Position numbers and translations under genes: made by a program. The notes beneath the pieces were generated by a model. That model ran no database searches, was not told the origin of the DNA, and was given only the letters and a program-made list of their open reading frames with translations. From a virus: DNA of 64,000 nucleotides. Positions 1-64,000 of the stretch are shown here, piece after piece. The stretch is from IMG/VR virus record IMGVR_UViG_3300045912_000129, positions 1,653 through 65,652 of that record. One strand, written 5' to 3'. How positions within the stretch are numbered: the first letter of the stretch is position 1; the number at the start of each line of letters is the position of its first letter.

Positions 1-2
1 GT

Positions 3-3000
3 AAGAAAGATGGAAAAGTAACTACTAGAGTTATTAAAGACTCTAATACTTTAATAAAGTTACATAATGCTAATTATGATGCTTCTAAAGTTAAAGAAAT
101 AGCATCTATGTTTGATGCAAATGATGAATTATATCTAAGTCCTGGTTATGGATTTAGAATAGATCATCATATGTCTAATAAAAAATATGACGGTAATTTT
201 ACTACTTTGTTAGCTCAGGATGTTAATGTTAAAGCTATACTAGTTAAAGATCAAAATGAAGAACTATTTGCTTCTATTGCTAAAGTAATAATTACAGGTA
301 CTAAAGACAAATATGAAATGAAGTTTATTAATAAAAACGGTAATGAAATAAATAAAGATGAGCTTAGATTAAGTGAATTTGCAGAACATGTTCTTCATGA
401 GTTTTATTTCAAAGATGGTATGAAAGATCCTTTTAAACTTGCTCGTAAAGTTAAAATGTTTTTAAAAGCTTATGAAGATATGACTGAAATGGATGGTGAG
501 TCTTATATGACTTTACCTATGTACAAAGAAACTTTAGTAAGAGCTGGTGATTGGACAGCTGAACAAGAAATGTTATATGGTAAGTTGATGACCAATCAAC
601 CTCTTACTTTACAAGATATGGTGAATATTGATAGTTATTTTAGAAAATTAAAAACATTAGGAACAGGTCATCTTAATCAAGATCAAACTACTTATGATAT
701 ACCAAGTGCTAATGAAATAGATAGAACTTTATCAGTACCTTTAATGTACAAACATTCTATTTTACCTTTAATACCTCAAATGTTAGGAGAAGATAGTGTG
801 CTTTCTAAACTTAATAGCTTTATGCTATCTAAAGGTATTGATATGTTAGTTTATGATTCTGCTAATAAAAAAATTGGAGCTCTTCTTAATAAAGAAGGTA
901 AACAAACTGCTATTTATGATAAGGAAATGAACTTTAATGAAAAGATGGATGATGGCAGACCTCAAACTAGTTCTTTCAGCATGTTTGGTGTTCAAGTAGA
1001 TATGAAACCAGTTCTTAAAGAAGAATCTACAGTAGGTACTCAATTAAGAAAACTTATTTTATCTAACATGTCTGAGTATGGTATTCCATCTGATTATAGA
1101 CTTGCTAATTCTAAGTATAGTATTGAAACTATTAGTCAAATGTGGAATAAACTAACAGAACAACAAAAGCTTAATCAATCAGAGTTTTATAGAATTAGTA
1201 AAGAGTACATTAATATTCAGAATGAGTTATATCAAAAAATGATTGATGACTTAATGAAAGAATTAAGCATTACTTATGATAGTAAAACAGGTACTTATAA
1301 AATGCAAGATGAAGGTTTAGAGAAATTAGCTGAAATTGTTACAGGAATGGCTGTAGATAGAGGTTACAATGAAAATGTTATTAAAACTATTCAAAGATTG
1401 TCTGAACCTGAAATATTACTAGACTTTTTAGCTGATAAAGAAAAAGTAGAAAATGTACTCTTTGCTATTATTCAAAATAGAGTAGTAAGAGAAAAGCGTA
1501 AAGGTATTGGTGCACCTCAAACTGCTGTAACTGGTTGGGAATTAAATAAAAGAGAAATTGGTATATCAAATGAAAAGGTTTTAAAGTTTTATAGAATGAA
1601 TCATGATAAAACCAAAACCTTACCTGCAGAAGTATATTACCAATTACCTAATGATGGTAAACTTTTAAATTGGTTTGCAAAGCATTACGAATTATCTTCT
1701 AAGAATGATGTAGTATTAATTAATGATATATTGGTTAATGTTAATAAAGATCTTGATAATCTTTTTGAGAAACTATATGCTAAAGAAGAAAGAGGTGAAA
1801 ATGTAGAGTTAACTGAATATGAAAACAAACTTCTTGATCTTATTACTATTGTAGGTTTTCGTATTCCTACTCAAGGTTTAAACTCTGCTGATTTCTTAAG
1901 AGTTAGAAAATTTTTACCACCTTATGCTGGTGATACATTAGTAGTACCTAGTGAAATTGTAGCTAAAGCTGGTTCTGACTTTGATATTGATAAAATGACA
2001 CTTTACTTTAAAAATTACAAAGTAGGTAAAGATGGTTTAATATTTTCTAAATACGATTCAGATACTAGTGATGAAGCAACTAAACTTAGATACGATAGAT
2101 ATGTTAATTCTGTTAAGTTAACAAAGGATGATAATTTTGAACTTAAGATTGAGCTTGCAGATAGTAAACTTGACGTTAAAGACATAAAAGATCAAATAAA
2201 AGAATTAAAAACTTTACTTAAAGATAATACTAAACAATTTAGAAGTAAAAAAGAAAAAGCTATTGAGTATGCTACTAATATGAGTAAATCTGTATTCAAA
2301 CAACTACCTGATGAATTACAAACTATTTATAAAGCTATTGAAAACTTTTTTAAAGAAGAAAAACTAAAAGGTTTAGAAAAGGTAAGAGAGTACTCTGAAA
2401 TTACTAAAACATTAATAGCTTATATGAATGACAACTCCTTAGAGTTAAATACAGGTTCTGCTCAAATGGATGAAAAATTAAAAAATATTCTTAATGATAA
2501 AAAGAACGAGAATCTTCTTGAAAAACTAACTTTACTTAACTACACTTATGAAGGTATTCAAATGGTAATGACATCGCCTACTGAAGTTCTATTAAAAGAC
2601 GAAATAGAGTTTATAAAAGAGTTAAGTGAAACTTTAAATAATACATCAGAAACTTTAAAAGAAAAGCTTGATAAATTAAAATCTGAAAAAGTTAAAATAC
2701 TAGTAGATAATAAACTTATACTTTCTTACGAAGACTTTAAAAAACTACCTATTGAACGTCAAAATACTAAAGAGCAATTACAAGATAAAATGATTGATTT
2801 ACACGTAGATATTATGTCTCATAAACTTAACCATAGATTGTTATTATCACCGATTAGTGATGATAATCTTAAATCTGCTGATAATGGTTATGTATGGGAT
2901 GTAAGATTTATGGAAAGTAATTCTCAAGAAATGAAAGCTGCTTATGATGAAATTAATAAGTTACTTACCTCAGATAAGTATAAAAACAAAGTTAAATTAA

Positions 3001-5870
3001 TAAACGGTGCTTATCGCTTTATTGGTAATGAAACTCAAGCTAACGAAACATCTTTACAATTTATAATGGACAGTGCTGTTATTTATGATAAGTATAAACA
3101 ACAATGGGTAGCTAAAAACAGTAAAGCAACTAAAGCATTTAATAATGCTATTAAATCTAGAATTAATATAGATAAGTTTCTATACTTCTTATCTGGTAAA
3201 GCTGGTGTAGGTCAAACAGCAGTACACGTTACACATCATCAGTTAGCAATGGCAGCTAATGTTCATTATAAATTATGGCAAAAAGGTAAATCAAGTTGGG
3301 TTTTTCCTCATAATACTTTTGATGGATGGCCATCATTTGCTGGAAGTACAGATAGTGAAGGTAACTTAATTAGTGAAACATTATCTTCATTAGTTAACTC
3401 TTACGTAGATGTTGCTAAAGATCCTTATATTTTTGATTTAAATGCTGGTTCAGATAATGCAAATGTTCAGTTCTTTTTGATTAGAGCTGGTGCTCCATAC
3501 AGTTGGATTTCTAAGTTTCTTAATCAACCTGTTATCAAAAAATATCAAGAAAATAAACGTAAGTACATGAATAATATTGCTAGACAAAATGGTATTTTTA
3601 AATCTAATGCTTATATTCATGCTATTACGTTACTAGAAATGGGTTATACTTTAAAGAACTCTGAAGGAAAACTTATTGCTATTGAAGATTTAGATAAAAT
3701 GAGTAAAGATGAAATTAATACTGCTTTATCTGGTTTTATATCAATCTCTTTAAAGACTAAAACTGATTTGCTTAATTTATTTATTGCAGAAAAAGCTTTA
3801 AAAGAAAGCAGTGCTCTAAAAGACGTTAGTATTGAACACGATGGTACAGAACCAGAATTAAGTACTGGATATGATCCAAAAGATTTTACAGAAGAAACAT
3901 TAAGATATCATATGTTAAATAAAAACAGTACTAATCCTGCTGATATAGAGTTTCAAGCTAAAATACTTGATTTATACTTAACTTACCAACAAGAGTCTGG
4001 TTTCTTACAAAGACTTATTAGAGCTACAAATCAAGACACTAAAGGTGTACCTAAGAATAGACAAGGTATTACTGAAATAGAAAAAAATAGATTATTCTTA
4101 AAAGAATTAAAAGCATTTGTTAACGGTGATAAAATACTTAAAGATACTATCGTTAATAAACCTAACGAAGCTGTTACTAAGATTTCTAAAGTATATGATG
4201 TAAAAATGAAGTTTCAAACTACAGATAATTTGTACTTTATGAAAACAGCTTTGATCAATAAGATTACAGAATTTACTAAAGATAAAAGTGAAGAAAATGT
4301 AAGTAAACTAGCTACTAAAATAGAACAAGATTTTACAGCAGCTCTTGTTAGTATTAAAAATGATCCTAAATATACTTATGAAGAGTTAATGGTATCTGGA
4401 CCTAAAAGTAAATATGAAATTATTGATAACGGTAATGTAGTAAAAGTATCATTACCTGAGTTTCTAAGTACTATAATGAAAGATCCTAAAGCTGTTGATA
4501 AACTTCCTAATAAGTATAAAAAGTATTATAAATTAAAAAATAATAATTTTATTAAAGAGTTACAGTTTGTATTATCTGATCAACAACTTACTAGTTATGA
4601 ATCTTTTCTTAATAAGAAATATATAAGTAATGACGTAACACCTTTTGATTATATTTCTTATAATAACAGACTAATTGATCCAGTTACAGCTAGTAGTTAT
4701 ATTTCAGATCTTAATGGTATTAAAAAACTATTCCCAGAGTTATATAATGATTTATTAAGACTTTCAATAGTACAAAATGGTTTCAGTAATAATAACAATA
4801 GTTTTGTGAGTCTTATTAATGAAGCAGACATTAATAGTTTGAAAATGGATGCTTGGGATAATTTTGATAATATGCCTCAGCAATTGCAAGATACTATTAT
4901 CAAAAGATTTATGGAAGAGTTTATAGCAAGATCCTATGACGCTATACCAATGGTACCTGAACCTAGAAAATTTACTAAAGTAGATAGAGTAAATGACGAA
5001 CTATACGAAACTATTAGTTATGAAAGAAAAGGAAAATTGGATAAAGAAAAGACTAACTTTACAGGGTTCTATATGGGTAATTTAACTGTAAATATCAATG
5101 GTATTGATAGAAATATTAAAGTAGGTTTTAAACCCAGTATTAACACTGATGAAAAAAATCCTCAAAATGTTGCTTATGATTTTAAAGCTTTTTATGAGTT
5201 GAGAACAGAAGTTAGAAACGCTAAAACTTTTCAAGAAGCTTTAAACTTAATTAATAATTCACCTAATATTGTACCATTAAGAGATAATGGTAATCTTATG
5301 AGATCATATCATAATCTTAAAGATACTAAAACGTTAACTGAAATTCAAAATGAATTAACTGACTATTTTAGTCAAGTATCCGTAGGAGATAAAATTATGT
5401 CATTATCGAAAGGTAATGTAGCTAGTGTTATAGAAAAAGATACAACTAATAACACTATTAAATTGCGTTACAAAGACGGTATAGAAGTAAGAATGTCTTC
5501 TAAAGCTTTTAACAAAACAATGCAAGTAGAAAGATATACACTTAATGATAAACAAAAAACTAATGAAGAACAAAAAACTAACACTAAATATACCTTTAGT
5601 AACATTATGCCTAATACTGTTATTCAATATATAAATGGTCCAAGAAAAGGTAAAAAAGCTACTGTAATAAGTAAAACAAAAACCGATATTAAATTATCAG
5701 TATCAAGTGATACAGGAGTAGCTTTAACTATTACTGTTAAAAAAGAAGATTTTAATAAAGATTTAGAATCTAATATTGAAATACTAGATACACCTATTGA
5801 TCTATCAGCTAGAGAAAATCTTGTAAATAAAAAGATAGATGAATCTAAAAACTCTAAGTGCAATAAATAA
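3..5870 (+). CDS. Giant virion-associated DNA-dependent RNA polymerase, crAss-like type (5'-truncated by the window edge)
   Basis: The frame is open from position 3, upstream of the listed ATG at 108. It contains GFRIPTQG and KAGSDFDIDKM, with the DxDxD metal-binding motif at about 1977-1991, as in crAss-like/phi14:2 virion RNAPs. Length exceeds 1950 codons. Confidence 0.88.
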   Translation, partial: KKDGKVTTRVIKDSNTLIKLHNANYDASKVKEIASMFDANDELYLSPGYGFRIDHHMSNKKYDGNFTTLLAQDVNVKAILVKDQNEELFASIAKVIITGTKDKYEMKFINKNGNEINKDELRLSEFAEHVLHEFYFKDGMKDPFKLARKVKMFLKAYEDMTEMDGESYMTLPMYKETLVRAGDWTAEQEMLYGKLMTNQPLTLQDMVNIDSYFRKLKTLGTGHLNQDQTTYDIPSANEIDRTLSVPLMYKHSILPLIPQMLGEDSVLSKLNSFMLSKGIDMLVYDSANKKIGALLNKEGKQTAIYDKEMNFNEKMDDGRPQTSSFSMFGVQVDMKPVLKEESTVGTQLRKLILSNMSEYGIPSDYRLANSKYSIETISQMWNKLTEQQKLNQSEFYRISKEYINIQNELYQKMIDDLMKELSITYDSKTGTYKMQDEGLEKLAEIVTGMAVDRGYNENVIKTIQRLSEPEILLDFLADKEKVENVLFAIIQNRVVREKRKGIGAPQTAVTGWELNKREIGISNEKVLKFYRMNHDKTKTLPAEVYYQLPNDGKLLNWFAKHYELSSKNDVVLINDILVNVNKDLDNLFEKLYAKEERGENVELTEYENKLLDLITIVGFRIPTQGLNSADFLRVRKFLPPYAGDTLVVPSEIVAKAGSDFDIDKMTLYFKNYKVGKDGLIFSKYDSDTSDEATKLRYDRYVNSVKLTKDDNFELKIELADSKLDVKDIKDQIKELKTLLKDNTKQFRSKKEKAIEYATNMSKSVFKQLPDELQTIYKAIENFFKEEKLKGLEKVREYSEITKTLIAYMNDNSLELNTGSAQMDEKLKNILNDKKNENLLEKLTLLNYTYEGIQMVMTSPTEVLLKDEIEFIKELSETLNNTSETLKEKLDKLKSEKVKILVDNKLILSYEDFKKLPIERQNTKEQLQDKMIDLHVDIMSHKLNHRLLLSPISDDNLKSADNGYVWDVRFMESNSQEMKAAYDEINKLLTSDKYKNKVKLINGAYRFIGNETQANETSLQFIMDSAVIYDKYKQQWVAKNSKATKAFNNAIKSRINIDKFLYFLSGKAGVGQTAVHVTHHQLAMAANVHYKLWQKGKSSWVFPHNTFDGWPSFAGSTDSEGNLISETLSSLVNSYVDVAKDPYIFDLNAGSDNANVQFFLIRAGAPYSWISKFLNQPVIKKYQENKRKYMNNIARQNGIFKSNAYIHAITLLEMGYTLKNSEGKLIAIEDLDKMSKDEINTALSGFISISLKTKTDLLNLFIAEKALKESSALKDVSIEHDGTEPELSTGYDPKDFTEETLRYHMLNKNSTNPADIEFQAKILDLYLTYQQESGFLQRLIRATNQDTKGVPKNRQGITEIEKNRLFLKELKAFVNGDKILKDTIVNKPNEAVTKISKVYDVKMKFQTTDNLYFMKTALINKITEFTKDKSEENVSKLATKIEQDFTAALVSIKNDPKYTYEELMVSGPKSKYEIIDNGNVVKVSLPEFLSTIMKDPKAVDKLPNKYKKYYKLKNNNFIKELQFVLSDQQLTSYESFLNKKYISNDVTPFDYISYNNRLIDPVTASSYISDLNGIKKLFPELYNDLLRLSIVQNGFSNNNNSFVSLINEADINSLKMDAWDNFDNMPQQLQDTIIKRFMEEFIARSYDAIPMVPEPRKFTKVDRVNDELYETISYERKGKLDKEKTNFTGFYMGNLTVNINGIDRNIKVGFKPSINTDEKNPQNVAYDFKAFYELRTEVRNAKTFQEALNLINNSPNIVPLRDNGNLMRSYHNLKDTKTLTEIQNELTDYFSQVSVGDKIMSLSKGNVASVIEKDTTNNTIKLRYKDGIEVRMSSKAFNKTMQVERYTLNDKQKTNEEQKTNTKYTFSNIMPNTVIQYINGPRKGKKATVISKTKTDIKLSVSSDTGVALTITVKKEDFNKDLESNIEILDTPIDLSARENLVNKKIDESKNSKCNK

Positions 5871-5888
5871 CAATTAGTTATAAATATT

Positions 5889-5918
5889 AAAGGGGGAAGG
5901 CGATTGCCAACCCCCTTT
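5889..5918. terminator. Bidirectional intrinsic terminator between the convergent RNAP gene and late arm
   Basis: AAAGGGGG-AAGGCGATTGCCAA-CCCCCTTT inverted repeat with A/T-rich flanks, between two converging stop codons (5870 and 6009). Confidence 0.8.
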
Positions 5919-6008
5919 ATTTATTAAATAATTAGCTTTTAAAGCACTTAAAATACCGAGTAATAGGTATATATTATTTAGTGATTACAGTGTCTTAAAA
6001 CTCAAATA

Positions 6009-9000
6009 TTAGCGTTTTGCAAGCAAATGATCTATTATAGTATCATCTTTATCAGTAGTACCAAATATACCTAACATGTTATTTATTGATTTTAATCCTA
6101 ATAAATTACTAGTGTAATAGAACAATGGTGTATTGTCTTTAATAGGTGATGTATCAATAGTCCAAGCCTTTTTACCTAATCTAGGAGTAGTTGTTTGATC
6201 CCAACCAGCTCCTGTTATTAAATCAATACCTTCTGTAAAAGTATTAGTAATCATATTATAGACAGTAGTAACACCACTAATAACAGGGAAAGGAGCTTTA
6301 GTTAACATTTGTGTAAACTCTCTAATACCTGTTAATGTAGGATCCATTGGTAAGTAAAAACCTATTTCTAATATCGTTCTGTCTAATACACTTAATATAC
6401 CATGTACTATAGGATTGTTTTTACGATCATCATCATCCCAAGCCATTCCAAATAACAGTAATAATAACATTACTGCATATAACATTCTTAACTCACCTAG
6501 TAATGCTTTTACTTGACCTACATGTTCTTTAACGTAATCATCATAAGACACTTTATCTTTAAGTTCAGGATTAGCTAATATAAAATCTTCATACATTTTT
6601 CTAAATTGTTCTTCATTATAATTTAAATTAAACCTACCACCAATTAAAGGTATCATCATTGGTAAAACTTTAGCAGTATTTTTTATTATATCACCTTTAA
6701 CAAAGTTAAGAGCAGCTCTCCACCTACCTATTTCATACTCTTCCATTGTCATATTATAACCTTCTTTTTTTAGTCTTTCATTAATAGTAGCTGGTATCCA
6801 TCCTCTATAATTCATTAACATTCTACCCATAATAGATGTTTTATAACCAGCTATATCTTCATCAGACATTTGACCTTTTACTCTACCAGCTATTTCTTTA
6901 ACCTTTCTTCTTATAGACATTACAGCCATGTCTGAAATATCTTCACCATTATTATCAATAATTTTCATAGTAGTATCATTACCATTAGGTATTTCTTCTA
7001 TACTATCCCATATAGATTTTATTTGAGCATCTGGGTATTTTTCTTTAAGTTTATCTATTCTATCTACTCTACTTGGATCTGTAGGATCAATAGCATAGTT
7101 CATTAACATTGCTGCAAATATTGTTCTTTCAATAGATTCATCAGCCATTTTATGAAGTTTATAATTCCAGTCTTCTCTTAGTGCTTTTCTTAATTTATTA
7201 GCTGACAGTTTGTTAGCTGTTATTGAACTAACATCTTCAGCTGTTATTTGTAACATATCAAATAATTCATTTACATATTTAGCTTTCTTATTGTCTTTAG
7301 CTAAAGGACCCATTACCATTGCTTTTGTAGCAGCATTTAATTGTTCTTCAGTATAATATTTACCTTTTTTTGCCATTGCTTTCATTTGAGCTCTAGAAGC
7401 TAAATAACCAGCAGAAGCAGATAGAGCATTAAATGCCATAGTAGCCCTACTATTAAGAGCTTGTGCAGCCATTATTGTTTTAGCAGCTTGTTGACCTACA
7501 GTACTATTTATTAAGTCTTCTTGTAATTTTTGACCATATACATAGTAATTAATGAATTGATCAAAAGCTTTTACAAGATTAGGATTAGATTTCTTAGTGT
7601 ACTCAGGAACATTAGTATTTGCAATTGTTTTTACACCATACGCTGTTTTAGTAATAAAAGGTGTATCTACAGCTAAACGTCTTAAAGAAAGAATCATGTC
7701 TTCATGTTGTTGTAATAAGCTAGTAGTTTTTGCCATGCTTGCAAATAAAAATAAAGACCTACCTAAATCTAAAGATTTTTCTTTAGGATCTATAGCATCT
7801 TGAAAGTATAATGGAATTTCTTTAACGTCATTTTTACCAGCAATAGTTAAAGATTTATCTTGAGGATCTAATAACTGATCTTTAATAGCAACAAGTTTTT
7901 CTTTTAATTTAGCAGGATTTAAAGCCGAACCCATACTTTCTTCAGCAAGTTTATCAACAAGTGTTTTTCTAACATTAGGTATAAACCATTTTTTTAAGCT
8001 AATACCAGTTTCATCTGATACTCTTTGTATTTCGTTTACAAATAAATTATAAAAGTCTAATAAAGGTTTATTTTCAGGTTTAATAATTTCTAAATACTCT
8101 TTAGAATACCATTTAGATGGTTCTTTAGGAGACATCAAATTCCATATAAAAGTATTATACCAAGCATTATTATTACCGTTATTATAGTAAATGTCATTGT
8201 TATTTAACCAGTTATTCATTTTCTTTTTGTACTCTTCTTCTGTTTTACTATTAGCTTTAAAAAAAGCATCTGCTTCTTTCTTTAAAGCTTGAAAACGATC
8301 TTCATCTGAAAGACCTGTTCTATCTTTTTCTGTAGATCTATGAAAAGTATTCTTAAACCATTCTATTGCTTCTGTGGTTTTATTTTCAGAGTATTGTTTT
8401 CTTAACTTAAATAATGAAACATCATACATTTTAATTAACTCATAATCATTATCATTTTCATTAAAAACAATTAAAGATTTGTAAATATCACTTCCTTTTA
8501 AACCTTTATTTTTACCCCATTCTTGCAAAGCATCAACACTTTCTTTAATTCTTTTTTGTAAATCATTTTCGTACTTTATTCTTTCATAATTAATTTTATC
8601 CATTGTTCTTGAAAAAGTAACAATCAAAGGATGATTTATAGATTTTAAATGAGCAAACCAAGTAGAACCAGCTCCTAAATCTTCTTGTTTTTGATAAGCT
8701 AAAAACTCTTCAGTAGTCATAAACTTATTATCAGTAACAAAATTAGTCAATCTTGTTAACATTAAACTTTCCAAAGCTACTTTATTTTGATTCATCAAAG
8801 TCAAAGCGTTACCTAAAGAAGATTCTAAAATACTAGCTTCTACTGGATCTACTTTTTTTAATTCAGCTACAGAACCACTAATGAAATCTAAAATGTTACT
8901 ATACAAATCAATTTCAGATAATAAAGAATTTATACCTTTAAATGTCAAATATCGAGGATCATTTTGATCATCAATATCAACAGCTACTTTAATTAAAGCA

Positions 9001-11597
9001 TTAAGATCATGTAAATACCTAGTTACACCTTCATAGTTAGTAGTCATTTGTAAATCCATAATATTTTTAGTAAGAGTTTCTAATCTTTCAACATACTCTG
9101 GATTGTTCCAAAGACCTTTCTTTGCCATTTCTTTCTCAAGAGCTTCTTTATTAGCTATTAGTTTTTGAATAAGAACATCTAATTTTTCATTACCAGTAGA
9201 TTCTCGTGAAGCAACAATAGGACTTAATAAATTATTTGCTATAGGATTATCTTCTTCTGTTAATATGAACTGTACTTTGCTATCCGGTTTTAATTGATAA
9301 GATTTAGTACCATCAGGATTAACAACTTCTTCTTTACTATAAAACACATTAAAAGGTAAAATGCGAGCATTTCTTAACGCACCTAAACCATATACTTCTC
9401 TTAACATTTCAGCGTATCTAGTTAACTGTGTATCATAAGCTTTTGTTTTGGTATTAAGTAGTTTCTTATTATCTGGAGAATCATCTAATACCCAGAACCA
9501 ATTATCATTGATTTCCTTATCACCTGTTTTAGTATATTCTGGTACTAGACCTTGTCTTTTTCTAACAGCTTTAATGTACTCTTTAGTTTTTTTATCAGGA
9601 TTTGGAAACTCTTTTTTAACATATTTCAATTCTATAAACTTGTGATCATATAAACTAAAAGTACCGTCTGAAAAAATTACAGTAACATCAGGAGAACCTA
9701 CTTCTTCAGCTTTAGGATCTAATATTACTTGTTCTAGTAAGAACAAAGGTTTTACTTTAGGATCTATTTTTCTTTGAATCTTATTTACTTGATAGTAGAT
9801 TTTTAACATAGATCTAACTTGTTTCATGTAGTTATATATACCATTAACTTGAATATCATCATCTAAATCAGAATTATCACTAACGTATTTAGCTTCTTGT
9901 CTAGTTCTTTTAACTGAAGCTGGTCCTTGAAATTGAGCATCAAACGCTTGTTGATCAAACGTATCAAAACCCATTGCATAATCAAATGGGTCAAATTCTT
10001 CAGAGTCAAAAGGATCTGGTTCTTGATTATTTTTTCTTTCATATTTTTTACGATATTTATGAGCATAAGCTGTTTTATCACTATTAATAAGTTCTACCAT
10101 TTTCATATAAGTAGCTGTTTTCTTAAACCTTTCACTCATAGTTTTAACATACTCTTCTTCTGTCATGTTAGCATGTTCATCCATGAAAGGCATTTCATTT
10201 AAAATAGTATTAAGTATTTCTTCGTTGTAACTGTGCATCTCAGTACCTATAGTTCTACCTAATTGAGACTTTAATTCTTTTGATTTTTTAACAGCTTCTG
10301 AATATGTTTTATTAGATTGAAATAAAGCTTTTTGTCTAGCTGATACACGATTTAACCAATACTTTTTACTAGAACCATCTTTTCTTTCGTAAAGCATTAC
10401 GTGTTCTTCATCCTGATAAATTTTACGAAGTTTAACAGGTAATTCATTGATAGGTACCATAATAGGTTCACCTACTTTAGCAGCACTAGCATTAAGATTT
10501 CTCACAGCAGCTAATTGCTTTTCACTATAACCAGCTTTAGCTAAATTTTCAACATTAATAGGTTCTGTTTTTCTATATTGATCTATTTCATTAAGTACTT
10601 TAATATCAAACTTAGAATCAGTAGCACCTACTAAATAACCTAATTCTAGTAAAGTAGTAGTAGAATCTAGTTTTGATAAGTCTACGCTACGGTTAAATAG
10701 TTTTGAAAACAAAGCACTTAACCATGTCATGAATCTTTTAAATAGAGGTTTAATTCTATCTGCTTGTTCTTTACTAGTATAAGCTTCAGTAGTCATTATT
10801 CCTACTAATTCAGTAATAGCTTCTTTATAACCATGTTCTGATAACTCATTTTTATCATTTAAATACTCACTGTCGTTAAATATTCTAATTAACTTATTAC
10901 GCAATGGACTATTAGAGTTATAGATTCTATCTACTTCTTTTTTGAGATTATTATACAAATCTTTATTAGTAACACTTAAAGTATCTACTAAAGGGTGAAT
11001 AAACTCATGCCACATTGCATCAGGATGATTAGCTAAATAAGCTTCATTCAATATAATTGTACCATCTTTGGAATACTTACCAGCCCATTGTTTATGTATA
11101 TCATTAATAAATACTGCTTTAACTCCAAATCTTTCTTTGAGTTTAGATACTATGTTGTTTACAGTAGAAGCTTGAGCTCCTATAATAGCTTTAGAATAAG
11201 TTTCCATTTTTTCTGTAGGTTCTGTATCTGTAAAACTATCTACAGGAGAATCTAATGAAGAAGTCAAATCTAAATCATATTTAGGATGGGTTAATCTTAC
11301 TTCACCTTTTAATAAATCTAAATAACGAAGTTGATTATTCAATGTGAGATTAACTACGCCATTGTTTAATACAACTTCACCATTCTTATCAACATCATAC
11401 TCGTATTTAGCTAATATTGATTCAAACTCAGGCATACGTGTAGTATAATACGCACGCAAAGCATTACCTTGATGTTTATAATGATTTTTAAGATCTTCAA
11501 ATAAAATACTTGGTTCGTTGTTAGGAGCCATTACAGCTTTAATTTCATTAGTTAGTTTACCATTAGGTTTTCTTTTATAAACTATCTCACACTGCAT
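6009..11597 (-). CDS. Large virion cargo/ejection protein with zincin (HExxH) and PD-(D/E)XK-like domains
   Basis: 1862 aa. N-terminal APNNEPSILF...DKNGEV module, MWHEFIHPL zincin motif, and a GSPDV...LYDHKF...YDTQLTRYAEML nuclease-like motif. Its position beside the vRNAP gene is typical of crAss-like cargo genes. Confidence 0.65.
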   Translation of the reverse strand: MQCEIVYKRKPNGKLTNEIKAVMAPNNEPSILFEDLKNHYKHQGNALRAYYTTRMPEFESILAKYEYDVDKNGEVVLNNGVVNLTLNNQLRYLDLLKGEVRLTHPKYDLDLTSSLDSPVDSFTDTEPTEKMETYSKAIIGAQASTVNNIVSKLKERFGVKAVFINDIHKQWAGKYSKDGTIILNEAYLANHPDAMWHEFIHPLVDTLSVTNKDLYNNLKKEVDRIYNSNSPLRNKLIRIFNDSEYLNDKNELSEHGYKEAITELVGIMTTEAYTSKEQADRIKPLFKRFMTWLSALFSKLFNRSVDLSKLDSTTTLLELGYLVGATDSKFDIKVLNEIDQYRKTEPINVENLAKAGYSEKQLAAVRNLNASAAKVGEPIMVPINELPVKLRKIYQDEEHVMLYERKDGSSKKYWLNRVSARQKALFQSNKTYSEAVKKSKELKSQLGRTIGTEMHSYNEEILNTILNEMPFMDEHANMTEEEYVKTMSERFKKTATYMKMVELINSDKTAYAHKYRKKYERKNNQEPDPFDSEEFDPFDYAMGFDTFDQQAFDAQFQGPASVKRTRQEAKYVSDNSDLDDDIQVNGIYNYMKQVRSMLKIYYQVNKIQRKIDPKVKPLFLLEQVILDPKAEEVGSPDVTVIFSDGTFSLYDHKFIELKYVKKEFPNPDKKTKEYIKAVRKRQGLVPEYTKTGDKEINDNWFWVLDDSPDNKKLLNTKTKAYDTQLTRYAEMLREVYGLGALRNARILPFNVFYSKEEVVNPDGTKSYQLKPDSKVQFILTEEDNPIANNLLSPIVASRESTGNEKLDVLIQKLIANKEALEKEMAKKGLWNNPEYVERLETLTKNIMDLQMTTNYEGVTRYLHDLNALIKVAVDIDDQNDPRYLTFKGINSLLSEIDLYSNILDFISGSVAELKKVDPVEASILESSLGNALTLMNQNKVALESLMLTRLTNFVTDNKFMTTEEFLAYQKQEDLGAGSTWFAHLKSINHPLIVTFSRTMDKINYERIKYENDLQKRIKESVDALQEWGKNKGLKGSDIYKSLIVFNENDNDYELIKMYDVSLFKLRKQYSENKTTEAIEWFKNTFHRSTEKDRTGLSDEDRFQALKKEADAFFKANSKTEEEYKKKMNNWLNNNDIYYNNGNNNAWYNTFIWNLMSPKEPSKWYSKEYLEIIKPENKPLLDFYNLFVNEIQRVSDETGISLKKWFIPNVRKTLVDKLAEESMGSALNPAKLKEKLVAIKDQLLDPQDKSLTIAGKNDVKEIPLYFQDAIDPKEKSLDLGRSLFLFASMAKTTSLLQQHEDMILSLRRLAVDTPFITKTAYGVKTIANTNVPEYTKKSNPNLVKAFDQFINYYVYGQKLQEDLINSTVGQQAAKTIMAAQALNSRATMAFNALSASAGYLASRAQMKAMAKKGKYYTEEQLNAATKAMVMGPLAKDNKKAKYVNELFDMLQITAEDVSSITANKLSANKLRKALREDWNYKLHKMADESIERTIFAAMLMNYAIDPTDPSRVDRIDKLKEKYPDAQIKSIWDSIEEIPNGNDTTMKIIDNNGEDISDMAVMSIRRKVKEIAGRVKGQMSDEDIAGYKTSIMGRMLMNYRGWIPATINERLKKEGYNMTMEEYEIGRWRAALNFVKGDIIKNTAKVLPMMIPLIGGRFNLNYNEEQFRKMYEDFILANPELKDKVSYDDYVKEHVGQVKALLGELRMLYAVMLLLLLFGMAWDDDDRKNNPIVHGILSVLDRTILEIGFYLPMDPTLTGIREFTQMLTKAPFPVISGVTTVYNMITNTFTEGIDLITGAGWDQTTTPRLGKKAWTIDTSPIKDNTPLFYYTSNLLGLKSINNMLGIFGTTDKDDTIIDHLLAKR

Positions 11598-11615
11598 AAA
11601 TAATTAATTATTTAG

Positions 11616-14600
11616 TTAAGAATATAAACTGTTTCTTTTAATGGGTATAGGTTTAAATGCACCACCTAATTTACGACTTTTAGATTTCTCTTGTATTCCT
11701 GCTCTAGTATTAAACATTTTTTTAAAATCTTCTTCAGATAAAACAGTAGGACCATGTTTACCAGTAAATTGTACGTATTTAGTTCCATCTGGTGCTGTCA
11801 TGATTTTATAAGAATCAGTTAAGTTATTTAAGTAAATTTGTTCTTTAATATAATCTTCTAATTCTTTATTATGTAATTGACCTTTATTCAATAATACTTT
11901 TTCTAATCCTTTGATTGTTTCTGCACCATGTTGTTCAAACGTTAATCTATGACCTTGATTACGTCTAACTGTTTCAGTATCTATTACTCTTCTTGCATCA
12001 CCTACTCTATTCAAAGTATCTAAATATTTAACTCTTAAATCAGTATTAGCTTTGTCTATATCAGTAGCTTGTTGTGCTGCTGTAGTAGCTAAATTACTAT
12101 TTAATTGTTGAAGGTTAGATAATAGTTGACCTGTATTTCTAGAGTTTTGTAAAATCATATTTTTCATTATAGCTTCTTTAGAATTTAAAACATTCATGTT
12201 AGGAGCTATTCTTAAGTTTCTTAAGCCTGATAAAGTAGCTTCATCTTGTTTATTATAAATGCTAAATTCTTTTTCTGGTTTATCAAATAAGTATTTACTT
12301 GCATTGTAAGTAGCAGGAAGCATATTAGCGTAATGCTGTAGTTTATTACCGTATATATTGAGATGATAAGGGTCAAAATTACTTTCTTTTGCTCTTGTTT
12401 TTGCATATGTAGAAATAACAGTTGGAATGTTTTTATTAGGACCATATGTATTATCTACAGTATATTCAGGTTCAGGCATAAACTTAATACCTACTTGAGG
12501 ATCTTTAATTACTGTTACTTCTTTGTCTTTAGGTATAATACTATTATCTTGAGCAAATACTTGATCGTCACTAGCTACTAGTTTTTTTCTAAAATAATAA
12601 TCATCTATTTCTTTTTGACTAGGGATTTTACCACCTGTTTGATAAATACCTAATTCATCTTCATAAGCTAATACGTCAGTAGAATCAATTATTTCACCAC
12701 CTTCTTGTTTTTTAGGTCTATTAAGCTCATTTAAACCTTTTATCAATGTTTTAGCAGCTTTTTTAGCTGCCATATATTCAGCTTCAGGATGTTGACTAAC
12801 ATGATTAAAAGGTGGTTTAAATTTCAAAGCTTCTTCAGCATCATCAACAATGTTTAATACATCAGATTCTCTAATCATGTTAGCTGTTTCCTCAGCTTTA
12901 ATTTCTCTATCTGTGCGTGTCTTTTCAGCATTGGGATCAACTAAACCCCAATACTTTTCTCTTTTTTGTTGAGTATAATAAGGATCAACATTAAGAACTT
13001 CGTTAATTCTTTCATTGTATTCAGCATTAGCATTATTAGCTCTTTCTTTTTTATTTTGATAGAATTCTACTTTTTCACCTATATTCAAATCTTCAGCTTT
13101 ATTAGCTAAAGCATGTCTTCTAGCAGCTTCTCTTCTTGCTGCTTTAGCTGAGTACTGAACAGGTAGTACATGTAAATCCTTTTCTTGTTCCATATAAGAA
13201 TCAAGCAAAGTAGCTTGTTCTTGATTAGCATAATCTTCTGAATAATATCTACCTCTCATGTCTTGCTCAATATAATCTTCTTGAGCGTCAGTTAGATTTT
13301 TAGCGCCTCTTACTTTAGCTTTACCTAACCATTTTTCTAATTTATCTTTACGAGTTCCTTGTCTTAATTCTTCTGCTTTTTTATCATAATCTAAAGTAGC
13401 TCTAGCTGCTTCTATGACATCTCTACGACTGTATTTATTAGTTTTAGCAGCTTCTCGTATTTCATCTAAAGTTTTACCCATCAAGGGATTTACTCTTTTA
13501 GTAAATCTATCTTCATTATAGGCTTGCTTAAACTCTTCGTCAGTCATAAATAATCTGTTACCAAACTTATTAAGACCTCTTACTCCTTCTTTAATACGTC
13601 TACCAATAGTATTTAATACACTAGGATCAGAGTCTGAATTTTGTACTACATCTTTTGAATTGATAACTTTAATATTTTTATTAGAAGGTTCATTTATAAC
13701 ATAAACTTGTTGTGGCTGTCCTTCAATGTATTGTACTTGAGTCTTTGGAGGTAATATTCCATATCTATATGGTTTCGGTTTTTCATAATAAAAATAATTA
13801 CCAGAAATAGTAGAGTTTGAAACAGATTCTCTAGGTCTACTTTCAGGATTTTGATAATAATTAGGTGATATATAGCTAGCATCTCTGTAATCTTTAGGTG
13901 TAGCATAAGGTACGTTTTCAGAAGTAGTAGAAGATTGTTGAGGCGTATTAGTAATTACTTGATCTTTTTGAATAACCTTAGGATTTTGAGTATTCTGATT
14001 AGTTTGAGTATTTTCATTAGTTTTGTTATCAGAAGTATTAGGATTTACTTGTGGATTAGTTTTAGGGTTAGTAGTTGTATTAGAATTGTTGTTAGTAGTA
14101 TTAGTATTAGTGTTAGGTTGAGGAGTAGGTGTTTGATTTTTAGGAAATAAAACATTTCTAGGTATTGGATCTTCAGTAGGAGGAACTAAAGGTATAATAG
14201 GAGCCATAGGTTGACCAGTTCTGTTACCTAAACTTGTTTCATACCATCTGTCAGGTTTAAAATATTTTTGGTAATCAGCGCTTTTTCCTCTAGATTCCAT
14301 TGTTGCTTTTTCTATTTCATTAACAGCTCTGTTTAAGTTATGAAAAGCGTTAGGATCATTTTTTAATCTATCTAAAATCTGATCTTTATATTTATTAAAA
14401 GCGTTAAAGTCAGTAGGATTTTTTTGTATATCATTTAATGTTTTTATTCCATAAGCGTACAACAAAGCATCTTCTACAGACCTATTATTATTATAGGCGT
14501 AGTCTACTAATCTATATCTTACATCTACAGGTAATTGATAAAGAAAATCTTTAGTTGATTTATTTAAAGATTCGAGCATTTTATCTCTAGCTTCAATGGG

Positions 14601-15014
14601 AGATTTAACTTTTACATTTAAACCGTAATTAGGTTTACTACTCCTGTAATAAGGGTTTTTATGACTTGTCATTACATCTTCAATACTAACAAGTTTTTTA
14701 TTTTTAGATTCTTGATAAGTAGGATAAGAATACTCATCGGTCATTTGAGGCGGTAAATTACTAAGAATATACTGCTCGCTATCAATATCATTTACTATTT
14801 CAGAAGATAGATCTTGTCCATTTTGTTCAATACGTAACACTTTTCCATCAGGTAAAGTTAGAGCATAACCCCTCGAAACCGAGGGGTCATTTAAATCTCT
14901 AACCATCTTAATAGCATTACCTTTACTAGCTGAACTAGTTATTTGTCTTGCATATTCAGGACTATAGCCAAGGTTAATTAGTTCAGAGTAAATTATATTT
15001 AGTAGTTCATTCAT
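11616..15014 (-). CDS. Putative virion cargo protein; low-complexity N/T/Q linker, xxGG motifs, possible degenerate lysozyme-like N-terminal domain
   Basis: 1132 aa ORF in the late operon with a PNTNTNTTNNN linker and QEGG, QTGG and KLGG motifs. Confidence 0.5.
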   Translation of the reverse strand: MNELLNIIYSELINLGYSPEYARQITSSASKGNAIKMVRDLNDPSVSRGYALTLPDGKVLRIEQNGQDLSSEIVNDIDSEQYILSNLPPQMTDEYSYPTYQESKNKKLVSIEDVMTSHKNPYYRSSKPNYGLNVKVKSPIEARDKMLESLNKSTKDFLYQLPVDVRYRLVDYAYNNNRSVEDALLYAYGIKTLNDIQKNPTDFNAFNKYKDQILDRLKNDPNAFHNLNRAVNEIEKATMESRGKSADYQKYFKPDRWYETSLGNRTGQPMAPIIPLVPPTEDPIPRNVLFPKNQTPTPQPNTNTNTTNNNSNTTTNPKTNPQVNPNTSDNKTNENTQTNQNTQNPKVIQKDQVITNTPQQSSTTSENVPYATPKDYRDASYISPNYYQNPESRPRESVSNSTISGNYFYYEKPKPYRYGILPPKTQVQYIEGQPQQVYVINEPSNKNIKVINSKDVVQNSDSDPSVLNTIGRRIKEGVRGLNKFGNRLFMTDEEFKQAYNEDRFTKRVNPLMGKTLDEIREAAKTNKYSRRDVIEAARATLDYDKKAEELRQGTRKDKLEKWLGKAKVRGAKNLTDAQEDYIEQDMRGRYYSEDYANQEQATLLDSYMEQEKDLHVLPVQYSAKAARREAARRHALANKAEDLNIGEKVEFYQNKKERANNANAEYNERINEVLNVDPYYTQQKREKYWGLVDPNAEKTRTDREIKAEETANMIRESDVLNIVDDAEEALKFKPPFNHVSQHPEAEYMAAKKAAKTLIKGLNELNRPKKQEGGEIIDSTDVLAYEDELGIYQTGGKIPSQKEIDDYYFRKKLVASDDQVFAQDNSIIPKDKEVTVIKDPQVGIKFMPEPEYTVDNTYGPNKNIPTVISTYAKTRAKESNFDPYHLNIYGNKLQHYANMLPATYNASKYLFDKPEKEFSIYNKQDEATLSGLRNLRIAPNMNVLNSKEAIMKNMILQNSRNTGQLLSNLQQLNSNLATTAAQQATDIDKANTDLRVKYLDTLNRVGDARRVIDTETVRRNQGHRLTFEQHGAETIKGLEKVLLNKGQLHNKELEDYIKEQIYLNNLTDSYKIMTAPDGTKYVQFTGKHGPTVLSEEDFKKMFNTRAGIQEKSKSRKLGGAFKPIPIKRNSLYS

Positions 15015-15015
15015 A

Positions 15016-17397
15016 TTAGTACAATTCTATTTGTCCAGTATAAGGATTATAAGATTTAACTACACCTTCTTTAATCATACCTCCTGATTGATATTTAATT
15101 CTTTGACCTTGAGTAAAACCTCCAAACTGTTTTTGTTTTGTATTAAAGTTTGTAGTTTTTGTTACTTTTTTATTAACTGAATCAGGTCCTTTTACTACTT
15201 TAGTTCCAGGTTTATTTGTAAAACTACCTTGACCTAATCCTGTACTATAAGGTAATCCAGAATTTGTTTTTGGCGTAGGTGTATATGTTGTTGTTGTTTT
15301 AGGTGTAGCATATTGAATTTTTTCTGTAATTAATCTACTAGGATCATCTGGATGTGGATAAGTAACAGTGTGAGCTCTTTCATCTTTTGCTAAACGAAGA
15401 GCTTCTTCTCTACTAACAAGTTTACCATCTTTAACTGTTATTGTTAAATGACCATTTTTTAATTCTGAATCATCTGTTATTTCAGTACCTTCTCCTGATG
15501 TTTCTAAAGTATATGCAGTAGATCCTATTCTACCATGTCTTGTAGCTGCCATTTTATCAATAGCGTATCTTAGTCTAGGAGTTTCATTAGCAATGAACTC
15601 AAGAATAGCTCCATTATCCATTTTACTCATTGGTCCTTTTTTTAAGTCACCAAATCTATCAATTACAGCACGTAAATCTCCACGAATTTGGTCTCTTATA
15701 GGTCCTTCAGGATATTGACTTGTTATTTCTCTAACAATATTTCCAGTTTGTGTGAGATCAGAAAGATTAGAATATTGATTATCATAAAAGAGACGTCTAA
15801 CTTGATGTCCTAAAACAGCATCTCCTTGAAGTTTTGCTAATAATAACAACTGCTCTCTTTCTCTTGCGTAATTAGCTCTTTCTTGATCTGTAAGATTAGG
15901 ATCTCTTAAAATTGCATTATAAGTATCTCTGATTTTAGAAGGTTCAAGTAACGTTTGATTCCACATTATACGTCCTGCACTATTTGGAAACATTGCTCTT
16001 GATACTCTAGCATCCATCATTTGGTTTTCATTAACCATATCAAAAACATCTTTATCAACATAGGGTCTAGCATAGTCTTCAAATTCACTAGTGTATCTAT
16101 AACCGCTATTACCTTCACCTTTTTCTTCATTGTATTCTTTTCTACCTCTTAAAACACCTGCATTTTCAAAAAGTAAACGACGATTATCAGTGGTTCTATT
16201 ATCACCATATTCAAGTTTAGCATTATAACTAGCTCTATCATTAGGAGCATTAGCTTTCCAAAGATCAGCGTTATTTTCATTTTCAACAATTTCTACATTT
16301 TTTCCTTTTAATACATACTCTCGATAATCAGGACTAACTCCTTCTGTTATTCTATCATACATTACATCAAACTCACCTCTTTTACCTTGAGGAGTTTGAT
16401 TTAATTCTTCAGCAGTAAGTTGTTTTACATAATCTCTTGGTGGTTCACCCATTAAAATATTTTCTTCATTCATAAGATCTAATTCATTTCTTACTTTTGT
16501 ATTAGCACTTCTAACTAGTTTTTGATATTGAAGAAGTTGTTCATTAGTTAGTTTATTAAGGTCAAGACCAGCAGCTCTAGCAGATTCTTGAACAATAGGA
16601 TCAGTAAGAGCATTAGCTACTCTAGGATCTTCAGGAGTTTCTGTTAATTCTAATGCTTTTTGTTCAGCTAAATCAGAGGGATTTGCAATAGGTTGAAGTT
16701 TGTTAGTTTCAGCAGGAATATTTTGTTGGTTAGGTTCAGAAGCTTCCCAATTTTTAAAAGGACTTTCTTTTCTAGGAACAGCATCACCTTTGTAAATATA
16801 TTTAGGTGAATTAGGGTCGTTATTTTCAGGTTGTGTCATAGGATTCATATTAGGATCTACTTGACCACCATCTTGATAATAAGGAATATTATTGTAATAC
16901 AATTGATCTAATATTCCTCCATCTTGTAAAATCCATCCACCACGTTTCTTAGCATAAGATTCGTAAGCTGCTCTTCTAATTTGAGAAGGAGAAGCATAAC
17001 CTCCATATTTAAGTTTAGCTTTATTAAATTCTTGATTCCACAGTTTAGGATTAGAAGGTTTAAAAGGATTGTTGTACATATTACTTAATTTATATTCAAT
17101 AACAGTATCGCCATTTACAGTAAAATCTTCACCAGGATAAGCAATACCTATATCAGTTAGTTGATTATTAGTATATCCTTTATAAAAAATAGGATAAGGA
17201 ACAGTACCTATTGGTGTATTCATAGTCATATGTTTTAAACCAGGAGTATTGTACTTAAATACATTTTTTCCTTTTAATATTCCTAACTTATAATCTTCAG
17301 GCGTAATAGCTACATTACCTCCTTTTTGATAACTATTAGTTAAGTCATTAAAATTACCAATAGGTTTAATATACTTTTTACTCCATTTATTATACAT
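15016..17397 (-). CDS. Putative virion cargo protein with seven xxGG motifs
   Basis: 793 aa. Motifs YQKGG, LKYGG, KKRGG, LQDGG, YQDGG, KQFGG and YQSGG. Confidence 0.5.
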   Translation of the reverse strand: MYNKWSKKYIKPIGNFNDLTNSYQKGGNVAITPEDYKLGILKGKNVFKYNTPGLKHMTMNTPIGTVPYPIFYKGYTNNQLTDIGIAYPGEDFTVNGDTVIEYKLSNMYNNPFKPSNPKLWNQEFNKAKLKYGGYASPSQIRRAAYESYAKKRGGWILQDGGILDQLYYNNIPYYQDGGQVDPNMNPMTQPENNDPNSPKYIYKGDAVPRKESPFKNWEASEPNQQNIPAETNKLQPIANPSDLAEQKALELTETPEDPRVANALTDPIVQESARAAGLDLNKLTNEQLLQYQKLVRSANTKVRNELDLMNEENILMGEPPRDYVKQLTAEELNQTPQGKRGEFDVMYDRITEGVSPDYREYVLKGKNVEIVENENNADLWKANAPNDRASYNAKLEYGDNRTTDNRRLLFENAGVLRGRKEYNEEKGEGNSGYRYTSEFEDYARPYVDKDVFDMVNENQMMDARVSRAMFPNSAGRIMWNQTLLEPSKIRDTYNAILRDPNLTDQERANYAREREQLLLLAKLQGDAVLGHQVRRLFYDNQYSNLSDLTQTGNIVREITSQYPEGPIRDQIRGDLRAVIDRFGDLKKGPMSKMDNGAILEFIANETPRLRYAIDKMAATRHGRIGSTAYTLETSGEGTEITDDSELKNGHLTITVKDGKLVSREEALRLAKDERAHTVTYPHPDDPSRLITEKIQYATPKTTTTYTPTPKTNSGLPYSTGLGQGSFTNKPGTKVVKGPDSVNKKVTKTTNFNTKQKQFGGFTQGQRIKYQSGGMIKEGVVKSYNPYTGQIELY

Positions 17398-17408
17398 ATT
17401 ATAATCTA

Positions 17409-19409
17409 CTATATTAAATCAAAATCACCAGTACGACTATCATAATTAGTAACAGTACCTGTATACACTTTACCGCCTAGTTTAAATTTAATTTTAGCTC
17501 CGTTACATAATTTACCTCCTGATCTAAAACGATCAAGATCTAAATAAGTCTGAGGTACTACATGACTATTTCTAATAGGATTAAAGGTATCTCTCAATTG
17601 TCTAGGTATATGTTCATTAATATCACCTCCCATTTTCATTATAGCTTGTTGTTCTGCCATAGCTGCTGGATCCATTTGTTCTTGCATTTGCATATCATTC
17701 ATTTCATTAGGATTCTGAGGCATAGGTTGTTCTCCTTGTGCTTCAGGCATTTGATTTTGTTGATTAGGATCTGCTTGAACCATCATTTGATCCATAAAGT
17801 TCATAATAGCAATTTCTTGTTGTTCTGGAGGTAACTGCATTATTTGTTGTTGAACTTCAGGTGGTAATTGATTAAATAATTCTTGTAATTCAGGAGATAA
17901 ACCTGAAGCTTGACCTGCAACATTTGGATCCATTTGTTCCATTTGATTTTGAGCTCTAGGATTTTGTTGCATTTGTCCCATATTCATTGATTGTTTAACT
18001 AATTGATCCATTCTCATTTGTGATGGATTACCACCTTCTTGCATTCTTGGTCCCATTTCTTTATTTATTTGTTTAATAGCTTCTTCCATGATTAATTGTT
18101 CATCAGACATCTGATTAGTTTGAGGCATTTCATTTTGTATAATTTCTAAAACCTCTTCAAAATTTCTATCTTTCTTTTTAGTTGCTTGATACAACTTTTC
18201 AATAAACTTATTCTTTTCAGCTTGATCAATAAGTTTATTAATTTGTTTTCTATGATGAGCAATAGCTATAGGATTATTAGTGTATTTGTCTTCCGGATTC
18301 ATTTCTGCTCTGTGTAATTGTTTAACATAAGGTTCTATAGCTTTAGCTACTGTTTTACCATTTTTAGCAACTTTTCCATCTAATCCTAAGTAATCAGATG
18401 CTACATATGCTTCATCTTCTGATGTTAAAGGAATACCTTCCATACCATCTTTATCTGTATCTTCTCCATGTTTATCTCCATGATATTTAGCAGCATATCT
18501 TGATTCTAAACTAGTATCAGCATTACCATGTAATACTATCTGTTCCGGATTAGCTAGTACTATTTCACCGTCTTCTATTTCAACATTAGGATCAACATCT
18601 TTTCTTTTAGGTGTAATTCTTTTACCTTCTTTAGCATATATAGAATCATTTCTGTATTTACCTTGTGTAGATCCTAGTCTTAAACCCATATCTACTTCGT
18701 TTTCTCTTCTTTTAGCAGCATTAACTTTTTCTTTTAAAACATTATTACCATATACACCAAAAGTAGCAAAATCTTTTAAAGCTCCTGTAAAGCCTTTTTC
18801 TTTACCTGTATTAATTATTTGCTGTATTCTACCTAAAGGATCTAGTATATTACTAGCTACTTCCTGAGCTGCTGAACCAGATATTCCATATTGATCTCTT
18901 CCAGCTACAGCATTACCTAATCCTTTACCTATTTTTAACCCAGCAGATACTATTTGAGAAGTACCTGTAGGGTCTAACACTGCAGCAGCATCTACAGCTC
19001 TATTAGCAATTGATTCAAAACCTGTGCTTTGATAAGGTTTAACTGCGTTTTGAACATATTTACCACTTGGTTTACTGAAAGTATTTTTACCTAGAGAGTT
19101 AGCTAAAGTACCTAATGCTTGACCTGCTATGTTTACATTTTCTTTATTACTCATGAATTTTGAAAAATCACTTTGAGGTAATTTTGTATTTTTTAAACTT
19201 TCGTATTGACTAGCTAGCATGCCTGACATACCACTAATTCCAGTTGAAGACGGTACACTAGTTACACTAGGAGTTTGATTAGATAAAGCATTTGCAGCAG
19301 AAATAGCAAGATTAGTAGGATCAAACCATAATCCTCCTTGTGCTACAGGTATATATTTACCGCCTACTTTATAAAAAGCTTTACCACCTATATAATGTAT
19401 TCTATTCAT
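17409..19409 (-). CDS. Putative virion cargo protein, Q/M-rich, with xxGG motifs
   Basis: 666 aa. Contains a NVEIEDGEIV motif, a Q/M-rich tract and seven GG motifs. Confidence 0.5.
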   Translation of the reverse strand: MNRIHYIGGKAFYKVGGKYIPVAQGGLWFDPTNLAISAANALSNQTPSVTSVPSSTGISGMSGMLASQYESLKNTKLPQSDFSKFMSNKENVNIAGQALGTLANSLGKNTFSKPSGKYVQNAVKPYQSTGFESIANRAVDAAAVLDPTGTSQIVSAGLKIGKGLGNAVAGRDQYGISGSAAQEVASNILDPLGRIQQIINTGKEKGFTGALKDFATFGVYGNNVLKEKVNAAKRRENEVDMGLRLGSTQGKYRNDSIYAKEGKRITPKRKDVDPNVEIEDGEIVLANPEQIVLHGNADTSLESRYAAKYHGDKHGEDTDKDGMEGIPLTSEDEAYVASDYLGLDGKVAKNGKTVAKAIEPYVKQLHRAEMNPEDKYTNNPIAIAHHRKQINKLIDQAEKNKFIEKLYQATKKKDRNFEEVLEIIQNEMPQTNQMSDEQLIMEEAIKQINKEMGPRMQEGGNPSQMRMDQLVKQSMNMGQMQQNPRAQNQMEQMDPNVAGQASGLSPELQELFNQLPPEVQQQIMQLPPEQQEIAIMNFMDQMMVQADPNQQNQMPEAQGEQPMPQNPNEMNDMQMQEQMDPAAMAEQQAIMKMGGDINEHIPRQLRDTFNPIRNSHVVPQTYLDLDRFRSGGKLCNGAKIKFKLGGKVYTGTVTNYDSRTGDFDLI

Positions 19410-19439
19410 ATCATAATCTTAACTAATTTAATTAATTGA

Positions 19440-22400
19440 TTATACTCTATTTCTTCTTAATGTAGAAACTATGTTAGTTACAATTTTATAGTTCTCTTCT
19501 GGTTTATAAAATAATCTTACTGCTAGAAACTTATCTGTAAATCTTTCTAAAGAATACACAGGTTTATTTAAATCTATATACGAGCTATTAATTAATTTAT
19601 CTATATAGCCAACACCTTGATTAAAGTATGTACCAATATTGCTAGTTAACCAGTTATTAGTAAACATTGAGTTATTATTATTATTTCTATCTACAGCATA
19701 GTCTCTAAAACGAGATATTCTCCATATATTTCTCATTTTATAAGCTTGAGAGATATTAGGATCATATGAAATTCTAGAGTAAGGATTTAAATTACCAGGT
19801 TGAATAGTTCTGAGATTGCTAATTTGATTGTTATTATAAACATAAAATCTATCATAAGTACTTTCTTGTATTTCAGCATACGAATTATTTTCAGGAATAT
19901 ACTTAAATACATTACTTACATATTCAAATTGATCATAAGTAAATTCAGGGTAAACAGATCTATAAACATACTCTATAATGTGATCATATTTATTACCATA
20001 GTAAGTAGTATAATTATAAGTGTTATGTAGCCATATGTTTTTATTAGATATAATATAACTATAAAAATTATTATCAGTATAATACATCATATTAGGTCTA
20101 TAACTATGGAAACTTATCCACCCTTGTCTTTGTAAGCTAAAAGATATAGTCCAGCTTTTATTACTAAAAAAAGTAGAATGTTCTGGATCCATGTATTGTA
20201 ACTTATCAGGAGCAATTGCTAAATAATAACCATCTTCTAATAAGTACACTTGATTTTCAGGATATGGCATGACAGGATTAATATCTAGATTAGATCTAAA
20301 ATCGCTAAGCAATTCATAATCTTTTTTATGTAAAATATATCTTTTAAATACAGGGTCGTAAGTAGCGTTATATCCTACAGATTTAGAACAAGTAGTTCCT
20401 AAGTAAGGATATTCTTTAAATTCTCCATAAAGACTATAATAGTCTTCTTCAAATTGTTTCTTTAAGACTAAATCCATATTGTTATAAAAAAATCTATTCA
20501 TACCAGCAAGAGTAAGATCTCTAGGAGAATCACTTATTCCAAACACCTTTTTACTATACATATCAACCCATATGTAAGCATCTTCACAATAAACACTAGC
20601 AGCTTTAAATTGACATCCTCCACGTCTAATACCTAAAGCATTGTCAAATACTTTTTGTATTCTAGCGCTACCTAAACTATTTGCTCCTACACTAATAGTA
20701 TCTGTAGTTGTTTGTATTTCTTGAGTTCCAGTTAATACCCTATATAAATTACTAGATGTATGAATAAACAAATTATCTTGTTTAACAAACATGTTAGTTA
20801 TAGTGCCAGATACTTCTAATTGATCATTAGCATTAAACACTCTATAATTATCAAATACTTGTTCTGGTAATGATACATTAGAATAGTAAACTGTTCCAGG
20901 AAATTCTTCTTTACATGAAGAACAATACTCATAAAAATCAGGTAATGATCTATACAATCTATCTTTATTATCAGTTGAAAAATCAAGATTATAGTGATAT
21001 AATTGTTCTAATCTTTCTCTAGTTTCATCACAAAACTCTTGCAATTGATCTTTAACTACTCTATAAGTACTGTCAAAAGGATGCGCATAGTAATCATCTC
21101 CTGCTACTTTGTGTCTATAATTACAGTTTATTTCACTTTCTACAAAACCAATTAATAAAGTACCTACATATTTATCATAATTAAAATTATCTACTTTTTT
21201 AGATTTTAAATAAGTTTTAAGAACTCTAAAAGGAGAAATGAAACAATCTCCTCCAACGACTACATAACTATTATGATAAGATTCTATATTATAATTAGTC
21301 AATCTAACATACTTAATATTTTCAAGCTTTCTATAAGGTATTATGCTTTGTTTTAAAGCTACATAATAAGCATAAGGAGAATGCTTATTTACAAAGTAAA
21401 CAGCATCTGTATAAGTATTTATATTAGAGCTTGGAATACCACCACCTATTAGACCTTCAGAGTTATTTTTTAAATTAACTAACAATTGGTCTATTACTGT
21501 GTTATTTGTACCAAATTCGTATTGTTGACCTGAACCTATTGTTCCTGATGTTAAAGGTATTAAATCAGCACTACCAGAATTAATAACACCAGTTGTAGCA
21601 TCTCCACCAGGATTTATATTATCATAAGGTTTAGTAAACCAACTGATATTATTAGCATCTAACAATTTAGGATCTTGATTAAATAACTTAGCAATGGGTA
21701 TGTTTTGTCTACGCCAATCGTTATAAATTTGAAAACCAGGTATTACAATGCTAAAATTATTTTGATCATATATTGCAAATTCTGTATTGTTAACAGGAAT
21801 ATTTACTGCCATGTAAAAATTATTTCTACTAACATAACTGTGAGTTTTAGGACTTAAAAACTGATTAAAATAAACACTGGCACTAAATCTCCAATCAACA
21901 TTAGAACCTATATTAGAAAATAATATTCTATATCTATCTGAACAAACTGTATTTTCTAACTTAAAATGATCAAAGCCTAATTTTACATTTTGATTATAAA
22001 TGCTTTTAGGAGAAACATATTCTACTACATCAAACATAAAATGATGTTTAGTACCAATAGTAGCAAGATCAGTATATCCATATTTTTTAGTAGGACACAT
22101 AAAAAAGTAATTAGCTTCTACATTTCTATTGCCAGTTACTAATTCACCTGGAGGAAAAGCAGAGATAGTAGTATCACAAACATTCATCCAACCTTTATCT
22201 AATACTGTTTTATTACCTGCTCTATCAGATCTAACAAAGAAATAATGACTAATTTCAGATAAAAGATGAGGAGGAATATTAATATTACTAAAAGCTACTC
22301 CCATTGGATAAATATTACCTGTTTGTTTATCTAAATCTGAAGGTTCATATATAGGTGCTCTTCTTGAGTCAGGTACTCTATGATGTCTAATATTGTGCAT

Positions 22401-24278
22401 TCTAAATGTACCATCAGGTAGTTCATCATGAGGAAATATAGGTTTTTTATCACAACCTAAAACTTCAGGATATTTAGTATCAGTCTCAAAATAACCAGGT
22501 AAATAATAAGCATGTATAATATACTTATGTTTTCCTGAATTAGCTATAGAACCGTATTTAGAAGGATCGTATGGACCCATGCAAGTATTAACATGTTTCC
22601 ATCTAGGTATTTGTGGATCTTCACAGCTATATACAGAACCAGTCTGATTTGTATAAATATTTTCATTTCTTGGTATTGTAGTTAGTTCATATGCAGACAA
22701 AGGAGATGTTCTAGTGAATTGGTGCATAGGATGTGTTCCAGAATTACTAGGTCCAATATTGTACATCAAAGTATCCCATTCAGTATCACTATTAGTGTTA
22801 TAAACTTCAAAACTCCAATTAGATCTACCTCTTGTAGCATCATAAATATCAGTATAACCAGGTATTGACATGTCTAATTGTAATGTAGTAGATGTATCAT
22901 TTGGTTGAGGAGTACCTATCTTCTTTCTACCAGGAATGTGAAATACTGGAGATTCAAATCCGTTTTTAAATACAAATACTATCCCTAAAGCATATACTTC
23001 ATCTCTCATGAAAGTTTTATTATCAAATGATAGTATTTGAGAACCATAGTTATAGCTTTTATCAGTACCTAATATTTCTTTATCTGTTATTTCATAATTA
23101 CATACTTTACCATTAGCTAATTCTCCTGATATTTCTACAAATTCAACTTTAATTTCATTAGCTACTTTTTGTAAAGTTTCCCAATCATAATCAGGGTTAG
23201 AGATATTACCTAATAATAATCTATCTTGATGTTGGGTATGAGCTTGTACTACGTTTATTTTAGTACTTATACCAGTTACTTCTTGATAAGAAATAGAAGC
23301 CATTTTTTCAATATCAGAAATACTGTAAGAAATACTAGAGCTACTTATTGTTACAAATTCTGATTGACGTGAATCTGTAACGACATCTAAACCTTGCAAA
23401 TAAGCTATTACAGCTACTTGTAAGTACTTATATCTTATATCTATGTTTTCAATTCTAATATTAATTCTTTTGTTAGTGTAATCATAAGCATCTCCATTTC
23501 TATTTTGAACACCACCTGTTATAACATCAATATTAGTACTGACATTAATATCTACAATATAAATAGGATTAGTAATAAATAACCAATCTGTAGGGTTGTA
23601 CTTATCATCTAAATATCTAACAGCAATCTTATAAGCACCAACAGCTAATCTTCCACCAGAGGTAATACTTTCTAAGTATATATCAGGTTTGCTATAATCA
23701 GGTGATAAATAAAATTGAGAACAATCCCAACCATAAACTCCTAATATAGGTATGTTAGGATTTAATAAATTAGGATTAGTAGTACTGTAGTTCTGCTTAC
23801 AATATCTATCTAAATCAGACAAGTTTATGCTATGGTACTTATTAAAACCATCTGTAAAATATATTATAATATCACAACCATTATGTAATTTGTATTGAAT
23901 ATCAACATGTCTACATGTACTTAGGTTTAAGCATTCTGTTTTTATAAGTACTTTATAGTTACATTTATCTTGAATACCAATATGAGTAATAGAACCATTA
24001 GTACTTATCAATACTACTCTACCAGAATTAATATTACCAGTACCTACTAAAACAAAACCTTCTTCTAATTCTATACACGGTGAATTGCCCATTTCGTTAC
24101 TAATAGAACCTTGCTCACCAATATCTGTTTCTAATACAGTATTTAGAGCAAATGTATAAGTACCTTCAGGTTGAAACTCTTGATTAGTATCAGTACTTAA
24201 TCCTTTTACTAAACTAAGTGTTTCTTTATCTTGAGTAGAAGGTAAATTAAAACTTCTTTCTTTTCTTTCTTCAGCCAT
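19440..24278 (-). CDS. Tail muzzle / stabilisation protein (P22 gp10-like, crAss-like)
   Basis: 1612 aa, beta-rich. N-terminal GLSTDTNQEFQPEGTYTFALN...ISNEMGN and C-terminal WTISFS...GWISFHSY motifs. Directly follows the ring protein gene. Confidence 0.75.
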   Translation of the reverse strand: MAEERKERSFNLPSTQDKETLSLVKGLSTDTNQEFQPEGTYTFALNTVLETDIGEQGSISNEMGNSPCIELEEGFVLVGTGNINSGRVVLISTNGSITHIGIQDKCNYKVLIKTECLNLSTCRHVDIQYKLHNGCDIIIYFTDGFNKYHSINLSDLDRYCKQNYSTTNPNLLNPNIPILGVYGWDCSQFYLSPDYSKPDIYLESITSGGRLAVGAYKIAVRYLDDKYNPTDWLFITNPIYIVDINVSTNIDVITGGVQNRNGDAYDYTNKRINIRIENIDIRYKYLQVAVIAYLQGLDVVTDSRQSEFVTISSSSISYSISDIEKMASISYQEVTGISTKINVVQAHTQHQDRLLLGNISNPDYDWETLQKVANEIKVEFVEISGELANGKVCNYEITDKEILGTDKSYNYGSQILSFDNKTFMRDEVYALGIVFVFKNGFESPVFHIPGRKKIGTPQPNDTSTTLQLDMSIPGYTDIYDATRGRSNWSFEVYNTNSDTEWDTLMYNIGPSNSGTHPMHQFTRTSPLSAYELTTIPRNENIYTNQTGSVYSCEDPQIPRWKHVNTCMGPYDPSKYGSIANSGKHKYIIHAYYLPGYFETDTKYPEVLGCDKKPIFPHDELPDGTFRMHNIRHHRVPDSRRAPIYEPSDLDKQTGNIYPMGVAFSNINIPPHLLSEISHYFFVRSDRAGNKTVLDKGWMNVCDTTISAFPPGELVTGNRNVEANYFFMCPTKKYGYTDLATIGTKHHFMFDVVEYVSPKSIYNQNVKLGFDHFKLENTVCSDRYRILFSNIGSNVDWRFSASVYFNQFLSPKTHSYVSRNNFYMAVNIPVNNTEFAIYDQNNFSIVIPGFQIYNDWRRQNIPIAKLFNQDPKLLDANNISWFTKPYDNINPGGDATTGVINSGSADLIPLTSGTIGSGQQYEFGTNNTVIDQLLVNLKNNSEGLIGGGIPSSNINTYTDAVYFVNKHSPYAYYVALKQSIIPYRKLENIKYVRLTNYNIESYHNSYVVVGGDCFISPFRVLKTYLKSKKVDNFNYDKYVGTLLIGFVESEINCNYRHKVAGDDYYAHPFDSTYRVVKDQLQEFCDETRERLEQLYHYNLDFSTDNKDRLYRSLPDFYEYCSSCKEEFPGTVYYSNVSLPEQVFDNYRVFNANDQLEVSGTITNMFVKQDNLFIHTSSNLYRVLTGTQEIQTTTDTISVGANSLGSARIQKVFDNALGIRRGGCQFKAASVYCEDAYIWVDMYSKKVFGISDSPRDLTLAGMNRFFYNNMDLVLKKQFEEDYYSLYGEFKEYPYLGTTCSKSVGYNATYDPVFKRYILHKKDYELLSDFRSNLDINPVMPYPENQVYLLEDGYYLAIAPDKLQYMDPEHSTFFSNKSWTISFSLQRQGWISFHSYRPNMMYYTDNNFYSYIISNKNIWLHNTYNYTTYYGNKYDHIIEYVYRSVYPEFTYDQFEYVSNVFKYIPENNSYAEIQESTYDRFYVYNNNQISNLRTIQPGNLNPYSRISYDPNISQAYKMRNIWRISRFRDYAVDRNNNNNSMFTNNWLTSNIGTYFNQGVGYIDKLINSSYIDLNKPVYSLERFTDKFLAVRLFYKPEENYKIVTNIVSTLRRNRV

Positions 24279-25171
24279 TAGAAAGCCCTCCCTATTCTAC
24301 CAGATCTTTCTGCTCCACCGAAATTCACATTTTCTCTACCCCATCCTCCAAAGAATTTACCAGGAGGATCGTCTCTAAACATTTTATTTTGTTTAGAAAG
24401 ATTAATGTATTCGGGAATTGAAAGATTCATTAAATCACCTTTAGCAGCAGCAGCAAGTTGTTGCCACTTTTCTAAATAGTGTTTATATTTGGTTTCAGCA
24501 CCTTGTTTAGAACTATGCCATAATCTTTGGTATATTTTATGTAAAACATAAGTTTCTAACGCTTCATGAAAAATAGCTAAATCAGGTATAATAAATTCAC
24601 CATTTTCATTTTGTGGAAATCTATAATAAGCAACTGCTAAATAACCTTGAGGAAAAGAAGTAATAAATCTATTATTACTATTATCAGGTATAAACCAATT
24701 TCCACAACTAGTACTTACACTATCAGGATGACATAATATACTTCTATCAAAAGTATTATTAGATATTGGTAGTATTCTCCATCCTGTGTTTCCTAGTATA
24801 TTTATTTGTCTAAAATCAGTTAGTTTTATAGTACTATAACTTCTATTAATAGCGTTAGTAATAAGTCCGTTTTCTACATTAGATGGTATATGTAAATCAG
24901 CTGTTAAAATAACTTCTATTTCTTTTGGAAAATCATCAGTTATTTTATACAACACACCTTCAATCCCATAAATACCATGAGGATAAGGTGCTTGATTATT
25001 TTCTACTCTAAGAAAACAAACTGCTTTTTCATACATTCTATACACCATTAATTGTTCCATACCTCGTATAGCAAATTCCATTACAAGGTCTTCAGATACT
25101 TCATGTTCTCTTAATAACATGTAAATATCTTTTAATATAGATTTAAGTGGTATAAAAGCTGTTTCTATCAT
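24278..25171 (-). CDS. Tail ring / tubular protein
   Basis: 297 aa. The YYRFPQNENGEFIIPD...EALETYV pattern is typical of crAss-like ring proteins, and synteny agrees. Confidence 0.7.
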   Translation of the reverse strand: MIETAFIPLKSILKDIYMLLREHEVSEDLVMEFAIRGMEQLMVYRMYEKAVCFLRVENNQAPYPHGIYGIEGVLYKITDDFPKEIEVILTADLHIPSNVENGLITNAINRSYSTIKLTDFRQINILGNTGWRILPISNNTFDRSILCHPDSVSTSCGNWFIPDNSNNRFITSFPQGYLAVAYYRFPQNENGEFIIPDLAIFHEALETYVLHKIYQRLWHSSKQGAETKYKHYLEKWQQLAAAAKGDLMNLSIPEYINLSKQNKMFRDDPPGKFFGGWGRENVNFGGAERSGRIGRAF

Positions 25172-25674
25172 AGTTTATGTAGATAAATTTTATAAGCTGG
25201 TAATTCAGTATATAACTGCCATCCTTTATCTCTAAAGAAATCAGTTACACATAAATGTCTCTTCCTATCTCCATAAGACGTTGAACGTCTTACTGATCTA
25301 ACTAAATCACATGACCATAACTCTTTAGATCCTAGAAAAATTTTTGAATTTGTCTTATACCATTTAAATTTCCACCAGTAACCCATTGTTGAAGTATTTA
25401 ATATTTTAATTTGTTTATTTAAACCTTCTTTTTTAAATTTAGACATCAACTTATAATCAAGTATTTTATTATTATGAACTTTTTCTACTTTTTGAGTGTT
25501 ATATTTAAATAGTCTAAATGTTCCTAATCTGTTGTATAAAGTAACTGGTTCTCCTGTTGTGATTAGGAAATCAACAAGTAATTCTATAAAACATTTCAAA
25601 ACTTTCTTAGCGATATCTCTTTCTTTCTTTTCTAGCTTAGAGCAATAGTCATTAACTGTATTAATAATCTTCAT
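25168..25674 (-). CDS. HU/IHF-like DNA-binding protein
   Basis: 168 aa, basic. Contains GEPVTLYNRLGTFRL and GYWWKFKW. Its position between ring genes matches crAss-like phages. Confidence 0.55.
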   Translation of the reverse strand: MKIINTVNDYCSKLEKKERDIAKKVLKCFIELLVDFLITTGEPVTLYNRLGTFRLFKYNTQKVEKVHNNKILDYKLMSKFKKEGLNKQIKILNTSTMGYWWKFKWYKTNSKIFLGSKELWSCDLVRSVRRSTSYGDRKRHLCVTDFFRDKGWQLYTELPAYKIYLHKL

Positions 25675-25676
25675 TG

Positions 25677-26366
25677 TTAAATCTTTTGTTGAAGTATTGT
25701 AGAATCACTATTATTACTTTTATCTTCTGGCATTTTTAAAGTAATACCCATTAATTCTGTTGCTAGTTTAAATAAATCATTTATCCTAGATATGTCAAGA
25801 TTAAAAGCTGCTCCTTGCGGTCTAGGACATTCTTCATCTTGACATGCACTGTGTAAAACTTGAGTAGGGTCTTCAAATATCCCTTCTAGTTTAATATATC
25901 TAGGAGGTGTTTGATTACTCATTATGAATAAGTATTTTTCATTACGAACATCACCTATAAGATAATACATTTTGTTCTTATACTTTCTATATTTTACGTA
26001 GCGATAAGCTGTTTCTCTAATAGAAGGAATATCCTCACCCCATAATTCGCTTACTTTTAATACTGAGGTAATATTATCCCAAATAGGTTTAGGTATTGGC
26101 TTTTCAGATCTATACACTACACATCCAAAATCAAAAGGTTCGCAATTGCATTCTATAAATGTACTCGGGCATAGTTTTACACAAAATCTTTGGTATAACC
26201 ATGGACTAAATTCTCTGTTATCATCCATGTAATTTTTGATAATAGTAGCCCTAGCAGTAGTTAACACAAAGTATAAATACTCATCAGTGAAAACACTATC
26301 ATCAGAAATTTGTCTTAAGTATTCTCTAAAAGCATCTATAACTCTTTCTATACTAAACTCATTCAT
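25677..26366 (-). CDS. Tail ring protein (crAss-like)
   Basis: 229 aa with a YIKLEGIFEDP motif; synteny. Confidence 0.6.
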   Translation of the reverse strand: MNEFSIERVIDAFREYLRQISDDSVFTDEYLYFVLTTARATIIKNYMDDNREFSPWLYQRFCVKLCPSTFIECNCEPFDFGCVVYRSEKPIPKPIWDNITSVLKVSELWGEDIPSIRETAYRYVKYRKYKNKMYYLIGDVRNEKYLFIMSNQTPPRYIKLEGIFEDPTQVLHSACQDEECPRPQGAAFNLDISRINDLFKLATELMGITLKMPEDKSNNSDSTILQQKI

Positions 26367-27196
26367 TTATTAATTACTAGTTTACTTAAGCCTTTAGCTT
26401 TATTTTGATTATTAAAATGATTAAGTAAAGGTTTAATGAGATTTTTTGCTTTGTACACTTTACAATATTTTCCTTCCCATAATGGTTTTACTTTAGATAC
26501 TTTTTTATCATTATACACTTCGTTATTTAACCATACAATTAAACCGTGAGAAACTTTATACTTAGTTTTTTGTTCTAACATGTATTTATAATGAGATAAT
26601 TGTATAGAATATAAATTATAACTAGTATCTTTAAGATTAGACATAGTACCTAAAAGATTTTTTTCATACTTAAATAAGTTTTTATTATTAGTTTTAAAAT
26701 CAAACAATATAAGATGGTTTTTATCAGAATCATATAGTATACCATCAGTGGTACCTGCTAATAACATTTTTTCATCATACATTCTAAATTCTTGAAGAAC
26801 TAAATGATAATTCTTAGGTAAAAATTCATTAAAAAATTCTAAAACACCTTTTTCTTTATCACAATAAGGTTCATCAAAATTTGGATAACATTCAGCGTAC
26901 ATATGAACTCTTGAACCTTTGTTAGTAGCTTCATCTCTTATATAATTCCATCTTTTTTTGTAATACTCAGCTGTTCTGTAATCATTAGGATTCTTTTCAA
27001 GTATTTTTTTAGCTTTATTTTCAGCTGCTTTATGAGTATCAAAATGTTCCTTAAAAGAATCTACAATAGATGTAGTACTTTTTAGTCTTTTACCATTATA
27101 TGTATATATATGATTGTCTTCATCAAAGACTAATCCATCAAATGAATTAGTAAGATCTTCTTTAATTGTTGTTGTTATATTGTCTAGTTTATTCAT
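26363..27196 (-). CDS. PD-(D/E)XK (Cas4/lambda-exonuclease-like) nuclease
   Basis: Motifs FDEDNHIY, KGSRVH, LAGTTDGILY, FDFKT and YSIQLSHY. ATG at 27196 is preferred to the upstream near-cognate start. Confidence 0.8.
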   Translation of the reverse strand: MNKLDNITTTIKEDLTNSFDGLVFDEDNHIYTYNGKRLKSTTSIVDSFKEHFDTHKAAENKAKKILEKNPNDYRTAEYYKKRWNYIRDEATNKGSRVHMYAECYPNFDEPYCDKEKGVLEFFNEFLPKNYHLVLQEFRMYDEKMLLAGTTDGILYDSDKNHLILFDFKTNNKNLFKYEKNLLGTMSNLKDTSYNLYSIQLSHYKYMLEQKTKYKVSHGLIVWLNNEVYNDKKVSKVKPLWEGKYCKVYKAKNLIKPLLNHFNNQNKAKGLSKLVINK

Positions 27197-27258
27197 AATG
27201 TTAAAGTTTATTAGTAAATATAATCTAGATACTTTTAACATTATGCAAATAGTTATAC

Positions 27259-27298
27259 AAAAAAAATATGGCTAGAAGGACACAAACCCTCTAGCCAT
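27259..27298 (-). terminator. Intrinsic terminator
   Basis: On the minus strand: ATGGCTAGAGGG-TTTGTGT-CCTTCTAGCCAT followed by a T-tract. Confidence 0.8.
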
Positions 27299-27331
27299 TC
27301 GACAATATAACTAACTAACTAATTACTTTTC

Positions 27332-27964
27332 TTAAGATTTCTTCTTGAGTATATCATCGACTTTAATTTCATCAAATGCGCCATTCATTTGATTAAAAGT
27401 AATTGCTCCTGTACTAAGAGCAATGTTAACAAAACCACAAACTTGATCTAGTACTCTATACTTTTTAAAGTAATCAGATTCAACAATATCATCGGAAAGT
27501 ATTTGTTCTGTAGATTTCTTTAAAGATTCTATTAACATCATTCTCCATTGTTGAAACTGTTTTTGTATTGATTGAGGAATATTTAATTGCTCTTCTAGTT
27601 GAGCATCAAACTTATCTAAATGAGAATTTAATTGATCTAGAATATAAGTTTCAACATTAACACCTTTGATGTTTATAATACTATTTAACCACTCAGATAA
27701 GTGATTAAATAGCAACCTAATAAAAGTCTGATAGAATAATGACTTACTATCTGAATTAAATACAAAGAAACCAAAGTTAGATTTGTATGTCTTTAGATAA
27801 AGAAAAACTTTATGATCATTAAGAGCTATTTTTTTAATAGATTCTTTATTCAATCTTTTAAGTAAAGAATTTGTAATACCTTCTCTTAACGTTTTATTCT
27901 GAACAATCCATGTAGTTAAGAACGCGCTAAAGCCTCCTATAATTATAAATACTACCTCAGTCAT
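27332..27964 (-). CDS. Hypothetical protein with N-terminal transmembrane helix
   Basis: 210 aa with hydrophobic VVFIIIGGFSAFLTTWIV at the N-terminus. Confidence 0.45.
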   Translation of the reverse strand: MTEVVFIIIGGFSAFLTTWIVQNKTLREGITNSLLKRLNKESIKKIALNDHKVFLYLKTYKSNFGFFVFNSDSKSLFYQTFIRLLFNHLSEWLNSIINIKGVNVETYILDQLNSHLDKFDAQLEEQLNIPQSIQKQFQQWRMMLIESLKKSTEQILSDDIVESDYFKKYRVLDQVCGFVNIALSTGAITFNQMNGAFDEIKVDDILKKKS

Positions 27965-28259
27965 TGAAACAACCTGCTATACTATTAAATACAGATACTA
28001 CTGTATATTCAATATCGTCATCTGTAGATGTTTCATTAATTGCCGGATTAGCAGCTACTGCAAAACAAAAATTAGTAATATCTTCTCCTCTAAGAATTGA
28101 AACTGCTAAATTATGTCTTTTTAAATACTTATCATTACTCATACTTCCCTGATCTTCATTAGTTATAGCTATTGATGTTTTAATAGCTGCCATTTTAACT
28201 TTTTTTTGAAAATCTAAATCAATAGCTAAATTATACTGATTTAAAAAGTTACTAACCAT
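27957..28259 (-). CDS. Small hypothetical protein (possible fibre assembly/accessory)
   Basis: 100 aa ORF tightly packed downstream of the fibre genes. Confidence 0.4.
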   Translation of the reverse strand: MVSNFLNQYNLAIDLDFQKKVKMAAIKTSIAITNEDQGSMSNDKYLKRHNLAVSILRGEDITNFCFAVAANPAINETSTDDDIEYTVVSVFNSIAGCFND

Positions 28260-28286
28260 TGATATTATTTATTTAAATTAAGTATA

Positions 28287-29021
28287 TTAAGCGATTGAAA
28301 ATGTTTGCTTAGTAACCCAAGTACCTCCTTGTCTAACTTGAATTATAAAGTTTGTTCCAGATATTCCCATTCTTACGGAATTGTTTGTATTAGGATCTCC
28401 GAAATAATAATAATTTGTAATTCCAATTTCTATATCACCAATAACATCTAATCTACTAGATGGAGATGTAGTACCTATTCCTGTATTACCAGAGGAATCA
28501 ATTGTTAATCTAGCACTTGATCCAGTTTGATCATTGATTAAAAATTTACCACCTCCTGCGCTAGATGTGTTATTAGTAGATATTAATTGATAATTTCTTC
28601 CTCCTACACCACTACTATTAAGATTAATAGTACAATTATTATAATTAATTATTAGAGGTACTCTAATTCTTACTTCAGTACTATTACCTGTTATAAAATG
28701 TGTACTACCAGTATTATCATAAATAGAATACCAACCTCCACCTATTGATGCTGTAGAATCAGTACTAAAAACTGTAAATCTCCTCCCATTTACACCAGTA
28801 GATTCTATATCAAAACTAGTACTATTTGATGATAATAAGTGTAAATTACTTTGAGGATTATTAGTACCAACACCCAATCTGTTTAAAGATTGATTCCATA
28901 CTAAATTATTTTGAGAAATTAATTGACCCGAACCTACAGTAGTCAAACTTCCTAAAAAAGCAGGAGTACTTAAAGTAATACCAGCTTCTATATTATATTT
29001 TAACAAAGGATTATAAATCAT
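28287..29021 (-). CDS. Tail fibre-like protein
   Basis: Repeated LGVGTNNPQSNLHL / TGIGTTSPSSRLDV motifs typical of trimeric fibres. Confidence 0.65.
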   Translation of the reverse strand: MIYNPLLKYNIEAGITLSTPAFLGSLTTVGSGQLISQNNLVWNQSLNRLGVGTNNPQSNLHLLSSNSTSFDIESTGVNGRRFTVFSTDSTASIGGGWYSIYDNTGSTHFITGNSTEVRIRVPLIINYNNCTINLNSSGVGGRNYQLISTNNTSSAGGGKFLINDQTGSSARLTIDSSGNTGIGTTSPSSRLDVIGDIEIGITNYYYFGDPNTNNSVRMGISGTNFIIQVRQGGTWVTKQTFSIA

Positions 29022-29025
29022 AATT

Positions 29026-30261
29026 TTAATTTAAAGCTTCAATAATAACATTCATTCTTTTCACTAAAACATTTGCAGTAGAAGAATTATTAGATACAAA
29101 TATTTCTATATAATCATTAGTATTTAATTCTACTATTGTTTGTACACCCATTCCTTGTAATCTACCAGCAGCATCGGTTCCATCTTCAGTTATAGAAGAA
29201 TTGATTACTGTATTATTTTTAGTAATAGCTACTGCAATATTTTGAGCATTAGTTGAACTTAATGATAATTGTGCTGTTACTTTAAACTTTCTAGTTAAAG
29301 CTCCTGTATAAGTAGCTCTGTTATTTGTTAAAGTAAATTTTTCTACATATACTCCAGGAAAAGTAATACCTTCTACTTTTCTAAATACTCCAGTATTACC
29401 TGTTCCAATAACAGTATTAATAGTATTATTTGTCATATAATACTCAGCTATTGCAGTACTGTTTTGAACTCCTCTACATTCTAAAAAGAAAGATTTATTA
29501 TTGCTAGGTAATACTCCTGATAAAGGTGTACCAGGTCCTTCAAAACTTACACATTGAAACTGATAACCTTCTACCGGTATAATAGCACTTGGACCTAAAT
29601 GGATACCAGTCATTCCATTAGAAACGTTAAAAGGAGTAAATGTAAATCGTATTCTACTGTTTATTGTTAAACTATTAGAAAAATGAATAATCCTACCTGA
29701 AGTACTATTATTATTTACGTAACATGCTTGAAATATTATATTATCAAAAGTACCTTCAAAAAATAATTCACCACCTTGTCCAACTATTTTACAAAACTCA
29801 AGTACGACATTTGAATAGTTTCTAATAGAACCTAATTTAACATTTCCTGTAAAGTTCACACAAAGCCAATCAATATTTGCACCAGGTGAACTTATACCGT
29901 TTAAATCCATAAAAGAAGGTAATGCTCCTATTCCATTATAATTACATTCTAAAGTGATATCTTGCATAGGTAAACTACCTTCAGCTGTTATCATAGCTTC
30001 TCCATTACCAAGAGAACATGTTATTTTAGAAGTTGCTGATGATGTTCCTAGTAAACAAGAATCTTTTTCAAAATATAATCTGTTACCACCAATATTTACA
30101 TTAGGAGATACTACAATATAAGTATGACCTGTAGGTATAGTAATTACATTTCCAATAGGAGTAGGTAAATCTGATAATTGTTCTACATAATGAACATAAG
30201 TATGATTTATAGGTACAAGATCTTCTGCAAAACAGTATTTAATTAAAGGATTATAAATCAT
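29026..30261 (-). CDS. Tail spike/fibre protein, beta-helix-like body and C1q/TNF-like C-terminus
   Basis: 411 aa, beta-rich, with C-terminal VQTIVELNTNDYIEIFV. Confidence 0.55.
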   Translation of the reverse strand: MIYNPLIKYCFAEDLVPINHTYVHYVEQLSDLPTPIGNVITIPTGHTYIVVSPNVNIGGNRLYFEKDSCLLGTSSATSKITCSLGNGEAMITAEGSLPMQDITLECNYNGIGALPSFMDLNGISSPGANIDWLCVNFTGNVKLGSIRNYSNVVLEFCKIVGQGGELFFEGTFDNIIFQACYVNNNSTSGRIIHFSNSLTINSRIRFTFTPFNVSNGMTGIHLGPSAIIPVEGYQFQCVSFEGPGTPLSGVLPSNNKSFFLECRGVQNSTAIAEYYMTNNTINTVIGTGNTGVFRKVEGITFPGVYVEKFTLTNNRATYTGALTRKFKVTAQLSLSSTNAQNIAVAITKNNTVINSSITEDGTDAAGRLQGMGVQTIVELNTNDYIEIFVSNNSSTANVLVKRMNVIIEALN

Positions 30262-30269
30262 ATTACCTC

Positions 30270-30701
30270 CTATATTGCTACTATAGAAATCACTTTATCA
30301 TTAGAATTATAAGCTAATGTTTTAGTTAATTCAGTAACTGTTCCTTTTTTATAAATAATATGCTTAACATTATTAGTAGAACCACTAGGATTACCAGGTT
30401 CTACACCAGTATAATAAACAAATTCTAAACTATTACCTGTAATATTATCCCAATTTTGAAATTCTAAGTAGTTTTTTATATTGTTTATTTCAGAACTAAG
30501 TATATTATCTAAAGTTACTCTAAGAGTATTAGAAGTAACAGAACCAGATCCTTTATCTACTGGAGCAATACTATTAGTAGTAGTAATATTTGTAAATTTA
30601 GATTCCCATTGTGAAAAGAATACTTTTAATTCTCTATAGATATTATTCAAAGCTTCAATAGGTACTTGTTGTGTACCTCCCATTCTACCAGGAATATTCA
30701 T
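30270..30701 (-). CDS. Small structural protein of the fibre cluster
   Basis: 143 aa ORF in the fibre operon. Confidence 0.4.
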   Translation of the reverse strand: MNIPGRMGGTQQVPIEALNNIYRELKVFFSQWESKFTNITTTNSIAPVDKGSGSVTSNTLRVTLDNILSSEINNIKNYLEFQNWDNITGNSLEFVYYTGVEPGNPSGSTNNVKHIIYKKGTVTELTKTLAYNSNDKVISIVAI

Positions 30702-30703
30702 AA

Positions 30704-31189
30704 TTATATAGTTTCAGAAAATTCAATAGTAAGAGTTAATCCATAAGGTGGTTCTACAGAATCTACTGTAATAACTTCTACACTAATTTGTTCGTTGTTA
30801 TTTACTATAAATGGAGTAAAAATAGAATAACCAACTAATTGTCCAACAGGAATTATAACTTCTAATGAAGAAGAACCAATTAAGACTTGACATTCAGTAT
30901 CTTGAGTAGCAGAAGAATCCTGAGATTTAATATTAAGTTTTATATTAGTTAAATAGTAACCATGTAGACTATCAGGAACAACTGCAAAACGATAATTATT
31001 ACCAGGAAATACACTATAATTACTTTCTAACAAAGGTATTTGTAAAATAACTGTATTATTTGAAGATTGAGAATTAAGGTAAGATTCTACTACTTCTTGT
31101 ATATGTTTATCAAGATTAAAATGATTATCTAATGATAATACTGAAGATTGACCGTTCACTGTAAAACGTTTATCAATAAAAATTGCCAT
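30704..31189 (-). CDS. Fibre-cluster protein with DKRF-NG-LDN N-terminal module
   Basis: Start revised to MAIFIDKRF at 31189. The N-terminal module is shared with two neighbouring genes. Confidence 0.5.
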   Translation of the reverse strand: MAIFIDKRFTVNGQSSVLSLDNHFNLDKHIQEVVESYLNSQSSNNTVILQIPLLESNYSVFPGNNYRFAVVPDSLHGYYLTNIKLNIKSQDSSATQDTECQVLIGSSSLEVIIPVGQLVGYSIFTPFIVNNNEQISVEVITVDSVEPPYGLTLTIEFSETI

Positions 31190-31209
31190 AATTCTTAATT
31201 TATTTATAA

Positions 31210-31872
31210 TTAACTCCAATATAAGTTTCCTGCTCCATCAGTTGTAAGAACTTGTCCAGGACTACCGTCAGTAGTAGGTAAATAATATGTAGCAGATCCT
31301 GTGTCTATTCTAAGTCTATTAGTAGTTTGATCAATAGAAATACCATGATATACTCCATTTTTAGCACCATGAACTATTATTTGACCTTCTGATAAATAAA
31401 TTCCAGCACTACCATTTAAACCTATATAGGAAATATGAATATTATTCTCATTAAAAACCAATTTTAAATCGTCATTTCCATAACTAGAAACTATATAAGG
31501 ATAAGAAACAGACGCTTTTTCATAAATACCAATTTTTGCAGAATTAAAATTACCAGTCATTCCTACACCAGGGTTTCCAATAAGAGAAACATTACTACTA
31601 ATAGTACCATATCCATTATTTAAAATAGTATTTCCAACTATGTTTAAAGTAAACGAACCATTATTTATACTAGTATTTTGAGTTAAATTTCCTCCTAATC
31701 GTACAACACCAGACGTTTCATTTAAACCATTAGAGAAAGTATATGATCCTGAACCAGATCCTGAGTAAAGATTAATTAAATCTCTAATATACTCAGTCAG
31801 ATTAAATCTGTTATCTAGGCTTATACGAGAATCTAAACCGTTAACAAAAAATCTCTTATCTAAGTATATCAT
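31210..31872 (-). CDS. Fibre-like protein with DKRF-NG-LDN N-terminal module
   Basis: Start revised to MIYLDKRF at 31872 (ATGA overlap). Gly-rich, with C-terminal LPTTDGSPGQVLTTDGAGNLYW. Confidence 0.55.
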   Translation of the reverse strand: MIYLDKRFFVNGLDSRISLDNRFNLTEYIRDLINLYSGSGSGSYTFSNGLNETSGVVRLGGNLTQNTSINNGSFTLNIVGNTILNNGYGTISSNVSLIGNPGVGMTGNFNSAKIGIYEKASVSYPYIVSSYGNDDLKLVFNENNIHISYIGLNGSAGIYLSEGQIIVHGAKNGVYHGISIDQTTNRLRIDTGSATYYLPTTDGSPGQVLTTDGAGNLYWS

Positions 31873-32165
31873 GATATTAAACTTAATAAGTAATTCCACA
31901 TAATAGGAGATGGTTTAATTGTACTAGTATTTCTTAATGGTAAATAAAGAATACCAGGTTCATCAGGAATTAAAGGACTAGCTATAATTACTTTATCATA
32001 AGGGCTAGCTTCTTTAATAACATACTCTACATTATTATCATAATTATCTAACATGTATTCAATAAAAGCGTCTAGTTCTGCTTCATTAAATGGAAGTTCA
32101 GAAGGCACATTTCCTACATATCTTGTAATAGATCTATTACCATCTTTAACAAAAGAAAGTTGCAT
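31869..32165 (-). CDS. Hypothetical protein
   Basis: 98 aa, translationally coupled to its neighbours. Confidence 0.45.
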   Translation of the reverse strand: MQLSFVKDGNRSITRYVGNVPSELPFNEAELDAFIEYMLDNYDNNVEYVIKEASPYDKVIIASPLIPDEPGILYLPLRNTSTIKPSPIMWNYLLSLIS

Positions 32166-32166
32166 A

Positions 32167-33681
32167 TTATATAATTATAGAGTTTATAGTAATAGATGGT
32201 TGAATTAAATAGTTTATTGTTCCAGATGTTCCTGTTGTAGCTTTAACATTATAAACAAGTATATTACCAGAATACAACGTAGTATTGTTTTTAATAGAAG
32301 GTTGTGTCTCAGCAATGATTGTAAAATTATCAAACATAGCTCCATCGTCATTTGCTATAATATTATCATACATACCAATTTCTATTACTCCTCTGTTTAA
32401 ACTATAACCAAAATGATTTTTAACTCTACCAGTAATAACAGTTTGTTTTCCATTTAAATTATTTATAACTACTGGTTGATTACTATTGTAATTATTAATA
32501 TTTAAATCAAATCTTACATTCATTTTCTTAGCTAGTAAAACAATAGTAGAAGGAGCAATGCTAGTTTGAGATCCATTTGGTAAAAGATTAGCATTTATCT
32601 TAATATTACCTTGTATTTCACAATCTGTATCTAGGTTTTTATAAATCAAATTAGGAATGTTAGCATTGTTAATTGTAATATTAACTCTTGCATTAGATTC
32701 TTCACACGTAATCATTGCGTGAGTGTAAAACTGGTTAGTTTTTTTGTTTACATAATTATCAATAGTGCCAGTTATAGTATAATAAAGAGCTTCTGATGAT
32801 ATATGAACTCCTCCAAAAAAAGAATCAGCAGCTTCCATGTCAAGATTACCAATTTTAAATAAAACAGTGCTGGTATTAAAACTGGTATTATTTAAAGTAT
32901 CAAAGTACAGAAAATAACTAGGTTTAGATGCTAAAGCTTTAGCTGGTCTGTGTATCCAATTTTTAACATCTATAATTAAAGTTTTATTGCTGTTAGGAGA
33001 AGTATTTTTTAATACATGAATATAACTTCCAATAAAAGTTGATAGCTGTTCATCAATAATGATAGATTGACATTCTTTAGTTTGTAATCTAACATTATTT
33101 AAAAGTAAAGATCTACATTTAATATTATTAAGACCTATTGGTACATTACATATATTGTTACCAGTATTTCCAATAATCTTTAAGTCACCTTGTCCTAATA
33201 TTCTACCAGGGCCTTGTAATACATTACAACTAGGATTAGTACTAATTACTGTAACTACAGTACCAGGCATTAAATATAGATCTACATCATTAGCTACTAA
33301 CCTTTCATTTAACGTATAATTAATAGTATATTCTCCAGGCCATACTACAACTGTTTGACCAATTGATCCGGCGTTAACAGCTGCTTCTATAGTTTCCCAA
33401 GGTTGATGCAAGTGTCCTACAACAGCTGTAGAATCATCACCATTTGTCATTACAAACAGTGTATTATCTATATTAATAGGATTAATAATGCTATTAATAA
33501 GAGTGTTTACATCTTCCCAATAAACATCATAATCAGCATCGGTAAGCTTTGTTAAAACTTGTCCTTGATTACCTCCAGGAGGTAATAATCCTAATCGTGT
33601 AGAATTATCTAAATGTATATGAGAAGTTTTACCATTAGTAGTAAATCTTCTATCTAAAAATATCTTTGGTGGTCTTGTCAT
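32167..33681 (-). CDS. Tail spike with parallel beta-helix (depolymerase-like)
   Basis: 504 aa. GDDSTAVVGHLHQPWETIEAAVNA...VVVWPGEY is a typical beta-helix cap, and LPPGGNQGQVLTK is a fibre-like linker. Confidence 0.6.
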   Translation of the reverse strand: MTRPPKIFLDRRFTTNGKTSHIHLDNSTRLGLLPPGGNQGQVLTKLTDADYDVYWEDVNTLINSIINPINIDNTLFVMTNGDDSTAVVGHLHQPWETIEAAVNAGSIGQTVVVWPGEYTINYTLNERLVANDVDLYLMPGTVVTVISTNPSCNVLQGPGRILGQGDLKIIGNTGNNICNVPIGLNNIKCRSLLLNNVRLQTKECQSIIIDEQLSTFIGSYIHVLKNTSPNSNKTLIIDVKNWIHRPAKALASKPSYFLYFDTLNNTSFNTSTVLFKIGNLDMEAADSFFGGVHISSEALYYTITGTIDNYVNKKTNQFYTHAMITCEESNARVNITINNANIPNLIYKNLDTDCEIQGNIKINANLLPNGSQTSIAPSTIVLLAKKMNVRFDLNINNYNSNQPVVINNLNGKQTVITGRVKNHFGYSLNRGVIEIGMYDNIIANDDGAMFDNFTIIAETQPSIKNNTTLYSGNILVYNVKATTGTSGTINYLIQPSITINSIII

Positions 33682-33908
33682 GTGCAGTCTCTACATATAT
33701 TGTTATAAGTACTAATTAGCTTTCTTAAAAACTTATTACGGTCATCAATAAATGTCCCATGAACATCGCATTCGTTGATATAATCTTCTACTAAAGAAAA
33801 TACATAAGCATCCTCAATGTCTTTTCTTAACTGTTCAATATCACACTTATAACCGTAAATAATTCTTTTAGCGTATATAGCTAATAGTTTTACATAATAG
33901 CATTTCAT
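33678..33908 (-). CDS. Small Cys-containing structural protein (tail hub-associated?)
   Basis: 76 aa from the ATG at 33908, which overlaps the upstream TGA. Confidence 0.45.
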   Translation of the reverse strand: MKCYYVKLLAIYAKRIIYGYKCDIEQLRKDIEDAYVFSLVEDYINECDVHGTFIDDRNKFLRKLISTYNNICRDCT

Positions 33909-34891
33909 CCACAACCACAATTCTTAGTACCCATTCGATTATTATTTGGTTTTATTCTATTTTGAAATAACGGAGCTGTTGTTTCTCCATTACAATTACA
34001 ATCCTCATAAGGGTCAATACAAGCTTGATTACTTAATTTCATGTACATTAGTTCGTATAAAGCACATTTATCTTCATAAGTAATATTTTCACACTCATTA
34101 GAATATTTAAGAGCGTCATAATAGTTAAATATATCAGAGTTTCTACACTGTACTAACTTATCTATAATATCACATCTTATTGAGCATTCTACAAAATATG
34201 ATCTTTGTAAGCAATTAGTAGAATTGTTTCTTACCTCACAAATTATAATATTGTACACACCTGCTTCTAAAATTGGTTTATTAAATAAACTATTTAATGA
34301 TAACTCATCATTAGTTAAATCAGTTATTACAATATTAGAAGGTAGTGGTGGATAGTTTACACTTACTAAAGTAGATGTCATTGGACAGTAATTAAACGGC
34401 ATAGTGATAGTTGTATTTAAAGTATAAATAAAACCATCAACATGTGTTATTTTAATTTGTAAAGTATGTGTTGTAAAAATAGGATTATTAATATTTGGAG
34501 TTGGAACATTTTGCTCTACAAATGTAATTTTAAAACCATTTGGAATAGCAGTTTTTGTTATAGGATTATACCCACCATTATTATAATTGACATGAGTTTG
34601 AGAAACAAAACTATTATTAATACCTGTTATGTCTAAAGAATATGTTAAAGTATTATTTAAAGTGTCATATAAACAGTTTGAAATGCTTACTTGAAAAACA
34701 TATCTAACAGGTAGTAATACAGTTTGAGGTGTACAACAGTTTATAGAATACTCAATTGAATAATGCCTAATATTACTAACTGGATAAGGTGTAGGTAAAC
34801 TCTTAACATAATCAATATACTGGTTGTTTTGTACAGGTGTTGTTATTACAGCGTTTTCACAGTCAGTAGTATTATAATTTATATAAAACAT
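33905..34891 (-). CDS. Tail hub / fibre-docking-like protein, Cys-rich C-terminus
   Basis: Start revised to MFYINY at 34891. Ends CNCNG...KNCGCG. Its position after the capsid genes matches crAss-like phages. Confidence 0.5.
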   Translation of the reverse strand: MFYINYNTTDCENAVITTPVQNNQYIDYVKSLPTPYPVSNIRHYSIEYSINCCTPQTVLLPVRYVFQVSISNCLYDTLNNTLTYSLDITGINNSFVSQTHVNYNNGGYNPITKTAIPNGFKITFVEQNVPTPNINNPIFTTHTLQIKITHVDGFIYTLNTTITMPFNYCPMTSTLVSVNYPPLPSNIVITDLTNDELSLNSLFNKPILEAGVYNIIICEVRNNSTNCLQRSYFVECSIRCDIIDKLVQCRNSDIFNYYDALKYSNECENITYEDKCALYELMYMKLSNQACIDPYEDCNCNGETTAPLFQNRIKPNNNRMGTKNCGCG

Positions 34892-34907
34892 AAGCAATAT
34901 TTTAAAT

Positions 34908-34948
34908 AAAAAAAGGAGAGCTAGTAGCAATTTGCCACTGCCCTCCTT
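34908..34948 (-). terminator. Intrinsic terminator after the capsid genes
   Basis: Minus strand AAGGAGGGCAGTGGC-AAATT-GCTACTAGCTCTCCTT followed by a T-tract. Confidence 0.75.
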
Positions 34949-34952
34949 AATA

Positions 34953-36293
34953 TTAAATGCTTAATGTAGGATTACCTAAATTATTGTTAGTATTGAAAGC
35001 ATTCAAGATAGATTGAATGTAAGTTTTTTGAGGATTAGGCGCACCAGTAAAATAAGGTGTAGTAGGATCTTGGAATGAAACAACTGCAATAACCGTAGTA
35101 TGAGGTGTATAGCTAGGCATACCAGAAGTAGCTACTCTATGATGGCAATGTTCAATGAAAAAACAATCATAAGTTGCGTCAGGTAAAAGTTCATTAGGAT
35201 AACGAACACTATAAGACATATAAGGTCTAGGACGCTTAACAGAATTGTAATCTTCATTGTTTTCATACATAATACGTACTTGATGATATTGACCAGCTCC
35301 TTCATCAGCAGGTTGTACTTCTATATTACGAGCATTACCAAATCCTTTTAAAAGACCTACAGTAATTCTAGTTTTAGTGTTTATACGATAATCATAAAAA
35401 CCTTTAACTTCATCAAGAGACATTACTGCAAAATGATCAGCACCACCTGCTACAGTACCTGCTATTTGAACAGTAAGAGGAATGTTAACTGAACCTGGAA
35501 GAGCATAAGGACGGAGTTCAGCTGTAGCTGGTAAAGTAGTTGCTAATGTTGCAATTGCTTTTAGCATATCCTTATCTAAAGTGATACGAATCACATCGCC
35601 TTTAAGAGTATAACCAATAACAATTGTTGAACCTGCAGGAAGAGATGCAATAGATGAAATTGTTGGACCTGTAGTACCAGCACCTGTAGAATTTATAGCA
35701 AAAGCTACTGCTTTAAAATTAGATTGAGCATTAAAATCACTTACTAAAGAGCATACTGTAATATCAAGTTGCTGAATAGGAGTATAAGTAGTAGTAGTCC
35801 AATCAGGAGCCGTATAATGAGCAAAGCTTGTTGGATGATTGTAAACTGAATTATACCAATCTACTCTATCTCCGTGAGCTGTTACTTGAAAACGATAAGT
35901 TTGCTCAGGTACAATAGGAATTTGAGTAGCAGAGGATAAAGGACCACCTACTAAATGTAAATTATTAGCAGGAGTACGTGCAGCTCTACCTGAAATAGTA
36001 ACGCCTTGTAAACAATTAGCATTAATAACTTGAGACTCTTCAAAAATTCTTTCAGCTAAAGGAGAACGATCATTAGCAGTATTACGACGCATAATGACTT
36101 TAAGAGTCTTAGTATTAAGACCAGTAGCTTCAATAGGGTCACCAGAGTTGGCTACAGGAACATAAAAACCAAAAGAAGAAACAGGAAGATTAATTGCGTC
36201 TGTAGTTAAGTTATACAAAAGACTGGAAGGTGTTACTGGCGTAGCATTAGGCTTAGGCACAATAACCTTTAACATTGAGTGTTTATCAAACAT
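34953..36293 (-). CDS. Auxiliary capsid protein (crAss-like)
   Basis: 446 aa with an EGAGQYHQV...ATYDCFFIEH pattern. Lies three genes downstream of the MCP. Confidence 0.6.
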   Translation of the reverse strand: MFDKHSMLKVIVPKPNATPVTPSSLLYNLTTDAINLPVSSFGFYVPVANSGDPIEATGLNTKTLKVIMRRNTANDRSPLAERIFEESQVINANCLQGVTISGRAARTPANNLHLVGGPLSSATQIPIVPEQTYRFQVTAHGDRVDWYNSVYNHPTSFAHYTAPDWTTTTYTPIQQLDITVCSLVSDFNAQSNFKAVAFAINSTGAGTTGPTISSIASLPAGSTIVIGYTLKGDVIRITLDKDMLKAIATLATTLPATAELRPYALPGSVNIPLTVQIAGTVAGGADHFAVMSLDEVKGFYDYRINTKTRITVGLLKGFGNARNIEVQPADEGAGQYHQVRIMYENNEDYNSVKRPRPYMSYSVRYPNELLPDATYDCFFIEHCHHRVATSGMPSYTPHTTVIAVVSFQDPTTPYFTGAPNPQKTYIQSILNAFNTNNNLGNPTLSI

Positions 36294-36304
36294 AATAAAT
36301 AAAT

Positions 36305-37174
36305 TTAAAGTGTGTAATCATCTAAGACTTTCTTTCCATTTATTTGTACTCCAAACTGATCTTGTATATCTTGACTAGCTAAATTAACAGCTATTTTAAT
36401 TATTTCATCATGAAAAGCATCATCAAGATCACAATGTATAGGTTCTGAAAGACTTGTAGAATGTTTATCAATGTGATTATAACCACCTATAAACACTCTA
36501 TTAGGTCTTTTAATATAGTTTACGAGTACTTCGACTATTTCATACTCTTGAACACCCAATTTATTTGTGGTGTCGAAATAAATTGACTTTAAATCATCAT
36601 TTATATACTTTTCATTATTACCACTACCTGTAGTTAAATCAAGAGTATAATCTCTACTATCTTGATTTAAGCCATTAATTAAAGTAGTAGTTGGTATTGT
36701 AGATTTACCTAAATTAGCGTGTATTCTATTCCAAGTCCAACTAGGACAATTGTACCAAGTTTTATTATCATCTATTTGCCAAGTAATAGTGTCAATAGTT
36801 TTAGTACAATTACCTTTTCTAATTCGTACTTTGATAGATGTATAAAACATGTATCTAAAGTATTGACCGTTAATATTGTTACCTAAATCATTAAGTCTTA
36901 ATTCGTATAAACCATTACCTAGATTTAGAGGTATCACAGGAGGTTGTAATTCTGGGCATTTAATATGTAAATTAGCTAATTCTTCAATTCGCTTAGTATC
37001 ACTTTCAAAACCTTTTTTTATTTGATCATTCCAATTATAACGTTGTTTAACAAACTGACTAATAGCTTTATTCAGATATTCATCAACTTCCCATGGCATT
37101 AAATCAGGTCTATCATTAGAAGCAACTCTATCTAATTCTAAGTAAAAGTTATAGTGCATTTGGTCAATACGCAT
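36305..37174 (-). CDS. Head-tail ring protein (crAss-like)
   Basis: MRIDQMHYNFYLELDRVASNDRPDLMPWEVDEYLNKA N-terminus and YIKRP motif, characteristic of the family. Confidence 0.7.
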   Translation of the reverse strand: MRIDQMHYNFYLELDRVASNDRPDLMPWEVDEYLNKAISQFVKQRYNWNDQIKKGFESDTKRIEELANLHIKCPELQPPVIPLNLGNGLYELRLNDLGNNINGQYFRYMFYTSIKVRIRKGNCTKTIDTITWQIDDNKTWYNCPSWTWNRIHANLGKSTIPTTTLINGLNQDSRDYTLDLTTGSGNNEKYINDDLKSIYFDTTNKLGVQEYEIVEVLVNYIKRPNRVFIGGYNHIDKHSTSLSEPIHCDLDDAFHDEIIKIAVNLASQDIQDQFGVQINGKKVLDDYTL

Positions 37175-37181
37175 ATACTAT

Positions 37182-38288
37182 TTACTTTTTAACTTTATCA
37201 TAGTAAACGCTTTTTAATGATTCTACAGCATCTTGATAATAAGGAGATAATAAGAAATCATTAATAAAGCTTGTTTTACTATTAAAAGCAAAGGTTTGAC
37301 TAACTTGACCAGCTACAGAAGGAGATATATAATTGTAACGTCCGTTTCTATAAAATACAATACCTGCTTTCATATAATCATACAAATCAGCAGAAGCAAT
37401 TACTTCAGCTCGTTCAGCTGGATTTTTCCATTTTTCATAAGTAAAAATAAAAGCATTATAACAATCTTCATTTGTCTTATAATAATTAGATAAGACGTTA
37501 ACAAGTTTATTAATTAAGCGTTTTTTATTAATATCAGTCACTTGTTCATTAGCTTCGTCTAATTCAAGAGATTTAGCTACCATAATAACAGCATCTGTAT
37601 AATTCTCTTTAAGATCATGTAGAGCAGCTGCTGCTTTAAGCTCACGCTCATTACGAGTAAGCTTGATAGTTTCTTTTTCATCTTCATCCACAATGTACCA
37701 TTCAGCGTCAATGTTACCACCATCTTCTAATTCAGCTAAAGAATTAGCTACTTGAGGATGAGCGCGTAATATATAGTACCATAGTTCATGTAGAGGATTA
37801 TTCAAATCCAGAAAAGTAGTGCCATCTCCTAAAACCGGTTTAGATTCTGCTTTTTCAAAAAACAATTTATCTTCTTTATTAGAAGCAATTGGTTCCATAG
37901 GTATTTTACTAGTATAATAATCAAAAGGTACACCGTGTTTGTACTCAAGAATATGCTGTCTTTTAACAAAAGGTTTACCAGCTAAAATTCGATGTGCCCA
38001 TTCTACTTTATAATTACCTTGACCGTCATCACCATCTTTGTAAGGATTAGGAACAATTTCATCTAATCCTGTTTCGATAAGACCACTAGGTAATCTTCTA
38101 GGACAAATTGTAGTTTTAGTACCAGGTACTCTTGTTAAAAATTCTACATCATCTAGTGTAGTAACCACTTTACCTGTAGCAGGATTAATAACAGGTTTAC
38201 CATTTGCAATTTTAGGAGTTTTAAGTTTAAACTTTTGCTTTGCTTTCTTATAAGGATTCGTTTCAATTTTAATATATCTTTGTTCCAT
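37182..38288 (-). CDS. Conserved crAss-like capsid/portal-vertex accessory protein
   Basis: FLDLNNPLHELWYYIL...VANS...AEWYIVDED motif, immediately downstream of the MCP. Confidence 0.6.
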   Translation of the reverse strand: MEQRYIKIETNPYKKAKQKFKLKTPKIANGKPVINPATGKVVTTLDDVEFLTRVPGTKTTICPRRLPSGLIETGLDEIVPNPYKDGDDGQGNYKVEWAHRILAGKPFVKRQHILEYKHGVPFDYYTSKIPMEPIASNKEDKLFFEKAESKPVLGDGTTFLDLNNPLHELWYYILRAHPQVANSLAELEDGGNIDAEWYIVDEDEKETIKLTRNERELKAAAALHDLKENYTDAVIMVAKSLELDEANEQVTDINKKRLINKLVNVLSNYYKTNEDCYNAFIFTYEKWKNPAERAEVIASADLYDYMKAGIVFYRNGRYNYISPSVAGQVSQTFAFNSKTSFINDFLLSPYYQDAVESLKSVYYDKVKK

Positions 38289-38321
38289 AGTTAGTTAAGT
38301 TAGTTTATTTAGTTTAAAAGA

Positions 38322-39941
38322 TTATTGATACAATGAACGAGATAAGAATATAGAACCACAACGAGTTACGTCAACTACCATCAAACCGGCATTTTTTTCA
38401 ATTAAACGAGTGTAACCAGAAATACCTCCAGCAACACCTAAACCACCATCAGTAATGGGAAGACCTGATTTACCATCATGAGCATAATATTTACCATTGT
38501 AGGTAATATTATAGTCACAATAAGTTTCAGCAACCATACAAATATTATCTGTAGTAGAACCAGTACCTTGTTGTTTAGAATAACCAAAATCTAGAATATC
38601 AGCTCTCCATGAATCAATAGGTACGTTAGTTTTGACAGGGTGCATTTGAGGACAGAAATTAGCATTGTCATAAGCAGGATTTTCCATTACAGAAATATCA
38701 ACAGAAAAACCTTTATAGTGAGCAAAATATGAACCATAATCTAAGTGACGGAAATCTTCACCTTTACGGATAAATAAAGTATCAAGAGTGACAAATGAAC
38801 GTGAATCAAGTTTAATCATTCTATCAAACATTTTGCGGAACTCACGACCAGCTGCTAATACAATTTTTTGTTCACCTTCAGAAATTTTATCTTTCATAAT
38901 GCTATCAAACCAATCTTCTAGTTCTTCTAGTGTTAAGTTACCATTGTGCTGTAAAGTCCAACCAGATTCTAGTTGTTCACGCAAACCAGAAGAAGTAAGC
39001 ATTTGATGACCTTCAGGTGAATACAATGAACTTGATTGTTTACCAAACATCAAGGTGTTTTCAACATTACTATAAAGAGTATTCATTGCTTCAGCATCAA
39101 GCAATGCCATAAAACGAGAAAGAGGCTTACCTTCAACTTGATCTTCATAACGTACCCATAATTGACGTAAATATTTACCATATTCATCGTCAGAAAAATC
39201 ACCACGATCAGCTGCTTGTTTAGCACGACGAGCAGCTTTATCACTAACTTCTATTTTAACAGAGTGTTGTTGGGTTTGACCTTCAGATTCAAAAATAGAA
39301 TAAAATTGAAAACCACCACCATCTACGTTGTCTTCAGTTGCAACCAAAGATGATACCTTCATCCATTCACGATTTAATTGAATAAATTGAGCTGGTAAAT
39401 AAGCATTAGGATTATCAGTAATCATTCTCAACGTATAACGATAAGCGTTAGGACCAATTTGACGATTAGTACGAGAGAATGCACCGTTTGAACCAGAGTG
39501 GGGTTCTACGCGGAAACGATATTCATTAGATTGAGGTTGAATAATATCAGATACAGAAAACCAAGGTTTGTCTACAACGATATCAAAAGTTTGTAAGTTA
39601 AGACCAGGTTTAGGATCAGTACATACTACTTGAGTAATACGAGCACGTTGATCATTACCACCGGATAATTCCCAACGAAAACCTTGCCGATCAATTAATT
39701 TAAGTTTACCTTTAGCTTCGGTCATACCTACTAAAGGTTTACCATAATATTTGTTTGTAGCTGCGAAAATTTGAGCATAACCCATATTAAGTGTAGCTAA
39801 ATTCTCTGTACCAAAAGCTTCATGAATATGTTTACCTTTTACTTCACCGCTTACTAACAAACCGTCTGTAACAACAGTTTGACGTGGGCCACGGTTATAA
39901 TTAGCATAAGCTTTAGCATTATCAAATGTAACAGAAGCCAT
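38322..39941 (-). CDS. Major capsid protein (HK97 fold, crAss-like)
   Basis: 539 aa with VENTLMFGK...SSGLREQL. Position after portal/scaffold, and C/T-ending codon usage suggesting high expression. Confidence 0.85.
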   Translation of the reverse strand: MASVTFDNAKAYANYNRGPRQTVVTDGLLVSGEVKGKHIHEAFGTENLATLNMGYAQIFAATNKYYGKPLVGMTEAKGKLKLIDRQGFRWELSGGNDQRARITQVVCTDPKPGLNLQTFDIVVDKPWFSVSDIIQPQSNEYRFRVEPHSGSNGAFSRTNRQIGPNAYRYTLRMITDNPNAYLPAQFIQLNREWMKVSSLVATEDNVDGGGFQFYSIFESEGQTQQHSVKIEVSDKAARRAKQAADRGDFSDDEYGKYLRQLWVRYEDQVEGKPLSRFMALLDAEAMNTLYSNVENTLMFGKQSSSLYSPEGHQMLTSSGLREQLESGWTLQHNGNLTLEELEDWFDSIMKDKISEGEQKIVLAAGREFRKMFDRMIKLDSRSFVTLDTLFIRKGEDFRHLDYGSYFAHYKGFSVDISVMENPAYDNANFCPQMHPVKTNVPIDSWRADILDFGYSKQQGTGSTTDNICMVAETYCDYNITYNGKYYAHDGKSGLPITDGGLGVAGGISGYTRLIEKNAGLMVVDVTRCGSIFLSRSLYQ

Positions 39942-39975
39942 AATATAAATTAATTAATTTTAAAGTATTATTAGT

Positions 39976-41163
39976 TTACCATTTATTTAAATCAATACTA
40001 GGATTATTTTGTTTAGGTTTAAAACTAGTATATGTTGAATTACCTCTAGATGCTCCCTTACTTGCTGCAATTTGCATAATCTTTTGAGTAGCAATCTTAG
40101 AAGGTGTTTCTGATCTTTTAACAAATTCTAATGTATATTCATCAAAATCAGATAAAAAGTCCATAAGTTCTTGAGTATGTCTAGGAGATTCCCAAATTTT
40201 TTGCCACTTGTATTTCCAAAGTTCTATTTCAGTATTATCATCTAATTTAACAATATCAAACTGTCTAATAATTTTTTTGCGTTTCTCTTCAGATATATTT
40301 CTAGTATAAAGTATTTCTTTAAATTCTTGATTCCATTCATGTTGTTGACGAAGCTGTTCTAACTCTAAACGTTTAGCTTCTTCTTGTTTTTGTTTAATAT
40401 AAGCTGCTTGTTGTCTTTTAAATTCTCTAGCTTTTTCTATATAAAACTCTTTAGCTTTACTAGCTAATTCTAAATCTTCCATTTTATCAACAAGTTGTTG
40501 AATCTCTTCATCAATCTTGTCAAGTCTAACTTTATGAGCAGGATTATCAGGATCTAATCCTTCAGCAAGAAACATTCTAAGTAAATAAGTTCTTTGATCG
40601 GGATCTTCAAGATTGATATTTTCAAAAGATATTTCATCATCTATAGCTTGTTTAGCAAGTTGAACATCTTCGATAGTACCACCATTTAAAGCTAAATCTA
40701 ATAAATAAGCAACATGTTCATCACCTGCTGAAGCTCTAATATCATCTAAAGCTTTTTCATAAAGAATTTGTCTAGTATTAGATATTGCTTCTTGTAAACC
40801 TTCTTCACTTAATTCTACATTTTCTGGGAAATATAAAAGTTCTTGTTCTTTAATAAAATTGAAAGCTGCTTCATAAACCTTAGTCTCAAACTCTTCAGGT
40901 CTAATTGTGATAGGTTGTTCATTAATATTGACTTGTTCTCTATTAACTTCTACTTGTTGAGGAGAATTTACTTGAGTTTTTGTTACATTATTTTCTTCAA
41001 GTATTTTATTAATATTAAACTTAGAAACATTTACTGATTCATTAGGTGTTTCTTGAACTGAATTATTATTATTAGAAACAACAGCAGATTGAATCTCAGA
41101 TTTAAGCTCATCAATATCAATACTCTGATATGTAACTTCTGGAATTATATTATCGTTTGTCAT
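39976..41163 (-). CDS. Acidic scaffolding-like protein
   Basis: 395 aa, E/Q-rich coiled coil, directly upstream of the MCP. Confidence 0.55.
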   Translation of the reverse strand: MTNDNIIPEVTYQSIDIDELKSEIQSAVVSNNNNSVQETPNESVNVSKFNINKILEENNVTKTQVNSPQQVEVNREQVNINEQPITIRPEEFETKVYEAAFNFIKEQELLYFPENVELSEEGLQEAISNTRQILYEKALDDIRASAGDEHVAYLLDLALNGGTIEDVQLAKQAIDDEISFENINLEDPDQRTYLLRMFLAEGLDPDNPAHKVRLDKIDEEIQQLVDKMEDLELASKAKEFYIEKAREFKRQQAAYIKQKQEEAKRLELEQLRQQHEWNQEFKEILYTRNISEEKRKKIIRQFDIVKLDDNTEIELWKYKWQKIWESPRHTQELMDFLSDFDEYTLEFVKRSETPSKIATQKIMQIAASKGASRGNSTYTSFKPKQNNPSIDLNKW

Positions 41164-41234
41164 GCAAATCTATATTTTGTTTAAATAAAAAATAATATAT
41201 AATTAATTAGTAGTTAGTTACTTTATGTAAGTTA

Positions 41235-42782
41235 TTAGCCTTTGTAACAAATACCGTCATAAACTAATTGTTTAACTGAAAGTAGCGATTTAGCTACAGC
41301 TATTGCATTGATTAATGAATCGCAAAGTACAGAACAAGGGTCATATACTTTATAATTATTAATTTTTTCTAGTTTATTGTTTCTTAAATCTAAAGCCTGT
41401 CCTTTAGATATTTTAGATCTATACTCTTCGTAATGATTAATCAAATCACTATTAATAAGTAATTGTTTAAAAGGTTCTTCGATCGCATCTAATACAGTAT
41501 TGTAAGCTTTGTTATTTGAAGGACTGTATAAATCGTTTTTAACATTAATAAAAGTATAACCACCTCCTACGCATACTCCTTCTTTTATTGCTGAATAAAC
41601 AGCAAGAACAGCATCATCTAATCTATCTTTTATTTCTTTCATTTCTAATTCTGTACGACCTCCTGCGTATATAACAGCTACTCCTCCTGTTAAGTTAGCT
41701 AACCGTTTACGTAACCATTTTCTTTCCATATTTGATAGACTCAATTCATCGTTATCAGCATCTTCTTGTAACTTATACTTTATTTCTTCTATAATTTGTT
41801 CAACTAACTCTGTATCTTGTCTTCCGTCAAGAATAGAAGTATATAATTCTTCTACAATAACTTCACCAGCAAAACCTAAATTATTAACATCTTTAGCAGT
41901 ACCATTATCTACAACCCATGCTCCTGTTAAAGCTGCTAAATCATTCATTAAAGCTATTTTTCTATCACCAAATCCGTCATTTTCTACAACACAAACAGAC
42001 GCTCTACTTAATTCTAAGTATTGCTTAAGAGCTTTAGTAGCCATTGTTGACATGTCATTACAGAATATTAAAAGGTTAGAACCTAAACAAGCTTTTAAAT
42101 AATACTCGATATCTGATAGAGCGTGAATTTCATCATTTAGAATTAGAATATTTACATTAGTAGCTCTGTAAACCATTTCTTTAGCGTCATTAACCATAAA
42201 ACCTTCTAACCAACCTCTATGTAATTTCATACCTGCAGTTTTAACTACTACAGTTTCATTTCTTGGTGAAGTTTTTACTTCTATATCTCCATATATACCA
42301 ATTTCTTTTATAATGTCATAAATGAACTCACCAATCTTTTCATCGTTAGCTGAAATAGAAGCTACTTCTTTTAATAGTTCAGTATTAGATTCAATACTTT
42401 TAGTATACTTAGTTTTAATAGTAGTAATAATATCATTAAGAGCTTTATCAAATTCTTTAGCTAATTGATAAAAAGAATAACCTTCAGCTAACAAATCAAA
42501 ACCTTTATTAATTAAGTATTGAGCCAAAATCATAGTTGTTGTAGTACCATCTCCTGAAGAAAGCATTGTTTTAACAGCTGCTTCTTTAAGAACTGTCATT
42601 ACCATTGCTTCATAGCTATCATTACTAGAAACATGTCTAGCTACAGAAACACCATCCTTAGTAATATGAGGTTTATTTTCTTCAGTATTATAAAGTACTG
42701 TTCTACCTTTAGCACCAAGAGTTAATTTAACTGTATTAGCTAGTTGATTAACAGCTTTTAAAATCAATTCAGTAGTTGTCAT
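41235..42782 (-). CDS. groEL: Phage-encoded group I chaperonin (GroEL-like)
   Basis: Motifs VKLTLGAKGR, ITKDGVSVA, GDGTTT, GFGDRK, RLANLTGGVAVI and KDRLDDAV...EGVCVGGG. No GGM tail. Confidence 0.92.
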   Translation of the reverse strand: MTTTELILKAVNQLANTVKLTLGAKGRTVLYNTEENKPHITKDGVSVARHVSSNDSYEAMVMTVLKEAAVKTMLSSGDGTTTTMILAQYLINKGFDLLAEGYSFYQLAKEFDKALNDIITTIKTKYTKSIESNTELLKEVASISANDEKIGEFIYDIIKEIGIYGDIEVKTSPRNETVVVKTAGMKLHRGWLEGFMVNDAKEMVYRATNVNILILNDEIHALSDIEYYLKACLGSNLLIFCNDMSTMATKALKQYLELSRASVCVVENDGFGDRKIALMNDLAALTGAWVVDNGTAKDVNNLGFAGEVIVEELYTSILDGRQDTELVEQIIEEIKYKLQEDADNDELSLSNMERKWLRKRLANLTGGVAVIYAGGRTELEMKEIKDRLDDAVLAVYSAIKEGVCVGGGYTFINVKNDLYSPSNNKAYNTVLDAIEEPFKQLLINSDLINHYEEYRSKISKGQALDLRNNKLEKINNYKVYDPCSVLCDSLINAIAVAKSLLSVKQLVYDGICYKG

Positions 42783-42815
42783 AGTTTAGTTAGTTTAGTT
42801 AGTTTAGTTAATTAA

Positions 42816-45509
42816 CTATTTGCGTCTAGTTTGTTTCTCTTTAATTTCTTTTTTCATTTTTTCAATTCTTGACTTTAATAGATAATCCATTTCTTTATGT
42901 TTATCTTTTAAAGCTAATTCTTCTTTTTTATACTTTGCTTTTAATTCCATTTCTTCTTTTTTGTGTTCAAGTTCTTTAGACTTTAAAACGTTTTTAGCAG
43001 TTTCATTTTCAATTCTTTGTTGTAATTGAGCTAATTGGTAATAATCCGGAATACCATCTTTATTATAATCTTTTTCATTATCAAAAGATATATTCTGATA
43101 TTGAGCTCTCATTTCTTCTGTTTTAAATTTCATAAATCCTTTCAAGAAGCTTTCATCAAGTCTAGAAATTTGCTCATCTTCTTTAGCTTGTAATTGCATT
43201 TGTAACATCTGTTGTTCATGTTCTTGTTGAGATTGTTGTTGTCTTTCAATTCTTTTCTGGAAATCTTCTTCAACTTTTTTAACCATTTGTTTTAATTCAG
43301 TTAAACTTTCAACACTCATCATATCTAATAAAGTAGCAAAATCAGCTTTATCATTTTGTATTAAAGCATGTGTTAATTGTTGTGATTGTTCTAATATTTT
43401 ATAAGCTTTAGAATTATCAGCTACTTTAAGTACAAAATTATCTTCTAATGTTACCATGCCTAAATCTACAATAGTTTTTTCGTCATCATTTAACAAACCC
43501 CTAATAAGATTACTGTTACCAGAAAGAACATTTAAAGTCATTTCCATTAATGTTTGTAATATTTCTTGCCATAGCAAATCATGAGTAGCGTGCATTGATT
43601 CACTCATGTTAATAGAGTGGACTGTTTCTCTATAATTATCACTAGCTGTTAATCTAGGATTAGTTTGTGCTAATCTCTGAGGATTCATACCAACAGCTTT
43701 TTGAATATTACTTTCAACAAACTGAAGAATTTGTACATAATATTGTATAAGATTTGCGTTACTTAAATTTAAAGTTTCAGCGACTTTCATTGTGTTTGTT
43801 AAACCTATTTGTCCAGCTCCTTTAGAATTACTAAAAGGATTGTAAGTTAATACAGAATTATCTTCAGCAATTTGCATAGTTTTTTCTACACCTAATTTAG
43901 CATCAAAAAGATGAGTATTTAAAAATGTCCAAACACCTCTATCTTGAGCTAAAAGCTTCAACATTCGAGCCATAATGATATAATAGATTTTTTGCCAAGG
44001 TTTCATTCTATCCATAGGTGATACTGGAAAACTATTTCTATTGTTATAAATAACACCATGAATAGGAAGTTTTACCTCATAAGGGTTTAGTAAACTTTGA
44101 TAAGCATGAGAAACAGGACCTATTTCTACATAAATATCAGAACCTATTCTAATACCTTTCCATACTTCAGGTATCCATATCCATTCAAGAGACATTTTTC
44201 TATCATCATCCCACCACTCATATTTAGTACGTTTTTTAGTTAAATTATCACTATCTACAGTTATTTTTTTAGCATCTTTAGGTATAATAAAATATTCATC
44301 AACTAATGTAGTTTCTAATTCTCCATCTTGATTAATAAAATCCAAAGCACCTAGTTTACGATAGCTTTTCCAATAAACAGTATATACATCTACATAGTCA
44401 GCATAGTTTCTTCTATTTTCACTAGCATGTAATCCTAAAGAACTAAAATACTTACTTGATATATAACCATTAGTTGGTCCACCATATTTTTGATCTAAAA
44501 TGAAATAATCTTCAGCTTCTATTAATCTACCGCTAGGAAATCTACCTAATTTTTGTACTTCTTTCCATTCACTAGGAGCTTGTCTATTAGTTTGAAAAGG
44601 ATGATTTAAACCAGTTATACCGTGATGATACCCTGTACTTGTTAATTTGATATAATCTTCTTCACTTAATTTTTCACCATATCTATCAAGAGCTTGACCT
44701 AAAGTAATATATTCTTTATAACCTACATAATCACTTTTGTGTAAAAATTGAACATCAGGACTCTTTTCATAAAAGAGATTAAGAGGATTAATCTCTTTAA
44801 TCTTAGGCAATTCGCCTTCTCTTTCTTGATATACTTCTACAACTTCAATTCCAGCAAGTAAAGCATCTTCAAAAGTTTTATTTTTAACATACTTTATATT
44901 AAGCTTTTGAACCATCATTCTCATTATTTTACGCATAGTTATTTCTTCAATTGTACTAATGTTTTCATATTTATCATAAATATCTTGTATAGTAGGTAAA
45001 TCGTTATATAATTTATTGTAGTTTTCTATTACTTGTTGTTGTAATTGCTGAGCTTCTTTAGGATTAATTCTACTTAATTTATGCTCTAGTTCTATATATG
45101 TAAGGAGTTCATGTCTTTTTAATTCTATTGAGAATATAGTTTCTATTAATTCTTCAATGTCTCTTCTTTTATTACGCTCTATTCGATTAGCAACGTGAGG
45201 AGACATATTAGTAATGTCAAAAGCAAATGGTCTAGATAACTCTTCACCTTTGTATGCTTCAATAACATTATGAGTTTGATTATAAGCATTAATATAGTAA
45301 TCTACTTTTTCAGCAGAACCTAAACCTTTACATATAGCTCTGTATTCTTCTTTATTTAATTGATTGTTTTTAAGAGCATAATTCTCTTCCATCCTATACC
45401 AATCAATATAAAAATCGTCAGCTAAATTACAGAAATAATCCATAACTCTCTTACGCCATTCTTCATCTTTCTCTGCCGTAGAAAGTTTTTGATTATGGTG
45501 TAATATCAT
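42816..45509 (-). CDS. Portal protein (crAss-like)
   Basis: 897 aa, directly after TerL, with WIWIPEVWKGIRIG and SPMDRMKPWQKIYYI motifs and a C-terminal coiled coil. Confidence 0.85.
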   Translation of the reverse strand: MILHHNQKLSTAEKDEEWRKRVMDYFCNLADDFYIDWYRMEENYALKNNQLNKEEYRAICKGLGSAEKVDYYINAYNQTHNVIEAYKGEELSRPFAFDITNMSPHVANRIERNKRRDIEELIETIFSIELKRHELLTYIELEHKLSRINPKEAQQLQQQVIENYNKLYNDLPTIQDIYDKYENISTIEEITMRKIMRMMVQKLNIKYVKNKTFEDALLAGIEVVEVYQEREGELPKIKEINPLNLFYEKSPDVQFLHKSDYVGYKEYITLGQALDRYGEKLSEEDYIKLTSTGYHHGITGLNHPFQTNRQAPSEWKEVQKLGRFPSGRLIEAEDYFILDQKYGGPTNGYISSKYFSSLGLHASENRRNYADYVDVYTVYWKSYRKLGALDFINQDGELETTLVDEYFIIPKDAKKITVDSDNLTKKRTKYEWWDDDRKMSLEWIWIPEVWKGIRIGSDIYVEIGPVSHAYQSLLNPYEVKLPIHGVIYNNRNSFPVSPMDRMKPWQKIYYIIMARMLKLLAQDRGVWTFLNTHLFDAKLGVEKTMQIAEDNSVLTYNPFSNSKGAGQIGLTNTMKVAETLNLSNANLIQYYVQILQFVESNIQKAVGMNPQRLAQTNPRLTASDNYRETVHSINMSESMHATHDLLWQEILQTLMEMTLNVLSGNSNLIRGLLNDDEKTIVDLGMVTLEDNFVLKVADNSKAYKILEQSQQLTHALIQNDKADFATLLDMMSVESLTELKQMVKKVEEDFQKRIERQQQSQQEHEQQMLQMQLQAKEDEQISRLDESFLKGFMKFKTEEMRAQYQNISFDNEKDYNKDGIPDYYQLAQLQQRIENETAKNVLKSKELEHKKEEMELKAKYKKEELALKDKHKEMDYLLKSRIEKMKKEIKEKQTRRK

Positions 45510-47980
45510 AATTCATCATTATCGTCATTATATTCAAAAATTGACTTATGGTTAGTTGATTGCTTTCCATAGATTGACGCATAAAATTGCATTAATTCTA
45601 ATGAAGTATTATAACTAATTTCTTCTTCTTCCTCAGTATATAATTCTTGTAATTGAAACATTATACCCATTAAAGTAGAAACAGCATCATAATTACCATC
45701 TCTATCGTAATTTATTAATTGTTCTATTAATAATTGATCTTCAAGTCTATCTAAATTAGTAGATCCTTCTTCTACTATTTTTTCACCAGTTTCATCGTCA
45801 AAATAGTTTTTTCTTGATCCTCTTTTACTTAACCATTCATATATTAAATTCTCTCCTAGTTCTTTATGTTTAATTGTAGAACAAGAATGACCATATTGTC
45901 TTAAAGTACTTTTAGCACCAGGTATAAACTTATTCATACTTAAAACAGGAGTAGGCATTAATCTATTTAAAGCGTTAATCTTTAAAAAATATTGAAATAT
46001 ACCACCATCTCTATCGTTTTCAAATGTTATCCTAGCATTGTAATACTTAGATAATTTGTATAATAAAGAGTGCATATAATCTTGTGGATTAATTTGTTTT
46101 CTACCCCAATAAGTAGCAACTATTTTTTCTTCACCCATATAATGACTATACTTGTTGGTTTTATACACTATAATACCAATTAAAGATTTACCGCTATTAG
46201 TATTAATACCAATAGGGTCTACTGAAATAATATAAGCATCATCAGGTATTGCACCTTTTATTTTAATAGGTGCTTCATAACGTAATAAACATCCTTCTCT
46301 ATTGGTAATATCTACAGTTGTTGTAGTTATTGGTTGTAAATCAGGTTTAGGAATAAATTCAACAACTCCATTAATTTCAACTAATTCTCCAGGTATTCTT
46401 AAACCTTCAAAACCAGATTTAGAACTAGAAATAGTAATACTTCTTTGTATTAATTCTTCAGTTTGAAATCTTGAACCTTTAGTTATTAAGAAAGCTTCAT
46501 TGGGTGTTTTACATCGTTGTGTAAGAAACATTTCATAATTCTGCTTAGTATCTTTAGGAGGTTTTTTACTATTTCTTTCTTGATCTAAAGCAGCTTCTGC
46601 TACCCAAAAGAAAGCATTACCTTTATTATCTAAACCTTTATATTTAACTCCATCTAAAACTATATAAGAACCAAAATTAGACCACATATCTGATACAAAA
46701 TATCCACAAGGATTTTCTGTTTCTCTATATTCATAAATATTTCTATAAGCAGCAAAACCATTTGCTTCAGGTCTGTTAAATAACATACTAAAATCTTGTG
46801 AAGAACCTTTTTTACCACTAGAAGCTACCATTTCACCTCCTGTACCAAACACTACAGCTATACCGTCACGATATACAGAACCTACTCTTAATGATTCTTT
46901 AGTAATAGTCCAAGCAGGCATTAAATTAGTTATTTTACCAGCTTCTTCAATATAAACTCTAGCTAGACCATGACCAGCTATTCCATCATTATTATTATAC
47001 AATGATACAGTTTGAATAAAAGATCCTCTACCTCTTCTTTCACCAGTTCTTGTATTAATTAAACTTAATTCTAAATAACCAGAATCTGTTGTTCTACTTA
47101 AAGGATAATGTTTCCAACCTCCATTATTTTTAGCTAGACCTATCTCTTCTCTTCCAAAAGGAGTATATCTACTTAAATGATCTATTACATCAGCAGCTTT
47201 ATCAAAACAAAGAGCAGCATCTTCACCAGTAGCAGAAGCAATTATAACACCCGCATTATTCCTAAATGCTGCAATCCATGCAGCACCTGCTCCTGCTTTA
47301 TATGAAAAACCTTTACGTCTTGATTTAGCTACAATCATTGATTGTTTAAATTCTCTAGGTAAACCATAACGTTTAGGATTTTCTCTAGCTTCTAGCTCTT
47401 TAAAAAAATAATAATCCATTGCTAAAAACTCAGGAATACCTGATCTATCTATTGTTTCGTTTTCAGTTATTTCTACTTTTTTTATCCAACCGTAATTTAA
47501 ATAAAAGTAAAACTCACCACTAATACGTAATCCACAAGGTTTACCATCTACTATTGGTTCATATCCTTCTATAATACGCCTACCTTCTTCCATCCAAAAG
47601 TCTTTATACGCTTTTGTTCCTTTTAAGAAGTTAGTATAAGAAGGAGGAGTATTAGTACCTTTTACTTCTTTCATGCTTTTTTCAAAAGCTAAACCTGCTG
47701 GTCTAAATACATCTACATTTACAAAATGTAAATAATCCCACATCAAATTATCAACAGGACTCATCATACTAAACCTGTTAATAGTAATACCAGCTTTAGA
47801 TAATTTATCAAAAGGAATAGATTTTAATATATCTTCAGTAGTTACTTCATAAGCGACTTTAGGGTTTATAATAAGACCTTCTTTAGTCGTTGGTTTAAGT
47901 GTACCATTTTCATAGTCTTTAATCATTTGCTGATATTCTTCTTCAGTTTTATAAGCATGCGTTGTATCATAAGTAATCAT
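45506..47980 (-). CDS. terL: Terminase large subunit
   Basis: Walker A-like AKSRRKGFSY, Walker B YIEEAG, coupling motif FGTGG, and RNase H-like IISVDP and NYDAVS. Confidence 0.92.
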   Translation of the reverse strand: MITYDTTHAYKTEEEYQQMIKDYENGTLKPTTKEGLIINPKVAYEVTTEDILKSIPFDKLSKAGITINRFSMMSPVDNLMWDYLHFVNVDVFRPAGLAFEKSMKEVKGTNTPPSYTNFLKGTKAYKDFWMEEGRRIIEGYEPIVDGKPCGLRISGEFYFYLNYGWIKKVEITENETIDRSGIPEFLAMDYYFFKELEARENPKRYGLPREFKQSMIVAKSRRKGFSYKAGAGAAWIAAFRNNAGVIIASATGEDAALCFDKAADVIDHLSRYTPFGREEIGLAKNNGGWKHYPLSRTTDSGYLELSLINTRTGERRGRGSFIQTVSLYNNNDGIAGHGLARVYIEEAGKITNLMPAWTITKESLRVGSVYRDGIAVVFGTGGEMVASSGKKGSSQDFSMLFNRPEANGFAAYRNIYEYRETENPCGYFVSDMWSNFGSYIVLDGVKYKGLDNKGNAFFWVAEAALDQERNSKKPPKDTKQNYEMFLTQRCKTPNEAFLITKGSRFQTEELIQRSITISSSKSGFEGLRIPGELVEINGVVEFIPKPDLQPITTTTVDITNREGCLLRYEAPIKIKGAIPDDAYIISVDPIGINTNSGKSLIGIIVYKTNKYSHYMGEEKIVATYWGRKQINPQDYMHSLLYKLSKYYNARITFENDRDGGIFQYFLKINALNRLMPTPVLSMNKFIPGAKSTLRQYGHSCSTIKHKELGENLIYEWLSKRGSRKNYFDDETGEKIVEEGSTNLDRLEDQLLIEQLINYDRDGNYDAVSTLMGIMFQLQELYTEEEEEISYNTSLELMQFYASIYGKQSTNHKSIFEYNDDNDEL

Positions 47981-47981
47981 A

Positions 47982-48647
47982 CTACTTGTATTTAAAAGTG
48001 GAAATTACATCGTAAATTATATAGTTTTCAATTCTTTCAGTGTTAGTATCTGTATCAAGATCTTGTTCTACAGTTTTAATCTTTTTACGTAAGTCAAGAA
48101 GAGACTCTACAAGTTTATTTAGTTTAGGTATTAAATCAGCACTTTCTTTAATCTTTTTATTAATAGCATCTTCTATTTCTAGTTTTTGTTTTGCTAAAGA
48201 AAATCTTTCATCTATATCCTCTTCTTCCCTTAGTTTAGCTTCAATGTCATTAATTAATCTGTAGTATTCACTATTATTCTCTTCATTAGTTTGAAGAGAT
48301 TTTATCATATTATCACAAATTTTAAGAGATGAATCTAAACTTCTAGTTTCAGCTGTAGATTGTCTTTTAATGTATTCATCAATACAATCTTGTAATTCTT
48401 TAGTAATAGTAACATTACGTTTACCATAAGCAGCAAAAGCAGAATCACCAAGTCTATTTTCACTGTCTCTATAAGGAGATCTAGGATCACAATAAAACCA
48501 TATAAAAGCTAAATGTTGAGCATATACTCGTTTAGTTTCGGATTTGTCTTTTTTATATAAAGCTTTAAATTGTGGTAAATTAATAAGTAATGGTGTGTAT
48601 CTAGGTTCATCATCTACAACCTCAAAAAGTTTATTAGCTAGTCCCAT
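47982..48647 (-). CDS. Conserved pre-TerL protein, putative terminase small subunit
   Basis: FIWFYCDPRSPY motif, helical, immediately upstream of terL. Confidence 0.5.
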   Translation of the reverse strand: MGLANKLFEVVDDEPRYTPLLINLPQFKALYKKDKSETKRVYAQHLAFIWFYCDPRSPYRDSENRLGDSAFAAYGKRNVTITKELQDCIDEYIKRQSTAETRSLDSSLKICDNMIKSLQTNEENNSEYYRLINDIEAKLREEEDIDERFSLAKQKLEIEDAINKKIKESADLIPKLNKLVESLLDLRKKIKTVEQDLDTDTNTERIENYIIYDVISTFKYK

Positions 48648-48648
48648 C

Positions 48649-49065
48649 TTAAGCTAAGTTAGTTAGTTTATAAATTAAAGTATTCATTTGTGTTAGAAAA
48701 TTATCTAATTCATTATGTAATTCTGTGTATTCTTGAGGTATATAATAGTAGCGATTAGCTACTATCATATCTTTTTTTGTTTTGATGTAATTAAGATAAT
48801 TATCTGTTTTACAACAAATATCAGAGCAAGTATTAAAGGGAAGTATAGCATTTGTTCTACCTTGATAAGATTCAACTAAACCATCTAAAAAGTCTGGAAT
48901 AAATTGATAAAAAGAACCTAATGCTGTATGAGCGGCATAAGAACCAGGTCCTTTTACTTTCCAGTGTTCTATTTGAGTAATTATAAAACATTCATGTAAG
49001 CAATTAACTAATTCTAAAAAAGGATTAATTGCCTTTTTGCTTTTCATCAGTTTCGTTATGTCCAT
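48649..49065 (-). CDS. Ferritin/Dps-like four-helix protein
   Basis: HWKVKGPGSYAAHTALGSFY...DGLVESYQG resembles phage Dps-like proteins. Confidence 0.6.
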   Translation of the reverse strand: MDITKLMKSKKAINPFLELVNCLHECFIITQIEHWKVKGPGSYAAHTALGSFYQFIPDFLDGLVESYQGRTNAILPFNTCSDICCKTDNYLNYIKTKKDMIVANRYYYIPQEYTELHNELDNFLTQMNTLIYKLTNLA

Positions 49066-49711
49066 CTTTCAAATTGTAACCGTAAAATTCAATATAAGAT
49101 ATTTGATTATTAGACCATGTAATGCTAATTGAAACATGTAATTGAGCATTTGGTCTTTTTTTAAGAGTATCAATTTCTACGTAGATTACACCGTTTTTAG
49201 AACTAAAAGGTTCGTCATAATAAACTTTAGTACAACCACAAGAAGTACTAATTGATTTAATTGTATAATCTTCATTAGAAGTTACTTTAATAACTTTATT
49301 AATAAGTGTACCGTATTCTACAACACCTAAATCAGATTCAAATTCTAGTTTAACCATATTGTTAATATTTTTTAACCAAAATTTATATAAGTTCTCATCT
49401 AAAGTAAGTTCTAGTCTATTTAATTTATCTTTAAATTCTTCCCATTCTTTTTTATTTAGCATTGGAGGATAACATTGATCTTCACATGTTTTATCAGCAT
49501 AAAACATATCAGGTAAAATACAATTACATTTACAGTAACCATTTTTTAAACATTCTTTATTAGCTACTGATTCTCTGAATGTAATTTGTTCTTGTATGTG
49601 AGGATCTAATCCTATAAAATCTAAACCATGTTTTTCAACAAACATTCTGATGTTAGCTTGTATAAAAGACTTAATGTTTTTTAAGTTATAATCATATTTC
49701 CCTATCTTCAT
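49025..49711 (-). CDS. Cys-rich N-domain fused to a DUF1573-like Ig domain
   Basis: N-terminal CLKNGYCKCNC...C...CYPPM and C-terminal DLGVV...ISTSCGCT. Confidence 0.5.
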   Translation of the reverse strand: MKIGKYDYNLKNIKSFIQANIRMFVEKHGLDFIGLDPHIQEQITFRESVANKECLKNGYCKCNCILPDMFYADKTCEDQCYPPMLNKKEWEEFKDKLNRLELTLDENLYKFWLKNINNMVKLEFESDLGVVEYGTLINKVIKVTSNEDYTIKSISTSCGCTKVYYDEPFSSKNGVIYVEIDTLKKRPNAQLHVSISITWSNNQISYIEFYGYNLKDGHNETDEKQKGN

Positions 49712-49716
49712 ATAAA

Positions 49717-50268
49717 CTATTTTATATACTTATAGATTAAGTACAAGATTATTAAAAAGAGAAGTAAATAAATAAACAGTATTATTAAAGCTTTAAGATT
49801 ACTAGTTAACCAATAAGAAAAAGAAGTAGTAGTGTTAATAACTTCTTTAACATTAGTAACTATCTTCTCCCTATAAAGAGTATCTTTAATGTTAATAGTA
49901 TCTGTTCTATAAATTACTTCTGGATACTTAGTAATGTTAACTTTAACAGCGTCTTGCTTAATATCTATAACGCCTTTAATTATATTAAACTTATCAGAAA
50001 AAGTAAATACAGTGTCTTTATAAAGCGTATTAAACACAGTATCAATTGTTATTGTATTAGTAACTATAGTGTCATTTATTACTACTTGCTTATCTCTAAC
50101 TATAGTATCTTTAACTATAATAATCGTATCTTTTACTAGTTTTAATTCAGGAAAAGTGTTTACTATACTTTCTATTTTACGCTTAGCACGTTCTTTTCTT
50201 TTATTATACTTTTCTAAAGGTGTTAAACAAGAAGCAAGAACAAAAAGAATTGTTAGTATATATTTCAT
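49717..50268 (-). CDS. Putative unimolecular spanin (lipoprotein with C-terminal TM helix)
   Basis: Signal peptide with lipobox LASC, beta-rich DT-repeat periplasmic part, and C-terminal hydrophobic helix LIILFIYLLLFLIILYLIY. Confidence 0.6.
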   Translation of the reverse strand: MKYILTILFVLASCLTPLEKYNKRKERAKRKIESIVNTFPELKLVKDTIIIVKDTIVRDKQVVINDTIVTNTITIDTVFNTLYKDTVFTFSDKFNIIKGVIDIKQDAVKVNITKYPEVIYRTDTINIKDTLYREKIVTNVKEVINTTTSFSYWLTSNLKALIILFIYLLLFLIILYLIYKYIK

Positions 50269-51005
50269 GACTGTTTATTTGCTAATAGAAGACTTTTAAT
50301 CTTATCTGTTATAGAAACATGAGAGTCCATCATTTTATCATGACAATCTCTTTTAACTATACTTTCAATTTCATAAGTAGTCACTTTAAAAAGAAAGTCA
50401 AAATTAGATAGATTAATATCTTCTTGATTTCTGACAAAATCACCTGTCTTAGCTTGTTTATCAGGGTAATATCTTGAATCTTTAAATAAGAAATGATTAG
50501 TATAAACAATATCACCTACTTCCGGAATAATTACAGCATCTGCTTTTTCTTTATCATATTTAGCAAGTTTTTCTTTTAACTCATAGTAATATAATTGAAC
50601 GTAAGGACTAATTGCCATAATTACTCCTTTATCTATTAAAGGAAAAGGAGTATCAATATAATGAGGTACATCAGTAGTTCTTTTACGTCCATCAATTTGA
50701 CTAATACCTGGTATAATCATAGTTTGTCCTTGTTCATTAGTGTAAACGTCTTTAATAACATTTTCCATAAACATGTGAATAATTAAGTGTTGACCATCTA
50801 GTTGTATCTTTTTAAAATGTTCAATTAAGTCTTTATCATGTAAACCTTTTTTACCAACATACTCAAGATTCCAACGATCTACATAAGCTTGTCTTTCTAT
50901 CCATGATTCAATAGGATTAGTATTAGATTGATTTCTAAAAGCATTATCTACTACACTTGTTTTATTACGCATTGTAGTTGTCGTAGGTCTATTTAATTTA
51001 CTCAT
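50265..51005 (-). CDS. Divergent GroES-like protein with extensions
   Basis: TMIIPG...KGVIMAIS...PEVGDIVY matches the GroES strand pattern (IxLP, GxVxAV, VGDxV). Motif-level match only. Confidence 0.4.
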   Translation of the reverse strand: MSKLNRPTTTTMRNKTSVVDNAFRNQSNTNPIESWIERQAYVDRWNLEYVGKKGLHDKDLIEHFKKIQLDGQHLIIHMFMENVIKDVYTNEQGQTMIIPGISQIDGRKRTTDVPHYIDTPFPLIDKGVIMAISPYVQLYYYELKEKLAKYDKEKADAVIIPEVGDIVYTNHFLFKDSRYYPDKQAKTGDFVRNQEDINLSNFDFLFKVTTYEIESIVKRDCHDKMMDSHVSITDKIKSLLLANKQS

Positions 51006-51022
51006 AGTTAATTAGTTATTAG

Positions 51023-51400
51023 TTAGCAGTTATTAAATCTATTTGGTTTATCAAATTTAAAATTAGTAATATGACCAATTTTTTGATTCATATCTTCAAT
51101 ATACTCTTTAATAATAGGATTATCATCAAATAAGTACCAGTCTTCTTTAGCTCTGTTTTTATTAAGTTTTTTAATAATTCTTGCTCCAGTTGGATTTCCT
51201 TTTTCAAAAGCCATATTTAAACGTCTTATGCGCAATCTAAATACACAAAATTTAGGTATTCTAATATCAGCATAAGGGAGCTTATTAAGAAGATCTCCTA
51301 AATTATCAAAATGTCCATTAACTATTTTTTTTACTTTATTGAAATTAATATTTAGTTTTTCAGAAGTTTGTTTTATCAATGCTTCATAATTCTCTTTCAT
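51023..51400 (-). CDS. HU/IHF-like DNA-binding protein
   Basis: LIKQTSEKLNINFNKVKKIV...IRIPKFCVF. ATG at 51400 overlaps the upstream TGA. Confidence 0.55.
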   Translation of the reverse strand: MKENYEALIKQTSEKLNINFNKVKKIVNGHFDNLGDLLNKLPYADIRIPKFCVFRLRIRRLNMAFEKGNPTGARIIKKLNKNRAKEDWYLFDDNPIIKEYIEDMNQKIGHITNFKFDKPNRFNNC

Positions 51401-51915
51401 TTTACACAAAATTTAAATAAGAAATCAAAAGCTAAATGTCCTTTCTCTTTGATGGCTTTTTTAGTCTTAATCATTAAATCTTTACATTCTTGATTAGGTG
51501 TACAAAAACCATCTTCAGTAGTAATTAAATATTCACTTTTTCTAAGTTTAGTCATACTATTATAAATACTAGTATGTGTTTTATTAAGTTTATTTGCAAT
51601 GTCAATTAATTTAGAATCTTTGTTTCTATAAATCAAAGTAAAATCTAAATCAAGAGTCATCATATATGCCATTAGTTCTAATGGAGCGGGTGATATTTTC
51701 ATATCAACAATTCTGTTATCTACTTTTTTCCATCTTATAATGTTATTTAATTCTAAATAAATTTTATAAAAAGTAAATTCATCTATGCTTGTTAAAGGTT
51801 CTGTTTCTATGATTAGATTGTCAATAATTTCTGTTGGTTTATATTTACCAAACCTAGCTATTTTACAATCTTTAACCATAGATTCTCTTTTATCAAACTT
51901 AATTCCTTTTTCCAT
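51397..51915 (-). CDS. Winged-helix/HTH DNA-binding protein
   Basis: LIDIANKLNKTHTSIYNSMTKLRKSEYL. First gene of the late arm. Confidence 0.5.
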   Translation of the reverse strand: MEKGIKFDKRESMVKDCKIARFGKYKPTEIIDNLIIETEPLTSIDEFTFYKIYLELNNIIRWKKVDNRIVDMKISPAPLELMAYMMTLDLDFTLIYRNKDSKLIDIANKLNKTHTSIYNSMTKLRKSEYLITTEDGFCTPNQECKDLMIKTKKAIKEKGHLAFDFLFKFCVK

Positions 51916-52187
51916 ATTAGTTAATTTAAATAATTAGTTAGTTACTCTGGTTAATTATAACTACAAAGTTATGTTAAACTCTTTCCAAAAAATTATATAA
52001 AAATTTTAAATAGTCAAAACCTACCCCCTCCTGTTATTCAAAATTATTTTATCCCCCCCTACCCTTATCTATATGGGTTTATTTCTTTAAAAAACAGGCC
52101 TAATTTCAATTTTAAATTCAAAGTAATATAAATATACTACTCAATGATTAGAGTGTCTTAAATCGAAAGCTAGAGGGTTTAAAAGGC

Positions 52188-52253
52188 AAATTGAATTTTA
52201 GTTTAAGGGGAGTGATATTTAAAATTGAATTTTAGTTTAAAAGGAGTGATATT
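52188..52253 (+). repeat. Tandem 32-bp direct repeat (2 copies, 30/32 identical)
   Basis: AAATTGAATTTTAGTTTAAGGGGAGTGATATT (52188-52219) and AAATTGAATTTTAGTTTAAAAGGAGTGATATT (52222-52253). Confidence 0.85.
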
Positions 52254-52339
52254 ACCTCCTATAACCACCCCCCTTTAGTTTTGGGAGGATTCCTCCCCCG
52301 GTAGGCATATTGCCTATCGGAAACTTTAAAAACTAAAAA

Positions 52340-52804
52340 ATGAAAATCAATTATTCAAAAGTCCTGGCGGAGCTCCGCCAGGCAGTCCAGACCGGCTCAG
52401 GGAGCGGATGGATTTTATTGACAGAGGACTCACTAAAGGTCCTCATGAATAGCCTCGGCGTGACCTCCGCCGCCGAGCTATTAAGCAAACAAGCGGAGTT
52501 CGTCACGGTACCATGCTATTTCGTACTTGAAACCCCTCCTTCAGAAGGCAAGGGGGCAAAGTACACCAGCCTTGCAAACCCTTTCCAAGGGGTCGAGGGT
52601 GGGCTAACCACCATCGACTGGAGCAATAAGATCTCTACTCCATACGCCTCCGGAGTAATCCGGAAGTGTACCAGAGAGGGTATTGTTTTTTGGTTAGCAG
52701 AAAAGCCGACCGGAAAATACGAAACTGGCTTTTACTACCGTGTCGCCCGCAAGGGCGAATCCAAGGCCTCTGTTAAACAGGGCCTCACGAAAAAACCTGT
52801 ATAA
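52340..52804 (+). CDS. Hypothetical early protein
   Basis: 154 aa with an A-rich leader; first gene on the + arm. Confidence 0.6.
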   Translation: MKINYSKVLAELRQAVQTGSGSGWILLTEDSLKVLMNSLGVTSAAELLSKQAEFVTVPCYFVLETPPSEGKGAKYTSLANPFQGVEGGLTTIDWSNKISTPYASGVIRKCTREGIVFWLAEKPTGKYETGFYYRVARKGESKASVKQGLTKKPV

Positions 52805-52961
52805 GGTTTCCCTAGTTAAATAGGGTTTTTACGCCTATATATACTGACCAAATATAGGCAATATACAGGTCCCCGCGCTATGGGTTAATAGCACGAAGAT
52901 CAACCCCATTATTATAATGGGGTTTCTTTTTATAAACCATTTTGCAACGTAGTTAGCATTT

Positions 52962-53596
52962 GGGGGCAGAGAAAAGGTATAGCTTAGGCTATATTCGCGC
53001 ATCTGTCCCGGCAAGAAGACCTGTCGAGCGCGAACAGGCTATCCTACTCTAGTCGGGAAGTAGGACGAACAGAACCGACCTCCACTTCGGTGTGGAGAAA
53101 TTTCCCTTCGGGGAGCCCTTGTACAGTGGGTGAGGTCAACCTCAACTGTACGATGAACCGCCATGGTGACATGGTACTTAACTCGGTAGTGGGAGTTAAG
53201 CTAAGGGTTGCAAGAAGTTACTCTACGGAGTAATGAGCACTCACTACGGCAGTACCCTACGGGGTGAGGTGTCCTAACAGGCCCTCTCATGAACTGCCCA
53301 CACAGACCCAGTGACGACTGGTAATCTGTGGGATGACACACCGCTGACGAGCGGGAATCGCCTAGTTGACTAGGCGTGGGTTGATCACCCTAACAATCCG
53401 TTCCTACACGTTATGTAGGTTGGTATATCTCGTCGTTGGGAGTATACCGTAAAAAGAAAGAAGCCTGTGGCACGCAGGTGAGCACTCAACGATGACCTCA
53501 CGTCTTACTAAAAATCAAGTAAGAGTGTAGGAAAAAGGAGGAGCGGAGTGGCTTTTCCTAGGATCAATGTGGTTACCACATAAACGATCCAGTGCA
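52962..53596 (+). ncRNA. Candidate large structured ncRNA 1 (about 640 nt), upstream of tRNA-Glu
   Basis: No ORF in the track. More than 15 consecutive hairpins, including C(UUCG)G at 53085 and 53106 and C(UACG)G at 53223 and 53257. Confidence 0.6.
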
Positions 53597-53606
53597 AAAA
53601 TTTTAA

Positions 53607-53678
53607 AGCCCATTCGTCTATCGGTTAGGACGTCAGATTTTCATTCTGAAAAGAGGAGTTCGATTCTCCTATGGGCTG
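53607..53678 (+). tRNA. trnE: tRNA-Glu(UUC), no encoded CCA
   Basis: Acceptor AGCCCAT/ATGGGCT, anticodon arm TCAGA-TT TTC AT-TCTGA, T-arm AGGAG-TTCGATT-CTCCT. Confidence 0.92.
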
Positions 53679-53706
53679 CAAAGCTACTTGCATTTGCAGT
53701 AGCCTA

Positions 53707-53895
53707 ACCTCCCCTACAGCTGCTATGCCGTGTATTGGCTCTAAAGCACTTAGGGGAGGGATTTAATTTTATTCTCTCTTATACTGCAATGCCCTGGCCA
53801 TTTGGAGCAGCGGCAAGACAGGTAAGGAGAATAAAATATCAACAAACCTCCCCTACAGTTGCTTGGGTTCAAGCCGTGAAGCACTTAGGGGAGGA
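53707..53895 (+). repeat. Two copies of a CCTCCCCTA...TAGGGGAGG irregular hairpin
   Basis: Copies at about 53707-53760 and 53847-53895 share ACCTCCCCTACAGYTGCT...AAGCACTTAGGGGAGG. Confidence 0.75.
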
Positions 53896-54152
53896 TTTTA
53901 ATATTAAAACTCCGTTGGTCTATCGGAGTATAAAACATAGACTCCCGCGTTATTCCTGCGGGTATCCCCTCTGGGGATAATAGCTCCCTCATAGAGGGTA
54001 TATCTGACATTTTGCCGTGGTGTCAGATGAATTAGAATGCGGCACCTCGCTAGCATACCGAGGTATATAAATAGTATGCTTATTTTTTAATTCCCCTTAC
54101 GGGGCGTTACCCTTGACGAGACAAGGCGTGACCCTGGAAGGGGTTTTGAATC

Positions 54153-54296
54153 ATGACGATTAAAGAAATATTTAATCTTCTGGTCGACATGTACGACCAG
54201 GAGCTCTACTCCCTCGAGCGTCACCACGTAGGTGATGCTCAATTGTTGGTAGCCTTGGAAAAGGCTATCAACATCTTGAGACCTTTCGTTAAGTAG
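54153..54296 (+). CDS. 47-aa protein (paralogue A, HVGD motif); not in the ORF track
   Basis: MTIKEIFNLLVDMYDQELYSLERHHVGDAQLLVALEKAINILRPFVK. Similar to the next ORF and preceded by the same leader. Confidence 0.65.
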   Translation: MTIKEIFNLLVDMYDQELYSLERHHVGDAQLLVALEKAINILRPFVK

Positions 54297-54495
54297 TGAA
54301 AGGTCTCAAACTCCGTGTCATTCCGGAGTCTAAACATAGAATGACAAACCGCGTTACCTTCCGCGGTATATAAGTAGAAGGCAGTAATATTGACCGCCTA
54401 CACCTGGCGGTATATAAATAAGGTGTATTATTTAATCCCCATTAGGGGCGTTACCCTTGACGAGACAAGGCATAGCCCTGGAAGGGGTTTTCGAT

Positions 54496-54666
54496 ATGGT
54501 GATTACTGAAATGAGCCCAAAGGGCTTAATCAATTTAATATTCAACCTTTATCAGGTTGAATATTATAAAATGCGGGGTCACGTAGGTGATCCCGCCTAC
54601 ATGGCCCTGCTCGAAAAATTAATCGAGCAGCTCGAGGCTTATGTAGGGGAAGACTGGTTCCTCTAA
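54496..54666 (+). CDS. 56-aa protein (paralogue B, HVGD motif)
   Basis: MVITEMSPKGLINLIFNLYQVEYYKMRGHVGDPAYMALLEKLIEQL. Start revised to the ATG at 54496. Confidence 0.65.
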   Translation: MVITEMSPKGLINLIFNLYQVEYYKMRGHVGDPAYMALLEKLIEQLEAYVGEDWFL

Positions 54667-54892
54667 CATAAGCCTCAACTCCGCGTCATTCCGGAGTATA
54701 AATATAGAATGACAACCACGCAACCTCCCGTGGTATACAAATAGGAGGCAGAAGAAATGACCTCGCTGACATACCGAGGTATATAAATAGTATGTTATTT
54801 TTTGCAGTGTAGTTGCACTGCCACCATAAAGTAGTAAACGGGGTGTAAGCCGTTATAACTACATATTGTTCACCTTCCATCCCCGAACTATT

Positions 54893-55507
54893 ATGGAAGG
54901 GAAGAAAAAGGATCGCGAGATCCGTCACTCAGCCCGTAAAATACACGGGTTGAAGAGTCTTCCTTGTCCGCCGATAGTTCGGTGGATGGGAGCATTTGGC
55001 ACTTTTAATGGGGAAGAAAGTGCCAAATGGGAGGCCTCCGACACACGAATGAAGTGTGCGGAGGTACTACTGCCCAATGGCAATGGGTCTTTTATGTCCA
55101 AATGCGGACAGAGATCCATTGGTATTGGTCTCTTAGTAGATCAAGCCAGAACACCATTGTTCAGAGCGTACAACTACGACGCTTGGACGAACAATGGTAA
55201 AAAGGGTTCTGTACCCTTTGGCGACTCTACTAAGTTGTACAGCATGTACAAAACCCACGAAAACTTAGTTTATGTAACTAAGTATCGTGAGGTGGCGGCC
55301 ATGCTACAACTCCACCATAACTACAACAGTTATTTGTGGACAGAGGCCACCATTGGAGACGGGAAGCGAGCACCCGTCTACAAGGCAGTAGTTTGCGATA
55401 CTGCTCGCAGCTGGGCAGTGCGCCAGCAAGCCATAAAAATGGCTGCAGCACTGAACGTTGAGGTCATCTGGGTAAACGACCTCAAGGCTATGAACTTCCC
55501 CACATAG
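54893..55507 (+). CDS. Hypothetical early protein (204 aa)
   Basis: ATG at 54893, followed by a terminator. Confidence 0.65.
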   Translation: MEGKKKDREIRHSARKIHGLKSLPCPPIVRWMGAFGTFNGEESAKWEASDTRMKCAEVLLPNGNGSFMSKCGQRSIGIGLLVDQARTPLFRAYNYDAWTNNGKKGSVPFGDSTKLYSMYKTHENLVYVTKYREVAAMLQLHHNYNSYLWTEATIGDGKRAPVYKAVVCDTARSWAVRQQAIKMAAALNVEVIWVNDLKAMNFPT

Positions 55508-55567
55508 CTCCTAGCAGACGGCACCTCTCTGGTTTTGCAGAAGCTGCCGGAAAAGAAACAAAAAAAA

Positions 55568-55597
55568 AGGAGGTAGACCAGACTACCTCCTATTTTT
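55568..55597 (+). terminator. Intrinsic terminator (possibly bidirectional)
   Basis: A-run, AGGAGGTAG-ACCAGA-CTACCTCCT, then ATTTTT. Confidence 0.8.
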
Positions 55598-55638
55598 CAA
55601 CTAAAATTTTCTTTGAAAGAGAGAAGAAAATTTTTTAA

Positions 55639-56175
55639 CGGGTGAGGGGTGAAATTCCCTGTGGCTAACGACCCGGCTACTATATACATGTTGACATGTA
55701 ATTATAGTTAGCGAACAATGTAGCCTATGGTACTCTCCCAATAAAAGGGTAGTCTTATAAGACTATAGGGAAACCGAGAGTACGTTTACAATAATGACGA
55801 TGATGCAGCTTTACCTGCTAGAAACATCTAGTTATATGTAAACGAGGTGAGTCCTCCAAGTGCGGCACCAGGCTGAGTGAGGGGATGCTGGTGCATTGTT
55901 ACTATTTCCTGCGTAGTAACAATTATTAAAGGTGATAGTGGTACAATCACCTTGCAGTGTTACAAAGAGAGATACTAGGGAGTGGCGTCCCGAAAAGATA
56001 CCTGGCAAGTATCAGTATCGAGAGTAACAAACGGGAATATCGTACCAACGAGGAACACAGGTTCCATAGTCTGCCCGTCCGATAAAGTCCCAATCCCAAA
56101 GGTAATGGGGATACTTATTGGAGAAAGAAGAGCCGTGCCACGCGGTAAAGTATGTGGGAGAGTAAACTCTAAATC
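55639..56175 (+). ncRNA. Candidate large structured ncRNA 2 (about 540 nt)
   Basis: Nested stems (GGCTAC/GTAGCC, GTACTCTC/GAGAGTAC, CGTTTACA/TGTAAACG, GCACCAG/CTGGTGC, TTGTTACTA/TAGTAACAA, AAGGTGAT/ATCACCTT). No credible ORF. Confidence 0.6.
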
Positions 56176-56627
56176 ATAACCAGCTGAAGATAGATACTTT
56201 ATATTTATCTCCAGCTGGTTATATTAAACCATTTGCAGTGTAGTTAGCATTGAAACATAAAAAGTAAAGGCGTTGATCTTACGCCTTAATTGATGCCTTA
56301 ATTGGCTAGAGAAGAGATCAAACCCCTGGTTATACTGTTCGCCTCCGAAAGCGCTGCTTCTGACTTGGCAACATGTATAAAGAATCCGACAGGGCATATC
56401 ACCGTTCTTAGTAGAGCTTCTTGGGTGATAACGATTCTAATATTAATTTAACTCCCGAAATGAAACCAAGCGTTCCTTTTTGAAAGAAAAAGAAAACGCT
56501 TGGTTTCTATCAAACCCTTTGCAGTGTAGTTAGCATTAACCGCGAGAGGCTATCCGCGGTATACAAATAGATGAGCCATTAATTGTTAATAAACCCTCCC
56601 GCTAGCATATCGGGAGTAATAAATAAT

Positions 56628-56828
56628 ATGCTTGTTATGACTCCAATCTTTATTCAGGTGGGGACTACCGTCTACGTGGGCGGTGGTCTCCACCTTGCCC
56701 AGTTTGCCATAGACTGGGCAACAAGAATAGGGAAGGAGTATACTGTACTCCCTTTCGGAGTACAATTCTCCTTCTCATCAGTAGACATGGCCTCACAGGC
56801 CTATGATCTACTGAGATCTATGGCTTAA
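56628..56828 (+). CDS. Small hypothetical protein (66 aa)
   Basis: ATG at 56628 or 56638. The listed TTG start runs through a pseudoknot element. Confidence 0.5.
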   Translation: MLVMTPIFIQVGTTVYVGGGLHLAQFAIDWATRIGKEYTVLPFGVQFSFSSVDMASQAYDLLRSMA

Positions 56829-57036
56829 TTTTATCCCGCTGGCATACCGGGATTAATAAATAGTATGCTTATTTTTAACCATTTGCAGTGTAGTTAGCAT
56901 TGAAACAACTCTTGACGAGGAGTATAAACTACGTATCAGTTCAATCGTCATACGAACTGATTAGCCCATGACGAAATCGGAGTGTGGGACCTCCAACTGT
57001 TTTTTTTACTTCATTAATTAATATATATATTAAATA

Positions 57037-57942
57037 ATGAAGTTTCTAGTTCTCGCCAAACCACTCGCGGTAGAGTTTGGCAGAGAATCCCTTATAGAGG
57101 AATTTATCTCCTCTATGGGGGCGCGTGTGCTTGCGAAAAAGCACATGGTGTGCGATTCGTCCAGGATCGCACGCCATTACCAGCAATTTGCTGGCAAGCC
57201 TTTTTTCCAGGGGCTTGTAAAATATTATACTGGAAAAAATATTGTCGCATATATGTGCGAGTGCGACAATATTGAAGTTCTCATGGCTATCCGCGAAGCC
57301 ATGGGGACAGCTAAAGTTTCTCCCAATTCATTTCGGGAGAAACTTATTGGAGACGTCTATGCAGAACGTTTCCAATCAGTGGGTGTCATTGACAATGGCA
57401 TCCATTGTAGCGATTCTGCTGAGGAAGGACTGCGAGAAATTGCAGTATGGTTTGGTGTGCCACCGACTTCCTCTCGCACAGAAATGGCACACAAGGCGGT
57501 ATGGAAGATTCTTTCTTCCGTATCCAAAGTAGACTCTCTGCAATACGCAGGGGGCGAACACGATGGCACTGCTATCGAGGGTAGTGTCATTGATTTGGAT
57601 TACCGCCTATTGACTAACGACATGCCCTTTGTCGTTAGCCAACTCGAAAAAAAAGGGCTAGTCATTGACAAGCGTAGTGTTGATGACGAAAGTGGGGCTG
57701 AATATGTTAAATTTGAAATCCGTTTTACGGGTGGCAAATGCGACATTGCAGTAGTTCCCACTGCAGCCTACGCAAACCAAGTAAGTAAATCTCATCTGAT
57801 TTACTTGGTTTCTGATACTCTCAAAGATGAGGTAAGAGCTATTAAAGCTAGTGCGAAAGCTACTGGTGATAAACAGCTCTACAAAGACGTAAAGCGGCAA
57901 TGTCGCAAACGTCTACTTGAGAGTATCAACTGGGTGGACTAA
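57037..57942 (+). CDS. ndk: Nucleoside diphosphate kinase fused to a Pol-beta-type nucleotidyltransferase domain
   Basis: N-terminal NDK: KP, HY...GKPFF..LV.Y and NGIHCSDS (phospho-His), ending EIAVWF. C-terminal: YAGG...GTAIEGSVIDLDY and KCDIAVVP. Confidence 0.8.
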   Translation: MKFLVLAKPLAVEFGRESLIEEFISSMGARVLAKKHMVCDSSRIARHYQQFAGKPFFQGLVKYYTGKNIVAYMCECDNIEVLMAIREAMGTAKVSPNSFREKLIGDVYAERFQSVGVIDNGIHCSDSAEEGLREIAVWFGVPPTSSRTEMAHKAVWKILSSVSKVDSLQYAGGEHDGTAIEGSVIDLDYRLLTNDMPFVVSQLEKKGLVIDKRSVDDESGAEYVKFEIRFTGGKCDIAVVPTAAYANQVSKSHLIYLVSDTLKDEVRAIKASAKATGDKQLYKDVKRQCRKRLLESINWVD

Positions 57943-58165
57943 ATAAAGAGAATGTGACGTCCACTCTTGCGTACCACGAGCGCATACTCGTGTAGCTTTT
58001 TTCTAATACGTTTTGTAGTTACCCAACAAAACGTATATACCTATGCCGTGATTCTATTTACTAGATAGCGTAGGTGCAAAGGATACTGGACACCTTTGAA
58101 CAGGAGCATTGGCAGAGTATAGATGTACTCCCCTCAGCCATTAACCACTCAATAAATAAATAAGA

Positions 58166-58720
58166 GTGGATAAAAAAATCTTCTTGTCTATCTACCAGCA
58201 GATAGACACAGATTTTCAGAGCTACGCAGCCAGCGTATGCTCTGTTTTAGGAGGAAACTTCCTCCCTGGTCCCATGAAAACATGGGAATCTTGCAGCCGT
58301 AAAGCAAAAGCAGACGGCTGCGAGATTAGTGACTTGAAAGACATCATCAGATGTTCTTTCATCTTCACTACCGAGGAGGAAGTTATGTATGCGATGAATC
58401 GCATACAATCCCTTGCTGAAGTTGTACGAGTAAAAAATCGTATGACTTCTAAAGGATACAGAGATGTGCTCATCAATGTATCCTTCATGGGAATTGTATG
58501 TGAAATACAATTGCATACAGCTCTTGGTTTAGCAGCCAAAGACGGAAAGGTGATCAATCACCCGACCGTTAATACTTGGTCTGCTAAACTTGGCCCCTTT
58601 GCTGGATGGGGTCACAAGCTCTATGAGCTTGAAAGAGCAGCCTCCCATCCGACTGTTGCAGCTATCATTGCTGTAATGGGTGTATGGTATTACGGATTAG
58701 TCCGTAAACTACTTTCGTAG
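58166..58720 (+). CDS. RelA/SpoT synthetase-like (small alarmone synthetase-fold) protein
   Basis: PMKTWES..RK, DLKDIIRCS, KGYRDVLINV, CEIQLHT and GHKLYE match SYNTH-domain motifs. GTG start. Confidence 0.7.
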   Translation: MDKKIFLSIYQQIDTDFQSYAASVCSVLGGNFLPGPMKTWESCSRKAKADGCEISDLKDIIRCSFIFTTEEEVMYAMNRIQSLAEVVRVKNRMTSKGYRDVLINVSFMGIVCEIQLHTALGLAAKDGKVINHPTVNTWSAKLGPFAGWGHKLYELERAASHPTVAAIIAVMGVWYYGLVRKLLS

Positions 58721-58781
58721 TACCATACAAAAAACTCAGCTATCCAAGTTTCTCGGTTTAGAGGATAGCGAACTACTGTTT

Positions 58782-58900
58782 ATAAGTTACAAGCAGCGTG
58801 TAGTTAATCTACAGGTTAAGAAGATGTGTTATCTTCTCAGGCTGTCTCTGCCAGGGCACAAAAGTGCGTCTAGTAAAGAGGTTCGCAGCTTGTAACTTAT
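58782..58900 (+). ncRNA. Multibranch RNA-like element closed by a perfect 13-bp stem
   Basis: ATAAGTTACAAGC (58782-94) pairs with GCTTGTAACTTAT (58888-900). Inner hairpins TGTAG/CTACA, GAAGAT/ATCTTC and GCAC/GTGC. Confidence 0.5.
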
Positions 58901-58912
58901 AAAATAACTTAT

Positions 58913-59287
58913 ATGACAAAAGTATTCAATTTTGGACACCCACTGTCCCAAAGTGCTATCACTAAGATCGAACAATACTTCGGTCAAGTACAGCACATCA
59001 AAGTGGGTGTCCAATTAAATGTTTTCGATGCGGACGCACCAGGCATCGAACAACAAGTATTAGACGTGGTGCGACCATACGCTACCGATTTTAACGGAGC
59101 GGAGCGTATGGTAATCATTAGTCCAGGAATGAGCAATGCTGCATGGGTATTAGCAGCAATCATTCATGGATTATCGGGGAGATTCCCCGAACTTGTTGAG
59201 CTTCGTCTCAACTCCGATAAAGTCTTTGACTTTTATAGAGTCATCGACTTGCAGGAGTTTAGAAACGAAGTCCGCAAGATCCGTTAG
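58913..59287 (+). CDS. csx15: Csx15-like protein (type III CRISPR accessory, candidate ring nuclease family)
   Basis: FNFGHPL, IEQYFG, PG...AAWVLAAIIHGLSGRFPELVELR and IDLQEFR match the Csx15 pattern as recalled. Confidence 0.78.
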   Translation: MTKVFNFGHPLSQSAITKIEQYFGQVQHIKVGVQLNVFDADAPGIEQQVLDVVRPYATDFNGAERMVIISPGMSNAAWVLAAIIHGLSGRFPELVELRLNSDKVFDFYRVIDLQEFRNEVRKIR

Positions 59288-59349
59288 CAAATATACCCTG
59301 ATTAACAGCTTATGGCACAGGGTATTTAATAACTATAAATCTAAACACT

Positions 59350-59703
59350 ATGATAAAAATAACTAGTGTTTCACAAATATTAAAAGAGGGTTTTACCCTC
59401 GACTTCCTAGTAGGTAAATACATCGCCTACAAAGGATGTATTATCCCCATAATTAACACTCCAACTCTGGAGGTTAATCAATGGGGATTACTACCAGACG
59501 AGATAGAACATCTCGTCAATTTGGATGAGGGGCAAATAGAGTATGAAACTACGTTTGTAGTTTCAGATAATCAAAAAGATTTAGTTCCTTTTCTTGGACT
59601 AAATCCATGCGCTCTCTTCTCACTGGAGGTTAAAAAATACTCCCCTCATACAAACATGAGTGAGGAGGATTTTAAGTACCTCCTTAATTTATTAACAATT
59701 TAA
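59350..59703 (+). CDS. Hypothetical protein
   Basis: 117 aa with ATG and an A-rich leader. Confidence 0.55.
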   Translation: MIKITSVSQILKEGFTLDFLVGKYIAYKGCIIPIINTPTLEVNQWGLLPDEIEHLVNLDEGQIEYETTFVVSDNQKDLVPFLGLNPCALFSLEVKKYSPHTNMSEEDFKYLLNLLTI

Positions 59704-59934
59704 AAATAGCCAAATCAAACCATCTTTGCAGTGTAGTTAGCACTAAAACATATCCCGCTAGCATACCGGGATCAATAAATAGCATGCTTCTACTACTAAG
59801 CAGACGTTTCGATACGTCGTGTTAAATAAGGGCTTAGTAGTAAGGGAGCGTGTCCCGTAGATTAAAACGCTGACTGACAGGAAAGACTGTCTTACCTAGC
59901 TGTGAACTCGTATGAGGTGAGGCTAGGGACATCC

Positions 59935-59995
59935 GGGGTAGAAAATGGCGATTGCTGTAACAACAGCAAAGTGGGTTCGATTCCCACCTATCCTT
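59935..59995 (+). ncRNA. D-armless tRNA-like element (61 nt)
   Basis: Acceptor GGGGTAG/CTATCCT, canonical T-arm GTGGG-TTCGATT-CCCAC, a 10-nt linker in place of the D-arm, and a 7-bp hairpin with a 4-nt loop in place of the anticodon arm. Confidence 0.6.
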
Positions 59996-60082
59996 GCAAA
60001 TTCCCGCTGGCATAACGGGTAAAGTATGCTATATTATTAACCAAACCCGCCGTGCCGGGGTATAATAGCACGATTTAAACGT

Positions 60083-60304
60083 ATGAAATTTAATTTTCAA
60101 ACCATCTTCATTCCCTCCTTGAATTTGGAGGTGAATGAGTTCCAATTTTTGAGCCTTCGGGCTCAAGTTAAACAAGGAGTACTCCCTCCCTTTGATTTTA
60201 CCGATACCAACGGTAAAGTCATTGGAAGCGTAGACTCCAACGGTCGTGTAGAAGGAGAATACCCCTTCACCGACCTTAACGACATGTTAACTACTCTTTT
60301 GTAG
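60083..60304 (+). CDS. Hypothetical protein
   Basis: 73 aa, flanked by pseudoknot elements. Confidence 0.55.
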   Translation: MKFNFQTIFIPSLNLEVNEFQFLSLRAQVKQGVLPPFDFTDTNGKVIGSVDSNGRVEGEYPFTDLNDMLTTLL

Positions 60305-60464
60305 TTAGCATGTCCCCGCTGGCATACCGGGTAAAGTATGCTACCGTAACACCTCGGTTATAATAAGGTGCAGTAATGACTCTGCTGGTATACCGGAGTA
60401 TAAACTAGTATACTGAAACTTCGTTTCTTTGAAAGAAAAAGGAAACGATTAAAAAATTAAACTT

Positions 60465-60737
60465 ATGATGAACAAAGAAATTTTAGATCTCCTTGAGATG
60501 ATTCTCAAAGGAGATCAAGAGGCAATTGCCTCTATTATAAATACCCAAATCAATCGGTTGCAAATTGCAGCCGACGATTGGGACAACAACCATCACGGTA
60601 GCAATAGCTCCATCTACCGTGAGTATCTAGAGATGGAGCTTAGTACAGCAACTGGTATGATTGCTGTACTGAAAAAACATAATCATACCACACTTGCAGA
60701 TAAACTCAGCATTGCTGTAGCTTATTCTGCAGTGTAA
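60465..60737 (+). CDS. Hypothetical helical protein
   Basis: 90 aa with an A-rich leader. Confidence 0.55.
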   Translation: MMNKEILDLLEMILKGDQEAIASIINTQINRLQIAADDWDNNHHGSNSSIYREYLEMELSTATGMIAVLKKHNHTTLADKLSIAVAYSAV

Positions 60738-60856
60738 TTTTTTCCGCTAGCATACCGGGTAAAGTATGCTATCAAACCCTTTGCAGTGTAGTTAGCTATA
60801 CCGCTTGCATACCGGTTATAATAGTATGCTATTCATTAACCAAAAACAATCAGACC

Positions 60857-61102
60857 ATGAAAATAAAAATTAAATCCACCAGTGCATTAGCACGGTGGAT
60901 CAAAGCCATCGAAAACAGTCTCAATATTGCTCGTTCTGAGCAGTATGAGGCAGCTTATATGGGGGAAGATTCTCTTTTCTACGACGAAATCGTAGAAAAA
61001 GGAGAGTCAACTCTTCGTCTCATTGAGAGAAGAGTTAAAAAACTCTCCCCCAAAAAACAAGCAATTCTTAAGCCTCTCATTGAGAGAGCTTGGAATGCTT
61101 AA
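60857..61102 (+). CDS. Small helical protein, paralogue of 63557-end
   Basis: STSALARWIK...LRLIERRVKKLSP...ILKPLIERAWNA aligns with the last ORF. Confidence 0.65.
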   Translation: MKIKIKSTSALARWIKAIENSLNIARSEQYEAAYMGEDSLFYDEIVEKGESTLRLIERRVKKLSPKKQAILKPLIERAWNA

Positions 61103-61221
61103 AACAAATCGCGTAACCTCCCGCGGTATATAAGTAGGAGGCGTTTATAGTTAACACTAGCCCTTTGACAGCTGGGGCTATATAAATGAGCTGTTAATTC
61201 TTTTGAAAAACCAATAAAACT

Positions 61222-61638
61222 ATGAATATGACACACAAAAAAGAAGAAGTAGTTGTAAAACCCTACTTACTAAACATCAGTAACCACCCCTCCTCTGGAT
61301 GGACTGATAAACAAATCATGGCTGCCCGAAGAGATTATCGGGCAATAATTGACTTCTCTTTTCCAAACGTCGACCCTGAGCTCGACGAGGAAGGAGTTCG
61401 TCAACTAGCAGAGAAAACCATTTTTGACATTCTTTGGCATTTGCCAGAGAGAAGTGAGGCATTAGTAGCCCACGTCATGGGCGAAATGTCCTTGGTATAT
61501 CAAATGGTCAATCTGCTGGAGTCTAAAAACATCACTTGTATTTGCAGCACCACCAAGAGGATTGTGGAGGTGCTTCCAAACGGACAAAAACTCAGCAAGT
61601 TTGAGTTTGTCCGTTTTAGACCATATGTAGCTAAATAG
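61222..61638 (+). CDS. csx20: Csx20-like protein (type III CRISPR ring nuclease family)
   Basis: LLNISNHPSSGW...Q..AA, DFSFPNVDP, HVMGEMSL, CSTTKR and FEFVRFRPY match the Csx20 pattern as recalled. Confidence 0.82.
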   Translation: MNMTHKKEEVVVKPYLLNISNHPSSGWTDKQIMAARRDYRAIIDFSFPNVDPELDEEGVRQLAEKTIFDILWHLPERSEALVAHVMGEMSLVYQMVNLLESKNITCICSTTKRIVEVLPNGQKLSKFEFVRFRPYVAK

Positions 61639-62169
61639 CACATATGGTTTAACCGCTAGCATACCGGTTATAATAGTACGCTAACCGTGTAATCTCTCAC
61701 GGTATATAAATAAGAGTAGTATTGACCCTGCTTGCATATCAGGGTATATAAATAGTATGCTTAACTAAACATAAAGGAGTAGAGTACTCGCACCTCTATT
61801 TTCTTTTATGTTTATTTTAATTTATCAACTTTACTTCTTATGGTTTTTAATTTAATTACTTTTCTTTTTTTTCTTTAAGACTTCCCAGGAGTATCTTGTA
61901 GTGCGAGCAAGAGAAACTGGGTGTATCCTATTCTTTTGAGGACAAGAATAGGAAAAATAAAGTCCTCCACTGCTTTAGTGTCATTTTGATACTAAGGCAG
62001 TGTTTTAACCAGATGTTCTTGAAACAAAGAGAACACTGGTTATTAAACTTTTTGCAGTGTAATTAGCTGCAAACCTCTTTAGCATATAGAGGTTATAAAG
62101 AATATGCTGTTTTATGCTTGAAAGAAATTAAAAAGTCTTTCAAGTTTTATTAACATAAAATTTATCACT

Positions 62170-62529
62170 ATGAATCTTCTCTCTTCACTCGACAGTGTAA
62201 ACTTGTTACTGGCAGCAAGTTTACCCTTTGAAGCTTTCTATGAGCAATTCATGGAGAGCTTAACTTTTTGCCGTGAATTTCATGGTAAAGGTTTTGACAA
62301 AGTTGACTTTACCAACTTTGACAATGCCAGCCTTAAAAGACCTGATCTTCTCTTGGGTGTATGTTTTACACCCAAGTATGTGTTCCTATATGCTTACCAT
62401 GGCAAATGGGAGCACTCAAGTCGAGTCAAACTCTCTGCTGAAACGTCTCTTTCAGACTACTTGTCAGCAGTAGAGTCTGTTACCAAAACCTTTGCAGAAA
62501 TAGTTTACAACTACCTCAAAGGTTTGTAA
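62170..62529 (+). CDS. Hypothetical protein
   Basis: 119 aa with ATG. Confidence 0.55.
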   Translation: MNLLSSLDSVNLLLAASLPFEAFYEQFMESLTFCREFHGKGFDKVDFTNFDNASLKRPDLLLGVCFTPKYVFLYAYHGKWEHSSRVKLSAETSLSDYLSAVESVTKTFAEIVYNYLKGL

Positions 62530-62566
62530 AAAACCCCGCTAGCATACCGGGTAAAGTATGCTAATT

Positions 62567-62728
62567 ATTGAGTAAGCTAACGGCTTACAAGTGCAGCAAG
62601 GAGAAATGCCTTGTGATGCAGCCAGCTAGTCATATGACTAACGGTATATGTTATGCAGACATCTGAGAGATGATGCTCCACATATAGCCCGGAGATGGTG
62701 TTTAGTTAGTCCACTAAGCTTACTCAAT
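62567..62728 (+). ncRNA. Multibranch RNA-like element closed by a perfect 12-bp stem
   Basis: ATTGAGTAAGCT pairs with AGCTTACTCAAT. Inner hairpins CAAGG/CCTTG, TAGTCA/TGACTA and CATC/GATG. Confidence 0.5.
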
Positions 62729-62832
62729 TTTTAATGAGTGATCTTGAAAGAAATGACAAGATTGCTTATTACTAACAGCGTAACTTCTCAAGTTTAAAAG
62801 GAAAGTTAATCTTGTGAATTACGCTATAATAT

Positions 62833-62903
62833 ACTTCATTCGTCTAATGGTAAGACGCTAGATTGTCTATCTAGAGATAAGAGTTCGATTCTCTTATGAA
62901 GTG
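62833..62903 (+). tRNA. trnD: tRNA-Asp(GUC), no encoded CCA
   Basis: Acceptor ACTTCAT/ATGAAGT, anticodon arm CTAGA-TT GTC TA-TCTAG, T-arm AAGAG-TTCGATT-CTCTT. Confidence 0.92.
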
Positions 62904-63047
62904 CAACCGTGTAACTTTCACGTTAAAAAAGTACTCTGTAACACTCAGAGTTTAAATATAAAGTGTTTTCACTATTTATTTTTTCACCACCCCGCAAGGG
63001 CGTTACCCTTAACGAGATAAGGCCATGCTCTGGAAGGAGATTAAACC

Positions 63048-63377
63048 ATGGTAAAAGTACAGTCAATCAGTGTAGTGTGCCAGCTAAAAGGCTTGAAAAG
63101 CCTTGTTAACAAGTACTGTCTTCTTCCTAGTGGAGAGATAGTGTTTGTTAATAAATGTCCAAAGATAAAAATGGACCATACAGGGAAAACTATGGTAGAG
63201 TTTAATGGGGATCAATGCGTCCCCATTGAGAGAACCATAGCGTTTTCCAAACACCAAGAACCATTAACTAATTTTCAAACCCTAGCTAACAAGCTATGGT
63301 GTTTGAAGATTAGGAAAAGACCCTCAGACGTACCACTTGGTGTTTACCGGGTGTGTAAAACGTTGATGGGGGTATGA
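63048..63377 (+). CDS. Hypothetical protein behind the third structured leader
   Basis: 109 aa. Confidence 0.55.
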   Translation: MVKVQSISVVCQLKGLKSLVNKYCLLPSGEIVFVNKCPKIKMDHTGKTMVEFNGDQCVPIERTIAFSKHQEPLTNFQTLANKLWCLKIRKRPSDVPLGVYRVCKTLMGV

Positions 63378-63556
63378 TCTTGGTAAAACCGCGTAACTCC
63401 CGCGGTATACAAATAGGAGCAGCATTAATCCGCTAGCATACCGGTTATAATAGTGTGCTATATTAAACCTTTTGCACTGTAGTTAGCAACAAACCTCGTA
63501 AGCACACCGAGGTATATAAGTAGTGTGCTATTCATTAACCATAAAAACATCAAACC

Positions 63557-64000
63557 ATGAAAAGAACTTTTCAGACGAACCAAGAGTTCGTCGCAGCAAT
63601 GTACCAAATGAGAGCCATCAGCACCCTCACTAAATGGATCAAACAGATCCAATCCATTCGCAGCATTGCTCGTTATGAAGAGCATGATGCGGTTATGGGA
63701 GGAGCCGACTCCTCTCTGTACGAGGTTCTCGTTCCTTCAACCGATGCTTCTCTTCGCATCATTGAAAGGGAAGTTGCAGAACTCTCCCCTGAAGACCAAA
63801 CCATCTTCAAGCCTCTTATTGATAGTGCTTGGGGTGCTTATTCCCCAACCGAAAAAGCTGCACACTTAGAGGAGGACCAAGAGTTCTCTGAAACAGTGTG
63901 CAAAAAAGCGGTCAGCACACTCAGCAAATGGCTGAAAAATCTCCAAGAAATCCGTATCATTGTTCGTCATGAAAAACATGATGCGATTATTGGAGGAGGA
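63557..64000 (+). CDS. Internally repeated helical protein (3'-truncated; not in the ORF track)
   Basis: ATG at 63557, open to the window end. AISTLTKWIKQIQSIRSIARYEEHDAVMGG is repeated as AVSTLSKWLKNLQEIRIIVRHEKHDAIIGG. Confidence 0.7.
   Translation, partial: MKRTFQTNQEFVAAMYQMRAISTLTKWIKQIQSIRSIARYEEHDAVMGGADSSLYEVLVPSTDASLRIIEREVAELSPEDQTIFKPLIDSAWGAYSPTEKAAHLEEDQEFSETVCKKAVSTLSKWLKNLQEIRIIVRHEKHDAIIGGG

Follow-up and report, generated by a model that had tools for sequence, protein, structure and literature searches.

The last 12 kb of the window (the whole stretch of 64,000 nucleotides that was analysed) form an arm, at positions 52340-64000, of a large crAss-like phage from hot-spring mats. 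All genes and RNAs of this island lie on the + strand. The GC content is 0.25-0.30 up to position 52000 and then 0.40-0.45 (about 28% outside and 40-45% inside the island), and GC3 is 45% in the island versus 12.7% in the late genes. The codon use of the island is probably host-like, a match that we infer. CheckV estimates the 66-kb contig to be 43% complete, which gives a genome size of about 150 kb.

A divergent control region (51916-52339, +) with C-rich tracts, a 34-bp tandem repeat (52188-52253) and a leader of about 75 nt is located at the GC jump, and is followed by the conserved first island gene, ORF1 (52340-52804, +, 154 aa), with terminator-like hairpins after it at 52810 and 52902 (+). 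The abrupt change in GC content and codon use could be taken as a sign of an assembly chimera or a recent foreign insertion, but a single 7.6-kb contig bridges the junction. An independent relative from another sample (L136, from Logan) has the same divergent gene pair, an almost identical leader and the same GC jump, from 0.27 to 0.48, at an ORF1 identity of only 55%, and distant relatives (contigs of 175 kb and 13 kb) keep the same gene order beside the structural genes. An artificial or recent origin is therefore highly improbable, and the description of 52340-64000 as a discrete, compositionally distinct, promoter-defined, mosaic module on one strand is supported.

A 26-nt phage-specific motif is found in nine copies, the first at 52941-52958 (consensus WAAACCNN-TTTGCAGTGTAGTTAGCA) and the others at 54803 (degenerate), 56232, 56518, 56882, 59725, 60780, 62051 and 63471, all on the + strand. 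Scanning gave eight matches where 0.01 were expected, all on the + strand and all within the island. The motif is not a host-type promoter; it would act as a promoter of the phage. The giant ORF of the phage matches the virion RNA polymerase gp66 of phi14:2 (6vr4, E 1.5e-27) and contains the DFDID motif. Early transcription in phi14:2 is carried out by gp66, and two long non-coding RNAs from between its early genes reach very high levels (10.1101/2020.03.07.982082). Since a polymerase of this type is encoded by the phage, it is reasonable, by analogy, to regard the island as transcribed early, in which case the injected polymerase would probably start from the 26-nt motif. Besides the polymerase gene, the island and the early region of phi14:2 share an arrangement of small genes in a block on one strand, a pair of long structured tracts free of ORFs, and the lack of Shine-Dalgarno sequences, which are absent before the ORF starts of the island. 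The analogy is incomplete, however, because a common early promoter motif was not found in phi14:2 (10.1101/2020.03.07.982082) whereas the island has nine copies of one, and neither pseudoknots between genes nor a comparable split in GC3 is described there.

The original prediction, an early anti-defence island using both proteins and RNAs, listed two type III CRISPR ring-nuclease homologues, a RelA/SpoT-like enzyme, an NDK-NTase fusion, about 30 pseudoknots, tRNAs, a tRNA mimic and two large structured RNAs. All of these components exist. Of the combined claim, counter-defence by the two ring-nuclease homologues is well supported, while the part in which the RNAs are decoys is not.

Three of the protein genes form an operon. 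The first (57037-57942, +) encodes a nucleoside diphosphate kinase fused to a Pol-beta-fold nucleotidyltransferase. The NDK domain (residues 4-140, Pfam 4.7e-18) contains the catalytic NGIHCSD, and the C-terminal domain (residues about 148-301, pLDDT 89) matches Cid1, TUT7, Pol mu and GrpB at probability 1.0, with GG..DLD and a third D invariant. The second (58166-58720, +) encodes a Tas1-like small alarmone synthetase with the RelA/SpoT fold. Its own Pfam RelA/SpoT match is only 0.011, but some of its 233 homologues exceed the Pfam cut-off, the synthetase-type residues are invariant (with K, K, D..R, GY and E.Q at the conserved positions), and the AF2 model (pLDDT 95.6) has Tas1 (6ox6, TM 0.77) as its best fold match. 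Elsewhere, domains related to it occur as fusions with phage Mu-F-like head proteins. Tas1, a (p)ppApp synthetase and type VI effector of Pseudomonas, is together with the small alarmone synthetases the closest likeness in sequence, fold and conserved positions; the phage protein differs in being stand-alone, with 184 aa and no immunity gene recognised. The genes are separated by conserved structured RNAs, IG1 (57943-58165, +; five compensatory pairs in four sequences) and IG2 (58721-58912, +), a multi-stem RNA upstream of the third gene with riboswitch-like architecture (36 pairs, 16 of them with compensatory changes in four sequences).

The third gene (58913-59287, +) encodes Csx15, by family a slow ring nuclease that binds cA4 and has a CARF fold. 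It was identified with NCBIfam (NF040560, E 1.4e-16, 60.9 bits against a cut-off of 35), PADLOC and PDB (9tet, Csx15, E 5e-7). Reading of the sequence indicates that the phage protein keeps the residues shown to matter in Csx15 (PMC13148439), namely the His of motif I, a central His and the RxxxRxxR at the C terminus; in the L144 orthologue the central His is replaced by Asn. Csx15 has been found to bind cA4 and to neutralise, in vivo, a cA4 effector, but it is a poor enzyme, and its authors doubted a use as anti-CRISPR. It has also been reported as not observed in phage genomes. Contrary to this, the gene order NDK-NTase, RSH-like, Csx15 is complete on five contigs (the window, L139, L142, L144 and L145), with Csx15 as the third gene in each; a further contig, L146, keeps the first two genes.

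A second protein of a ring-nuclease family, a Csx20-like one, is encoded at 61222-61638 (+). It passes the PADLOC model over its full length (PDLC01397, E 3e-32) but scores only 30.5 bits against NCBIfam NF040559, below the cut-off of 70, and its cellular homologues adjoin Cad1-like and Card1 cOA effectors. Csx20 is a proven, efficient cA4 ring nuclease, present in five phage genomes, and viral ring nucleases are an established anti-CRISPR class (10.1101/2024.09.24.614671). The two predicted ring-nuclease homologues are borne out by family matches, and with two such proteins present these genes are most naturally read as a counter-defence directed at cA4 signalling. An anti-type-III-CRISPR role is well supported: degradation of cA4 would fall to Csx20, while Csx15 would sequester the molecule and cleave it slowly. 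Like AcrIII-1/DUF1874, the phage Csx20 and Csx16 proteins and the AcrIII-2 SAVED protein, these are phage CARF/SAVED-type proteins of a kind that removes cA4; the island differs in having two families together, one of them within an operon with NDK-NTase and a Tas1-like synthetase.

The same genes could instead belong to a general host-takeover arm with no dedicated anti-defence role, in which Csx15 and Csx20 would be captured CARF-fold proteins put to another use, for example sensing host cA4 so as to time the phage programme, and the enzymes would simply reprogramme host metabolism. Csx15 is a weak nuclease, and its constant coupling to two nucleotide enzymes suggests a joint pathway rather than a stand-alone Acr; most of the ORFs are also unassignable. 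This interpretation is nevertheless quite unlikely given the efficiency of Csx20 members, their presence in other phages, the established status of viral ring nucleases and a turnover of cassettes among close relatives that is typical of arms-race genes. Under the preferred, anti-cA4 reading the operon would be an adenine-nucleotide operon, with the Tas1-like enzyme as a (p)ppApp/(p)ppGpp-type synthetase and Csx15 as the last gene. Both enzymes named in the original prediction are confirmed, one by Pfam and fold matches and the other by homologues, invariant residues and the Tas1 fold; that they act in defence by nucleotide depletion is a guess.

Ten of the 16 island ORFs have no assignable function, so that counter-defence covers only part of the cargo. 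A small ORF of 47 aa (54153-54296, +) has a paralogue at 54497-54666, and a 213-aa ORF (54866-55507, +; 173 aa if it starts at ATG 54986) gave only weak ADP-ribosyltransferase-like leads and is followed by a terminator at 55568-55591 (+). No function could be assigned to ORF1 or to the ORFs of 117 aa (59350-59703), 73 aa (60083-60304), 90 aa (60465-60737) and 119 aa (62170-62529), all on the + strand. The 81-aa ORF (60857-61102, +) is a paralogue of repeat units in the last, repeat-containing ORF (63557-64000, +), which runs off the window and ends about 130 nt beyond it; one more pseudoknot and then an AT-rich repeat tract at the contig end follow. A leader element, Y, is found directly before an ATG at 54087-54150 and again at 54433-54496 and 62988-63047, the last copy upstream of a 109-aa ORF (63048-63377), all on the + strand. 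Between 53710 and 53897 (+) a conserved hairpin motif, read from the sequence, occurs twice (53710-53765 and 53848-53897) around a long-range stem.

Both predicted large RNAs were recovered as strongly folding tracts. RNA 1 (52958-53606, +, about 640 nt, folding z -6.9) lies directly upstream of a tRNA gene and has, compared with its L137 orthologue, 173 pairs of which six are compensatory and none is broken. RNA 2 (55637-56228, +, about 540-590 nt, folding z -5.9) has no similarity to RNA 1. In being ORF-free, highly structured, 540-640 nt long and in one case placed directly before a tRNA, they resemble GOLLD, ROOL and other large phage-associated RNAs, from which they differ in being unrelated to each other and in matching no Rfam family at E up to 5, including GOLLD, ROOL and group I/II introns. 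In position and kind their counterparts would be the long non-coding RNAs that are abundant early in phi14:2.

The predicted tRNAs were called as tRNA-Glu (UUC) at 53607-53679 and tRNA-Asp (GUC) at 62833-62904, both on the + strand. The late genes use GAA and GAT at 59 and 52 per 1000 codons, and for the tRNAs a supply of codons to these AT-rich genes is at least as good an explanation as defence; they would mainly supply decoding of GAA and GAU. The proposed tRNA mimic exists as a tRNA-like 3' element. At 59753-59994 (+, folding z -4.05) a pseudoknot (59753-59788) is followed by a small RNA of about 200 nt with a tRNA-like 3' end (59935-59990), where a 7-bp acceptor-like stem and a canonical T-arm are present, but tRNA models give no call for this element. 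Its T-loop matches tmRNA in the Rfam search (E 0.0065).

Curation gave 32 covarying H-type pseudoknots, in agreement with the predicted number of about 30, every one of them on the + strand and outside the ORFs. A strict scan found 25 on the island's + strand and one on its - strand; the other 52 kb gave none, and shuffled sequences a mean of 0.2. In a non-circular test the pairing between each loop and the tail downstream of it averaged 5.7 nt, compared with 2.7 nt when the partners were permuted. The loops come in 24 different sequences, each matched by a tail of its own, so the structure is kept while the sequence varies, and in the L015 orthologue of the pseudoknot at 61158 an A-U pair of stem 2 is replaced by G-C in a compensatory change.

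Their placement follows the gene boundaries. A pseudoknot is found 3-11 nt downstream of the motif at five of nine promoter motifs and 4-13 nt downstream of the stop codon at ten of 16 stops. Triplets lie 13 nt (54310-54427), 11 nt (54678-54797), 10 nt (60315-60414) and 13 nt (61652-61760) past a stop, and a single pseudoknot (62535-62563) lies 5 nt past one, next to a structured tract with long stems (62565-62775). At 62072-62109 a pseudoknot is situated 4 nt past motif 62051, and motifs 60780 and 63471 are flanked on both sides, by pseudoknots 60743 and 60800 (60743-60829) and by 63388, 63429 and 63493 (63388-63529). The others are a cluster of three (53909, 53944 and 54044; 53909-54080), three around a 63-aa ORF at 56637-56828 (56540, 56596 and 56833; 56540-56869), and pairs at 60003-60072, 61108-61197 (including 61158) and 62906-62967 (62906 weak), all on the + strand.

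From this distribution the pseudoknots look like elements that act in cis at the ends of the phage's own transcripts. They would act at 5' ends, past promoter motifs, and in 3' UTRs, past stops, of early messages, most likely as compact end structures, stable to heat, by which the transcripts are protected, delimited or released.

The original prediction regarded them as antitoxin-like. Type III antitoxins adopt the H-type pseudoknot fold and phages escape ToxIN by pseudo-ToxI repeats, so the RNAs could act in trans, with the pseudoknots as decoys or antitoxin mimics aimed at RNase toxins of the ToxN/CptN/AbiF type, the tRNAs and the mimic replacing or distracting anticodon nucleases and the large RNAs sequestering other effectors. 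The number of pseudoknots in a region that also holds ring-nuclease-family genes, and the presence of tRNA genes in a probable early region, agree with this. ToxI, CptI, TenpI and phage pseudo-ToxI are likewise built from small pseudoknots of the H type, about 30-40 nt long, whose single-stranded parts are A-rich, but they are tandem, near-identical repeats beside a toxin gene and are excised by the toxin, whereas the island pseudoknots are dispersed, divergent in sequence, located at gene boundaries and without a toxin partner. No tandem array of near-identical toxin-type repeats was found in the island, and the Rfam search of the pseudoknots gave neither ToxI nor any other family, even at E up to 5. 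The contig has no ToxN-family gene, though the decoy idea does not predict one. The near-fixed spacing to motifs and stops and the fit of the tRNAs to the two most-used acidic-residue codons of the late genes also argue against decoys. The pseudoknots are in addition absent from L139 and L142, more distant relatives that keep the protein operon, and are thus not needed by all phages with it. Altogether a trans-acting role is improbable, and the antitoxin-like label was not sustained.

Alternatively, the pseudoknots could be signals to the virion RNA polymerase rather than stability elements, serving RNA release or prevention of R-loops at 5' ends and pausing, termination or antitermination past genes. 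The N4 virion polymerase needs help displacing its transcript, and the short, fixed spacing to the promoter motif (3-11 nt) and the position of triplets just upstream of terminator hairpins or the next promoter would suit such signals. Polymerases of the gp66 type also transcribe denatured DNA in vitro (10.1101/2020.03.07.982082). However, the island also contains classical hairpin-plus-T terminators, so the pseudoknots are not simply the terminators, those right past promoters cannot be terminators at all, and signals of this kind are without precedent. This possibility is unlikely.

The pseudoknots most likely work, by analogy, like the structured mRNA ends of T7 and T4 early transcripts and of RNA viruses. 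The RNase III sites of T7 that leave protective 3' hairpins, the 5' pseudoknot of T4 gene 32 and, in RNA viruses, the exonuclease-resistant pseudoknots and tRNA-like 3' ends are likewise compact cis-acting folds at message boundaries on which stability or processing depends. They have no sequence or family relation to the island, which reuses one pseudoknot design about 32 times, often as triplets and at 5' as well as 3' ends, and no direct precedent for such an end-protection role was found in the literature searched.

Comparison with relatives shows that cassettes are shuffled between related phages. Their contigs join 52924 to 61159, 56834 to 60315, 60742 to 63461 and 62561 to 63461, with all joints at pseudoknot or promoter repeats, and in L015 the Csx20 cassette lies directly after ORF1, before RNA 1. 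Being repeats, the pseudoknots would also serve as joints for cassette exchange.

The best explanation of the whole, with a probability of roughly 0.55, is an early or host-takeover arm with anti-cA4 proteins, cis-acting pseudoknots and tRNAs for codon supply. The island would be a promoter-defined arm built of small one-strand cassettes, and at the start of infection its nucleotide-enzyme operon may, as a best guess, manipulate the pool of ATP and signal nucleotides.

The virus record from which the window derives (its bases 1653-65652) is a single IMG/VR sequence of 66,227 bp with a completeness of 43% (CheckV). Positions 1-52000 have a GC content of about 28% and long ORFs, the majority on the - strand, and this AT-rich part encodes the portal, the large terminase and the major head protein (PHROGs). 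A Cpn60/GroEL-like gene (41235-42782) lies within the head module and is kept in a distant relative (L142:6350-8032). A giant ORF on the + strand, of at least 2506 amino acids, has a match to gp66, the virion RNA polymerase of the crAss-like phage phi14:2 (PDB 6vr4, E 1.5e-27), and contains the motif DFDID, in agreement with the DFDxD signature. On this sequence evidence the phage is crAss-like with a gp66-type virion RNA polymerase. DNA of the window is present in hot-spring and microbial-mat metagenomes; a search for RNA runs containing it listed none, a result that carries no information on expression.

The GC content rises abruptly to 40-45% at position 52000, and all genes of the island that follows (about 52340-64000) are on the + strand. 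Eighteen late genes have a GC3 of 12.7% and fifteen ORFs of the island one of 45%, an extreme split in codon use between structural and island genes inside one phage. An assembly chimera was considered as the source of the junction and rejected, because a 7.6-kb contig crosses the junction and an independent Logan contig (L136) repeats it, with the same divergent gene pair, a GC jump from 0.27 to 0.48 and a first island gene, ORF1 (52340-52804), whose protein is 55% identical. The leader of ORF1 (52255-52339) is nearly identical to L136:1170-1255. The island is therefore not an assembly artefact but a real, separate module. No match to 52000-64000 was found among GenBank phages with megablast, and the IMG/VR relatives found via TerL (50% identity) had neither the GC jump nor the island within reach. 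Directly after the island, about 180-575 nt past the end of the window, the contig ends on the right with an AT-rich tract that has many ACTCTTTATAGGAT-like repeats and is possibly a genome terminus or origin.

The original prediction placed two type III CRISPR ring-nuclease homologues in the island, and both were retained, one of them with a caveat. The product of 58913-59287 scores 60.9 bits against the NCBIfam Csx15 model NF040560 (curated cut-off 35 bits) over residues 4-124 of 124 and matches a solved structure (PDB 9tet, E 5e-7); four phage orthologues score 55-62 bits with the same model. The GHP of motif I is retained at residues 8-10, the central His is found in IIHGL, which aligns with LHGL of 9tet, and the C-terminus FRNEVRKIR carries an Arg cluster, RxxxRxxR, with R spacing +4 and +3. 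Mutagenesis has shown that the His of motif I, the central His and the C-terminal Arg cluster matter (PMC13148439). The orthologue on contig L144 has N in place of the central His. Judged from its sequence, the protein belongs to the Csx15 family, with a CARF fold, and is a predicted cA4 binder or ring nuclease. The second homologue (61222-61638) matches Csx20 of PADLOC with E 3e-32 over residues 16-135; the caveat is its score with NCBIfam NF040559, 30.5 bits in the C-terminal half only, which is below the cut-off of 70 bits. Csx20 homologues carry PF27247, and the cellular ones adjoin Cad1-like CARF-deaminase and Card1 effectors. Csx20 has previously been observed in five phage genomes (10.1101/2024.09.24.614671). 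In the species-representative genomes no close relatives of Csx15 were found, and Csx20 had one relative with 40% identity, in a Porphyromonadaceae MAG, which is too weak for a host call. Another context, which looks mobile, is seen at L008:10001-12403 (also L009-L011), where a Csx20-family homologue has a MoxR-type AAA ATPase and a Ro60-like (TROVE) protein as neighbours. That the candidates of the island for acting against cyclic oligoadenylate (cOA) are real is well founded.

The RelA/SpoT-like enzyme and the NDK-NTase fusion that had been proposed also held, on the basis of fold and invariant catalytic positions. The N-terminal part of 57037-57942 matches NDK (PF00334, E 4.7e-18) and has the catalytic His motif NGIHCSD. 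It scores under the NCBIfam equivalog cut-offs and is therefore, as far as the profile matches indicate, a divergent NDK. The fused domain of 150 amino acids has no matching Pfam family, but its model (pLDDT 89) has a fold of the Pol-beta-type nucleotidyltransferases, with Cid1, TUT7, Pol mu, GLD-2 and GrpB found by Foldseek at probability 1.0 and a TM of about 0.5-0.6; GrpB and the terminal uridylyltransferases are closest. Its GG..DLD, which agrees with the signature G[GS]...DxD, and a later third D are invariant. The product of 58166-58720 matches Pfam weakly, below the cut-off, while some of its 233 homologues exceed the cut-off of RelA_SpoT and some are fused to Mu-F-like head proteins. 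The AF2 model (pLDDT 95.6) is most similar to the (p)ppApp synthetase toxin Tas1 (TM 0.77), followed by the small alarmone synthetases SAS1/RelQ (TM about 0.62). The residues K38, K46, D59, R62, G97, Y98, E113 and Q115 do not vary among 15 sequences. The model and these residues point to a Tas1-like small alarmone synthetase, a predicted RelA/SpoT homologue.

The NDK fusion has homologues in thirteen metagenomic proteins with 49-96% identity, and it is followed by the RSH-like gene on all five homologue contigs examined. A third gene passing the Csx15 model was found on L139 (from a 175-kb contig), L142, L144 and L145. Csx15 is here a fixed member of a phage operon consisting of NDK-NTase, Tas1-like synthetase and Csx15. 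That phages carry it, and carry it within a conserved operon, contradicts the inference, recently published, that Csx15 has no anti-CRISPR use. Both intergenic regions of the operon contain conserved RNA. The first (57943-58165), between the NDK-NTase and the Tas1-like gene, has 5 compensatory pairs across relatives. The second (58721-58912), before Csx15, is a multi-stem RNA in which 16 of the 36 predicted pairs are kept through double changes in a comparison of four sequences (the window, L144:1811-1991, L145:1746-1930 and L146:1736-1911). It has invariant unpaired stretches and a riboswitch-like architecture and matches no Rfam family.

The motif WAAACCNN-TTTGCAGTGTAGTTAGCA is found in 8 copies and 1 degenerate copy, against 0.01 expected, and within the window it is confined to the + strand of the island. 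It bears no resemblance to sigma-70 or Bacteroidota-type promoters. A Shine-Dalgarno sequence is absent before every ORF and the leaders are A-rich, as fits Bacteroidota-type initiation. In IMG/VR the exact motif gave just two single, unrelated matches, and in the metagenome collection a degenerate version gave at least 120 single chance matches, none of those listed having pseudoknot signatures. The motif does not precede ORF1, which may have a different promoter. In the more distant relative L136 the promoter-like motif is found inverted, downstream of ORF1 (L136:2040-2057). In the model phage phi14:2 the injected gp66 transcribes the early genes, two intergenic RNAs of the early region rank with the most abundant transcripts and no early promoter motif was found (10.1101/2020.03.07.982082). 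By analogy with these early genes and RNAs, the island is probably transcribed early. The motif of the island is sharply defined and is a promoter candidate for virion RNA polymerases of the gp66 type.

A strict scan for pseudoknots (S1-loop-S1'-AT-rich linker-S2') gave 25 on the + strand of the island and one on the - strand, none on either strand of the other 52 kb and 0.2 on average in shuffles; the total is 32 once imperfect copies are added by eye. When elements were defined by hairpin and linker alone, pairing of the loop to its own tail averaged 5.7 nt, against 2.7 nt to the tails of other elements and a maximum of 3.7 in 1000 permutations. An orthologous pseudoknot on contig L015 has a double change from A-U to G-C in stem 2. 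None of the 32 lies within an ORF. A pseudoknot is found 3-11 nt downstream of five of the nine promoter motifs and 4-13 nt downstream of 10 of 16 stop codons; those after stop codons are often triplets that precede a terminator hairpin or the next promoter.

The pseudoknots had been described as antitoxin-like, acting against RNase toxins. In type III antitoxins, near-identical units stand in tandem next to the gene of a toxin. The island pseudoknots differ from ToxI and CptI in both respects: they are scattered across 10 kb and have 24 different loops, TRF detected no tandem near-identical repeat array, and a PF13958 toxin gene is absent from the contig. The Rfam ToxI model gave zero matches even at E up to 5. 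The placement of the pseudoknots at promoter motifs and stop codons is the pattern of cis-acting message parts, not of a decoy array, and contradicts a role as anti-defence RNAs. Pseudoknots for stop-codon readthrough or frameshifting were rejected, as the elements are tandem, occur also at 5' ends and have no extended frames downstream. Riboswitches of the preQ1 type were likewise rejected, stem 2 being 5-9 bp and such that it would form without ligand. The pseudoknots, the motif and the strong GC shift are all missing from the more distant relatives in which the operon is kept, and these three features therefore belong to this hot-spring lineage. The pseudoknots presumably lend heat-stable ends to early messages or help to free them from the virion polymerase.

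The order of the island genes varies among relatives. On L015 the Csx20 cassette (71% identity) is located between ORF1 and the first large structured RNA and brings a promoter motif and pseudoknots of its own. Contigs of relatives with 80-90% identity join 52924 to 61159, 56834 to 60315, 60742 to 63461 and 62561 to 63461, all four joins being at promoter or pseudoknot repeats, which suggests that these repeats serve as recombination joints. Such turnover of cassettes is what one expects of arms-race cargo. A leader of about 60 nt, with the core GGGCGTTACCCTTGACGAGACAAGGC ... CTGGAAGG, is present in three copies (54087-54150, 54433-54496 and 62988-63047), each stopping just short, by a few bases, of the ATG of a small ORF; the leader is possibly a pseudoknot or an element of translational control. 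The remaining island ORFs, about ten, were assigned no function with Pfam, PHROGs, NCBIfam or PADLOC; PHROGs gave nothing useful for the island ORFs, and ORF1 had no usable match in the ESM Atlas. An ORF of 213 amino acids (54866-55507), whose start codon could be either the TTG at 54866 or the ATG at 54986, gave ADP-ribosyltransferase-like, sub-threshold matches in the ESM Atlas to OspC, DarT and DUF3626, which are leads and not findings. In the island's last ORF (63557 onward) one unit recurs about three times, and an ORF of 81 amino acids (60857-61102) is paralogous to it.

The tRNAs and the two large structured RNAs that had been listed are present. The calls of tRNA-Glu (UUC) and tRNA-Asp (GUC) are solid and are the sole Rfam matches at gathering and permissive thresholds. 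Per 1000 codons, the late genes contain 59 GAA and 52 GAT; a supply of the two tRNAs for the very AT-rich late programme would explain them without anticodon nucleases. This reading and one in which the tRNAs counter anticodon nucleases are not mutually exclusive. Coverage of the tRNA-Glu (53607-53679) by metagenome contigs reaches a depth of 31-76, compared with 1-22 in neighbouring bins. These many contigs are unrelated and have loose ends to the left and right, which shows that the gene is close to cellular tRNA-Glu genes of the same community. The proposed tRNA mimic (59935-59990) has only an acceptor-like stem, one hairpin and a canonical T-arm. A structured RNA of about 200 nt (z -4.05) ends with it at the 3' side. 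It is not a tRNA by any model, as neither ARAGORN nor the Rfam tRNA model recognises a cloverleaf in it.

Large RNA 1 (52958-53606) has a folding z of -6.9 and an orthologue with 83% identity, in which all 173 predicted pairs are retained, six via double changes. Large RNA 2 (55637-56228) has a folding z of -5.9; it has no relative among the loci examined and no similarity to large RNA 1. Rfam, searched with permissive filters up to E 5, gave neither of them a match to GOLLD, ROOL, an intron or another family, and a group II intron was rejected for large RNA 2 because no model matched.

The components of the original prediction were thus confirmed as observations. Its interpretation as an early anti-defence island acting through both proteins and RNAs stands for a mosaic island with anti-cOA candidates, early by analogy, and is not supported for the RNAs themselves as anti-defence agents; a part of the nucleotide enzymes against nucleotide-depletion defence is conjectural. 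New are the phage Csx15 operon, a defined motif for a phage of the gp66 type and the pseudoknot punctuation. It is possible, with a chance of roughly one in four, that two things hold jointly: that the operon is a new multi-enzyme counter-defence hitting cOA immunity via the ATP pool and the signal, and that the motif and the covarying pseudoknots are an undescribed system of cassette punctuation in a crAss-like lineage of thermophilic habit. The riboswitch-like RNA before Csx15 might control the counter-defence. Every early message would then carry one and the same compact RNA fold at its 5' and 3' ends, where it would stabilise the message or aid its release from the virion polymerase, and the same fold would be the recombination joint for swapping counter-defence cassettes.

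Counter-defence genes concentrate in the early regions of phages, and those of crAss-like phages are almost uncharacterised. The three-gene nucleotide module is compact, and E. coli with a cA4-dependent type III system offers a way to test its logic. The island holds an unusually dense set of covarying RNAs, comprising 32 pseudoknots, three leader copies, two intergenic elements and two large RNAs, and this set could shed light on the protection or processing of phage messages at high temperature in hosts of the Bacteroidota type.

Follow-up and report, generated by a model that had tools for sequence, protein, structure and literature searches.

The stretch of DNA analysed here (the window) comprises 64 kb out of a 66.2-kb IMG/VR virus record with an estimated completeness of 43%. 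Its left arm is encoded on the minus strand at 25–30% GC and carries the genes for the large terminase, the portal, the major head protein and giant virion proteins. The terminase (TerL) is approximately 27% identical to those of crAss-like phages and, judged from its sequence, the source phage is a distant, deep-branching member of this group. Around position 52200 the GC content rises to 40–50% and the gene orientation changes to the plus strand. The junction (51915–52340) is divergent, with the minus-strand late arm (25% GC) on one side and the plus-strand early arm (45% GC) on the other. The independent Logan contig L002 crosses the same junction with the same GC jump, which shows that the window contig is non-chimeric. 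Tandem 32-nt direct repeats, 94% identical to each other, are located in the junction at 52188–52219 and 52222–52253; this region could serve as an origin or in regulation.

Within the early arm, a tract of approximately 640 nt (52962–53596, plus strand) lies between a promoter-like motif and a tRNA-Glu gene. The coordinates in the initial annotation were correct: the motif occupies 52941–52958, the stem strand GGGGGCAGA starts at 52963, and the tract ends, as described, just before the tRNA, which begins 10 nt further on. The tract had also been called free of open reading frames, and the longest one within it encodes 47 aa under table 11. The ORF-free zone in full, 52805–54152, is larger than the tract. 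The locus has the following features, L003 being a homologous metagenome contig:

52902–52930, plus strand: intrinsic-terminator-like hairpin with a 10-bp stem AACCCCATTATTATAATGGGGTT, then TCTTTTT; it closes the 154-aa gene at 52340–52804
52941–52958, plus strand: promoter-like motif TTTGCAACGTAGTTAGCA, the first of 8–9 copies in the right arm
54801 (variant), 56232, 56518, 56882, 59725, 60780, 62051 and 63471, plus strand: the motif copies that follow the one at 52941
52963–53010, plus strand: 5′ hairpin, GGGGGCAGA/TCTGTCCC around GGTATAGC/GCTATATT, from the MFE fold and alifold
53011–53116, plus strand: variable peripheral hairpins, 58–67% identity, indels of 2, 1, 3 and 10 nt
53117–53435, plus strand: predicted multi-helix core domain of 8–9 hairpins, including three in C-UACG-G context
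53152–53340, plus strand: most conserved block, 189 nt, 5 differences from L003 (97.4% identity), 4 of which keep pairing
53390–53449, plus strand: variable segment, 75% identity, 13 gap columns
53448–53462, plus strand: A-rich single-stranded linker, identical in L003
53463–53596, plus strand: 3′ hairpins CCTGTG.., TCTTACT/AGTAAGA, AGGAAAA/TTTTCCT and GGATC..GATCC, from the folds and the L003 alignment
53607–53679, plus strand: tRNA-Glu (UUC), CCA not encoded, found by ARAGORN and with 57.8 bits by the Rfam tRNA model

The motif (TTTGCAGTGTAGTTAGCA) is present in eight exact copies and one variant, all on the plus strand, intergenic and confined to the right arm. Exact matches to TTTGCANYGTARYTAGC numbered eight between 52941 and 63487, against 0.29 expected by chance. 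Its position after a terminator and before genes suggests that the motif is a promoter, and it directly precedes the tract in the homologous contigs L003, L004 and L005 as well. An exact 25-nt copy also stands, inverted, at the end of contig L002 (L002:2031–2055). No terminator-like site was found on the plus strand between 52925 and 54216, and the 5′ end of the tRNA is the presumed RNase P site, where cleavage would generate the 3′ terminus of the RNA from the tract. Just past the tRNA-Glu, a hairpin of approximately 50 nt (CCTCCCCTACAG...CACTTAGGGGAGG) occurs in two copies, 53708–53759 and 53847–53894, the second of which contains a T-arm-like GGGTTCAAGCC.

The initial annotation had proposed a search for homologues, and this search was productive within a narrow range. 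The 154-aa gene upstream of the tract has three homologues, all on short metagenome or Logan contigs. Homologues of the tract were found in only two other lineages, again on short metagenome contigs. One lineage is represented by L003 (1164 nt), which aligns with window positions 52436–53572, and by L004, identical to L003 over 462 columns. The other is the partial L005, in which the motif is followed by 100 nt from the 5′ end of the tract. In L005 a 144-aa gene with an MJ1673 domain (L005:625–1059) follows the terminator that closes the 154-aa gene and precedes the motif with the tract; motif and tract have remained joined despite this extra gene, which indicates that both travel as one module. 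The more distant relative L002 contained no tract within 330 nt of its homologous gene. Further searches did not extend this distribution. GenBank phages, compared by DNA, yielded a match to the tRNA only; IMG/VR, queried with the neighbouring protein, the motif and two core 16–17-mers, yielded nothing or chance matches; among JGI metagenome contigs a core 20-mer had no match and the motif 18-mer had 21 single chance matches. Exact-protein look-ups gave no additional contigs, and the literature on non-coding RNAs of hot-spring crAss-like phages held nothing relevant.

The comparison with L003 bears directly on the coding capacity of the tract. The indels between both sequences measure 1, 2, 3+1 (re-registering), 10, 13 and 10 nt. 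None of them is in frame, they break the longest plus-strand ORF of the tract, and they fall at hairpins, which are lengthened, shortened, inserted or replaced as a whole. An SD-like AAGGAGG together with an 11-codon mini-ORF (53540–53590) was considered as a candidate and rejected: both are deleted in L003 and thus not conserved. Recoding of TGA as W or TAA as Q opened no frame covering the tract, while TAG read as Q opened a single 170-aa frame on the minus strand (52829–53341), which we take as a chance occurrence. That the tract codes after all, for small proteins or in an alternative code, or is a decayed early-gene pseudogene, would be in line with this frame and with the several real genes of ~50 aa in the arm; yet the frame requires three recoded TAGs, runs opposite to every gene in the arm and is interrupted by the indels of L003, every indel is out of frame, and both arms read normally in table 11. 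A pseudogene, moreover, would not exceed its intact neighbour in conservation. We therefore consider a coding origin highly improbable.

The conservation of the tract is unevenly distributed. The core is 97–98% identical between the window and L003, unpaired bases included, and the segment 53450–53509 reaches 97%, whereas the hairpins between the conserved blocks are at 58–75%. Windows of 60 nt over the upstream terminator (52902–52930) show 90–92% identity with L003. The adjacent 154-aa gene is 63–83% identical, with its substitutions distributed 25/19/56 over the three codon positions. The sequence constraint on the tract is thus stronger than that on its coding neighbour. In principle, the 97% core could also be a patch of recent recombination, and L005 shows a mosaic pattern.

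The plus strand of the tract folded with a minimum free energy of −254.5 kcal/mol (z=−6.7), 14 kcal/mol below the minus strand at −240.6 kcal/mol (z=−6.2). Local hairpins of at least 5 bp numbered 19, in comparison to 13.1±2.1 in 300 dinucleotide shuffles, and 15 had at least 6 bp against 6.7±2.0 in the shuffles. The description of the tract as hairpin-packed therefore holds in absolute terms and fails as a distinguishing trait, since the whole arm is equally or more densely packed. The C-UNCG-G element was found five times (53085, 53106, 53223, 53244 and 53257), with a shuffle mean of 0.69 and none of 2000 shuffles reaching five; it is absent from the minus strand, and the rest of the arm (11 kb) contains only four. 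This count agrees with the at least four UNCG tetraloops reported before. By eye, three of the sites (53106, 53223 and 53257) cap clean stems, while the site at 53085 is part of a hexaloop and the one at 53244 has a poor closing stem. The two stems that had been named as examples, GGGGGCAGA/TCTGTCCC with one G·U pair and CGCCTAG/CTAGGCG, are real. The string CCCACAGA was misread: the actual letters are CCCACACAGA, and the predicted stem is CACAGA/TCTGTG with 6 bp. Approximately 12% of the pairs in the tract are G·U, according to a hand count of the alifold pair table.

Several helices changed between the lineages in a way that maintains pairing. In the 5′ hairpin, the inner stem carries a compensatory U-A to C-G exchange plus a 1-nt insertion in L003 and L005, and the outer stem a G·U to A-U change in L005. 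Among the peripheral hairpins (53011–53116), CTCCAC/GTGGAG became CTCTGC/GCAGAG by two compensatory pairs, the hairpin CCC-UUCG-GGG was swapped for another one, ACCTGA-TTAG-TCAGGT, and in L003 the TCCTACT stem pairs in a shifted register. The five differences in the 189-nt block consist of two U-A to U-G changes, a double change from C-G to U-A and one unpaired C to G. The variable segment of L003 contains a 13-nt GCC-GGAA-GGC hairpin inserted after window base 53401, and the apex of the third 3′ hairpin is 10 nt shorter in L003. When the MFE structure of the window (194 pairs) was imposed on L003, 161 pairs were unchanged, 7 changed on one side, 7 were double compensatory and 16 broken, so that L003 keeps 175 of the 191 testable pairs, compared to 69–82 if the partners were slid by 1–3 nt. 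Many of the broken pairs are located in one mis-aligned indel hairpin or close a loop, and the two-sequence alifold, with 173 pairs and 6 double changes, has none broken. In total, 6–7 double and 4–7 single pair-keeping changes between the two lineages are spread over at least five helices. Compensatory changes are therefore present, in a sample of two full lineages and one 100-nt fragment (L003 and L004 being identical) that places covariation beyond a statistical (R-scape) test.

Most predicted pairs belong to local hairpins and the long-range helices are invariant. The helix predicted to close the core (53152–53159/53422–53432) was obtained both by folding the single sequence and by the two-sequence alifold, whereas the four-row alifold closes the core differently, by GCCC/GGGU (~53117–53120 with ~53377–53380). 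Being invariant in the homologues, the closing helix has the status of a prediction only. A search for loop-loop pairing returned weak, invariant candidates only, for example 53186–53190 with 53243–53247.

The prevalence of local pairs would be expected if the tract were a string of independent small elements, such as protein-binding or decoy hairpins, among them CRISPR-repeat mimics, RNA anti-CRISPRs or sites for an RNA-binding protein of the phage, or a precursor that is cut into several small RNAs. Two of its hairpins share a U-GACG-A loop (53312 and 53345), and TGACGA-type loops recur in hairpins at 54114, 54458 and 56913; and the segment GTTGCAAG-hairpin-GAGCAC (53207–53240) has what we take to be the look of a CRISPR repeat. 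As a CRISPR-repeat mimic, however, this segment was rejected: across 185,579 species genomes, an exact 17-mer of the repeat-like unit gave only single chance matches and never an array. The hairpins are, moreover, all different, no part of the tract has a paralogue in the window, and the 189-nt block is contiguously conserved across junctions within a predicted enclosing helix, which suggests one domain. A covariance model built from this block (R1) found no second copy in the window, in L002 or in the further Logan contig L172. We regard a string of independent elements as unlikely. The TGACGA sequence occurs nine times on the plus strand of the right arm, five times in a hairpin loop, and these loops could be a shared protein-binding site.

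To place the tract among described RNAs, Rfam 15 was searched with cmscan, at the gathering score over the whole window and with lax filters (E≤10) over the 1.5 kb from 52600 to 54100. The former returned only the two tRNAs of the window, and the latter nothing credible, with no GOLLD, ROOL, OLE, introns, RNase P, tmRNA, 6S or SRP. ARAGORN detected no tmRNA in default mode, and its relaxed search for decayed tRNAs and tmRNA gave noise only. The statement in the initial annotation that the tract is not assignable to GOLLD or ROOL withstood the cmscan comparison which it had itself suggested: the tract fails both covariance models and is a member of neither family. A divergent member of a known family (GOLLD, ROOL, a group I or II intron, RNase P or tmRNA) which the Rfam models miss would share with GOLLD and ROOL the size and the neighbouring tRNA; but none of these families came up in the lax search of 1.5 kb, even with a threshold of E≤10. 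The tract does not split a gene and has no intron-type ORF in its vicinity, and we judge such a relationship very unlikely. A second ORF-free tract of the arm (55639–56175), unrelated to the first, also had no Rfam match at E≤5.

ROOL and GOLLD are large structured non-coding RNAs of phages and prophages, often encoded beside tRNAs, with GOLLD often exceeding 800 nt; their function is unknown (10.1101/2024.12.08.627333). The tract resembles ROOL (RF03087) and GOLLD (RF01998) in being a multi-helix phage element of ~640 nt directly upstream of a tRNA-Glu, and, as is usual for ROOL, it is located on phage DNA near a tRNA gene, the contig encoding TerL, portal and major capsid protein (MCP). It differs from ROOL in having no match to the RF03087 model and from GOLLD in having none to RF01998, the universally conserved 3′ domain included. 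ROOL and GOLLD are represented in hundreds of lineages and the tract in two and a half, and, unlike that comparison set, the tract has no demonstrable pseudoknots or self-complementary kissing loops. ROOL and GOLLD assemble into cages of 8 (the homo-octameric ROOL nanocage) or 14 copies, and GOLLD expression rises in lytic growth; no observation made here points to cages formed by the tract.

Other systems offer partial parallels. The tRNA region of phage T4 encodes two stable RNAs (species 1 and 2, or RNA C and D), which are co-transcribed with tRNAs and have no known function; they are released by tRNA-processing enzymes and, with ~120–140 nt, are tRNA-sized. They represent the closest precedent for the processing logic proposed below, although the tract is approximately five times their length and contains a core of several helices. 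The bacterial OLE, raiA and HEARO/omega RNAs, whose functions are unknown or understood in part, are likewise long, conserved, multi-helix RNAs known from comparative analysis. The tract differs from them in its lack of an Rfam match, in the absence of an IscB/TnpB-type neighbour as in HEARO and in its location in a phage early operon. Racr RNA anti-CRISPRs are phage non-coding RNAs which mimic CRISPR repeats. The tract shares with them a non-coding phage RNA, an own promoter (putative in the tract) and hairpins that could mimic host RNAs, but has no repeated unit, and its repeat-like segment has no array counterpart in the genome collection.

The folding of the tract has to be seen against that of the arm as a whole. 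Each 200-nt window between 52200 and 64000 had a z-score between −1.2 and −10.9 relative to dinucleotide shuffles, coding genes included, whereas left-arm windows averaged about −1. The tract's own 200-nt windows (z=−2.9, −2.7 and −7.7) rank as average or lower within the arm. An instructive case is the gene ndk, whose product has a genuine NDK domain (Pfam, E=4.7e-18) that aligns collinearly with the profile; the protein had no match in the genome collection. The ndk mRNA is a chain of 10–13-bp hairpins (z=−13.3). Its stems contain 20 G·U against 3 A·C pairs, which indicates that the structure was selected in the plus-strand RNA. In comparison to synonymous-codon shuffles, which keep protein and codon usage fixed, native right-arm mRNAs were 7–14 SD more stable (ndk −9.6, orf154 −7.0, orf184 −14.2), versus −2.8 for the left-arm portal gene. 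Homologues on L002, L003 and L005 share the trait at a GC content of ~50% (z=−6.5 to −8.8), while left-arm genes on L002 had z=−1.2 at 28% GC. In a nearest-neighbour model at 75 °C, more than 55% of the bases in the tract and in right-arm RNAs were paired, compared to 21% in a left-arm mRNA. We know of no prior description of an early arm whose synonymous sites are under selection for extreme folding of the mRNA. As a speculation, such folding may provide resistance to single-strand RNases, to RNA-targeting defence or to heat.

The right arm also contains a repeated element, at 54044–54087 and approximately 30 further sites up to 63536, in which a hairpin loop pairs with a segment immediately behind a conserved TATATAAATAG linker. 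The predicted geometry is that of an H-type pseudoknot, and the stems covary among the copies. Two pseudoknot patterns gave 0 matches and 120 chance matches, respectively, in the genome collection.

Hairpin packing is thus a property of the entire arm, real genes included, and the stem count is not diagnostic of a non-coding RNA. As hairpin density and z-score are no higher in the tract than in coding genes, part of its structure may reflect the arm-wide pressure. Taken further, the tract may be a generic structured spacer or leader in an arm in which all transcripts are hairpin-packed, with no role other than to carry the promoter-proximal RNA and to present the tRNA-Glu for processing. The conservation of the trait in L002, L003 and L005, its persistence at 75 °C, the absence of the tract from L002 and its narrow distribution are compatible with such a spacer. 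What sets the tract apart from the rest of the arm is the combination of no reading frame, short stems of 5–8 bp (10–13 bp in the genes), concentrated UNCG caps, with the UNCG enrichment found in the tract only, and a high sequence conservation. A spacer should maintain pairing, not loops and junctions, but the core is conserved in its unpaired bases also, far above the neighbouring gene.

A positional analogue is relevant to the same question. The 213-aa ORF with a TTG start at 54866–55507, further downstream in the arm, matches a database product of 173 aa across 81% of its own length, with 100% identity. Its true length is probably shorter than 213 aa, and the non-coding stretch upstream consequently longer than the ORF list implies. 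No Pfam or PHROG family matched this gene. Its only other homologue is encoded on L172 (Logan SRR29257461), with 42% amino acid identity, and upstream of that homologue lies a 940-nt ORF-free stretch (L172:1352–2373; z=−8.9 and −10.4), followed by a weak tRNA match at 2294–2373 with 31 bits. Rfam in E-value mode returned tRNAs only for 54800–56600 and for L172. BLAST, nhmmer and the covariance model R1 all returned no similarity between the L172 stretch and the tract, and L172 shares nothing with the window beyond the 173/213-aa gene. A non-homologous ORF-free tract before a weak tRNA match can be counted in favour of a structured spacer; L172 fits a fast-diverging RNA before a tRNA and generic structured filler equally well. 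On balance, a spacer without a further role appears possible and somewhat doubtful, and of the alternatives considered here it deserves the most attention.

The tract is non-coding, its plus-strand RNA structure is conserved with compensation between the lineages, its core exceeds the adjacent gene in conservation, and it matches no known family. The absence of an Rfam match together with a conserved non-coding structure make a conserved non-coding RNA, and a candidate new family, the most likely interpretation. Specifically, we propose, with confidence that is about evenly balanced, a conserved structured non-coding RNA of ~645 nt which starts after the motif, is co-transcribed with the tRNA-Glu, is released by RNase P and has its function in the core. 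An early transcription unit would begin with the tract as its non-coding 5′ portion, the order being terminator of the previous gene, promoter-like motif, ~645 nt of folded RNA and tRNA-Glu. Cleavage by the host RNase P at 53606/53607 would leave a discrete and stable RNA of ~645 nt. The conserved core (~53117–53435) would be the functional part, with the peripheral hairpins free to evolve fast. Most probably the RNA would then act on its own, early in infection, with the conserved core serving as a platform or scaffold to which a host or phage protein, or further copies of the RNA, would bind. Of these steps, promoter function, co-transcription, RNase P release and action in trans are those we infer from the arrangement of the locus.

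The initial annotation had suggested a new giant non-coding RNA class. The non-coding nature, the conserved plus-strand structure and the lack of an Rfam match uphold this suggestion in part, and the class itself remains a candidate. Accordingly worded, the tract is a candidate for a new family among the large, ornate RNAs that phages encode beside tRNAs, found so far in one narrow lineage. A bolder and distinctly tentative extension, which we think rather improbable, would regard it as the founding member of a new large-RNA class in thermophile-associated crAss-like phages, produced first in infection along with the tRNA-Glu, a self-standing machine or assembly comparable to ROOL and GOLLD. 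It would also be the non-coding extreme of a strategy not described so far, in which the complete early arm with its genes is hyper-structured, for example against single-strand-specific RNases or RNA-guided defence.

The folding of the whole arm hints at an RNA-level survival or counter-defence strategy of this phage. The hyper-structured genes may be more surprising than the tract itself, and any explanation of the tract should cover them as well. With motif, RNA and tRNA at the head of the early arm, the locus forms a compact construct for testing. If the proposed reading is true, this RNA of a deep-branching crAss-like phage, unrelated to GOLLD and ROOL and joined to a tRNA precursor, would widen the small group of such large phage RNAs.

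What the first reader, a model, noticed from the sequence alone, without database searches (positions are those of the whole stretch)
53909..63530. About 30 dispersed, covarying H-type pseudoknots resembling type III (CptI-like) RNA antitoxins, with no toxin gene recognised
Seen: S1-loop-S1'-A-rich linker-S2' units starting at 53909, 53944, 54002, 54044, 54310, 54348, 54393, 54678, 54715, 54760, 56539, 56596, 56833, 59752, 60002, 60045, 60314, 60343, 60379, 60742, 60799, 61108, 61158, 61651, 61684, 61725, 61926, 62072, 62534, 62933, 63388, 63428 and 63493. Example: ACCTCG-CTAGCATAC-CGAGGT-ATATAAATA-GTATGCT. S2 pairing is kept while sequence changes (AGCATAC/GTATGCT, AGCACAC/GTGTGCT, GGTATAC/GTATACT, GTCATTC/GAATGAC, CCTTC/GAAGG, TACACCT/AGGTGTA, CCTCC/GGAGG, ACAGCT/AGCTGT, AACACT/AGTGTT, GAGGAC/GTCCTC), and S1 covaries too. 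Known: type III TA antitoxins are 35-45-nt H-type pseudoknots, and phage phiTE escapes ToxIN with pseudo-ToxI repeats. As I recall it, CptI has a GGUAUAUAAAU S1'-L3 junction like these. Inference: a diversified library of antitoxin-mimic decoy RNAs. Alternatives are exonuclease-blocking transcript caps or RNAP signals.
Basis: partly seen in the sequence, partly recalled or inferred. Interest (0 to 1): 0.93.

Follow-up and report, generated by a model that had tools for sequence, protein, structure and literature searches.

The report
Repeated pseudoknots punctuating phage early genes
A hot-spring phage carries 34 small, covarying RNA pseudoknots placed just after stop codons and just after promoter-like motifs; the same knot sits between housekeeping genes of Calescibacteriota bacteria, so it looks like a cis-acting transcript "punctuation" element rather than a library of antitoxin decoys.

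Summary
All 33 listed sites, plus a 34th just beyond the window, fit S1-L1-S2-S1'-A-rich L3-S2'. A strict perfect-pairing scan finds 15 on the island's + strand, 1 on the - strand, 0 in the other 52 kb and 0.05 in shuffles. Both helices covary: 95-98% of cells are paired, against 30-45% when partners are slid.

The recalled CptI likeness also holds. E. rectale CptI (primer in PMC4627078) reads ACCAC...GUGGU-AUAUAAAUG, the same S1/9-nt loop core.

The decoy reading is not supported:
- The same unit sits as a single copy at orthologous intercistronic sites in Calescibacteriota genomes (rplJ-rplL and others). It starts at the upstream stop codon, and S2 covaries between species.
- In the phage every unit is intergenic. 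Ten follow a stop codon by 4-13 nt, five follow a promoter-like motif by 2-9 nt, and eight precede a T-run.
- Units are not near-identical tandem repeats.
- No toxin gene was detected.

Best reading (about 0.5): thermostable cis-acting pseudoknots that punctuate early transcripts, protecting ends or insulating cistrons, taken from or shared with the likely host lineage. No RNA data exist, so the function is inferred. This deployment of a CptI-like fold is apparently undescribed.

The parts
53909..53943 (+). unit (S1 6, L3 7, S2 7)
53944..53981 (+). atypical unit (S1 5, G+C-rich L3; weakest member)
54002..54044 (+). variant unit (S1 7, loop 13)
54044..54080 (+). canonical unit, followed by a T-run
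54310..54346 (+). unit, 13 nt after the stop of ORF 54153-54296; first of an array of three
54348..54381 (+). unit, second of the array
54393..54427 (+). unit, third of the array, T-rich tail
54678..54713 (+). unit, 11 nt after the stop at 54666; first of a paralogous array of three
54715..54748 (+). unit; S1 and S2 changed on both sides relative to its paralogue at 54348
54760..54797 (+). unit, followed by a T-run
56539..56577 (+). unit 3 nt after a promoter-like motif (S2 with a bulge)
56596..56632 (+). unit; its S2' overlaps a possible start codon of ORF ..56828
56833..56869 (+). unit 4 nt after the stop at 56828, followed by a T-run
59752..59788 (+). unit 9 nt after a promoter-like motif (one A-C mismatch in S2)
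60003..60031 (+). short-type unit (S1 4 bp CCCG/CGGG, L3 4-5 nt)
60045..60072 (+). short-type unit, 10 nt before the start at 60083
60315..60343 (+). short-type unit 10 nt after the stop at 60304; first of an array of three
60343..60370 (+). short-type unit (L3 TATAATA)
60379..60415 (+). unit (S1 6 with one G-U pair, L3 8)
60743..60771 (+). short-type unit 5 nt after the stop at 60737
60800..60829 (+). short-type unit 2 nt after a promoter-like motif, 27 nt before the start at 60857
61108..61141 (+). unit 5 nt after the stop at 61102
61158..61197 (+). unit (S1 7, S2 9), 24 nt before the start at 61222
61652..61683 (+). short-type unit 13 nt after the stop at 61638 (one mismatch in S2)
61684..61716 (+). 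unit (S2 of 4 bp)
61725..61760 (+). canonical unit
61926..61967 (+). variant unit (S1 8, loop 12, L3 AAAATAAA)
62072..62109 (+). unit 3 nt after a promoter-like motif, followed by a T-run
62535..62563 (+). short-type unit 5 nt after the stop at 62529
62933..62967 (+). unit after tRNA-Asp, T-rich tail
63388..63419 (+). unit 10 nt after the stop at 63377 (S2 of 4 bp)
63429..63460 (+). short-type unit
63493..63529 (+). canonical unit 4 nt after a promoter-like motif, 27 nt before the start at 63557
56518..56535 (+). one of 8 copies of TTTGCAGTGTAGTTAGCA. The others start at 52941, 56232, 56882, 59725, 60780, 62051 and 63471. Promoter-like context element; five copies are followed by a unit within 2-9 nt.
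   Evidence: 8 copies against 0.09 expected

Best explanation
The units are cis-acting RNA elements. They are compact H-type pseudoknots in which a conserved G+C-rich S1 (ACCNCG/CGNGGU) is clamped by a conserved A-rich 9-nt L3 (AUAUAAAUA). This is probably the extended A-minor-twist triplex solved in CptI. S2 is free to vary as long as it pairs.

They punctuate the + strand transcripts of a 12-kb, 40-47% G+C early/accessory island of a 28% G+C Crassvirales-like hot-spring phage. One unit or a short array sits directly after most stop codons. One sits directly after five of the eight phage-specific promoter-like motifs.

The likely action is that of a thermostable roadblock. It would protect the 3' and 5' ends of mono- or oligocistronic RNAs from exonucleases and 5'-end-dependent decay, and insulate neighbouring cistrons. 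Where a U-tract follows, it could help termination.

The element type is not a phage invention. Calescibacteriota, the probable host lineage, use single copies at a few operon junctions such as rplJ|rplL.

Shown: the fold, the positions and the bacterial counterparts. Inferred: RNA-level action, end protection or insulation, and the host assignment.
For: - Fold: both helices covary. Loop lengths fit H-type geometry, and S1 length tracks L3 length.
- Strand and place: 15 versus 1 strict hits on the + and - strands, and none outside the island. All 33 units are intergenic, although the listed ORFs fill 48% of the island.
- Position: 10 gene ends are followed by a unit within 4-13 nt. Five units start 2-9 nt after the promoter-like motif. 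Eight of 33 have >=6 T in the next 10 nt, against 4% background. The last island ORF ends with a unit plus TTTTT.
- Host-lineage counterparts: the unit starts at the rplJ stop codon, about 30 nt before rplL, in G001, G002, G006, G007 and G008. Other units sit between co-directional genes before SDR-, aldolase-, ilvE- and cutA-like genes. S2 differs but still pairs between orthologues.
- Lineage specificity: model R2 hits 7 of 11 Calescibacteriota genomes at E<=0.1. It hits 0 of 101 Bacteroidota, 0 of 150 Clostridia and 0 of 3 others.
- Two unrelated 50% G+C phages carry one unit right after a small gene's stop, followed by a T-run.
- Each helix alone is marginal at 70 C: -1.8 and -0.4 kcal/mol. 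This fits selection for a knotted, triplex-braced fold in a hot-spring host.
- Sequence diversity among repeats is expected if only structure is selected and recombination between repeats is costly. Strain contigs do show deletions between similar units.
Against: - No RNA data: no RNA run holds this sequence. Transcript ends, processing and even transcription of the units are unproven.
- Conventional hairpin/T-run terminators also exist in the island, so the units are not needed for termination.
- Arrays of 2-4 units are more than end protection needs.
- Units within 0-13 nt of a stop codon must be melted by each terminating ribosome. That fits a translational role at least as well.
- The late genes of the phage have none, and the bacteria have only about 5 per genome. 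So this is not a generic stabiliser.
- The CptI-like core keeps a protein-binding or decoy role open.
- The host link rests only on the shared motif, habitat and low G+C. No spacer or prophage match was found.
Confidence: 0.5

Rival explanations
1. Translation-level intercistronic elements. The knot sits at or just after the stop codon and just upstream of the next ribosome-binding region. It would control what the terminating ribosome does (blocking scanning or re-initiation, uncoupling cistrons), or recruit or park ribosomes for the downstream gene. That would set expression ratios such as L7/L12 against L10.
For: - In the bacteria S1 begins at the last base of the upstream stop codon. S2' ends 9-35 nt before the next start.
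- In the phage the first unit is 4-13 nt from the stop.
- Three SD-less phage genes start 24-27 nt after a unit, two of them (60857, 63557) with a near-identical leader.
- rplJ|rplL is a junction where unequal output is needed (established stoichiometry of L10 to L7/L12).
Against: - In the phage the distance from the last unit to the next start varies from -7 to more than 400 nt.
- Some units follow promoters or tRNAs rather than ORFs.
- Arrays of three are not explained.
Confidence: 0.17
2. The units are excised or exposed as small RNAs that mimic type III (CptI-like) antitoxins, or otherwise sponge host endoribonucleases. Different S2 sequences would serve different toxins.
For: - The S1/L3 core matches E. 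rectale CptI, in the part that forms the A-minor twist needed for antitoxicity (PMC4627078).
- Unit size is 29-43 nt, in arrays of 2-4 at 29-45-nt spacing.
- The island also carries Csx15 and Csx20 homologues, which are candidate counter-defence genes.
- Phage pseudo-ToxI mimicry is an established precedent (own knowledge; Blower et al. 2012, not re-read here).
Against: - Identical architecture occurs as conserved single copies inside housekeeping operons of Calescibacteriota, with no toxin nearby.
- There are no near-identical tandem repeats.
- Flanks are not conserved, so no common cleavage site exists.
- Positions track ORF ends and promoters.
- ToxN is not found in the phage contig or in 11 genomes of the candidate host phylum, though without a positive control.
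- CptI/CptN pairs are cognate-specific (PMC4627078), and the conserved part here is the structural core, not the tails that enter the toxin.
Confidence: 0.12
3. Transcription signals read on nascent RNA by the phage virion RNA polymerase or the host polymerase. They would act as pause, termination (knot plus U-tract) or antitermination elements, comparable in logic to HK022 put RNAs or nut sites placed just downstream of early promoters.
For: - Five units start 2-9 nt after the promoter-like motif.
- Eight are followed by T-runs, a six-fold enrichment.
- The island ends with a unit plus TTTTT.
- L012 and L037 have a unit followed by a T-run after a gene.
Against: - Three quarters of the units lack a U-tract.
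- The bacterial units inside rplJ-rplL and other operons lack one too.
- Ordinary terminators are present in the island.
Confidence: 0.12
4. DNA-level reading. The conserved TATAAATA/TATAAT in L3 is a promoter element (T4-late-like, sigma-70 -10-like or archaeal TATA-like), or the units are protein-binding or recombination sites in DNA.
For: - L3 contains TATAAATA, identical to the T4 late promoter consensus (own knowledge).
- Strain variants recombine at units.
Against: - A promoter does not explain compensatory changes in two interleaved helices. With a start site downstream of the TATA, S2' could not pair with untranscribed S2.
- Three copies per gene junction are not expected.
- The sigma-70-like scan is barely above shuffles, 38 against 29 +/- 5.
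- Bacterial units lie inside operons.
Confidence: 0.04

Closest known systems
CptI, the RNA antitoxin of the CptIN type III toxin-antitoxin system (E. rectale; PDB 4RMO; PMC4627078)
   Same: - H-type pseudoknot.
- S1 ACCAC/GUGGU against ACCNCG/CGNGGU here.
- L1 of about 1 nt.
- A 9-nt A-rich loop AUAUAAAUG against AUAUAAAUA, crossing the S1 minor groove.
- S2 of 5-6 bp.
   Different: - CptI is 45 nt with single-stranded tails that enter the toxin.
- It is encoded as about 2 near-identical tandem repeats upstream of cptN and is cut out by CptN.
- Here units are 29-43 nt and all differ in sequence.
- They have no conserved tails and no toxin gene.
- They sit at ORF ends and promoters, and also occur singly in bacterial housekeeping operons.
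T7 early-region RNase III sites and bacterial REP/intercistronic stabiliser hairpins (own knowledge)
   Same: Repeated, structure-conserved but sequence-diverse elements placed between cistrons of phage early or operon transcripts. They define and protect mRNA ends.
   Different: Those are simple or bulged hairpins with a known nuclease. These are triplex-braced pseudoknots, the nuclease is unknown and no end mapping exists.
preQ1-I riboswitch aptamer (Rfam RF00522)
   Same: A small H-type knot of similar size: a 5-6-bp P1, an A-rich 3' tail in the P1 minor groove and P2 formed with the loop.
   Different: - No Rfam match even in 57-131-nt search spaces.
- P2 here is 5-8 bp and constitutive.
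- Loop residues are not conserved, so there is no ligand pocket.
- There are 34 copies, unrelated to queuosine genes.
Pseudo-ToxI of phage phiTE (RNA mimicry of a type III antitoxin; own knowledge)
   Same: Phage-borne pseudoknot repeats resembling a type III antitoxin.
   Different: phiTE carries near-identical tandem copies of the cognate ToxI sequence at one locus. Here the units are diversified and dispersed at gene boundaries, and no cognate toxin is known.

Membership tests
Type III TA antitoxin RNAs (ToxI/CptI/TenpI) | Small H-type pseudoknot fold | tested here: met
   Two interleaved helices covary: 95-98% paired, against 30-45% in slid controls.
Type III TA antitoxin RNAs (ToxI/CptI/TenpI) | CptI-type core: S1 plus a 9-nt A-rich loop forming the A-minor twist | tested here: met
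   By sequence only. CptI_Er reads GUGGUAUAUAAAUG against the unit consensus CGNGGUAUAUAAAUA. PWM P is about 0.0015, and the 11-mer is exact in 5 units. The tertiary structure was not tested.
Type III TA antitoxin RNAs (ToxI/CptI/TenpI) | Near-identical tandem direct repeats (1.9-5.6 copies of 31-62 nt; PMC3401426) | tested here: not met
   TRF finds no such array in 52000-64000. Neighbouring units differ in both S1 and S2.
Type III TA antitoxin RNAs (ToxI/CptI/TenpI) | Toxin gene (ToxN/CptN/TenpN) directly downstream, after a terminator | tested here: not met
   No toxin family among 21 island and flanking ORFs in Pfam, NCBIfam or PADLOC at E<=0.1. PF13958 gives no six-frame hit in the contig. 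Three ORFs gave no toxin match against PDB sequences. Caveat: I could not confirm that these libraries hold a CptN model.
Type III TA antitoxin RNAs (ToxI/CptI/TenpI) | Conserved single-stranded flanks holding the toxin's cleavage site | tested here: not met
   Flanks read directly differ between units.
Type III TA antitoxin RNAs (ToxI/CptI/TenpI) | Binds and neutralises a toxin | not testable with these tools
   Needs kill/rescue assays or EMSA.
Any Rfam family (including ToxI and preQ1-I/II/III) | Covariance-model match | tested here: not met
   Only two tRNAs reach gathering score in the window. Nothing relevant at E<=5-10 over the island, over single units or over the bacterial loci.
Intrinsic terminators | Stable structure immediately followed by a U-tract | tested here: inconclusive
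   Eight of 33 units have >=6 T in the next 10 nt, against 4% background. The other 25 do not.
Intercistronic mRNA stabiliser/processing elements (functional class: REP, T7 RNase III sites) | Repeated structured elements between cistrons, in the sense orientation, outside ORFs | tested here: met
   All units lie on the coding strand and are intergenic. Ten of them sit 4-13 nt after stops. The bacterial units lie between co-directional genes.
Intercistronic mRNA stabiliser/processing elements (functional class: REP, T7 RNase III sites) | RNA ends or half-life boundaries at the elements | not testable with these tools
   No RNA run holds the sequence.

The most novel reading that the evidence does not exclude
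The phage has amplified and diversified a CptI-fold pseudoknot into an RNA counter-defence layer. The knots would act as sponges or decoys for host endoribonucleases, such as type III TA toxins or CRISPR-associated RNases. Alternatively they would act as armour that makes early transcripts resistant to such RNases. Either way they would work beside the Csx15/Csx20-like proteins encoded in the same island.
Probability: 0.13. Interest if true: 0.95.

Novelty: new variant of a known kind. Interest (0 to 1): 0.76.

Why it matters
If the reading is right, this would be a family of triplex-braced pseudoknots used as repeated gene-boundary punctuation in a phage. I found no published precedent for that, nor for the same element at conserved operon junctions (rplJ|rplL) in an uncultured thermophilic phylum.

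It would give:
- a new RNA motif with more than 40 natural covarying examples for structural work;
- a candidate thermostable mRNA-stabilising or insulating part for synthetic biology;
- an RNA-based clue to the host of a Crassvirales-like hot-spring phage outside Bacteroidota;
- an evolutionary link between a housekeeping mRNA element and the CptI antitoxin fold, whichever way the ancestry runs.

Tried and rejected
- Similar DNA in the phage collection: none, in near or distant mode.
- Promoter-like motif in IMG/VR and in metagenome contigs: only chance single hits, with no units nearby.
- 5'UTR-like element in IMG/VR: none.
- Generic unit pattern in IMG/VR: 35 mostly chance hits. Only L012 and L037 are true units.
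- TerL relatives at about 50% identity: no G+C-rich island or units in the 10 kb covered.
- RNA evidence: no RNA run holds the sequence.
- Host link by nucleotide matches or spacers, or by the capsid protein, in 11 Calescibacteriota genomes: nothing convincing, only A+T-rich low-identity matches.
- Model R1, built from GCATAC-type units, was biased by the S2 sequence and pulled in false hits. It was replaced by R2.
- MAFFT on all 21 long-type units misregistered the 5' strand of S1. Equal-geometry subsets and a model-guided alignment were used instead.
- CptI repeats of other species could not be compared, because the supplement of PMC3401426 is not held. I also had no handle on an E. rectale genome on which to score R2 against real CptI.
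- A literature search for the core sequence found nothing relevant.
- Chimeric assembly was considered and set aside. One Logan contig bridges the 28% to 45% G+C junction (50000-53469, no differences), and a second sample covers both sides at similar depth. The first run may, however, be the source sample.

Full report
**Setting.** The window is 64 kb of a 66.2-kb viral contig.
- CheckV rates the contig 43% complete.
- Capsid, portal and terminase match PHROG families.
- The DNA is held only by hot-spring and microbial-mat metagenomes, and no RNA run holds it.
- The genome is 26-31% G+C. A block from about 52.3 kb to window-equivalent 64.2 kb is 40-47% G+C, after which the contig returns to 16% G+C repeats.
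- One Logan contig bridges the left junction with no differences, and a second sample covers both sides. I therefore treat the island as part of the phage.

The island holds:
- small + strand ORFs, mostly without family matches, apart from an NDK domain and Csx15 and Csx20 homologues;
- two tRNAs;
- several long ORF-free structured tracts;
- eight copies of an 18-nt motif, TTTGCAGTGTAGTTAGCA, against 0.09 expected.

Every listed start parses as S1, a loop containing S2, S1', an A+T-rich L3 and S2'.
- A deliberately strict scan required perfect Watson-Crick S1 and S2 of at least 5 bp and an A-rich L3. It gives 15 hits on the island's + strand and 1 on its - strand. It gives none in the other 52 kb on either strand, and a mean of 0.05 in 100 dinucleotide shuffles.
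- About 330 kb of unrelated metagenome loci gave three or four loose hits.
- A loop pairs with its own downstream segment over 6.3 contiguous bp on average, but only 2.2 bp with other units' segments. There are 21 different S1 strands and 21 different S2' 5-mers.
- On gap-free subsets, 96% and 98% of cells are paired, with 7 of 11 and 9 of 13 pairs changed on both sides. Slid controls give 30-45%.
- A model-guided alignment of 25 phage and bacterial units gives 95.5% paired. It has 49 doubly changed cells against 15 +/- 2.8 in shuffles.
- Geometry is that of a classical H-type knot: L1 of 0-3 nt, no L2, and L3 scaling with S1. L3 is 9 nt for a 6-bp S1 and 4-7 nt for a 4-bp S1 (rho 0.52, p = 0.002).
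- S1 and L3 are conserved in sequence (ACCNCG/CGNGGU, AUAUAAAUA), while S2 is free.
- A 34th unit lies 8 nt after the last island ORF, just outside the window, and is followed by TTTTT.

**The CptI recollection is right.** The paper on CptIN (PMC4627078) prints a primer whose reverse complement is the 45-nt CptI repeat. Its numbering fits the text (A27, A29, U30, G35).
- It reads S1 ACCAC/GUGGU, then the 9-nt loop AUAUAAAUG that forms the extended A-minor twist on S1, with a one-base L1.
- GGUAUAUAAAU is exact in five units.
- A weight matrix of the units' S1'-L3 segment scores CptI at the homologous position with P of about 0.0015 per random 45-mer.

The units therefore probably share that tertiary module. 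This is a resemblance of fold and core sequence, not evidence of function.

**Where the units sit.** All 33 are intergenic, although the ORFs fill 48% of the island.
- Ten gene ends are followed by a unit within 4-13 nt.
- Five units begin 2-9 nt after the promoter-like motif.
- Eight are followed by a T-rich decamer, against a 4% background.
- Units come singly or in arrays of two to four at 29-45-nt spacing. The members of an array always differ.
- Two arrays (54310-54427 and 54678-54797) are paralogous. Their middle units differ by compensatory changes in both helices.
- None occurs among the late genes.

**The decisive lead came from outside the phage.** A pattern for one S1 class, scanned over one genome per prokaryote species, gave five hits. 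Two were true units in hot-spring MAGs of Candidatus Calescibacteriota.
- There the unit starts at the last base of the rplJ stop codon and ends about 30 nt before rplL.
- A covariance model built only on S1 and conserved columns (R2) found units in 7 of the 11 genomes of that phylum at E<=0.1.
- The hits lie at orthologous junctions: rplJ|rplL in five genomes, before an SDR-type gene in four, and before an aldolase-like gene in two. Others lie before ilvE-like and cutA genes.
- Every one is between co-directional genes and starts at or next to the upstream stop.
- S2 sequences differ between species but still pair.
- The same model found nothing in 101 Bacteroidota, 150 Clostridia or three other genomes, although stricter filters apply to large batches.
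- No Rfam family matches the phage or the bacterial units.
- Two unrelated 50% G+C viral contigs carry one unit each, right after a homologous small gene and before a T-run.

**Interpretation.** A conserved single copy inside rplJ-rplL cannot be an antitoxin or a decoy. It is a cis-acting mRNA element. The phage units share its architecture, strand and stop-codon-proximal placement.

The simplest reading is that the phage uses the same device at high density on its island transcripts. Units after stops would give protected 3' ends. Units after the promoter-like motifs would give structured 5' ends. Arrays would leave a knot on both products of a cut between cistrons. Knots followed by U-tracts may help termination.

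Each helix alone is marginal at 70 C, so a triplex-braced knot makes sense in this habitat. S2 diversity follows from selection on structure alone plus the cost of recombination between repeats. Such recombination is visible as deletions between similar units in strain contigs.

I put this reading at about 0.5. The translation-control variant is a close second, because a knot that begins at the stop codon must be melted by every terminating ribosome.

**The decoy model is not excluded, at about 0.12.**
For it:
- the CptI-like core;
- the array format;
- the counter-defence flavour of the island.

Against it:
- the bacterial housekeeping copies;
- the absence of near-identical tandem repeats;
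- the lack of conserved flanks;
- the lack of any toxin gene;
- the absence of ToxN from the contig and from the 11 Calescibacteriota genomes, in a search that had no positive control.

I could not test for CptN itself.

**Host.** The shared motif, the habitat and the low G+C point to Calescibacteriota. Nucleotide and capsid searches gave no independent link. The assignment is an inference.

**Verdict.** This is a real and statistically robust RNA motif family with a CptI-like core. It is newly seen as gene-boundary punctuation in a phage and in an uncultured thermophilic phylum. Its function is unproven for want of RNA data.

Noticed in passing
window 52941, 56232, 56518, 56882, 59725, 60780, 62051, 63471: There are eight copies of TTTGCAGTGTAGTTAGCA (up to 2 mismatches), usually preceded by AAACC. 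They stand ahead of genes and structured RNAs. The motif is a candidate phage-specific early promoter and was not found in IMG/VR or JGI contigs outside chance hits.
   Followed up: partly
window 58913-59287 and 61222-61638: Phage-borne homologues of the CRISPR-associated proteins Csx15 (NCBIfam 1.4e-16) and Csx20 (PADLOC 3.2e-32), with no cas genes or array nearby. They are candidate anti-type III CRISPR factors.
   Followed up: partly
window 58166-58720: A 184-aa protein weakly similar to the (p)ppApp synthetase Tas1 (6OX6, E 0.002). A weak RelA_SpoT Pfam hit (E 0.011) among the 21 ORFs scanned together may be the same protein. It may be a small alarmone-synthetase-like enzyme.
   Followed up: no
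window ~54086-54152, ~54430-54496, ~62985-63047: A conserved 5'UTR-like element appears three times directly upstream of a start codon. It has a CCCC-TTA-GGGG hairpin, then CGTTACCCTTGACGAGACAAGGC, and ends in CCTGGAAGGGG. It has no Rfam match and no IMG/VR match.
   Followed up: partly
window 52962-53596, 55639-56175, 59790-59995, 62560-62830: Long ORF-free, hairpin-rich tracts, two of them next to tRNA genes. The tract at 59790-59995 ends in a tRNA-like T-arm/acceptor segment (weak tmRNA 3'-end match at 59971-59987). None reaches an Rfam threshold.
   Followed up: partly
window 56256->59714, 60742->63461, 60760->60820 (Logan contigs of runs X4 and X6): Strain variants join promoter-like motifs or similar units to each other, skipping 0.06-3.5 kb or replacing the stretch with other sequence. 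The island appears to be shuffled in cassettes by recombination at its repeats.
   Followed up: no
window 52188-52253 and contig end (genome 65,900-66,227): A 34-nt direct repeat (1.9 copies) sits at the left edge of the island. Beyond the right edge lie 16% G+C repeats built on TACTCTCTTTATAGGATAT. These may be genome-end or origin-like sequences.
   Followed up: no
L012:770-807 (+) and L037:780-817 (-): Two unrelated 50% G+C viral contigs each carry one canonical unit (CCGCG...CGCGGTATATAAATA-GATGGG) after a homologous small gene, followed by a T-run. The motif therefore extends beyond this phage and Calescibacteriota.
   Followed up: partly

Follow-up and report, generated by a model that had tools for sequence, protein, structure and literature searches.

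The plus strand of a 12-kb island (40-45% GC) within a contig that otherwise has 28% GC, derived from a distant crAss-like phage, carries a family of compact H-type pseudoknots that constitute a new RNA motif with a putative function. These units are all in sense orientation, all intergenic and all located inside the GC-rich island, where every short gene, the non-coding RNAs and one tRNA are flanked by them. The positions given below refer to the analyzed window, a 64,000-nt stretch of the contig.

The original prediction had listed 33 sites and interpreted them as about 30 dispersed, covarying H-type pseudoknots. A pseudoknot was identified at 31 of these sites, comprising 27 clean instances and four (56539, 59752, 61651 and 61926) accepted despite a single mismatch, a bulge or an extended L3. 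The units present an S1 stem of 3-6 bp, an L1 loop of 1-4 nt, an S2 stem of 4-8 bp, almost no L2 and an L3 loop of 4-11 nt, the latter being A-rich as originally described. Two further units had been overlooked, one following a tRNA-Asp gene (62908-62932) and one just outside the window end (contig positions 65794-65829). The site at 54002 was rejected as a plain 7-bp hairpin lacking S2, and that at 53944 fits a pair of simple hairpins better. A strict scan of positions 52001-64000 (S1 and S2 of at least 5 bp each with a combined length of at least 11 bp, no more than one G-U in either stem, L1 of 1-3, L2 of 0-1 and L3 of 4-11 nt) returned 36 pseudoknots on the plus strand and 10 on the minus strand, against 2.9 ± 1.5 (maximum 6) on dinucleotide-shuffled sequences (n=30). 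The length of L3 correlates with that of S1 (Spearman 0.75), a relationship anticipated for a loop that has to span S1. The units identified in the window were as follows.

53909..53943 (+): unit with 6-bp S1, 7-bp S2 and 7-nt L3; strict scan
54044..54080 (+): class-A unit with a T-run on its 3' side, 5' of the repeated leader of a 47-aa gene; best model score, 62.2 bits
54310..54426 (+): three units (54310, 54348, 54393), 13 nt past the stop of ORF 54153-54296
54678..54797 (+): three units (54678, 54715, 54760), 11 nt past the stop of ORF 54496-54666; the last continues into a T-run plus a 17-mer-like sequence
56539..56632 (+): two units (56539, with bulged S2; 56596), between 17-mer 56519 and ATG 56638
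56833..56869 (+): unit 4 nt past stop 56828, with a T-run and then 17-mer 56883 on its 3' side; 59.8 bits
59752..59788 (+): unit 9 nt past 17-mer 59726, S2 with one A-C mismatch; 5' side of a 214-nt structured non-coding stretch
60003..60072 (+): two short-L3 units (60003, 60046), between a tRNA-like element and ORF 60083-60304
60315..60414 (+): three units (60315, 60343, 60379), 10 nt past stop 60304; strict scan
60743..60771 (+): unit 5 nt past stop 60737, directly 5' of 17-mer 60781
60800..60829 (+): unit 3 nt past a 17-mer, then a 27-nt A/U-rich leader to ATG 60857
61108..61196 (+): two units (61108, 61158), between stop 61102 and ATG 61222; strict scan
61652..61760 (+): three units (61652, one mismatch; 61684, 4-bp S2; 61725), past stop 61638
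61929..61967 (+): atypical unit (AT-rich S1, 1-nt L2, 11-nt L3) within a non-coding stretch; strict scan; weakest accepted member
62072..62109 (+): unit about 3-4 nt past 17-mer 62052, upstream of ORF 62170-62529; 34.2 bits
62535..62563 (+): unit 5 nt past stop 62529; 5' side of a non-coding stretch leading to tRNA-Asp
62908..62967 (+): two units (small, 62908; 62933), 3 nt past tRNA-Asp, upstream of the third copy of the leader
63388..63460 (+): two units (63388, 63430), 10 nt past stop 63377, upstream of 17-mer 63472
63493..63529 (+): unit 5 nt past a 17-mer, then a 27-nt A/U-rich leader to ATG 63557; 51.4 bits

The fold is supported at the covariation level, helix by helix. In a gapless alignment of 16 units anchored only on S1' and L3, 87.5% of S2 cells pair, compared to 60.0 ± 3.6% after shuffling (a value reached by none of 500 shuffles) and 27-45% when the partner is slid, and double changes are observed in six of the seven pairs. 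When 3' flanks were swapped among 34 candidate units, S2 length averaged 3.34 ± 0.25 instead of 5.59, the observed mean being reached in none of 5000 permutations. The consecutive units at 54310, 54348 and 54393 carry three different S2 sequences that are each complementary to their own partner. For S1, 98.1% of cells pair in a model-fitted alignment of 29 rows, compared to 76.8% after shuffling, with compensatory changes at all six pairs. The excess of G-T (14) over A-C (3) at paired positions on the plus strand identifies the sense strand as the folding strand. Both helices are hence strongly covarying, and the divergence of their sequence with pairing kept by compensatory change indicates selection on the fold itself.

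All 31 units occupy non-coding positions in an island with a coding share of 52% (P about 1.6e-10). The first units of cassettes begin 4-13 nt past stop codons, and three-unit cassettes present spacers of 0-2 and 8-11 nt. A T-run lies directly 3' of five units in the window and of one just beyond it, and most units (about 25 of 31) lack a U-run. In addition, a promoter-like 17-mer was matched nine times with up to three mismatches, against 0.25 expected, and eight of these matches correspond to the following island copies.

52942..52958 (+): two mismatches; hairpin and T-run 5', 600-nt structured RNA 3'
56233..56249 (+): exact; long hairpin 5'
56519..56535 (+): exact; next unit 3 nt downstream
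56883..56899 (+): exact; preceded by a unit with a T-run
59726..59742 (+): exact; next unit 9 nt downstream
60781..60797 (+): one mismatch; unit on both sides
62052..62068 (+): two mismatches; hairpin 5', next unit about 3-4 nt downstream
63472..63488 (+): one mismatch; unit on both sides

Five of the eight copies have a unit 1-9 nt downstream, and the upstream side shows an ordinary hairpin in some cases (52902, 56170, 56457, 62000) and a unit in the others (54760, 56833, 60743, 63430). The 47-aa gene and a 56-aa paralogue each present the same leader and a three-unit tail, revealing that gene-plus-unit cassettes have been duplicated, and the last ORF contains a repeat to which an 81-aa gene is paralogous. 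The island also encodes Csx15 and Csx20 ring-nuclease homologues, which give it the appearance of an anti-defence region.

Outside this contig, 53 distinct contexts, almost exclusively phage or metagenome contigs, each carry one copy of the core unit. A stop codon lies within 60 nt upstream in 28 of these, an ORF start within 80 nt downstream in 25, a terminator-like site within 75 nt in 10 and an adjoining tRNA gene in five, some units being located between tRNA genes. The S2 sequence GGCAUAC or close variants of it recur in marine, soil, freshwater and gut phages, in a search whose pattern itself required GGCAUAC. In 16 T7-like contigs, the site downstream of a gp2.5-like SSB gene harbors the pseudoknot in three lineages, with compensatory changes in S1 and S2, and a GC hairpin followed by a T-run in most of the remaining ones. 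The unit thus interchanges with ordinary terminator hairpins at an orthologous site.

The positional evidence is best accommodated by an alternative already named in the original prediction, that of transcript-end caps. We consider the odds slightly short of even that the units are cis-acting elements defining and protecting RNA ends. According to this model, the units would be transcribed within plus-strand RNAs of an early or anti-defence island rich in GC, bracketing each short cistron, the non-coding RNAs and one tRNA. On the 5' side, a unit just past the promoter-like 17-mer would lie at or near the transcript 5' end; on the 3' side, one to three units would follow a few nucleotides beyond the stop codon. 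A coaxial helix of 9-14 bp, locked by the A-rich loop in its minor groove, could define and protect these ends, denying 5'-end-dependent nucleases an unpaired 5' tail and stalling 3' exonucleases once endonucleases have cut the A/U-rich spacers. The unit may also prevent mispairing between adjacent segments, and together with a U-run it could end transcription. The family would represent a local expansion of the single-copy intercistronic pseudoknot found in many unrelated phages, which probably arose as entire gene-plus-unit cassettes were duplicated and then drifted in a compensatory manner. Structured repeats separating the cistrons of polycistronic RNAs are known from T7 RNase III sites and Escherichia coli REP elements, which set and protect segment ends, but these are simple or bulged hairpins with known enzymes, whereas the units are pseudoknots with a conserved A-rich loop. 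Several observations sit uneasily with end protection: the recurrence of S2 across phages hints at a sequence-specific partner rather than a purely structural role, mRNA stabilization does not need a unit wedged between two tRNA genes, and a simple block to exonucleases would hardly seem to call for three tandem units past the 47-aa gene.

A close structural parallel is the T4 gene 32 leader pseudoknot (S1 4, L1 1, S2 7, L2 0, L3 5, as read from NC_000866), which matches the short-class units (S1 4, L1 1, S2 7-8, L2 0, L3 4-5) almost exactly. Like the units, the T4/T2 leader folds as an H-type pseudoknot within a phage mRNA and has an A/U-rich unstructured stretch 3' of it. RNase E cuts 4 nt upstream of the T4 pseudoknot, which thereby becomes the 5' end of an unusually stable product, the most stable T4 mRNA (PMC3014915). 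This parallel invites the interpretation of the units as gene 32-type operators, in which the pseudoknot would nucleate cooperative binding of a phage or host SSB along the A/U-rich leader, co-repressing the island genes as SSB accumulates. The shared geometry, the presence of GGTAAAGT in both the T4 operator and short-class units, the 25-30 nt A/U-rich leaders up to the ATG 3' of several units (60800, 61158, 63493), some with UUAA resembling the UUAA(A) repeats of T4 (PMC3014915), and the SSB gene adjoining the unit in the marine T7-like group are all consistent with it. In that group, however, the unit lies downstream of the SSB gene and not upstream, and many units precede another unit, a terminator, a tRNA or a non-coding RNA instead of a start codon. 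The T4 pseudoknot is a single copy tied to the SSB gene and serves gp32 autoregulation, whereas the present phage has about 32 copies, whose stems have diversified and which flank many unrelated small genes, non-coding RNAs and a tRNA on either side. The window shows no link to SSB, no SSB gene was identified in the analyzed part of the contig (about 43% of the genome by CheckV), and the sequence homology to T4 shown is limited to a shared 8-mer. We hence regard an operator role as unlikely.

A slightly more doubtful interpretation holds that units are excised, for instance by tRNA-processing enzymes where tRNAs adjoin them, and act in trans by decoying or sponging up a host factor that binds RNA or a nuclease involved in defence. 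Six independent contexts place units 2-9 nt from tRNA genes, the distance to tRNA-Asp here is 3 nt, and normal tRNA maturation would release them. The ring-nuclease homologues of the island point in the same direction, and a recurring S2 in unrelated phages would suit a conserved partner. Nonetheless, the more than 12 different S2 sequences in this single phage would need many partners or a shape-only reader, and so close an association with stop codons, promoter-like motifs and T-runs is predicted by a cis element, not by a free-standing RNA gene.

The library of type III antitoxin mimics envisaged by the original prediction is a special case of this trans-acting interpretation, and it obtained no positive support and failed the tests applied to it, in contrast with the structural reading, which proved correct. 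Type III antitoxins (ToxI, CptI and TenpI, 34-45 nt) and phage pseudo-ToxI are H-type pseudoknots like the units, and the prediction had invoked GGUAUAUAAAU as the CptI junction. CptI combines a one-base L1 with a 9-nt A-rich loop in the S1 minor groove, its long loop comprising A27-A29, U30 and A31-G35 (PMC4627078). The features common to the units and CptI/ToxI are limited to this generic fold, with a short L1 and a long A-rich loop. Type III antitoxins form near-identical head-to-tail repeats directly upstream of the toxin gene and are processed by that toxin, whereas the units are diverse and dispersed, with no head-to-tail tandem array detected by TRF. The contig contains no ToxN-family gene and no defence-toxin match, and Rfam searches with the units returned no family matches even at permissive thresholds. 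The commonest unit sequence was found in 13 viral and 63 metagenome stretches, but in only one of 185,579 prokaryote species genomes, and is therefore not a copy of a common host antitoxin.

It is likewise improbable, marginally more so than a trans-acting role, that the units are RNA polymerase signals, with nascent-RNA pseudoknots causing pausing, termination or processive antitermination by the host RNAP or by the virion polymerase injected by crAss-like phages, whose early promoters and terminators are not known (bioRxiv 10.1101/2020.03.07.982082). Six units are directly followed by a T-run and then by a new promoter-like motif, terminator-like hairpins alternate with the unit at the orthologous T7-like site, and the ten terminators downstream of units in other phages are canonical, as expected if the unit modulated them. 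The scarcity of U-runs argues against this role, and three consecutive units past one gene, or a unit just past a promoter, do not conform to a terminator layout.

The units could also mark cassette boundaries used in recombination, the repeated promoter-plus-structure modules acting mainly as homology patches for the shuffling of small genes, much as in the promoter-early stem-loop modules of T4-type phages, with the RNA fold being secondary. The duplicated cassettes and the 81-aa paralogue would agree with this, but it is very improbable, since recombination requires sequence identity, the units have diverged with their pairing maintained in both stems, and single-copy relatives in other phages cannot serve as repeats.

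Consecutive small H-type pseudoknots are also found in the upstream pseudoknot domain of tobamovirus 3' UTRs and in PK2-PK4 of tmRNA. As in the three-unit cassettes, three pseudoknots lie there directly past an ORF and adjoin a tRNA-like structure, although these are single domains, of plant-virus RNAs and of one bacterial RNA respectively, with different sequences and different partners, and the resemblance does not imply homology.

A strict scan for H-type pseudoknots on the plus strand of the GC-rich island, evaluated against dinucleotide shuffles and the minus strand, returned 36 pseudoknots, compared to 2.9 +/- 1.5 in the shuffles and 10 on the minus strand. [quoted passage not shown] With the S1 hairpin as sole anchor, pairing of each loop with its own 3' flank averaged 5.6 nt, but only 3.3 +/- 0.25 nt when flanks were swapped among units, and none of 5000 permutations reached the observed value. 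S2 was analyzed on an ungapped alignment of 16 units anchored on S1' and L3, because MAFFT alone missed the structural register and the model-fitted alignment placed the variable loops in insert columns. Of the S2 cells, 87.5% were paired; shuffling lowered this value to 60% and sliding the partner to 27-45%, and six of the seven S2 pairs presented double changes. In the model-fitted alignment (29 rows), S1 was paired in 98% of cells, with compensatory changes at all six pairs. More than 12 different S2 sequences occur among units spread over 10 kb.

The feature is real and statistically secure, and constitutes a new RNA motif family. The dispersed, covarying H-type pseudoknots of the original prediction are hence confirmed, with covariation in both helices. 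Two of the sites it listed are withdrawn, the one at 54002 being a plain hairpin and that at 53944 better described as a pair of hairpins; four others (56539, 59752, 61651 and 61926) have imperfections and the rest hold. Two additional units were identified, one at 62908-62932 and the other immediately beyond the end of the window. A pseudoknot-like fold at 53677-53703 overlaps the 3' end of a tRNA-Glu, and its L3 is not A-rich.

Paired positions include 14 G-T and 3 A-C combinations, indicating that the sense strand is the folding strand. The length of L3 scales with that of S1 (7-11 nt for an S1 of 6 bp and 4-8 nt for one of 4 bp; rho 0.75), A makes up 63% of L3 and pyrimidines 75% of L1; this scaling and loop composition are those of a true coaxial pseudoknot. 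AAAU-like stretches lie inside L3, away from the unit borders. Almost every unit has an L2 of 0 nt, and the two stems are free to vary, features that, together with the lack of any Rfam match under permissive filters in a 500-nt piece with six units, led us to reject preQ1-I-like pseudoknot riboswitches. A sigma-70 promoter reading of the TATAAT-like L3 was discarded on the grounds of its variable length (4-11 nt) and the lack of a -35 partner; promoter-like sites numbered 35, compared to 24 +/- 5 in shuffles, which is not a clear enrichment. A sigma-54 reading of CTGGCA was likewise rejected, since inspection by eye located no TTGC element at the required spacing. Short ORFs crossing some units (e.g. 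with an ATG at 54757) were not treated as coding, their frames and stops not being conserved between cassettes (groups of two or three neighbouring units).

The source IMG/VR contig spans 66.2 kb, with a CheckV completeness estimate of 43%. Its large terminase shows about 27% identity to the terminases of crAss-like and Flavobacterium phages, identifying the contig as a distant crAss-like phage. Bases 1-52000 have a GC content of 25-34% and harbor a minus-strand structural module encoding the large terminase, the portal, a GroEL-like chaperonin (41235-42782, minus strand; PHROG E 1.8e-110), the major head protein and ORFs of 1100-1950 aa. Five such ORFs (window 3-24278), which yielded no Pfam match, may include a virion RNA polymerase block of the crAss-like type. 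From about 52260 the GC content rises to 40-45%, and all genes are small and encoded on the plus strand. This 12-kb island (window 52260-64000, continuing to about contig position 64200) has a coding share of 52%. AT-rich repetitive, phage-like sequence returns at contig 65850, just beyond the window end, which argues for an island within the genome and makes an assembly or end-joined chimera unlikely as the source of the GC jump. Part of the island is also present on a 990-bp contig from a second sample. Neither the island nor the units were detected in relatives identified via the large terminase (50% identity, five loci, one on a contig of 87 kb) or in the early region of Cellulophaga phage phi14:2.

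Features of the island and its borders (window positions unless stated otherwise)
52188-52253: AT-rich 34-nt tandem repeat, left border of the island
53607-53679, plus strand: tRNA-Glu(UUC)
58913-59287, plus strand: full-length Csx15 homologue (NCBIfam 60.9 bits, cut-off 35)
61222-61638, plus strand: Csx20 homologue (PADLOC 109.5 bits)
62833-62904, plus strand: tRNA-Asp(GUC)
Contig 65850-66227: short direct repeats, right border of the island

Both Csx15 and Csx20 belong to the ring nucleases, which break down the cyclic oligoadenylate signalling molecules of type III CRISPR systems and are known from viruses as well (bioRxiv 10.1101/2024.09.24.614671; PMC13148439). Based on homology, the two island genes are likely directed against type III CRISPR or cyclic-nucleotide defences, and their presence suggests that the island is probably an early counter-defence region. 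The island also encodes a 301-aa protein (57037-57942, plus strand) in which an uncharacterised C-terminal half is fused to a nucleoside diphosphate kinase domain at the N terminus (Pfam E 4.7e-18), and a 204-aa protein (54893-55507) for which the only matches among 5.8 billion proteins were the protein itself and the 990-bp contig of the second sample.

Coding sequence contains none of the 31 curated units, although it makes up 52% of the island (P about 1.6e-10). Downstream of a gene, the nearest unit begins 4-13 nt beyond the stop codon, and spacers within two- or three-unit cassettes measure 0-2 and 8-11 nt. Structured non-coding stretches and the tRNA-Asp are also flanked by units. A T-run directly follows five of the 31 units in the window, as well as the unit beyond its end. 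This low proportion, and a terminator scan that called no unit on the plus strand, led us to reject the units as intrinsic terminators.

The units share the island with a promoter-like 17-mer, TTGCAGTGTAGTTAGCA, for which nine matches with at most three mismatches were found against 0.25 expected, eight of them being plus-strand copies in the island.

Plus-strand island copies of the promoter-like motif (window positions)
52942, 56233, 56519, 56883, 59726, 60781, 62052 and 63472, plus strand: motif of 17-24 nt, AAACCnTTTGCAGTGTAGTTAGCA

The consensus reaches about 24 nt. An ordinary hairpin or a unit invariably precedes the 17-mer and a gene or non-coding RNA follows it; in five of the eight cases a unit lies 1-9 nt downstream. 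This order of hairpin or unit, 17-mer and unit corresponds to that of a terminator, a promoter and a 5' structure. The 17-mer is a candidate compact promoter and, given that none has been found for phi14:2, might represent the first early promoter to be recognised in a crAss-like phage. An exact 16-mer of the motif gave 15 single matches in IMG/VR, with no units near any of them, and these were attributed to chance.

Searches with the commonest unit sequence, as a pattern of 22 specified bases, matched 13 other IMG/VR contigs, 63 metagenome stretches and one of 185,579 prokaryote species genomes. These matches represent 53 distinct contexts from marine, freshwater, soil, groundwater and gut samples, in which the unit is single-copy and has the same orientation as its neighbours. 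In five whole records, including two genomes at least 92% complete, a covariance model detected no further copy. The neighbouring genes are diverse, encoding a Mu-like transposition protein, a gp2.5-like single-stranded DNA-binding protein (SSB), DNA polymerase and the small and large terminases. A stop codon lies within 60 nt upstream in 28 of the 53 contexts, an ORF starts within 80 nt downstream in 25, a terminator-like site occurs within 75 nt in 10, and tRNA genes are abutted at 2-9 nt in five. In these contexts S1 is lengthened by covarying flanks, reaching 8 bp in one lineage. In a blastn search of 50,697 deposited phage genomes, no cultured phage matched a 41-nt unit; in an uncultured faecal phage record, a unit variant lies 7 nt upstream of a tRNA-Met. 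Metagenome contig Ga0209557_1006193 carries a phage tRNA array (17 Rfam tRNA matches in 5.1 kb) with one unit between tRNA-Leu and tRNA-Lys, and also a group I intron. Rfam searches of 14 loci from other phages identified only tRNAs and one group I intron. Three IMG/VR matches to a class-A L3 pattern fell inside genes and were dismissed as chance.

Among 16 T7-like contigs, the region downstream of the gp2.5-like SSB gene contains the pseudoknot in three lineages, with compensatory changes in both stems, and most of the other contigs present a plain GC hairpin and T-run at that orthologous place. The pseudoknot and a terminator-like 3' hairpin can therefore take each other's place, and the same holds for units and hairpins before the 17-mers of the island.

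To our knowledge, the single classic case of a small cis-acting pseudoknot in phage mRNAs is that of T4 gene 32, and its leader is the nearest known object to the units. Applied to the T4 genome, the same scanner yielded an S1 of 4, L1 of 1, S2 of 7, L2 of 0 and L3 of 5 for this leader, followed by an A/U-rich stretch; the units share the 1-nt L1, 7-bp S2, coaxial stems and 5-7-nt L3 of this geometry. Some units are also followed by A/U-rich leaders, but no downstream gene encodes an SSB, and in the T7-like relatives the unit follows the SSB gene instead of residing in its 5' leader. In T4, RNase E cuts 4 nt upstream of the pseudoknot, the RNA on the 5' side of the cut decays quickly, and the gene 32 mRNA left by this processing is the most stable in T4 (PMC3014915).

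The location of units after stop codons and after the promoter-like motif, their interchange with hairpins, the occasional U-runs and their restriction to the sense strand suggest that the units may act in cis to define and protect RNA ends, a tentative reading that we consider quite possible, if short of probable. The three-pseudoknot 3' domains of tobamoviruses and tmRNA, and intercistronic RNase III or REP structures, provide functional analogies. This end-defining role leaves unexplained the recurrence of one S2 sequence in unrelated phages and the units wedged between tRNA genes, for which reason three less likely rivals are also considered. That the units are operators for a cooperative binder, as in gene 32, is doubtful.

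That the units are released as decoy RNAs is rather unlikely, with antitoxin mimicry making up a small part of that probability; the probable early counter-defence region, with its Csx15 and Csx20 homologues, nonetheless keeps an RNA-based counter-defence role worth testing. The original prediction had proposed a library of decoys mimicking type III (CptI-like) antitoxins, a label that the comparison does not support, in view of the lack of a tandem array, a ToxN-family gene, a defence-toxin match or an Rfam match. Tandem Repeats Finder identified no array over any unit in 52000-64000. The toxin search by name covered ToxN, and at E up to 1 its model PF13958 (ToxN_toxin) had no match in any frame of the 66-kb contig. 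Ten island proteins scanned with PADLOC and Pfam matched no toxin family, in agreement with the earlier statement that no toxin gene was recognised. No Rfam 15 family matched a unit at E up to 10, a result limited to such antitoxin families as Rfam may contain; across the whole window (gathering scores), the island (E up to 5) and a 500-nt piece (E up to 10), Rfam reported only two tRNAs and noise. The CptI junction sequence to which the original prediction likened the units is not borne out by the text of the CptI structure paper, which describes the long loop as AAA-U-A..G (PMC4627078). The only feature that the units have in common with type III antitoxins is the H-type pseudoknot core, evident from covariation in both helices and common to many unrelated RNAs.

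A role as polymerase signals is unlikely. It is distinctly unlikely that the island is an RNA-based counter-defence locus beside the Csx15 and Csx20 homologues, in which pseudoknots would be released, partly by tRNA-processing enzymes, as a diversified pool of mini-RNAs soaking up RNA-binding or RNA-cutting host immune proteins, and the single-copy phage version would be the ancestral decoy; the targets could include type III toxins, or cyclic oligoadenylate-activated RNases and tRNA-cutting effectors. Recombination modules alone are a very unlikely explanation, because pairing is conserved while sequence changes.

Two features appear to be undescribed. The first is a conserved pseudoknot that measures about 27-32 nt, lacks an Rfam family and is found almost exclusively in phages; many unrelated phages have one copy per genome, located downstream of stop codons, ahead of terminators or within tRNA arrays. 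The second is its roughly thirty-fold multiplication in one phage, a unique expansion that leaves an entire island of small genes and structured RNAs punctuated by units. If units do define and protect RNA ends, they would represent a portable, sequence-flexible module setting RNA ends and RNA stability, and a way into early-region expression in crAss-like phages, where neither promoters nor terminators are known. Should they act in trans instead, they would define a novel class of RNA effectors in phages.

Other structured RNAs are encoded on the plus strand of the island. A GC-rich non-coding stretch of about 600 nt (52958-53560), directly after a copy of the promoter-like motif, has a predicted folding energy far below that of shuffles (z -5.0) and matches no Rfam family. 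The structured non-coding RNA at 59789-60002 (z -3.2) produced only a partial match to the tmRNA T arm in Rfam (E 0.0065) and no ARAGORN call; its 3' 70 nt fold in a tRNA-like manner but lack a D arm, combining an acceptor-like stem of 7 bp and a canonical T arm with a long hairpin. The island further carries three copies of a structured 5' leader, each about 55 nt long.

Copies of the structured 5' leader (window positions), core GCGTTACCCTTGACGAGACAAGGC
54095-54152, plus strand: leader copy
54440-54495, plus strand: leader copy
62990-63047, plus strand: leader copy

This leader, which had no Rfam match, ends in a GGAAGG-type ribosome-binding site directly before the ATG of small paralogous genes and is a possible translational control element. 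The paralogous small gene families (54153-54296 and 54496-54666; 60857-61102 and 63557-64000) have been duplicated along with their leaders and pseudoknot tails, and the last ORF (63557-64000) holds several copies of an 81-aa domain.
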